Origin: a virus
Taxonomy: Duplodnaviria > Caudoviricetes
Strand: one strand, 5' to 3'
DNA length: 24,385 nt
Virus record (IMG/VR): IMGVR_UViG_3300037048_000303
Span: 1 to 24,385 of that record
Part shown: positions 1 through 24,385 of the stretch, in pieces
Layout of the letters: each line of letters opens with the position of its first letter
Numbering within the stretch: position 1 is the stretch's first letter
The notes under the pieces: generated by a model
Database searches by the model: none
What the model saw: the letters and a program-made list of their open reading frames with translations, nothing else
Told to the model about the DNA's origin: nothing
Made by a program: the position numbers and the translations under genes

Positions 1-1398
1 TTGGGCGAAGACAAACTCATACAAGAATTATTTCAAAAGATTGAAGAACTCACTTCCCGTCTTGAACAGGCAGAAAATGAAATTGCTGCACTCGAGTTGG
101 AAAATGCAGCATTAAAAACGCGATTAAACAGCAACAGCAATAACAGCAGCAAACCCCCTTCGAGCGATGGTTACCTGAAGAAACCTGCTTTCCCGAAGAC
201 AGGGAAAGGTAAACAAGGCGGCCAACCGGGACATCAGGGAAGGACATTGAACCAGGTTAACAGTCCTGATAAAACGGTAAGATGCAATCCACTAAGTTGT
301 AGTTGCGGGCATACATTTACAAGCGAAGAAATGTCACTTGCAGAGAAGCGCCAGGTTTTTGATTTGCCCGAACCCCGGCTGGAAGTCACCGAATACCAGA
401 TACACAAAGCGGTGTGTCCTGTTTGCAGGCTGGTACACAGGGGTGTTGCCCCCGAAGGGGTGAATGCTCCCGTGCAGTATGGGAACAGGACAAAAGCTTA
501 TGTAACCCTGCTGAATGTAGACTTTAAGCTTCCCTTTAAAAAAATACAGTTGCTGTTTGGAGATTTGTTCGACTGTCCGTTAAACGAATCATCTGTTTAT
601 TCAGCTTCTATGCAATGTTTTGAGAAGCTTGAGGAAAGCGAAAAAATAATCAAGTTAAAAGTCGCAGGTCAGGATGTTGCCCATGCCGACGAAACAGGTG
701 TGAGGGTAAAGGGAAAATTACACTGGCTGCATGTGGCAACATCTCAGCTTTATACCTATTTGTTTGTACATGCCAACAGGGGGACAAAAGCGTTGGAAAG
801 TGAAAAATCGGTACTGGGCGATTTTAAAGGTTGGCTTGTCCATGATTGTTGGAGCAGCTATTTTAAGTTCAACGGTTTGAGCCACTCAATTTGTGGGGCG
901 CATATATTGCGGGAACTCGAAGGGTTGATAGAAAATGACAATAACAGGTGGGCAAAAATATTCAAATCATTTTTAATGGATGTTTACAAAATGCCGTTCG
1001 AAGAAAGATTAAAACGGCGGCAACATATATGGGCAAGATATAAACTTATTTGTGGCATCGGTGAAAAATCCGAACCGCCACCAATAAAAATACCCGGCAG
1101 AAGGGGGCGGTATAAACGAACCAAAGCCAGGTGTCTTGTCGAACGCCTGATCAGCCAGCAACATGCTGTACTTGCTTTTGCATTCAACAAAAATGTCCCC
1201 TTTACGAACAACCTTGCCGAAAGGGATATCAGGCCAGCAAAAGTAAAACAGAAAATATCAAATTGTTTCCGCACAGAAACCGGTGCTGACATCTACGCAA
1301 GAATAGAAGGTTTTGTATCAACTGCCAGAAAGAATAACCGCAATGTTTTTTCAGAATTATGCGCTACTTTTGAGGGTACAAATTTTATTACTGGGTAA
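1..1398 (+). CDS. tnpC: IS66 family transposase (TnpC, single-ORF ISBst12-like group)
   Basis: N-terminal coiled coil followed by LNSNSNNSSKPPSSDG and GGQPGHQG, Cys pairs (CSCG...CPVC), RQVFDLP motif, and DDE-region motifs HADETG, HDCW, CGAHILREL and PFTNNLAERDIR, all typical of IS66 TnpC. Confidence 0.95.
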   Translation: MGEDKLIQELFQKIEELTSRLEQAENEIAALELENAALKTRLNSNSNNSSKPPSSDGYLKKPAFPKTGKGKQGGQPGHQGRTLNQVNSPDKTVRCNPLSCSCGHTFTSEEMSLAEKRQVFDLPEPRLEVTEYQIHKAVCPVCRLVHRGVAPEGVNAPVQYGNRTKAYVTLLNVDFKLPFKKIQLLFGDLFDCPLNESSVYSASMQCFEKLEESEKIIKLKVAGQDVAHADETGVRVKGKLHWLHVATSQLYTYLFVHANRGTKALESEKSVLGDFKGWLVHDCWSSYFKFNGLSHSICGAHILRELEGLIENDNNRWAKIFKSFLMDVYKMPFEERLKRRQHIWARYKLICGIGEKSEPPPIKIPGRRGRYKRTKARCLVERLISQQHAVLAFAFNKNVPFTNNLAERDIRPAKVKQKISNCFRTETGADIYARIEGFVSTARKNNRNVFSELCATFEGTNFITG

Positions 1399-1416
1399 TG
1401 GCAGGTAAATAATTAC
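1..1416 (+). mobile_element. IS66-family insertion sequence (left end outside window); right inverted repeat at ~1400-1416
   Basis: The transposase stop is followed directly by GGCAGGTAAATAATTAC. Its reverse complement, GTAATTATTTACC, starts with the GTAA terminus characteristic of IS66 inverted repeats. The predicted 8-bp target duplication would be ATTAAATA (1417-1424), which cannot be verified without the left flank. Confidence 0.8.
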
Positions 1417-1488
1417 ATTAAATATAGGTATTCATTTTAATCTGCTCTCATTTACTCAATACACCAATAACTTATTTACTTCTTTTTC

Positions 1489-1524
1489 TGTCCTTTCCTA
1501 ACCCTTTCTCCTTACATAGCTTTG
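1489..1524 (+). promoter_or_regulatory. Bipartite phage promoter copy 1: TGTCCTTT-N20-TAGCTTTG
   Basis: TGTCCTTT at 1489-1496 and a perfect Bacteroidota -7 box (TAnnTTTG) at 1517-1524, 12 nt before ATG 1537. The same architecture occurs five times. Confidence 0.75.
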
Positions 1525-1536
1525 AATAAAAAAGTT

Positions 1537-1815
1537 ATGGCTGAAAAAATCAGAAGAAACCTGATGCTCCGGGAATACGATGTAAAGGAAACCCCGGCAG
1601 GAAAACAAACTACTTTCAGTATCAAATTCATCAAACAAAACGGCGAAATCGTTTTTATGCCTCACGCAGTAGCATGCGGCCTTACCGCAAACATGAGCAA
1701 AAACAGCATCCGTGGTGTACTGCCAATCGACCTTCAGGGAAACAAAATAGGCCACCCCACACCGGTTAGCATTGATGCAATCATAGAATGGAACGGAATG
1801 ACAGTAATACTTTGA
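1537..1815 (+). CDS. Conserved-type small phage protein preceding the portal (92 aa), function unknown
   Basis: ORF 1522-1815. The TTG at 1522 lies inside the -7 box, so ATG 1537 (MAEKIRR...) is the preferred start. FSIKF...GE and C-terminal IIEWNG resemble the small gene found before the portal in Bacteroidota prophages. Confidence 0.7.
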   Translation: MAEKIRRNLMLREYDVKETPAGKQTTFSIKFIKQNGEIVFMPHAVACGLTANMSKNSIRGVLPIDLQGNKIGHPTPVSIDAIIEWNGMTVIL

Positions 1816-1820
1816 AACAC

Positions 1821-2090
1821 AATTAAAAATTAAAAATGCAAAATGATAAAAAGAATAAAGAGATTAATTGAAATAGGAAAGAGATTTGTAGAGATTTATT
1901 GTTTTCACAATCACAATCAATTACCACAAATCACGGCTGTTTTCTTCAATCACGGCTATTCGGCTGTTTTCCATCAATCACAACCAATCTCTTTAAATCA
2001 CGGATGTTCGGCTGTTTCCCAACAATCACAACCAATCTCTATAAATCACGGCTGTTTAATTTCTAATTTACAATTTCTAATTTCTAATTC
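1821..2090. repeat. Nested intergenic repeat mosaic (heptamers plus ~10-nt-periodic CAATCAC/AATCTCT/CGGCTGTTT units)
   Basis: AATTAAA-type heptamers at 1821-1845 and GAGATT units at 1859-1897. Four CAATCAC...CGGCTGTTT units at 1908-1942, 1947-1969, 1975-2017 and 2023-2057. Reverse-sense heptamers (TTTCTAA/TTTACAA) at 2056-2090. Confidence 0.85.
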
Positions 2091-2092
2091 CC

Positions 2093-3451
2093 ATGGCAAA
2101 CGTACAATTCAATAATTCTGGTGTTCCTTTAATCGGTTATGGAAACCGTGGCATGTACCTCAGTACAACTGGAGCTCCACTGGAAAAACCAAAGAAAACA
2201 GCAACACCACAACAGGTAGATCCCGATAAAACTTTAGTTGAAAATTATTCTATATCAGACTGGGGCGCAGGTAACAACTTCCCGCAATTCGCCGATGGCG
2301 TTATTAACTCAGTCAGTGTGCTGAACAGCGGATTAAAGTTTATCCGCAATTTTACATTAGGGCAGGGCATATTTCCGGTAACAGTGGAAGGCTTCGATGA
2401 TAATGGCAACGAAGTGCTGAAACAACTCACCGACCCGAAAATCCGCGCTTTTGCCAACAGCCGTATGGTCCGGCGATACCTCGAAAAAGCCACACGCGAT
2501 TACCTCAAATTTGGCCCTGCCTTTGTTCAGCTTCTGCCAAACGCTGATGGAAGCCAGCTTGTAGGTATCAACACCATTAATGCCAAGTATAGCCGACTCA
2601 GTGTTGCAAACGCTAATGGCTCAATTGAAAAGTGCATCGTTTCAGGAAAATGGCCGGATACTCCTTCAAAATCAGAGTACACCATTCACGATGTTCTTGA
2701 CGAATACGATCCGGAAGCAGATTTAAAACGCCGTCAGTATGCAAGATCAATAAAAGGAAAAAGTTTTATACAGGTAATTCGCGATAGTTGGAGCAACAAC
2801 GAATATTACAGCTCTCCGGTCTGGAATTCAGCCTACACTGCCGGATGGATTGATGTTGCAAAGGCAATACCATCATTTTTAAAACAGGCTTACACCAACC
2901 AAATCACATGGAAATGGCACGTTCAGATTCCATACGCTTTCTGGGACAGAAAATTCCCGGAAGCAGAATACCCGGATGTCGCGCTTCGCTCACAGGCCAT
3001 CAACAAATTTATGGATGAAATCGAAGATAATCTTTGCGGCACTGCCAACGCAAACAAACCAGTCTTCACTATGTTTGAAGTCGGCCCCAGTGGAAGAACC
3101 GAAGAGCAGTGGATCATCACACCACTACAAAATAAACTCAGCAGCGAACAGGATTTAATCTCAAGTGCAGCTGCAAACTCTGAAATCCTGTTCTCCCTGA
3201 TGGTTAACCCAAATGTGTTGGGCGCAGGAATGCCCGGGGGAGCTTATGCTGGAAATCAAGGCGGTAGCAATATCCGCGAAGCTTTCCTGGTCAATATCGC
3301 AAATGCCTGGCTCGACCGGCAGAACCTGCTCGACCCGCTTGAAACCTTTGTGAAATTTAACGGCGCTCCCGAAACAATGGAGTGGAGATTCAGAAATACA
3401 ATTTTAACAACTCTTGATACCGGCAGCGGTACCAAAAAAACTTTAAGCTAA
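2093..3451 (+). CDS. Phage portal protein
   Basis: 452 aa with WGAGNNFPQ, DYLKFG, YYSSPVW, EILFSLMVNPNVLG and GSNIREAF motifs typical of Bacteroidota phage portals. First large gene of the morphogenesis operon. Confidence 0.8.
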   Translation: MANVQFNNSGVPLIGYGNRGMYLSTTGAPLEKPKKTATPQQVDPDKTLVENYSISDWGAGNNFPQFADGVINSVSVLNSGLKFIRNFTLGQGIFPVTVEGFDDNGNEVLKQLTDPKIRAFANSRMVRRYLEKATRDYLKFGPAFVQLLPNADGSQLVGINTINAKYSRLSVANANGSIEKCIVSGKWPDTPSKSEYTIHDVLDEYDPEADLKRRQYARSIKGKSFIQVIRDSWSNNEYYSSPVWNSAYTAGWIDVAKAIPSFLKQAYTNQITWKWHVQIPYAFWDRKFPEAEYPDVALRSQAINKFMDEIEDNLCGTANANKPVFTMFEVGPSGRTEEQWIITPLQNKLSSEQDLISSAAANSEILFSLMVNPNVLGAGMPGGAYAGNQGGSNIREAFLVNIANAWLDRQNLLDPLETFVKFNGAPETMEWRFRNTILTTLDTGSGTKKTLS

Positions 3452-4428
3452 TGTTACTTAAAACCATCACCGAAATAAAAGCTATCCTGCCCATTGGTGT
3501 AGGTAACGATTTTAACAGAATTAAATCTCATATCGAAAATGCTGAAAACAGGTACATCAAACCCCTGTTAGGTTTCGAAATGTACGACGCTCTCGAAGCC
3601 TTGTACAAAGCAGATGAATCTCAGACACCTACGGATGATGAAAAACTTCGAAGAGAACTGCTCGGAAAAATTCAGTTTGCAACAATTTACCTTGCATTTT
3701 ATATCGGTTTTGATTTTCTGAATGTTTCCGTTACCGATGCAGGTTTTCAAAGAATGGAAACCGAACGTACAAAAGGTTTATACAAATACCAGGAAGATGC
3801 AATAAAAGCTTTCTTTGCTGAAACCGGTTTCAACGCACTGGATGATGTGCTGACTTTCCTTGAACTGAATATCGATTCATTTGAGGAATTTATGACCTCG
3901 GAAAACTTTAACAAACTCATTACCTCATTTCTGCCTACCGTTAAAGTTGTTGAGGAAATCCCTTTCAATATCCACCGCAGCAACCTGATTTTCCTTGCAT
4001 TAAAACCTTCCATTGCCTATATCGAAGATACTGCCATCAGGCCTGTACTTGGAGAAACAATTTATGCCACCGTTAAAACAGAAATGGCAAACGAAGTTAT
4101 CGATACTAAAGTTCTCAAATTGCTTCCTTACATCCGCAAACCTTTGATTTATCTGGCCAGCACCATGCTGATGGAAGAAACAGGCGCTACTTTGTACGAT
4201 AAAGGTCTTTACTTCGAAAAAAACGAGGATCAGCAACGCGCCAAAACAGTAAAAGCCCCGGCAACCGAACAACATATTGCAGTACTGGTAAGCCGTAATC
4301 GCGTTATCGGTAACAGCTATCTTGAAATGCTAAAAGCGCACCTGCTCGAAAACTGGCCTGAATACTCAGGGCAAACCGGTTCCGTGTATAAAAGAGACAA
4401 TTATGGTAAGAAAACATTTTTCGCTTAA
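3451..4428 (+). CDS. Probable head-tail adaptor (DUF6712-like), 325 aa
   Basis: Coupled to the portal (TAATG overlap). Internal duplication AENRYIKPLLGFEMY / IEDTAIRPVLGETIY, and position right after the portal. Confidence 0.6.
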   Translation: MLLKTITEIKAILPIGVGNDFNRIKSHIENAENRYIKPLLGFEMYDALEALYKADESQTPTDDEKLRRELLGKIQFATIYLAFYIGFDFLNVSVTDAGFQRMETERTKGLYKYQEDAIKAFFAETGFNALDDVLTFLELNIDSFEEFMTSENFNKLITSFLPTVKVVEEIPFNIHRSNLIFLALKPSIAYIEDTAIRPVLGETIYATVKTEMANEVIDTKVLKLLPYIRKPLIYLASTMLMEETGATLYDKGLYFEKNEDQQRAKTVKAPATEQHIAVLVSRNRVIGNSYLEMLKAHLLENWPEYSGQTGSVYKRDNYGKKTFFA

Positions 4429-4435
4429 ACTCAAT

Positions 4436-5212
4436 ATGGAAAAAATCACACTCGAATATCAGCCATTCCGTTTCCTGAAATATACCCGCACCTGGCAGGG
4501 TTTTTTCCCATCGACATTCGCTGAGCTTACTCCGTTACAATTTATTGCAATTGCAAAACTTATAAATGGAACGATTTCCGAAAAAGGTTTCCTGAAAATC
4601 ATGACAGGTATAAAGAAAATCTCCACAAACCTGCTCAGCGATTTTGACAGATACAACCTTATGAATCTTTTCGAGCCATTCATGGATGTAAAACCACACA
4701 ACGCTTTTATCATTCCTGAAATAAAAACTTCCGGGAAGATTTTCTGTTCACCAAAATCAAAAATGGCTGGCGTCACTTTTGCACAATTTATTTTTATCGA
4801 AAGCTATTTTACAGATTACCAAACCGTCAAAAAACCAAGCGATCTTCATAAATTCATTGCCTCACTTTATCTGGAGCAAAACCATTCCTTTAACGAAAAT
4901 GAAATTTCATTAAACGCTTCAACACTTTCCCATGCTAAACCCGAAATTCTTGAAGCCATCGTTATTAACTATGTTTTAATACGGGGATGGCTTGCAAGAT
5001 CCTATCCAATAATATTTCAACAGGAAGAAGAAACAGAGGAACAACCAAAGCCCAAAACACATAAAAACCCCGGGAACTCCGGATGGATAAAAATATTTGA
5101 AAACATAGTTGGCGATGACCTAATCAATCATGACAGATATGCCCTTTTGCCACTTCACAATGTTTTAAGATGGATGACAGGTAAGATTGTAGAAAACATC
5201 AAACGCAAATAA
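4436..5212 (+). CDS. Phage protein, possible tail assembly chaperone (258 aa)
   Basis: ORF 4403-5212. ATG 4436 avoids overlap with the upstream gene. Twice-repeated P..(F/M)..(L/V)T..QFI motif (PSTFAELTPLQFI; PKSKMAGVTFAQFI), reminiscent of chaperone-like proteins upstream of tape measure genes. Confidence 0.5.
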   Translation: MEKITLEYQPFRFLKYTRTWQGFFPSTFAELTPLQFIAIAKLINGTISEKGFLKIMTGIKKISTNLLSDFDRYNLMNLFEPFMDVKPHNAFIIPEIKTSGKIFCSPKSKMAGVTFAQFIFIESYFTDYQTVKKPSDLHKFIASLYLEQNHSFNENEISLNASTLSHAKPEILEAIVINYVLIRGWLARSYPIIFQQEEETEEQPKPKTHKNPGNSGWIKIFENIVGDDLINHDRYALLPLHNVLRWMTGKIVENIKRK

Positions 5213-5214
5213 AC

Positions 5215-5715
5215 ATGAACAACAACTTTTCACAACTGATAGCTTACTTCGAAAACCTTGCAAAAGCTCATATTGAAATTCAGCATACCGAAAACGAAAA
5301 ACACTTCTTTCGATTTGAACTCGACGAAGTGCTGAATGGAATCAATCGTACTGATGTCGCATACCCAATGCTTATTCTCGAAGGATACAGTTATGACTAT
5401 ACCGATAACAAAAGCGACAACATTCTCAAAAACCGCAGCGGAGCTTTTATACTGCTCGACCATTGCCCCGATATCAGCGATTACGCCAAAGTCCATGAGA
5501 TATGGGATAACCTCGAAAGTATTGCCGATGATATCCTGATTAAAATCAAGTCTGACAAACGAAATCCACTTACACCGGTGGTCCGTGGTTTTGAATATTC
5601 AAGCGTTGAATCAAAACTGATTGCCAACGAAATCGGTAACTCAATAGGCATACGACTTACTTTTACCATTTCGTCACCGGTTCCATCCGATATTAATTCA
5701 GCGAAATGGCTTTAA
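5215..5715 (+). CDS. Probable tail terminator/tail completion protein (166 aa)
   Basis: Size, position and pattern (YPMLILE...AFILL...ESIADDIL...GIRLTFTI) match siphovirus tail-terminator-like proteins. Confidence 0.5.
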   Translation: MNNNFSQLIAYFENLAKAHIEIQHTENEKHFFRFELDEVLNGINRTDVAYPMLILEGYSYDYTDNKSDNILKNRSGAFILLDHCPDISDYAKVHEIWDNLESIADDILIKIKSDKRNPLTPVVRGFEYSSVESKLIANEIGNSIGIRLTFTISSPVPSDINSAKWL

Positions 5716-6158
5716 GCATACAGGGTGTAATCGAACAGAACAATATTGTTAACCGATGGATACCAAAAGTAAACAGGGAACTCCGTAGCAGCGCCTCATG
5801 GTTTCAGTTTGGAAAAACGCAATCATTCATCACCAGGGGAACAGGTTCAAAACAACGACAGGAAGGTAAACTTGTAAACAGCATCAAACCATCAACAAAA
5901 CAATCCTACGGTGAAATCGATACCATTTCATTTTCATTCGAACGTCATGGAATATTTGTTCACAAGGGCGTAGGCCGAGGATGGAAAATGAATGGAAAAC
6001 TGGTTACAAGAACAGCCAAAGGTAAAATGACAAATGGTGGAAGAAATTCAGTTGAATGGTTTAATCCGGTTATTGACAGAAACGCTCCTGTTCTCGCTGA
6101 CCACATCGCAATAGTAAACGCCAATGCAGTACTAAACGCCACTAAACTCAAAATCTAA
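5706..6158 (+). CDS. Probable neck/tail-completion protein (150 aa, basic)
   Basis: GKLVNSI...FSFERHGIFVHKGVGRG...WFNP resembles HK97-gp10/Ne1-like neck proteins. Overlaps the previous gene. Confidence 0.5.
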   Translation: MALSIQGVIEQNNIVNRWIPKVNRELRSSASWFQFGKTQSFITRGTGSKQRQEGKLVNSIKPSTKQSYGEIDTISFSFERHGIFVHKGVGRGWKMNGKLVTRTAKGKMTNGGRNSVEWFNPVIDRNAPVLADHIAIVNANAVLNATKLKI

Positions 6159-6194
6159 ATTACCCTTTTATTAGTGGTCCTGCGTTTTTTTCTT

Positions 6195-6224
6195 GCATTC
6201 ATGCATTATAGCATTCACGCATTT
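6195..6224 (+). repeat. Octamer tandem repeat (GCATTCAT GCATTATA GCATTCAC GCATTT)
   Basis: Read directly from the sequence. A related CATTCACGCATTT recurs at ~11323-11335. Confidence 0.75.
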
Positions 6225-6229
6225 ATTTG

Positions 6230-6265
6230 TGTCCTTTCCCATCATTCTTCCCTAACCTACTTTTA
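6230..6265 (+). promoter_or_regulatory. Bipartite phage promoter copy 2: TGTCCTTT-N20-TACTTTTA
   Basis: TGTCCTTT at 6230-6237, exactly 20 nt, then TACTTTTA at 6258-6265. Upstream of the tape measure gene. Confidence 0.75.
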
Positions 6266-6292
6266 ACAACAGTTACAACAAAGATTTCTTAA

Positions 6293-6324
6293 CTCCCTCT
6301 CCTTTGGAGAGGGTCGGGGAGAGG
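6293..6324. repeat. REP-like palindrome CTCCCTCTCCTTTGGAGAGGGTCGGGGAGAGG
   Basis: Perfect stem CCCTCTCC-TTT-GGAGAGGG (6295-6313) with a GGGGAGAGG tail, the form of the widespread CCCTCTCC...GGGGAGAGG extragenic palindromes. Lies in the predicted tape measure 5' UTR. Confidence 0.75.
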
Positions 6325-6344
6325 CTTCTTTTTAATTTACTAAC

Positions 6345-9300
6345 ATGGCAACAACCTATACAAGACGAATAAACCTTTACATCAACGGCAAACAGGTTTC
6401 TGCCGATATTGTTTCCATCCGTAAGGAAATGTCAAAGCTTGTAAACGAACAGGCACGCATGACCCTCGGCAGCAAAGATTATGTAAAACATACCGCCAAA
6501 ATCAAATCCCTCAAAACAATCATCGACCAACACAATCAGGATTTAAGCACTACCCATAAAAAGTGGAATAACTTCCAAAAAATGGCTGATGCTGCCAACC
6601 GCTATTTTGCTGTTATCACCGCAGGTATTGCCGCAGTTGCAGGCGCTGTTATGACAGTAAAACAAACCGTTGAAGCTTTTGCCGAATATGATGATAAGCT
6701 TGTGGACGTTATGAAAACCACCGACCTGACCAAAATGGAAACCCAGGCGCTGAATGAGGAAATCCGCAAAATAAATACCCGCACAGCACAAATCGAATTG
6801 CTTGAACTGGCCCGGGTAGCCGGTAAACTCGGTATCAGGGGAAAGGAAGATATTCTGGGTTTCGTAAATGCAACAGATAAAATAAAAGTCGCTCTGGCCG
6901 AAGATTTGGGCGGCGATACGGAAGAATCCGTTCGCCAGCTCGGAAAACTGGTTGACATCTTCAAACTCGATCAGGAATTTACAATGGAGGAATCATTGCT
7001 AAAAATTGGTAGCGCAATGAATGCCCTGGGCGCTTCCGGTACTGCCAACGAAGGTTACATGCTCGAATTCACAAAACGGGTGGCCGGGGTAGCTCCAACA
7101 GCAGGCATAACCATCGACAAAATTCTGGGTATCGCAACTACGCTTGATGAATTGGGCCAAACTTCGGAGGTTTCCGGAACAGCATTTAACCAGGTTATCA
7201 GCAATATGTTTAAAAATACTGCCGATTACGCACATGTGGCTGGTATGGAACTGCAGGCTTTTACCGATTTAATGAACGAAGATGCCAACGAAGCCCTTAT
7301 TCAGTTATTGATTGGCGCCAAAGGCAGTACCGATGGTTTTGGGCAATTGGCAAAATCTCTCAGCTCACTGGGAATGGATGGTGTTCGCGCTACAAACGTT
7401 CTTGGTGTACTGGCTGCCAACATCGATCAGCTTCGCGAAAACCAAAAGTTTAGTAACGAAGAATTTGTAAAAGGAAATTCACTTTTAATAGAGTTCAACA
7501 AAAAGAACAACAGCGCACAGGCTAACCTTGAAAAAGCCTCAAAAATATTTAAACAGGTACAGGTTGATTTGGGCGAAAAACTTGCTCCCATTTATGCCAG
7601 TACAATCAAAAAAGCATCCACACTGCTTAAAGTTTTTGGCGCTACCGTCGAATTCCTGTTCAAATATGGTGCAACCATTGTTTTTGCAACCGGCTACCTG
7701 ATTACTTATACCGCAGCAGTTAAGATACTGGCTTTATGGGAAGCACGAAAAAACACACAGATGGGCCTTGGCCTTGTTGTACTCCGCGCCAACATTTTCT
7801 TAAATCGTGCCGGAAGCGCTGCAATGCTGCTTTATGCTGCTGCAGTTGCAGTACTCGAAGGTAATTTTAAACGTGCTGCCGTTGCAATGCGCCTGTTTAT
7901 GGCTTTTGCATCTGCAACGCCCATCGGGCTTGCTTTTACTGCAATCGCCGGGCTGATTCTCGCTATACGTGGCTATGATAAATACATGAGCGGAGCCAAT
8001 GAACGTGCCCAACAGCAAGCTAAAGCATTAAAAGATTTAAAAATAATGACCGATGCCTACACCGGCCATCTTGAAAAATTGAATGATACCATAAAGGATT
8101 CAAACACACTTACCCTGGAACAAAAAAGAGTGATGGCTGAATCGAGCGCTGAAATGATTGGCGCTATCGAAAATACAATCCGTCTGCAAAAACTCGAACA
8201 GGATATGCTTCGCCAAACGAACACAAGGGCCACACTCTGGCAAAAAACAGTCAATATCTTTAAATCCGGTGGTAACCCATACCTCACCGCTTCATTAAAC
8301 ATGATGGATGCAGTTGAAAACGGGCAGGAAGCCGCGGAAACCATGAACACAGGAATCGACCAGCTTGAAAACACCATGATAGGTTTAAAGGGAGCTGCAA
8401 AAGGTGTTTGGGAAATCGTTAATGCTGAAAGCATTGGTGATAAAATCGGTACCGAATCACTGGTGATGATGAACGAAAAACTGGCAAAATACAAGATTGC
8501 CCTCGACAATGCCATTTTTGGAGGCAAAGATTATATCCGGATTCAACAGAAAATTAAGGATTTGGAAAGTAAAATGAATCCCCCCAAATGGACATCCGAT
8601 GATGAAATCAACCAGCAAATCGAAGTTCTCACAGCAGCGTTTAATAAAAAACAAGCGCTTATCCGTCAGGATTATCTTAAAGGCAAAACCAATGAGGATG
8701 AATACAATGACCTGATGCTACTGAGCGAGCTAAAATTCCTTGACGATAAACTCAAAATATATAACGCCGGTTCACAGGAATACCAGGAAGCTGTAAACAA
8801 AGCCCTCGAATTGCAGGTAGCAGTGGATATTAAGCTTCGCGATTTACAGTTAAAAGCTGTTGAAGAACTGGCTAACGCCAAAATCGAAAATTTCCGCGAT
8901 GAATTTCAACGTCAGGAAGAAGCCGAAATTGAACGTTGGAATCAGGAAAAAACCGCACTGGAAAAACAATTATTTGACAAAGTTACCCTGAATGAAAAAG
9001 AACAGGCCATCAACGATGCTATCCATCAGATAATACAGGAAAAGGAAAAGAAACATCAGCAGGTAATGGCCGACCTGAAAACCGGCAAGAATCTGGTTGA
9101 CCTTGAAAATATGGTTACTGCAACCGATCCTTTTGATGAAGAAGTTGCTCCGCTGGAACAAATGCAGGAATCTTTTAACGCCCGGGCTGAACTGATTCAG
9201 GCACAATATGTCAACGAACTTAATCTGGCTGCCGGAAACCACGCTGCAATGCTGGCCGCAGAAAAAAGATACAGCGACGCTATGCTTCAGCTTAAACTCG

Positions 9301-10007
9301 ATATGGTTGATGCTGAATGGATGCAACGTGAACAACGCATTGAAGCCGCACAGTCATTTGTAACAGCCCTGTCCGGTATCGTTGATCAGGAAACAGCACT
9401 CGGAAAAGCTTTATTTGCATTTAACCAGGGATTAGCGATTGCTGAAATCTGGGTAAGCCTTGCAAAAGCAAACGCCGCAGCATTACTCCTTGGTCCCGGT
9501 GCCGCCGCTATGATACCATTTAACACAGCTATTGCAGTTGCTCAAACAGCAATGGTGCTGGCACAAACGGTTAAATCTTTCTCAAAACCTTCAAATGATG
9601 CAGGCTACTCAGATGGTGGGCCAACCGGTCCCGGAGGAAAAAAAGAACCTGCCGGCATCGTACATAAAGGCGAATATGTGCTTTCTCAGGATATGCTCGC
9701 TGACCCAAATGTGAGATACCTTACTCAAATATTTGAAAAAATGAGAACCCGAAGGATTTCACTCAGTCAGGCTGCAATGCCTCTTTTATCTTCCGGAGGA
9801 TTTTCATCAGCAAACAGAAGTTCATCCACAATGATTTTGCCGGATTATCCCGACAATTCAAAAGCATTGCAACAACAAACTGAAGCCAATCTTGCCCTGG
9901 CAAAAGCAATTAATCTTTTCATGAATTACAGGCCGGCAGTGGCAATAGATGCCATAGAACGCGAACGTGAAAAATATTTACGAATCAAACAAACAAGCGG
10001 ATTATGA
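6345..10007 (+). CDS. Phage tail tape measure protein (TP901-like core), 1220 aa
   Basis: AFAEYDDKLVDVMKTT...LLELARVAGKLG core, long Ala/Leu-rich helical and hydrophobic segments, coiled coils, and a C-terminal GYSDGGPTGPGGKKEPAGIVHKGEYV motif. Confidence 0.92.
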   Translation: MATTYTRRINLYINGKQVSADIVSIRKEMSKLVNEQARMTLGSKDYVKHTAKIKSLKTIIDQHNQDLSTTHKKWNNFQKMADAANRYFAVITAGIAAVAGAVMTVKQTVEAFAEYDDKLVDVMKTTDLTKMETQALNEEIRKINTRTAQIELLELARVAGKLGIRGKEDILGFVNATDKIKVALAEDLGGDTEESVRQLGKLVDIFKLDQEFTMEESLLKIGSAMNALGASGTANEGYMLEFTKRVAGVAPTAGITIDKILGIATTLDELGQTSEVSGTAFNQVISNMFKNTADYAHVAGMELQAFTDLMNEDANEALIQLLIGAKGSTDGFGQLAKSLSSLGMDGVRATNVLGVLAANIDQLRENQKFSNEEFVKGNSLLIEFNKKNNSAQANLEKASKIFKQVQVDLGEKLAPIYASTIKKASTLLKVFGATVEFLFKYGATIVFATGYLITYTAAVKILALWEARKNTQMGLGLVVLRANIFLNRAGSAAMLLYAAAVAVLEGNFKRAAVAMRLFMAFASATPIGLAFTAIAGLILAIRGYDKYMSGANERAQQQAKALKDLKIMTDAYTGHLEKLNDTIKDSNTLTLEQKRVMAESSAEMIGAIENTIRLQKLEQDMLRQTNTRATLWQKTVNIFKSGGNPYLTASLNMMDAVENGQEAAETMNTGIDQLENTMIGLKGAAKGVWEIVNAESIGDKIGTESLVMMNEKLAKYKIALDNAIFGGKDYIRIQQKIKDLESKMNPPKWTSDDEINQQIEVLTAAFNKKQALIRQDYLKGKTNEDEYNDLMLLSELKFLDDKLKIYNAGSQEYQEAVNKALELQVAVDIKLRDLQLKAVEELANAKIENFRDEFQRQEEAEIERWNQEKTALEKQLFDKVTLNEKEQAINDAIHQIIQEKEKKHQQVMADLKTGKNLVDLENMVTATDPFDEEVAPLEQMQESFNARAELIQAQYVNELNLAAGNHAAMLAAEKRYSDAMLQLKLDMVDAEWMQREQRIEAAQSFVTALSGIVDQETALGKALFAFNQGLAIAEIWVSLAKANAAALLLGPGAAAMIPFNTAIAVAQTAMVLAQTVKSFSKPSNDAGYSDGGPTGPGGKKEPAGIVHKGEYVLSQDMLADPNVRYLTQIFEKMRTRRISLSQAAMPLLSSGGFSSANRSSSTMILPDYPDNSKALQQQTEANLALAKAINLFMNYRPAVAIDAIEREREKYLRIKQTSGL

Positions 10008-11197
10008 GTGTTACCATTTCTGGAATATTACCTGCAAGCACACACCTGAGCGGGAATATCATCGAGCTAAAAGCAACAACGAGCGGAATACCTGCCGGTG
10101 CTTCCGAATACAAAATACTTCTTAAAATCGTAAGTGCAGATAACATTCTTTTTGGTACGCCATTTATGGATGCTATTGCTCCCGATTCAGCCGGAGTTGC
10201 ACGATTTGATATTTCCGGTATTGTGGATCAAAATGTCAACAAAGATTTTCACTGGCCGATTCCAACCCAATATGAAGGCCGCTGGCATGGTTACGTAAAT
10301 CTTGTTTATGACATATTTCTGATTCCTGGTGAGATGTATGTAAATCAAAGCAATGTTCTGGTTGAAAACTGGCAGGCCGCTTTCGGTACAATTTTTATCG
10401 TAAAAGGAAAATTGAATGATCTTGTTCTTTCCCAGCTCAACCAGTCCAACAATTCATGGTTTGACTATTTCTGTGCCGGTGGCCGATGGTTCACATATCA
10501 GCCCCTTACACAGTATATTACTCCATACCAACCCATAAAGCTTTGGTGGAAACCGCCAACAACCGGCTTGAATTTTACGCTCAACGCAAAAGGTTATTAC
10601 AGCGATGGCTCAGTGAAAAACTATGCCGATTTCCCAACCATGTGGTATGATGTAATGTTTGAATTCGAACTACAGCCTTCCGGCCTTGGGTTTCCTCCAA
10701 TCGACGGAGATGCAAAACTGCTGAAATTCGAAGTATGGATGACAGGAACGCCATCAGTTGAAAAACGTACTTTTATCATCGACTGGGCTTATCACGAAGA
10801 AGTCTGGTTCCTGCTCGCTGATAATCAAATTGGTGGAATTGACTGTATTTCTCTTACCGGAGCAATTGCTTACAATCCTTCCGGAGAAAGAAAAATTACC
10901 GGAAAACCATTTGAGAAAGGGATGGCCATTAAACAACGTACCCAAATCGTATCAGGCAACAAACGCACACGCCGCTGGCAAATTAATTCCGGCTATAAAA
11001 GCAAAGCAGAAATGACTGCCCTCGATGTGCTGCTCGATACTCCAAACGCATGGCTGTTAATGCCACCCATCGGCGGATCTGATTTTATTAATCAATACAG
11101 TATTGTTCCTGTAATAATTACAAGCACTGAAATGCAATTAACAGATTCAATGCAGGATCAGCAGAGTATTGATATCGAAATAACTGAAGCTTACTAA
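10004..11197 (+). CDS. Tail tip/distal tail protein (397 aa)
   Basis: ATGA-coupled to the tape measure gene. Beta-rich, with NQIGGIDCISLTG and INSGY...LLDTPNAW motifs seen in Bacteroidota phage proteins at this position. Confidence 0.6.
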   Translation: MSVTISGILPASTHLSGNIIELKATTSGIPAGASEYKILLKIVSADNILFGTPFMDAIAPDSAGVARFDISGIVDQNVNKDFHWPIPTQYEGRWHGYVNLVYDIFLIPGEMYVNQSNVLVENWQAAFGTIFIVKGKLNDLVLSQLNQSNNSWFDYFCAGGRWFTYQPLTQYITPYQPIKLWWKPPTTGLNFTLNAKGYYSDGSVKNYADFPTMWYDVMFEFELQPSGLGFPPIDGDAKLLKFEVWMTGTPSVEKRTFIIDWAYHEEVWFLLADNQIGGIDCISLTGAIAYNPSGERKITGKPFEKGMAIKQRTQIVSGNKRTRRWQINSGYKSKAEMTALDVLLDTPNAWLLMPPIGGSDFINQYSIVPVIITSTEMQLTDSMQDQQSIDIEITEAY

Positions 11198-11204
11198 AGG
11201 AGGA

Positions 11205-11335
11205 AATGAAAAATGAAAGATTAGAAATGAAAGAATTTTTACCCTTTGCCCCTGCCCGACTGTGTCATTCAGGCGGGCTTTGCCCCTTGCTCTTTGCCTG
11301 CAACTTTGCCTATGCCTTTTTTCATTCACGCATTT
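11205..11335. repeat. Intergenic repeat mosaic: AATGAAA heptamers, TTTGCCC heptamers interrupted by a CCTGCC...GGCGGG palindrome
   Basis: AATGAAA x3-4 at 11205-11237. CTTTGCCC at 11244-11251 and 11278-11285 flanks the imperfect palindrome CCTGCCCGACTGTGTCATTCAGGCGGG (11251-11277). Further TTTGCC units run to ~11316. Confidence 0.8.
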
Positions 11336-11339
11336 TCCC

Positions 11340-13391
11340 ATGTTAGGTTACTACATTAATAACAAACCTCTTTTATTAAGCCCCGAAACTTCGGTAAAAA
11401 TTATCTATTACAACCCTGCCTGCTTTTTTACAGAAATCCCGGGCGATGTTGCAATGGGTATTGAAATCGAAGTAAACGAAACAAACCGCGCAATTCTCGG
11501 TAACCCTGACAGGTTCGAAAAATATTCAACATCAAACGACCGCGAATTTAAAGGCTTTGAAATACGCTTCAGCGGAAAACTGCTTCACGCCGGAACCCTT
11601 GTAATCCAGTCAGCCAACAACGAATCTTACAGCGGATGGGGTCGCAACAACGTCGGGAACCTGGGAAAGGAACATCGCGAAAAATACATTTATGATATAC
11701 CTGCATTCGCGCAGGATATCACTTTTCAAAACAAAGCAAACTATGATCCACTCACCGATCCGTATGGCTGCCCTACCATCTTTAACCCTGAATTTTTCAG
11801 GGATAAAGGCCATACCGTGGATCTTAAAAAAGCAATTCCTAATCCCGACTATGTTAATTTGACCGTTTGGCAGGATATATTCAGAAAACAACCACCAGCT
11901 ACTATTTTACAGGATTACAAAACCGAAGCACTAACAGAAGCCTTCCGGAAAAGCTGCGCTTACTTCGTAAATAAACTACTGCCAAATAATACAGTAGATA
12001 CAATGGGCTCCACTGCTCTGATTAAAAGAATGGAAACCGACCTTTTTGTCAACGTACTTTCACCAATGCTTTTCCTGAATTACATTCTCGAAATGCTTTT
12101 TCGTGATGCACACTTTTTTATCGACAAAAATGCCATCGCAGAACACGATGATTTGAAAAAACTTATCCTGTATAATAATTTCGATGTCACGCACATTGAT
12201 TTTACCAGAACCGTTACAACTGTCGTAATTCCTGAAATTCCTGACGAAAACGATAAATATTATATCATTCCCTCCATTACATATACAACCGGCGATATTC
12301 AGGATATCATAAGGAGTTATGATGGTACTTTCAAGTATCGCGATCTTATCCCAAAAATACAAATGAAAGATTTTGTTATCAGTATTCAGAATCTGCTCAA
12401 TGTCTGCTTTCATTTTCACCCTAACGGCAAAGTTGATGTTGTTGACAGGGAAACTATCATGGATTCTGTTCCAATTGATATCAGTGATTATATGCTTGGA
12501 GCATGGTACATGGGTGAGAAAAAAAATGTTACCCTGAAATTCCTTTTCAGCCATGATGATGCTGATTTAATGTTTTCTGAAAAATGGGAAGATATTGATG
12601 ACCGCAGGATTTTTGAAGGAGATCCGGTTGAAACAGCCGCAGATTTGGAATTTATCGAAAATCCATTAAACGACGAAATCCGTTACATCATTCAATCCAA
12701 TACCTACGTTCAGTATTGCTGGACCATTAAAAACCAAATCGACCCCGCCACAGGTAAGGAAATACCTGAAAATAAAATCGGATGGAAACACCTTACAACC
12801 GGCTTTCAAAATGGATTTTTTAACCGGGAAAAGGAATACGAAATCGAAGAAATTAAAACAGAATTCAGTACCATTTTTGGCGATCAGACAACCCAAACCT
12901 TTCAAAAAGGAAACATGGAAACCATCAGGTTTGAATACGAAAGTTTTACTCCACGGCTTATGTTTTATCTCGGAAACAACCGGGCAAAATCTGAAACCAA
13001 AAACATTGCCCTTGATTGGGAGAAAAAAACAAAAGGATTACTTGCAACACGCTGGCCTAAATGGAACCGGTTTTGGTGTCAGCGCCAACCGGTTGAAAGA
13101 AGAGCTGCATTACCGCTGAATGTTATTGATTACGTTTCAAGAAATATTACCGGCAAATTTCGATCAAAAGAAGGTGATTTTATTATCGAAACCATGGAAA
13201 CCGAATATTCAGTAAATACCATTGGTGAAACTAAAATCACAGGTTATAAAGGAGATTACCAGCCTCACACAACCGGCCTTGAAGAACACTGGCATCCAAA
13301 TAATTTAATACTTGATGATACATTGATTGATTTTAAAAATATCGGATTGAATTTCGACACAGATATAAACTTGTTTCCATTTGGATTATAA
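11340..13391 (+). CDS. Tail hub/central tip protein (683 aa)
   Basis: ORF 11262-13391. The first 26 codons are translated repeat DNA, so ATG 11340 (MLGYYINNKPL...) is preferred. N-terminal I....L.LSPETSVKI...NP...N...LG pattern and position are typical of Bacteroidota tail-tip proteins. Confidence 0.6.
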   Translation: MLGYYINNKPLLLSPETSVKIIYYNPACFFTEIPGDVAMGIEIEVNETNRAILGNPDRFEKYSTSNDREFKGFEIRFSGKLLHAGTLVIQSANNESYSGWGRNNVGNLGKEHREKYIYDIPAFAQDITFQNKANYDPLTDPYGCPTIFNPEFFRDKGHTVDLKKAIPNPDYVNLTVWQDIFRKQPPATILQDYKTEALTEAFRKSCAYFVNKLLPNNTVDTMGSTALIKRMETDLFVNVLSPMLFLNYILEMLFRDAHFFIDKNAIAEHDDLKKLILYNNFDVTHIDFTRTVTTVVIPEIPDENDKYYIIPSITYTTGDIQDIIRSYDGTFKYRDLIPKIQMKDFVISIQNLLNVCFHFHPNGKVDVVDRETIMDSVPIDISDYMLGAWYMGEKKNVTLKFLFSHDDADLMFSEKWEDIDDRRIFEGDPVETAADLEFIENPLNDEIRYIIQSNTYVQYCWTIKNQIDPATGKEIPENKIGWKHLTTGFQNGFFNREKEYEIEEIKTEFSTIFGDQTTQTFQKGNMETIRFEYESFTPRLMFYLGNNRAKSETKNIALDWEKKTKGLLATRWPKWNRFWCQRQPVERRAALPLNVIDYVSRNITGKFRSKEGDFIIETMETEYSVNTIGETKITGYKGDYQPHTTGLEEHWHPNNLILDDTLIDFKNIGLNFDTDINLFPFGL

Positions 13392-13401
13392 ATAATAAAT
13401 T

Positions 13402-13848
13402 ATGAAAAAGATTTTTGAAGGTCCGTCACGCAGGGTAGGCACTATTTTTCAGGAAATAGACACCAATTTTATCGAAGTCTGCAATAGCATCCTACGGATT
13501 GCTTTTCCTGAATGTACTTTAAAAGGCTATGCCGAAACAGAACCGGCCGGGCCTGCTTTGTTCGATTCGTACCTGGTGCGCGAAGATGCATCGCTCTGGG
13601 GTATTGAAGTTCAAAAAGATGAAATATTAAACTGGTCAGGAAACGAATGGTTAATCATTCCTTTCAAAATAACAGAAATTAACCAGGCTTTACAGTTCTT
13701 GTTTTTTGATGCTGACAAAATTTCAATCGCACCAATTCCGGGATTAAATGCCATTCATATTCAATCAGCGCTCGAAGAAATTACCGCAGCTCTGATTTCT
13801 GCAAATATTATCGTTCCATCTTCCGGAAGCGGAATCGGTAGTATTTAA
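13402..13848 (+). CDS. Small tail fibre anchor/adaptor protein (148 aa)
   Basis: Contains fibre-associated motifs: FQEIDTNFIEV, P.GPALFDSYLV...W.G.EW (DUF2793-like) and A..I...P..GL.A..IQSALEEI. Confidence 0.5.
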   Translation: MKKIFEGPSRRVGTIFQEIDTNFIEVCNSILRIAFPECTLKGYAETEPAGPALFDSYLVREDASLWGIEVQKDEILNWSGNEWLIIPFKITEINQALQFLFFDADKISIAPIPGLNAIHIQSALEEITAALISANIIVPSSGSGIGSI

Positions 13849-13850
13849 AA

Positions 13851-14040
13851 TTGCTCCACAAAAAGGGTTCAGGACTGTAACCGCAAAATACAACAAGTTA
13901 GATTCCTTTTGGGCAGGAATCCCAATTCGGAATGTATGCTGAACAGCCCAACAGCCGGAAAGCTCGCGCTTCCGTTAACATCGCTCCAGAATTCCGCGAT
14001 GAATTTTTTGACTTACGGATTCGCAGGCGAATCTAAACAA
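13851..14040. other. Multi-hairpin non-coding element (structured RNA or non-autonomous element)
   Basis: Hairpins at 13901-13921, 13956-13974, 13979-14001 and 14018-14033. Long-range complements GTTCAG/CTGAAC and TTGGGC/GCCCAA. Confidence 0.45.
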
Positions 14041-14050
14041 GGTACAAACG

Positions 14051-14104
14051 TAATTTTTAATTCCTGCCTGACAGCAGGCAGGTTTAATTTCTAATTTTTA
14101 ATTG
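14051..14104. repeat. TAATTTT heptamer array interrupted by the palindrome CCTGCCTG-ACAG-CAGGCAGG
   Basis: Perfect 8-bp stem at 14063-14082, embedded between TAATTTT/TAATTTC heptamers. Confidence 0.8.
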
Positions 14105-14109
14105 ACACC

Positions 14110-15420
14110 ATGGCCGATGAAAGAATAAGAACAAAAAGTGAACTAAAACACCTCTTCACCAATCTCAAACGGAAAGGCATATCTGACGATATGATTTCCA
14201 TTCTTATTGATAGCCTTTGGCGGGATCGCGCCAACCAGCGTTCCAGTGGCTTTTATCATGCCGGTGGTTATGATGCTGAATTCTCTTTCAATATAAATAC
14301 ACGCATTTTCTCAATCAAACCTTTCGATCCGCTGGTCGAAAACTTTGAACCCCGCTACTCCGTTTTTTCCTGGTCAAATGAAGCCATTCTCCATCGCATT
14401 TTCACACTACACGAAATTGTAATACCAAATGAGGAAGGTCTGTTTTGCATTTATTTTGACAAAGAACCAGAACCAGGCCGTGGACGGATTCTGTTTTTCA
14501 AAAAGAATCCCACAACCATTGAACTTGAAGAAATCTATGTTTCAAAAATTCTGATTTCCTGTTTCTATTGGAATGCTGAAAACTCTGATTTAGTCCACTT
14601 CGGTGATGACAGGCATGGCAGCGAATGGAACCCGCAAATCAAATGGTATATTCATAACAGCCTGGCAGCACAAAGAAAAACAGGATTGCAATTGGCTAAC
14701 TACATTCTGAATGGTGATGGCAGTTCGAACGATCACGCAAAATTCAATATCACCGGCGGAGTTATGATCCACGATGATTTTGAAATGACCATCCCGGAAT
14801 CGACAACTACGATACCTGTTCTTTTTTTTACCGACCATAAACCCCGTTTTGCTTCGAACACCGGCTATGCTGTGGCAACCAGCGACCGCGTTCTCTATAA
14901 TCCCGGCCTGACAAGTATTGAAGATGTTGACAACGGCAATTATGTGCTTTACCATATTTTTGCCACCAACGAAATTTTAACGGCCAGCCGGAAGATTATT
15001 TCGGTAATGGGAGCGGCGCAATACACTTCTGTACAAGCCGCTTTTACCGCAGCAGAGGCAGAAACAGACAGTATCAGAAACCTGATGCCCATGCAGGGCA
15101 AATGTTATATCGACAGCTTAATATTTCAAGTATCAGATAATTATACCAATGCTGTAAAAGCCCGGATAGTTGGTTTTGTGAATTCCCTTTTGCATGAAAC
15201 CAGCGAGTATGTAACCGAACGGTTAGCAGGCAGTATCGACGGCGTAAACACCGTGTTTACAACATCGAAACCGTATGTTCCGGGCAAAATATTTGTCCTT
15301 TTGAATGGTTTAAAAGAGTACGATTTTTCGGAAATTAATAATACAACGATTCAAATGGACGATCCGCCAAACAATTCGGGTTTTACGGATATACTTGAAT
15401 GTATTTACAAACCAAAATAA
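14110..15420 (+). CDS. Tail fibre/baseplate-attachment protein (436 aa)
   Basis: N-terminal RTKSELKHLF...ILIDS anchor-like motif. C-terminal GSIDGVNTVFT...NG...PP...DIL..Y small beta domain common in phage fibre adaptors. Confidence 0.6.
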   Translation: MADERIRTKSELKHLFTNLKRKGISDDMISILIDSLWRDRANQRSSGFYHAGGYDAEFSFNINTRIFSIKPFDPLVENFEPRYSVFSWSNEAILHRIFTLHEIVIPNEEGLFCIYFDKEPEPGRGRILFFKKNPTTIELEEIYVSKILISCFYWNAENSDLVHFGDDRHGSEWNPQIKWYIHNSLAAQRKTGLQLANYILNGDGSSNDHAKFNITGGVMIHDDFEMTIPESTTTIPVLFFTDHKPRFASNTGYAVATSDRVLYNPGLTSIEDVDNGNYVLYHIFATNEILTASRKIISVMGAAQYTSVQAAFTAAEAETDSIRNLMPMQGKCYIDSLIFQVSDNYTNAVKARIVGFVNSLLHETSEYVTERLAGSIDGVNTVFTTSKPYVPGKIFVLLNGLKEYDFSEINNTTIQMDDPPNNSGFTDILECIYKPK

Positions 15421-15438
15421 TATTTAAGATTTAAAAAC

Positions 15439-16503
15439 ATGACAACAAAAATCAGAAGCAGTAAGCAGCTACACATAGATGCCAGCCTTAACCTTAATAA
15501 TCAGAAAATTGTATCACTTAACCCTGGTAGTGCTGGTACCGATGCTGTTAATGTTGATCAACTAAACACTGCAATTGGTGATGCTACTTCCGGACTGGGT
15601 AATTCAATTCATGTTCCGGTTCAGGACCTTGCAGCGGCAAAAGCCATTATAGCTGCCGAAAGGGCAGATAAAATGATTATGAACATCGAATCGCTCGGGT
15701 TATACCGTTACGATTTGGAAAGTGTTGCGGCAAGCAATGACGATACAGTTATAAGGCCAACGGATATTGCCAGCGATGCAACGCCGGGCAGGTGGATAAA
15801 AATGAGCAGCACAATCAATGACCACAACAACCTATCAAACATACAGGGCGGAACAGTAGGGCAATACAACCACTTAACAAACGCTCAACTTGGCGCACTT
15901 CATGCCGCAGAAACAGCTTCATCGATTGGTGTGATTGTGAATGGAGCAGCGGCGGCAACGCCAAATGATACCGACCTTGTGGCTACGGTTGAAAGCAGTG
16001 TTGTTAAGAAAATAACCTGGACGAACGTAAAGGCATTTCTGAAAACCTATTTTGATGGAATTTACTGGCTTAAAACTGCCACCGGCGCGGTTACTATTTC
16101 TGGAACAGTTACAGCAATAACCGACAAAGCCGTTACCCTTGTAAAAATGGCCGACGTTGCAACAGCTACATTTCTGGGCAGAACCACGGCGGCAACCGGT
16201 GTACCCGAAGCCATGACAGTTGCACAGGCACGAACATTACTTGGTCTTACTTCGCTGAACCTGGCACAGCGAAAATACAGGGTAACGCCAACCGGAGTAA
16301 TTAACGGATCGAACCTTGTTTTTACCATTGCCGACAATGTTATTTCAGGATCGGAAGAGGTTTTTAAAAACGGGGTTTTACAAACTGCAACCGTTAATTA
16401 TACAGTCAGTTACGGAGCAACTACAACCATCACTTTTATTGCTGAATATGTACCTTCGAATGTGGGCTACAATGATGTTTTATCTGTAAACTATTCAATT
16501 TAA
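15439..16503 (+). CDS. Tail fibre protein (354 aa)
   Basis: LNNQKIVSL..G...TDAVNVDQL, HNNLSNIQGG...YNHLT, KKITWTNVKA, ITDKAVTLVKMA and TVAQARTLLG fibre motifs, plus the same C-terminal beta domain as the previous gene. Confidence 0.75.
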   Translation: MTTKIRSSKQLHIDASLNLNNQKIVSLNPGSAGTDAVNVDQLNTAIGDATSGLGNSIHVPVQDLAAAKAIIAAERADKMIMNIESLGLYRYDLESVAASNDDTVIRPTDIASDATPGRWIKMSSTINDHNNLSNIQGGTVGQYNHLTNAQLGALHAAETASSIGVIVNGAAAATPNDTDLVATVESSVVKKITWTNVKAFLKTYFDGIYWLKTATGAVTISGTVTAITDKAVTLVKMADVATATFLGRTTAATGVPEAMTVAQARTLLGLTSLNLAQRKYRVTPTGVINGSNLVFTIADNVISGSEEVFKNGVLQTATVNYTVSYGATTTITFIAEYVPSNVGYNDVLSVNYSI

Positions 16504-16507
16504 CAAT

Positions 16508-19500
16508 ATGAAAAAAATACTTTTAATCGCTGCGCTTTTTATAAGCACGATAAATTATGGGCAACCGTTAATCAGGCTTTCTCAGATTGAACCCATACAG
16601 GGAACTGTGATAAAATCGACCGGAGAAACAGCCGGAAAAGTTTTGACCACAAACGGAACCAATGGATCACTTTGGCAAGCGCCTCTGATTTACGCACCAT
16701 TAACAGGAGGTACAAATTATATCCAAAACCAAAACTCCTCTGCCCAAACTGCAGATATGTGGATTACCGGGGATATAACAGCAGGCGGAAATTTATCTAA
16801 CTCAATGAGTTTCCTGATTCCTTTAACCACTTTTGACAATACGGAAGGAATTATTTTTAAGGGTGGAAACAGGTTCATCCATGATTTTAATTATGGAGTA
16901 AGGGGAGCGGTGACATTTATAGGCAGAAATACTTTTATTGGTTCTAATTCCGGTAATTTTACAATGGGTTCAACTTCAACTTTGTCAAATTACTCTTCGA
17001 ATAATACAGGTGTCGGTTGGGAAACTTTAACTGCTATGACCACGGGGTATGAGAATACAGCAATGGGTTCGTCTGCCCTCACCGCAAATACAACAGGAAA
17101 TCAGAATAGTGCTTTTGGTACTCCTTCCCTTGTTGCTAACACCACAGGAAGAATGAACACTGCAATGGGTTACACTTCTCTACCTGCTAACACCACAGGA
17201 CATTATAACACTGCTATTGGCGCAAGTTCTCTTCGTGTGAATTCTTCTGGTAGTAGTAACACTGCAGTAGGTTCTACCACACTTTATAGCGCCACTATCG
17301 CAGCGAACAATTCTGCATTTGGATATTACTCTATGCTTAGTACCACAGGCGGAAACAACACCGCTTCTGGCGCATCGTCTTTTATGAATAACACCACAGG
17401 TATTGGAAACTCTGCTTATGGAGTTGAGGCGGGCAATCTAATTGCATCCGGATCAAGCAGAACCACAGGAAACTATAATGTGTATTTAGGGATGCAAACA
17501 AGAGCGAGCGCATTAGCAACTACTAACGAAATAGTTATAGGCTACACCGCAATAGGAAGTGGAAGCAATACAGTCCGGTTGGGCAACACTTCAATAACCG
17601 ACGTTTATACAAGCGGCAAAATAACCCACGCGAATGCAACATTATCAACTCACTCCGCAACTTTCGGGCAGGTAATACAAAACCAAAACGCCTTAGCCCA
17701 AATAGCAGAAATGTATATTAATGGAAATGTTAGGGGTAACACATTGCAATCGCACGTAGCCACTGGCACAGCCCCATTAACCGTTGCAAGTACTACGCTG
17801 GTAACTAACTTGAACGCGGATTTGCTGGATGGGCAACATGGAACGTATTATTCACCGACAACACATGGCCACGGAACTATATATAATGCTTATATAAGTG
17901 ACTTAAATACACTTGCATATTCTTCACTTGGTTTGTATTATGACACTTATCTTAGTACAGCAGCTAACAATCCGTACGCACCTGATAATGCCAACGGTGT
18001 TATTACAATGGTTTCACACGGTTCTGGTGGTAGCGGCACTTATGGAAAACAAATAGCTTTTCCAGACAATGATGATATATATATCAGGAAATTTGTCAAT
18101 GGAACATTTGGAAGTTGGTTTAAATTACTTCACAGCGGCAACACAACCATTCCAACCAATACAAATCAACTTACTAACGGTGCAGGGTTTATTACGGATG
18201 GAAATACAGGCTGGGATAATAGTTATGGATTTATTACTGATGGAAATACAGGCTGGGACAATATTTATGGCTTTATTACTTCGGATACGGGCGATGAAGT
18301 TTTGGTAAACGGTGGAAGTACAACAAATCCAAATTTTACAACATCAGGGAGCATAACTTTTGTGAACAATGCAAATGTTATCACTGCAAATCTAAATCAA
18401 GTTGCTGGATTAACCCCCGGAAGTTATACCAACGCAAACATAACAGTTGGTGGTGATGGCAGATTAACATTAGCCAGTAATGGGAGTGGCGGTACAGTGT
18501 ATGCACCAACGAATGTTAACTACCTTGTAGGTACGGCTGATGCCACTCTTACAAACGAAATAGTTGTGGGTACATCTCCCGGCGGCGACCTTCAAGGCGC
18601 TGGTTCAACATGGGCAAGCCCGCAGATTTCAGCAAACGCAATCACAGCAACCGAAATTGCAAACACATCAATCACAATACCAAAACTAAGCCAGTATAAT
18701 TCTCCTGTTTCAGGTTATGCGGTTACTGTTTACGATGCCAATTCTGTTGCATTTTCGCCTCTGCCAACCGGATTACCCAGCCAGTCAGGACATAGCGGTA
18801 AATTTTTAACAACAAACGGAAGTGCTGCATCGTGGACTAACACAGGCTTCGTTACTTCCGTTGCAGCCGGAAACGGAATGGTTTTTACAACCATAACAGG
18901 AACCGGTACAGTAACTTTAGGAACACCAGGCGATATTACCAGTACTTCCACCAGTTCAGTATCGGCAAGTAGTCACACACACGCATTCAATAACACGGGT
19001 GTGACTGCAAATTCATATACAAATGCAAATATTACGGTTGATGCAAAGGGTAGAATAACAGCGGCATCAAATGGAAGTGCAGGTGGTTCCGCTGGTGGCT
19101 CAACAAACCACGTTCAGTATAATATTTCAGGTTCATTTGGAGGAAAAGCCGATTTTTCATTTAATCCAACCACGAATCAATTAACTGTTTCGGGTTCGAT
19201 GGTTTCAGGAAACTTTATTATTGGTTCAGACAGGCGATTAAAAACGGGTATTCAACCAATTAATAATTTAAGTTGGGTTGACCAAATTCACTTCAAATCG
19301 TTTTTAATGCGAAATGATTTAACTGCAAGAATGAGATATGGAGTTATTGCACAGGAAGTTGAAAAAGTAAATCCGGAACTGGTTTTTACAGATGAAACGG
19401 GTTATAAATCGGTTGGATATGTTGACTTGCTGATTGCAAAAGTAGCAAGGCAGGATGAAATTATAAATAGCCTTAGTAAACGATTGGAACAATTAGAAAA

Positions 19501-19561
19501 TAAAGAAAATGAAGAAGATTTTGTTATTATTAGCGGTATTAAATATTCAGTTAGCCGTTAA
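16508..19561 (+). CDS. Long tail fibre with C-terminal intramolecular chaperone (peptidase S74/ICA) and N-terminal Sec signal peptide, 1017 aa
   Basis: Signal peptide MKKILLIAALFISTINYG|Q. Repeated NTAxG..xL..NTTG beta-solenoid units, GTAPLTVASTTLVTNLNADLLDG, a knob-like YIRK...GSW domain and 2x GSYTNANITV..GR.T.ASNG. SDRRLK...YGVIAQEV...V.Y..L ICA motif from 19226. Confidence 0.88.
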   Translation: MKKILLIAALFISTINYGQPLIRLSQIEPIQGTVIKSTGETAGKVLTTNGTNGSLWQAPLIYAPLTGGTNYIQNQNSSAQTADMWITGDITAGGNLSNSMSFLIPLTTFDNTEGIIFKGGNRFIHDFNYGVRGAVTFIGRNTFIGSNSGNFTMGSTSTLSNYSSNNTGVGWETLTAMTTGYENTAMGSSALTANTTGNQNSAFGTPSLVANTTGRMNTAMGYTSLPANTTGHYNTAIGASSLRVNSSGSSNTAVGSTTLYSATIAANNSAFGYYSMLSTTGGNNTASGASSFMNNTTGIGNSAYGVEAGNLIASGSSRTTGNYNVYLGMQTRASALATTNEIVIGYTAIGSGSNTVRLGNTSITDVYTSGKITHANATLSTHSATFGQVIQNQNALAQIAEMYINGNVRGNTLQSHVATGTAPLTVASTTLVTNLNADLLDGQHGTYYSPTTHGHGTIYNAYISDLNTLAYSSLGLYYDTYLSTAANNPYAPDNANGVITMVSHGSGGSGTYGKQIAFPDNDDIYIRKFVNGTFGSWFKLLHSGNTTIPTNTNQLTNGAGFITDGNTGWDNSYGFITDGNTGWDNIYGFITSDTGDEVLVNGGSTTNPNFTTSGSITFVNNANVITANLNQVAGLTPGSYTNANITVGGDGRLTLASNGSGGTVYAPTNVNYLVGTADATLTNEIVVGTSPGGDLQGAGSTWASPQISANAITATEIANTSITIPKLSQYNSPVSGYAVTVYDANSVAFSPLPTGLPSQSGHSGKFLTTNGSAASWTNTGFVTSVAAGNGMVFTTITGTGTVTLGTPGDITSTSTSSVSASSHTHAFNNTGVTANSYTNANITVDAKGRITAASNGSAGGSAGGSTNHVQYNISGSFGGKADFSFNPTTNQLTVSGSMVSGNFIIGSDRRLKTGIQPINNLSWVDQIHFKSFLMRNDLTARMRYGVIAQEVEKVNPELVFTDETGYKSVGYVDLLIAKVARQDEIINSLSKRLEQLENKENEEDFVIISGIKYSVSR
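18185..18280 (+). repeat. 42-bp in-frame tandem repeat (GFITDGNTGWDNxY x2.3) in the tail fibre
   Basis: Units at 18185-18226 and 18227-18268, partial unit at 18269-18280. Confidence 0.9.
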
Positions 19562-20438
19562 CTCACAACTGGTAGTTGTGCCGAATAATACCACGTTCTC
19601 ACTGCAAGATGTTTATGCTGCAATACAGTTTCACTCCAATTCTGTAACCGGCGATTTGTCGTCATGCTTTTCGAATGCTATTCCGCAGTTCTTTGACCCG
19701 ACTTATAATCAGGTCGGTTACGCTCCTGCAAACAGTATGCTTCGTTTCAGAAACTACGGACCAAAATACACGCAAACATTCACATCATCCGGATCATGGA
19801 CAAACTCGGTATCGGGAACGCTAAAAGCAGTGGTTTTGTGCTGGGGGCCGGGCGGCAGTGGTGGTTGTGGGCTTAATTCGACTAACTTTTACGGCGGTGG
19901 CGGCGGTGGCGGCGGCGGCTTTATTAAAGCCTTAATGGACGTTGCAGTAGGAAACTCATACAGTTATCTTGTTGGTGCAGGTGGCGGAGCATCATATAAT
20001 GGTTCTAATGGACAAGCCGGAACTTCAAGAACAGACTTTACAGCAGCAACACAATTTATAGCAGCACAACCGGGGCAAGGTGGAATGTCTTATAGTGGAG
20101 GAAGAACAGGTGGCGCAGGCGGGGGAACTTCTACAGGCGGAATAACGGCATTAAATTCATACAACGGCGGCAATGGTGCAACAGCACCCCTGAACGGCGC
20201 ATCGCCCTATTCAGGTGGCGGTGGTGGTGGTGCAGGAACAACCGGCGCAGGGAATAATGGGTCTGGCGCAACCGGCGGGGCAGCAAAAAGTATTGACGGG
20301 GGTGTTGGTGGAAATGGGTCAGTAGTTGCAAGTGGCAATGGTATATCAGGAGGTGTTTCTGGTGGCGGCGGCGGTGGATCAACACAAAGCGGTGTGTCCG
20401 GCCCAGGAGTGGCAGGTAAAATAATAATTTACTATTAA
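19509..20438 (+). CDS. Glycine-rich adhesin (gp38-like architecture) with Sec signal peptide, 309 aa
   Basis: Signal peptide MKKILLLLAVLNIQLAVNS|Q. Short N-domain VPNNTTFSLQDV...CF...FDP.Y...NSMLRFRNYG, then a TFTSSGSWT...WGPGGSGG...GGGGGGGG...GKIIIYY polyglycine domain. Confidence 0.75.
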   Translation: MKKILLLLAVLNIQLAVNSQLVVVPNNTTFSLQDVYAAIQFHSNSVTGDLSSCFSNAIPQFFDPTYNQVGYAPANSMLRFRNYGPKYTQTFTSSGSWTNSVSGTLKAVVLCWGPGGSGGCGLNSTNFYGGGGGGGGGFIKALMDVAVGNSYSYLVGAGGGASYNGSNGQAGTSRTDFTAATQFIAAQPGQGGMSYSGGRTGGAGGGTSTGGITALNSYNGGNGATAPLNGASPYSGGGGGGAGTTGAGNNGSGATGGAAKSIDGGVGGNGSVVASGNGISGGVSGGGGGGSTQSGVSGPGVAGKIIIYY

Positions 20439-20469
20439 CATAAAAATAATAATTTAAAAAAAAACACAA

Positions 20470-21114
20470 ATGAAAAAAACACTTTTAATTTTAGTGATGC
20501 TGCTTGCTGGGTTTGCAGGATTTGCACAAACAGAACTCGAACGCGTTAGTGAAAGTTTCAAAACAGTAAAGGACACATCGTATTCCAATGACGAAAGGCT
20601 GACGTTTATGGTTAACACCATACTTCCGGCAGTTAACAATTATTTCGAGAATTATAATGCCAAAACGAAGGTCAATGGAGAAGCGGTCACGTTTCAGGCA
20701 CAAACCACAACATTTGTTCAGGGTTTGAATAACCTGATTTATTCTTACGCGCAAAACTTTATTCAAATTACACAAGTCCAGGTAGATTCGAGCAGTATTG
20801 TTGCGGAGTTTAATGCGCTTAACCAAAGAATAACCACTTTACAACAAGACCCGGACATAAAGTATCTTGAAGCCATGCGTGAGTTTCAGGAAATTCAGGA
20901 ACGTCAGGCCAAACTTGCCAAATATTACGATCAGCTTATTACTACTGTAAAACCAGTAGTAAAAGATAGTGAATGGGTAAAACCTACAGGCACAGTTAAT
21001 GCCTATAAAAAGGGCGCAAGAGTTACTTATAGTGGGAAAACATGGGAGAGCTTAATTGATGCCAATCAATCGACACCCGGAGTTTCGGATTGGAAAGAAA
21101 TTATAATAAAATAA
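20470..21114 (+). CDS. Secreted coiled-coil protein with C-terminal CBM5/12-like carbohydrate-binding module, 214 aa
   Basis: Signal peptide MKKTLLILVMLLAGFAGFA|Q, helical middle region, and C-terminal WVKPTG...AYKKGARVTYSGKTWESLIDAN...PG..W. Confidence 0.72.
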   Translation: MKKTLLILVMLLAGFAGFAQTELERVSESFKTVKDTSYSNDERLTFMVNTILPAVNNYFENYNAKTKVNGEAVTFQAQTTTFVQGLNNLIYSYAQNFIQITQVQVDSSSIVAEFNALNQRITTLQQDPDIKYLEAMREFQEIQERQAKLAKYYDQLITTVKPVVKDSEWVKPTGTVNAYKKGARVTYSGKTWESLIDANQSTPGVSDWKEIIIK

Positions 21115-21131
21115 GTAATTGTGCTTTTTTC

Positions 21132-21167
21132 TGTCCTTTTCCATCGCACCACAGGAAACTATCTTCA
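21132..21167 (+). promoter_or_regulatory. Bipartite phage promoter copy 3: TGTCCTTT-N20-TATCTTCA
   Basis: TGTCCTTT at 21132-21139, 20 nt, then TATCTTCA at 21160-21167. ATG follows at 21180. Confidence 0.72.
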
Positions 21168-21179
21168 CTGCCTAATAAC

Positions 21180-21434
21180 ATGAAAGTAATGAAGCCGATA
21201 AACGCCGCGATGAAAGGCTCCAATGGCTATAAAACCAAAAGCACAGTTTTTATTTACCTGTTGCTCCAGATATTCGGAAAAAAACTTCCGATAAGTCCGG
21301 CCAATCAGGAAATATTAATCGACATAACAGATGTTTTAATGGCCAGTGGTTTATTTCATGATTTTTGGCGTAACCGGGTTGCAATTACAGAATGGATAAG
21401 GAATTTATTTACAATTAAAAAAAGAGTATTATGA
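21180..21434 (+). CDS. Small membrane-associated protein, holin-like (84 aa)
   Basis: ORF 21090-21434. ATG 21180 lies just downstream of the promoter motif. NGYKT followed by a hydrophobic stretch, a second amphipathic segment and a basic C-terminus, at the lysis-module position. Confidence 0.45.
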   Translation: MKVMKPINAAMKGSNGYKTKSTVFIYLLLQIFGKKLPISPANQEILIDITDVLMASGLFHDFWRNRVAITEWIRNLFTIKKRVL

Positions 21435-21754
21435 AAGAAACAGAAAGAGCGCTTGTAACCTTGCTGGAAACAGGTAACCTTGTGGCTGCAAGCCTTGCCG
21501 ATGATGGCAAAGTAAATTTTAAAGAAAGTATGGCAATCTCGTTGAAAGGAATTGGCCTGATTGGAGTTTTCAGGAAACTGCCAGTAATTAAAGAAGAACT
21601 TAAAGGCCGCAAACCGGAAGATTTGGCATACCTGGTTGAAGTTTTTAAAACGAAATTTGAATTAAAAAACAAGGAGGCCGAAGAAAAAGTTGAGCAGGGC
21701 TTAGAAGTACTGTTTCAACTTGCATCGATGGTTATTAAACCAAAGGCTGCATAA
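21431..21754 (+). CDS. Hypothetical phage protein (107 aa, helical) in the lysis region
   Basis: ATGA-coupled to the previous gene. LADDGKV...EELK....E...L...F...F.L.N..AE..VE pattern. Confidence 0.65.
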   Translation: MKETERALVTLLETGNLVAASLADDGKVNFKESMAISLKGIGLIGVFRKLPVIKEELKGRKPEDLAYLVEVFKTKFELKNKEAEEKVEQGLEVLFQLASMVIKPKAA

Positions 21755-21781
21755 TCGGCATTTACAAACTTTAATTTTGAT

Positions 21782-21820
21782 AAAGGCAAAGGCGCCATCA
21801 ATCGTTTTTGCCTTTTTTTT
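21782..21820 (+). terminator. Intrinsic terminator
   Basis: AAAGGCAAAGGCG-loop-CGTTTTTGCCTTT stem followed by a T run. Confidence 0.75.
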
Positions 21821-21855
21821 GTCCTTTTTCATGGCACCCCTTAAATCTATCTTCA
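21820..21855 (+). promoter_or_regulatory. Bipartite phage promoter copy 4: TGTCCTTT-N20-TATCTTCA
   Basis: TGTCCTTT at 21820-21827 (fused to the terminator T-tract), 20 nt, then TATCTTCA at 21848-21855. Confidence 0.72.
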
Positions 21856-21883
21856 CCCCATCATACAATAGACGCTATTTAAA

Positions 21884-22288
21884 ATGATTGAATTTGCTAA
21901 CATCACCGACCTGGAGGCGATAAAGGTTTTTTTCTATATCGAATCTGTTATTTTAGTTATTGCATTTGGCATTATCGGGTTCTTTTTAAGGCGCCGTGAC
22001 AATGCCAGTATTACCCGCGAATTAGCCGTAACAGCAGCCACGGACAATCTCACTACCGCAGTACAACAGCTAAAATTAGTGGTTGCCAGTTTACAGGTAC
22101 AATACGAAATCAGGCAGCCTCTGATAGATTCTCAAATTGAAATATTTCGAAAAGCCTTTTTAGAAAATGCTATCTCTATTAAGGGAATAGATACACGGTT
22201 GATTAAACTTGAAACAGAACACAGATTAATGAGCTGTAAATACCCGGCAAATAACATAACAATAAATAACAATGAAAACTCTGATTGA
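21884..22288 (+). CDS. Single-TM coiled-coil membrane protein (holin/spanin-like), 134 aa
   Basis: TM segment VFFYIESVILVIAFGIIGFFL followed by RRR and a coiled coil. Immediately precedes the endolysin stub. Confidence 0.55.
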   Translation: MIEFANITDLEAIKVFFYIESVILVIAFGIIGFFLRRRDNASITRELAVTAATDNLTTAVQQLKLVVASLQVQYEIRQPLIDSQIEIFRKAFLENAISIKGIDTRLIKLETEHRLMSCKYPANNITINNNENSD

Positions 22289-22331
22289 AATTGCTTTAAG
22301 CCAGTACGGAGTTGAAAACATGCCATTATAG
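22272..22331 (+). pseudogene. Truncated endolysin stub (TIGR02594/NlpC-P60-like N-terminus)
   Basis: MKTLIEIALSQYGVENMPL* overlaps the holin-like gene by 17 nt. (L/I)EIALSQYGV is the opening I recognise from TIGR02594-type phage lysins, but the expected continuation (G..NP.I...DE..WC) is absent in all frames read. Confidence 0.55.
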
Positions 22332-22464
22332 TGATGGCTATTTACAATTATTAACACGCGTTCATTGACTTTTTGATTTAGTGGCCCTAAATCAAAACCG
22401 AGATTAAACGACAGTTGATATTTGTGGGTTTGTAGGAGGGTGATGGGTTCACCCTCCGTACAAA
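22322..22464. other. Three-hairpin non-coding segment replacing the rest of the lysin
   Basis: Stems GCCATTA/TGATGGC (22322-22338), TTTTGATTTAG/CTAAATCAAAA (22371-22397) and TTTGTA-GGAGGGTGA/TCACCCTCC-G-TACAAA (22429-22464). Confidence 0.5.
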
Positions 22465-22608
22465 ACTTTAATCATTTCTTTTTTATAGTACATTTTGAAT
22501 TTTTACAGAATTGAATTTACTGACTCTTTCTTTTGTTTACAAACTGGACGATTTTAGTATTTTCGGAAAGATGGTTAATTTTTCACTATCAAAATAGGGT
22601 CAAAAATA

Positions 22609-22644
22609 TGTCCTTTCCCTTTCTGACGGCATGTCTTACTTTTA
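22609..22644 (+). promoter_or_regulatory. Bipartite phage promoter copy 5: TGTCCTTT-N20-TACTTTTA
   Basis: TGTCCTTT at 22609-22616, 20 nt, then TACTTTTA at 22637-22644. Confidence 0.7.
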
Positions 22645-22649
22645 CAATA

Positions 22650-22731
22650 CCAGGTTCATAATTTTTGGTTTATTAATGTTTTAGGTTATTTGATTCTTAA
22701 AAGCTTTCCGTATTGACGGGAGGCTTTTTTT
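22650..22731 (+). ncRNA. Candidate ~80-nt small RNA
   Basis: Lies between promoter copy 5 and a terminator, with no ORF. U-rich body GUUCAUAAUUUUUGGUUUAUUAAUGUUUUAGGUUAUUUGAUU. Confidence 0.5.
22699..22731 (+). terminator. Intrinsic terminator
   Basis: AAAAGCTTTCCGT-ATTG-ACGGGAGGCTTTTTTT stem-loop plus T tract. Confidence 0.75.
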
Positions 22732-22798
22732 CTGTTATTTAATGGTTTTATAATTTTCAGACATTCGGCTTTTATTATTCACAATTAAATTTTTCACA

Positions 22799-22997
22799 AG
22801 GAAAAAAGTATTTTTTATTGTTGCTTTCTTTTTACAATGGTTTGCTAAGCGGCACCACCACCCGATAAACCGGCAGGATATTTAACGTTGGAGTTTTCCG
22901 ATCCCAGAGCGATATCACCCTTCAGGACATTGATGTGCAGGAGGTCACTGTTGAATATCTGAAAAATGTTTTTTATTCTGGTATCTCGAAATCTTAA
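22799..22997 (+). pseudogene. Decayed gene for a small exported protein
   Basis: Joining three frames gives (AGG for ATG)KKVFFIVAFF / TMVC*AAPPPDKPAGYLTLEFSD / QSDITLQDIDVQEVTVEYLKNVFYSGISKS*. This implies a signal-peptide-like start with a lost start codon, an in-frame stop and frameshifts. Confidence 0.4.
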
Positions 22998-23133
22998 TCC
23001 TTCATTTGAACCTTTTTATGAAAACAGTTTAATAAGCGTAAATTTAAATAAACAAAATTAAAATTACGGTAATCCCTTTTATAGGCAATAGACAGTTTTA
23101 TCCTCGAATTCATTTCAGGGTATGTACGAAGCG

Positions 23134-23170
23134 AAAAGCCCGATCCGTTTAAAACGAATCGGGCTTTTTT
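23134..23170. terminator. Bidirectional intrinsic terminator downstream of the integrase
   Basis: AAAAGCCCGAT(C)CGTTT-AAAACG(A)ATCGGGCTTTTTT, a few nt after the integrase stop. A/T tracts on both sides. Confidence 0.8.
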
Positions 23171-23173
23171 CTT

Positions 23174-24385
23174 CTATTTGTATATCGAAGGAAAATGATT
23201 TATTACTCTGTCACTGCCCGACCTTTTTTTATTTTTTAGATAATTCTCAGTTGTTTTCGAACTTGTATGACCATTTTGCTCTTGCAATTCCCTAAGTGTT
23301 ATCCCTGAATCTTCTGCTCTTACATTACCTGTATGCTTCCAACTATAAAACTTATACATTTCAGGCATATTCATTTCTGTCCTAATATTAGCAAATCTAT
23401 ATCTCAGATTATTTTTACCCAAACAAACTTCTCCAGGTAATCCTTCTTTCGAAAAAACATATTTGTCTCTACCGAAAGTATGTAGATTATAATCATCTCT
23501 TAACTCCATCAGAAATTCGCGTGGTATTCCTATCTGCCTTTCAACAGTTTTTGAATTTACTCCATTTACTCTTATGGTCCCCCTCCCGAAATCAATATCT
23601 CCAATTTTCAACAACCTCAACTCTTTACCGGGCCTAATAAAACAATAGTATTCAAAACAACACGCCATCCATAATTGCGGGTCCTTTTCTTTTATGACTT
23701 TTGCAAATTTTAAAATATCTAATTGCTGAATAGGTTGCGGAGTATTATCATTAATTCTTTTCGTTTCAGGCAAATCATAACAAGGATTAAGAAACTGTTT
23801 CCTTTCTTTTCTCACATAATTAAAAACCTGCCCAAGTATCTGCCTGTACTTCGTTATTGATATTTTTGATAATTTTCTTTCCTCAATAATAAAAGTGAAA
23901 AATTTCACCATTACTCTATTATTAATTGCAGAAATATCCACCTGATTAAGATTGTTATTTTCTAACCATGCATCAAATAATCTCAATTTGCTTCTGTATG
24001 TAGAGAGAGTTGATTCTTCGAGTTTATTTTTAACCCAATCCATAAACATTGATGCAAAATACCTAAATGTCCCATTCTTTGACTTTAGATGCCTGTAATT
24101 CTTTATGTACGTCTGGAATTCCAGATTATCTTCATATACTACATTCTGGTCAGTAAGTGGGCTCCATCCAGCAAGAAGTTTATCTTTCCAATGATTTTTC
24201 ATTTTTTCAGCAGCAGCATACCTTCCTTGTGCAGTATGAAAGCTGTTAATCCCTTTTTTAACTCTTTGCCTTTGCAATATGTTAGTCTTCGGATTTCTTA
24301 CATAGAATTCAACGAACCATTCCTTTTTTAAATCTCCACCCGCATCATAAATGATTGGCAGCCTAATTAACTTGTCATTTTCCAT
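23174..24385 (-). CDS. int: Phage tyrosine integrase (403 aa)
   Basis: Arm-binding-like N-terminus (WFVEFY) and SAM-like core-binding domain (STLSTYRSK). Catalytic pattern FIRPGKEL...SKT...YSWKHT...QNGHTS...TENYL. Confidence 0.92.
   Translation of the reverse strand: MENDKLIRLPIIYDAGGDLKKEWFVEFYVRNPKTNILQRQRVKKGINSFHTAQGRYAAAEKMKNHWKDKLLAGWSPLTDQNVVYEDNLEFQTYIKNYRHLKSKNGTFRYFASMFMDWVKNKLEESTLSTYRSKLRLFDAWLENNNLNQVDISAINNRVMVKFFTFIIEERKLSKISITKYRQILGQVFNYVRKERKQFLNPCYDLPETKRINDNTPQPIQQLDILKFAKVIKEKDPQLWMACCFEYYCFIRPGKELRLLKIGDIDFGRGTIRVNGVNSKTVERQIGIPREFLMELRDDYNLHTFGRDKYVFSKEGLPGEVCLGKNNLRYRFANIRTEMNMPEMYKFYSWKHTGNVRAEDSGITLRELQEQNGHTSSKTTENYLKNKKRSGSDRVINHFPSIYK

What the first reader, a model, noticed from the sequence alone, without database searches (positions are those of the whole stretch)
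16508..21114. Three consecutive phage fibre/adhesin genes all carry Sec signal peptides: a possible exported (periplasm-staged) receptor-binding module
Seen: the S74-chaperone fibre (MKKILLIAALFISTINYG|Q), the Gly-rich protein (MKKILLLLAVLNIQLAVNS|Q) and the CBM protein (MKKTLLILVMLLAGFAGFA|Q) each begin with a basic n-region, hydrophobic h-region, small-residue cleavage site and Gln at +1. The three upstream fibre genes (13402-16503) do not. No copy of the phage promoter motif or obvious terminator separates them from the tape measure operon, and none shows a T9SS C-terminal domain or lipobox. Established: tailed-phage virions assemble in the cytoplasm, and SPI substrates of Bacteroidota typically expose Gln that is cyclised to pyroglutamate. 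Inference: these receptor-binding parts are exported and folded in the periplasm. They may then (a) dock onto virions only at or after lysis, (b) mask or sequester receptor to prevent self-adsorption or superinfection, or (c) act as a prophage-encoded surface fibre. Any of these would be an unusual two-compartment morphogenesis route. This is my best candidate for an undescribed system.
Basis: partly seen in the sequence, partly recalled or inferred. Interest (0 to 1): 0.85.

Follow-up and report, generated by a model that had tools for sequence, protein, structure and literature searches.

The report
Exported phage fibres with docking peptide
A Bacteroidota prophage, like many unrelated uncultured phages, puts bacterial export signals on its tail fibre and tip adhesin, and cleavage of the signal would expose a short peptide predicted to plug into an adaptor that has no signal, so these host-recognition parts likely mature in the periplasm and join the virus particle only at lysis.

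Summary
Confirmed. The three genes start MKK + hydrophobic core + small residue|Q; the upstream tail genes do not. The element has a portal fold, tape measure and integrase. The signal is conserved in 7 of 7 fibre orthologues. Across 29 fibre/adhesin gene pairs from diverse phages, both carry a signal in 10, neither in 17, and 2 disagree. The fibre family avoids the Bacteroidota periplasmic O-glycosylation motif (2 seen, 27 expected), while other signal-bearing fibres are enriched at their N-termini (29 vs 6). Both biases fit passage through the periplasm. New here: the signal-less upstream protein ends in a small domain predicted to grip fibre residues 19-26, the end that cleavage would expose (score 0.86, best control 0.00). 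Signal-less relatives start with the same peptide. Best reading: fibre and adhesin are exported, fold in the periplasm and dock on particles at lysis (0.65). No proteomics, no SignalP run and no cultured example. This copy may be defective. This scan noted signal-bearing phage fibres before on other DNA. My 10 literature searches found no paper on this route.

The parts
16508..19561 (+). 1017-aa tail fibre with signal peptide, repeat stalk and C-terminal S74 autocleaving chaperone
   Evidence: SDRRLK at residue 907
16508..16561 (+). predicted Sec/SPI signal peptide of the fibre (residues 1-18, G|Q)
   Evidence: present in 7 of 7 orthologues
16562..16585 (+). docking peptide at the mature N-terminus (residues 19-26)
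   Evidence: interface in predicted complex; same motif starts signal-less relatives
19226..19384 (+). Peptidase_S74 domain
   Evidence: PF13884 E 1.6e-13
19509..20438 (+). 309-aa tip-adhesin-like protein: signal peptide, ~60-aa phage anchor-like domain (phrog_21885, 'VPN'), glycine-rich polyglycine sandwich
   Evidence: fold matches Pam3 fibre 7ypx Z 22.1, rmsd 1.9 A over 186 aa
19509..19565 (+). predicted signal peptide of the adhesin (residues 1-19, S|Q); start overlaps the fibre's 3' end by 53 nt
19578..19763 (+). VPN domain: sits near the N-terminus of signal-less phage proteins (mostly residue 2-5) or directly after a signal peptide
20470..21114 (+). 214-aa signal-bearing protein with weak C-terminal CBM5/12-like similarity; role untested
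15439..16503 (+). 354-aa signal-less adaptor fibre; N-terminal docking-type peptide, YadA-stalk motif, C-terminal capture domain
16261..16500 (+). C-terminal 'VxxNG' capture domain predicted to bind the fibre's mature N-terminus through K310-V313 and neighbours
14110..15420 (+). 436-aa signal-less adaptor; ends in a homologous capture domain (32% identical); its N-terminal part is fused to signal-less S74 fibres in relatives
2093..3451 (+). portal protein (context)
   Evidence: AF2 model pLDDT 62.6; every listed Foldseek row is a portal, neck or connector structure, best E 5.9e-7, TM about 0.34
6345..10007 (+). tape measure protein (context)
6223..6243 (+). repeated TGTCCTTT element, candidate promoter for the tail operon (function inferred)

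Best explanation
The fibre and its tip adhesin carry export signals and are likely the particle's receptor-binding parts, which would be sent through Sec into the periplasm, fold there, and be captured at lysis by a signal-less adaptor that is predicted to grip the fibre's newly exposed N-terminus. Steps: (1) shown in sequence: signal-like leaders on the fibre, adhesin and 214-aa protein, none on the portal, tape measure or adaptors. (2) Inferred: signal peptidase I cuts before Gln and host glutaminyl cyclase cyclises it (Q-rule, PMC5837995). (3) Inferred from S74 biology: the fibre trimerises and sheds its chaperone. (4) Inferred from gene order and concordance: the adhesin's VPN domain caps the fibre tip, as gp38 does on gp37. 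(5) Predicted: residues 19-26 of the mature fibre bind the C-terminal domain of the 354-aa adaptor, which itself would hang on the 436-aa adaptor by a similar peptide. (6) Inferred: the two compartments mix when the holin opens the inner membrane. Glycosylation and disulfides cannot be the reason for export at this locus, as the three proteins have 0 motifs and the fibre has 0 Cys. The benefit is open; keeping receptor-binding parts away from cytoplasmic defences or from premature assembly is a guess.
For: Signal conserved in 7 of 7 fibre orthologues, with only M1, G18 and Q19 invariant in the leader while IRxSQIExIQGTVIKS is conserved. Concordance 10 both / 17 neither / 2 adhesin-only / 0 fibre-only among 29 pairs, Fisher p 3.3e-6, uncorrected for kinship. 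Signal-bearing VPN domains are not one clade (AU p 2.5e-5). Signal-bearing pairs lie beside tape measure, portal, terminase or endolysin genes. Motif D[ST][AILMTV]: 2 vs 26.9 expected in the family (reversed motif 35 vs 28.5), 29 vs 5.8 in the first 120 mature residues of 8 other signal-bearing fibres, 9 vs 10.0 in 14 signal-less ones. Predicted 3:3 complex: score 0.86, best of 3 controls 0.00; the mark was reached by 116 of 157 solved complexes and 2 of 215 mismatched pairs (counts hold only roughly for this job); runs agree in 100% of contacts; partner pLDDT at least 79. 7 of 10 genes after a capture domain start with the motif, against 15 of 1111 background ORFs. Record G006 (estimated 100% complete, GH108 endolysin, head protease) has the same chain ending in a signal-bearing S74 fibre and Gly-rich protein. 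In L077 and L081 the same slot holds a signal-less S74 fibre with an N-terminus like the 436-aa adaptor's.
Against: No protein data: export, cleavage and presence on virions are untested. No SignalP run. The two cultured phages inspected (phi18:1, phi38:1) have signal-less versions, and no cultured signal-bearing example was found. The complex is a model. It shows that the peptide fits the domain, not where or when, and an uncleaved precursor was not tested. The motif was defined after seeing these sequences. Signal-less fibres are also mildly depleted of the glycosylation motif over their whole length (59 vs 80.6), D[ST] before other residues is depleted in the family too (7 vs 21.6), and whole-length ratios do not separate signal-bearing from signal-less fibres (p 0.17). 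Family members share segments. The tree has 58 columns and 2 strong branches. Two discordant pairs exist. The adhesin has an in-frame GTG at the VPN domain that could give a cytoplasmic form. The window has an IS66 and no intact endolysin gene was recognised.
Confidence: 0.65

Rival explanations
1. The proteins are exported but serve the host cell's envelope, masking receptor against superinfection or acting as a lysogen surface fibre like Bdellovibrio MAT fibres, and are not virion parts.
For: Signal + S74 fibres are established as cell-surface proteins (PMC10769870 passages). 40 of 118 repeat-region hits start signal-like. Prophage Q-rule proteins were read as envelope modifiers (PMC10367356). 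Lipobox-type adhesin variants exist. This copy may be defective.
Against: No full copy of the repeated promoter-like element lies in front of them. The conserved N-terminal peptide matches that of signal-less fibres and fits a signal-less adaptor. The VPN domain was found in 70 viral loci but only 2 genome loci, both phage-like. The element would otherwise have no recognisable receptor-binding tip. No T9SS signal.
Confidence: 0.15
2. The virion is supplied by a cytoplasmic fraction (unexported precursor or internal start), so assembly is conventional, and the exported fraction is a by-product or a second function.
For: In-frame GTG at the adhesin's VPN domain. L073, L079 and L081 keep a canonical start behind a lipobox-type leader. 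One fibre orthologue has a Met just before IRLSQ.
Against: The window's fibre has no in-frame start codon between the leader and the docking peptide, and 6 of 7 orthologues have no Met there. The motif biases fit selection acting on the periplasmic form.
Confidence: 0.13
3. The leaders are non-functional leftovers or mis-called starts, picked up by recombination with host surface-fibre genes.
For: The middle of the fibre is mosaic and shared with host-type proteins. The adhesin's leader overlaps the fibre's reading frame.
Against: Leaders keep their n/h/c pattern while the sequence diverges. They sit precisely in front of phage-specific domains in 23 of the top 150 cluster representatives. Partners switch together.
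Confidence: 0.04

Closest known systems
T2/T6/S16-type gp37 long tail fibre with gp38 tip adhesin (PMC12032242, passages read)
   Same: Fibre gene followed by a small protein with an N-terminal attachment-type domain and a polyglycine II sandwich; gene order matches in the 29 pairs with an S74 fibre directly upstream.
   Different: gp38 itself was not among the fold hits, and the VPN domain has no fold match. No signal peptides are described for gp37/gp38 (recalled: they assemble in the cytoplasm).
Cyanophage Pam3 fibre gp24 (7ypx; PMC9608196 abstract) and Bxb1 tail tip chain Q (9d93)
   Same: Residues 86-309 share the TNF-like plus glycine-rich receptor-binding fold (Z 22.1 and 18.7).
   Different: gp24 is a trimer that docks directly on the baseplate with a separate chaperone; here the domain follows a signal peptide and a VPN domain.
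Bdellovibrio MAT fibres, S74 subgroup (PMC10769870, passages read)
   Same: Signal peptide, phage-like stalk, C-terminal S74 with SDxxxK.
   Different: MATs are bacterial surface proteins with a conserved ~130-aa beta-rich domain after the signal. Here the gene is in a phage tail cluster and the signal is followed by a short peptide shared with signal-less phage fibres.
Q-rule proteins of Porphyromonas gingivalis Nixviridae prophages (PMC10367356, passages and three supplement rows)
   Same: Phage genes with SPI leaders and Gln +1.
   Different: Described as five genes of unknown function. The one Q-rule row I saw is a 144-aa non-fibre protein; I did not see the other four. They were not proposed as virion parts.
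Cellulophaga phages phi18:1 and phi38:1
   Same: VPN-domain gene directly after a structural or S74 fibre gene.
   Different: Both partners lack signal peptides.

Membership tests
Bacteroidota Sec/SPI Q-rule substrate | basic n-region, hydrophobic h-region, small residue at -1, Gln at +1 | tested here: met
   sequence and own heuristic; the fibre has atypical Asn at -3; SignalP not available
Bacteroidota Sec/SPI Q-rule substrate | cleavage and pyroglutamate at the mature N-terminus | not testable with these tools
   needs mass spectrometry
S74-chaperoned phage tail fibre | C-terminal Peptidase_S74 with SDxxxK | tested here: met
   PF13884 E 1.6e-13, SDRRLK at 907
S74-chaperoned phage tail fibre | encoded in the tail gene cluster of a tailed phage | tested here: met
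   portal fold, tape measure and integrase; relative G006 has a head protease and endolysin
S74-chaperoned phage tail fibre | present on the virion | not testable with these tools
   predicted docking only
gp38-type tip adhesin | polyglycine II sandwich receptor-binding domain | tested here: met
   PF21722; fold hits 7ypx and 9d93
gp38-type tip adhesin | N-terminal attachment domain homologous to gp38's, binding the fibre tip | tested here: inconclusive
   residues 20-85 were barely tested by the fold search; binding not modelled; gene adjacency only
MAT fibre (Bdellovibrio type) | signal peptide plus trimeric fibre plus S74 | tested here: met
   (trimer inferred from S74)
MAT fibre (Bdellovibrio type) | conserved ~130-aa beta-rich domain right after the signal | not tested
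   no MAT sequence was compared
MAT fibre (Bdellovibrio type) | bacterial gene outside a phage structural cluster | tested here: not met
   lies in a phage tail cluster here and in relatives
T9SS cargo | C-terminal sorting domain | tested here: not met
   no Pfam hit at E 0.01
SPII lipoprotein | lipobox cysteine after the h-region | tested here: not met
   no Cys in the first 52 residues of any of the three

The most novel reading that the evidence does not exclude
Tailed phages of Bacteroidota have repeatedly evolved two-compartment morphogenesis. A portable N-terminal peptide/capture-domain pair lets any fibre be fitted with a Sec leader, staged in the periplasm (glycosylated by the host in some lineages, shielded from it in this one) and snapped onto finished particles only when the cell lyses, with signal cleavage acting as the switch that unmasks the plug.
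Probability: 0.5. Interest if true: 0.92.

Novelty: categorically new. Interest (0 to 1): 0.8.

Why it matters
Tailed phages are held to build whole particles in the cytoplasm (established knowledge). Exported receptor-binding parts would add a morphogenesis route, give phages access to host periplasmic modification, and predict that particles are non-infectious until lysis. The predicted peptide/domain pair makes the idea testable with two short recombinant fragments, without culturing the phage. It also links phage fibres to bacterial MAT-like surface fibres, and it shows that a signal peptide is not a safe marker of 'not a virion gene' in annotation.

Tried and rejected
Whole-protein search with fibre residues 1-400 returned mostly repeat-region hits, uninformative for orthology. 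Six viral loci matched to the fibre family alignment were signal-less fibres of unrelated-looking phages with weak matches and were discarded. Five of 7 loci from the Q-x-VPN DNA pattern held no VPN gene and were dropped. No viral relative of the 354-aa adaptor was found. The first concordance count (9/0/0/14) used a strict motif that hid two discordant pairs; it was replaced by the profile-based count. O-glycosylation as the reason for export at this locus was rejected: 0 motifs in all three proteins. Disulfide folding was rejected for the fibre and the 214-aa protein: no Cys. Sigma-70 and TAnnTTTG scans gave chance-level counts. No RNA holder was listed, so expression is untested. PDB sequence searches gave nothing for the mature fibre or the capsid-position protein of G006. 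The terminase-like ORFs of relatives had no named Pfam or PHROG hit, so that label rests on position and a Walker-A-like motif only. No fold was found for the VPN domain and gp38 was not listed; this is not evidence that they differ. Fibre-tip/adhesin binding was not modelled (one complex job only). Scan look-ups by sequence and by relatives found nothing.
Full report
OBSERVATION. Each start is bounded upstream by in-frame stops, and each has an 8-residue hydropathy peak of 3.35-3.70, against 0.67-1.46 for the three upstream genes. SignalP was not available. My rule-based caller gave SPI with Gln +1 for 19509 and 20470 and only 'signal-like' for 16508 (Asn at -3); shuffles reach any such call in 0.3-1.1%. 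Pfam confirms S74 and Gly_rich_2 and shows no T9SS domain; the CBM label is below cut-off. The repeated TGTCCTTT element has no full copy between 6243 and 21125. A hairpin with a T-rich tail at 14063-14082 qualifies 'no terminator', but it lies upstream of the two adaptor genes.

THE ELEMENT. The window is the whole record held. It has an IS66, tape measure and integrase. The 452-aa protein folds like a portal: every listed Foldseek row is a portal, neck or connector structure, from a moderate model. That protein has 189 relatives in viral contigs, of which 80 were kept. Relative G006 (estimated 100% complete) has a head protease and a GH108 endolysin. In the window a 19-codon ORF at 22272 resembles an endolysin start (recalled, untested), and no intact endolysin was recognised, so this copy may be defective. 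All four full holders of the DNA are groundwater runs flagged as possible sources. A soil run holds a relative about 90% alike that keeps both adaptors, the fibre's start, the fibre's end and the adhesin, with a different middle.

ARE THE SIGNALS REAL? (i) Searching fibre residues 19-100 gave 8 hits among 166 candidates: the query, 6 orthologues and one weak hit left out. All 7 family members have a leader ending GQ; one needed a longer cluster member to show it. Only M1, G18 and Q19 are invariant in the leader, while the next 18 residues are strongly conserved. (ii) The adhesin's N-terminal domain (phrog_21885, 'VPN') occurs in 1361 clusters. In 23 of the best 150 it follows a signal-like leader; in the other 127 it starts within the first 12 residues. 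(iii) Concordance: 94 VPN genes collapsed to 54 distinct ones. 21 lacked a complete adjacent upstream ORF and 4 had no S74 upstream, leaving 29: both signal-bearing 10, neither 17, adhesin only 2, fibre only 0 (Fisher p 3.3e-6). Signal-bearing adhesins were enriched on purpose by a DNA pattern, which did not select on the fibre; the test is not corrected for kinship. Both discordant adhesins have leaders ending in Cys in front of a retained normal start, and one upstream start is lost in an N run. (iv) A VPN tree needs 10 changes and rejects one clade (AU p 2.5e-5), but rests on 58 columns with 2 strong branches. (v) The signal-bearing pairs lie next to tape measure, portal, terminase, capsid or endolysin genes in several architectures. 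(vi) Following a lead from earlier scan notes, I counted the O-glycosylation motif D[ST][AILMTV] (definition from PMC11611037 passages). Window family: 2 observed vs 26.9 expected (5 most divergent: 2 vs 17.9; reversed motif 35 vs 28.5). Eight other signal-bearing fibres, first 120 mature residues: 29 vs 5.8. Fourteen signal-less fibres: 9 vs 10.0 there and 59 vs 80.6 overall. Against: D[ST] before other residues is also low in the family (7 vs 21.6), and whole-length ratios do not separate the groups (p 0.17). The opposite biases both fit proteins that meet a periplasmic enzyme (inference). The three window proteins have no motif, so glycosylation is not their reason for export.

ARE THEY VIRION PARTS, AND HOW WOULD THEY ATTACH? 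The adhesin model (pLDDT 80) matches virion receptor-binding folds: Pam3 fibre Z 22.1 and Bxb1 tail tip Z 18.7. In relatives L077 and L081 the same slot holds a signal-less S74 fibre whose N-terminus resembles the 436-aa protein's, followed by a VPN gene. Cultured phi18:1 and phi38:1 have the signal-less pair. The two signal-less upstream proteins end in homologous ~75-aa domains (32%, E 3e-6). Eleven such domains were found in the loci held, 10 with a following gene. Seven of those genes start, directly or after a leader, with a hydrophobic-R/K/F-x(1-3)-Q-hydrophobic motif, against 15 of 1111 background ORFs; the motif was defined after seeing them. One signal-less example begins with nearly the same peptide as the mature fibre (L196), and G006 repeats the whole chain with a signal-bearing S74 fibre and Gly-rich protein. 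A 3:3 prediction of adaptor residues 254-354 with fibre residues 19-75 scored 0.86, with best of 3 controls 0.00. That mark was reached by 116 of 157 solved complexes and 2 of 215 mismatched pairs (counts hold only roughly here), the runs agreed in 100% of contacts, and partner pLDDT was at least 79. The contacts are fibre residues 19-23 and 25-26 on adaptor K310-V313 and neighbours. The model supports binding; it does not show it, a pass can come from likeness to a solved complex, and the uncleaved precursor was not tested. Within the phage family the state varies: of 20 stretches fetched, 3 hold signal-bearing fibre-type genes (L200, L202, L209), 4 hold signal-less S74 fibres, and the rest had no S74 hit or missed the module. 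The close relative L002 has a different, signal-less module.

MECHANISM. Shown: leaders, their conservation, concordance, motif bias and gene order. Predicted: capture of the mature N-terminus by the adaptor. Inferred: Sec export, SPI cleavage and pyroglutamate (PMC5837995 abstract), periplasmic trimerisation through S74, adhesin capping in the manner of gp37/gp38 (PMC12032242 passages), and joining at lysis once the inner membrane is opened. That holins open the membrane and that T4 fibres can be added to fibreless particles in vitro are recalled, from no call. I put this at 0.65, an envelope-only role at 0.15, supply by a cytoplasmic fraction at 0.13 and non-functional leaders at 0.04. The 214-aa protein was not tested for conservation; its phage hits cover only the C-terminal part.

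KNOWN SYSTEMS AND NOVELTY. It works like a gp37/gp38 pair and is built like a MAT fibre (PMC10769870 passages), but it fails MAT membership on context. P. gingivalis prophages have five Q-rule genes of unknown function (PMC10367356 passages); the single Q-rule supplement row I saw is a 144-aa non-fibre, and the other rows could bear on this. PMC6199706 and PMC5723332 (passages) do not describe signal-bearing fibres in what I read. PMC9608196 was read as abstract. Ten full-text searches of an open-access library listed no paper on exported virion fibres; most hits were seen only as listings, and subscription papers are not covered. Earlier notes of this scan report the same phenomenon on other DNA; they are unchecked and are not counted as support. 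None of the notes shown describes the peptide/capture-domain pair. 'VPN' and 'VxxNG' are my own labels.

VERDICT. A real, recurrent feature, with a concrete and testable attachment mechanism and no experimental proof. Interest 0.8.

Noticed in passing
window 22272-22331: 19-codon ORF after the lysis-position genes that looks like a truncated endolysin start (recalled resemblance); with the IS66 at 1-1398 this suggests a defective copy.
   Followed up: partly
L081:5400, L079:1237, L073:10007; P0004-P0008: VPN adhesins with a lipobox-type leader; in the three loci it sits in front of a retained normal start, and in L081 beside a signal-less fibre. Possible dual-start gene giving a virion form and a membrane-tethered receptor blocker.
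   Followed up: partly
L200:8043-9644 vs L206, L210, L211: A second protein family following S74 fibres, with a different N-terminal domain, has a signal in L200 and none in the other three, matching its fibre each time.
   Followed up: partly
L219:208-1158 (G006): Reverse transcriptase (phrog_1423, E 6e-128) in a phage of this family; possible diversity-generating retroelement.
   Followed up: no
L089:5222-8644: Signal-bearing fibre and VPN gene lie between the portal and the endolysin/head protease genes, so the module may decorate head or neck in some phages.
   Followed up: no
L094:5186-6556: 456-aa protein (phrog_26635) at a capsid-like position with a hydrophobic N-terminus.
   Followed up: no
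window 13850-14110: 260-nt spacer with a hairpin at 14063-14082 and a T-rich tract also seen before the portal gene; similar spacers follow the orthologous gene in L001 and L002.
   Followed up: no
window 1907-2057: Short imperfect direct repeats (36-48 nt) upstream of the portal gene.
   Followed up: no
window 19509-19561: The adhesin's leader overlaps the fibre's last 53 nt; P0149 shares the read-through tail and P0150 stops earlier.
   Followed up: partly
   Followed up: partly
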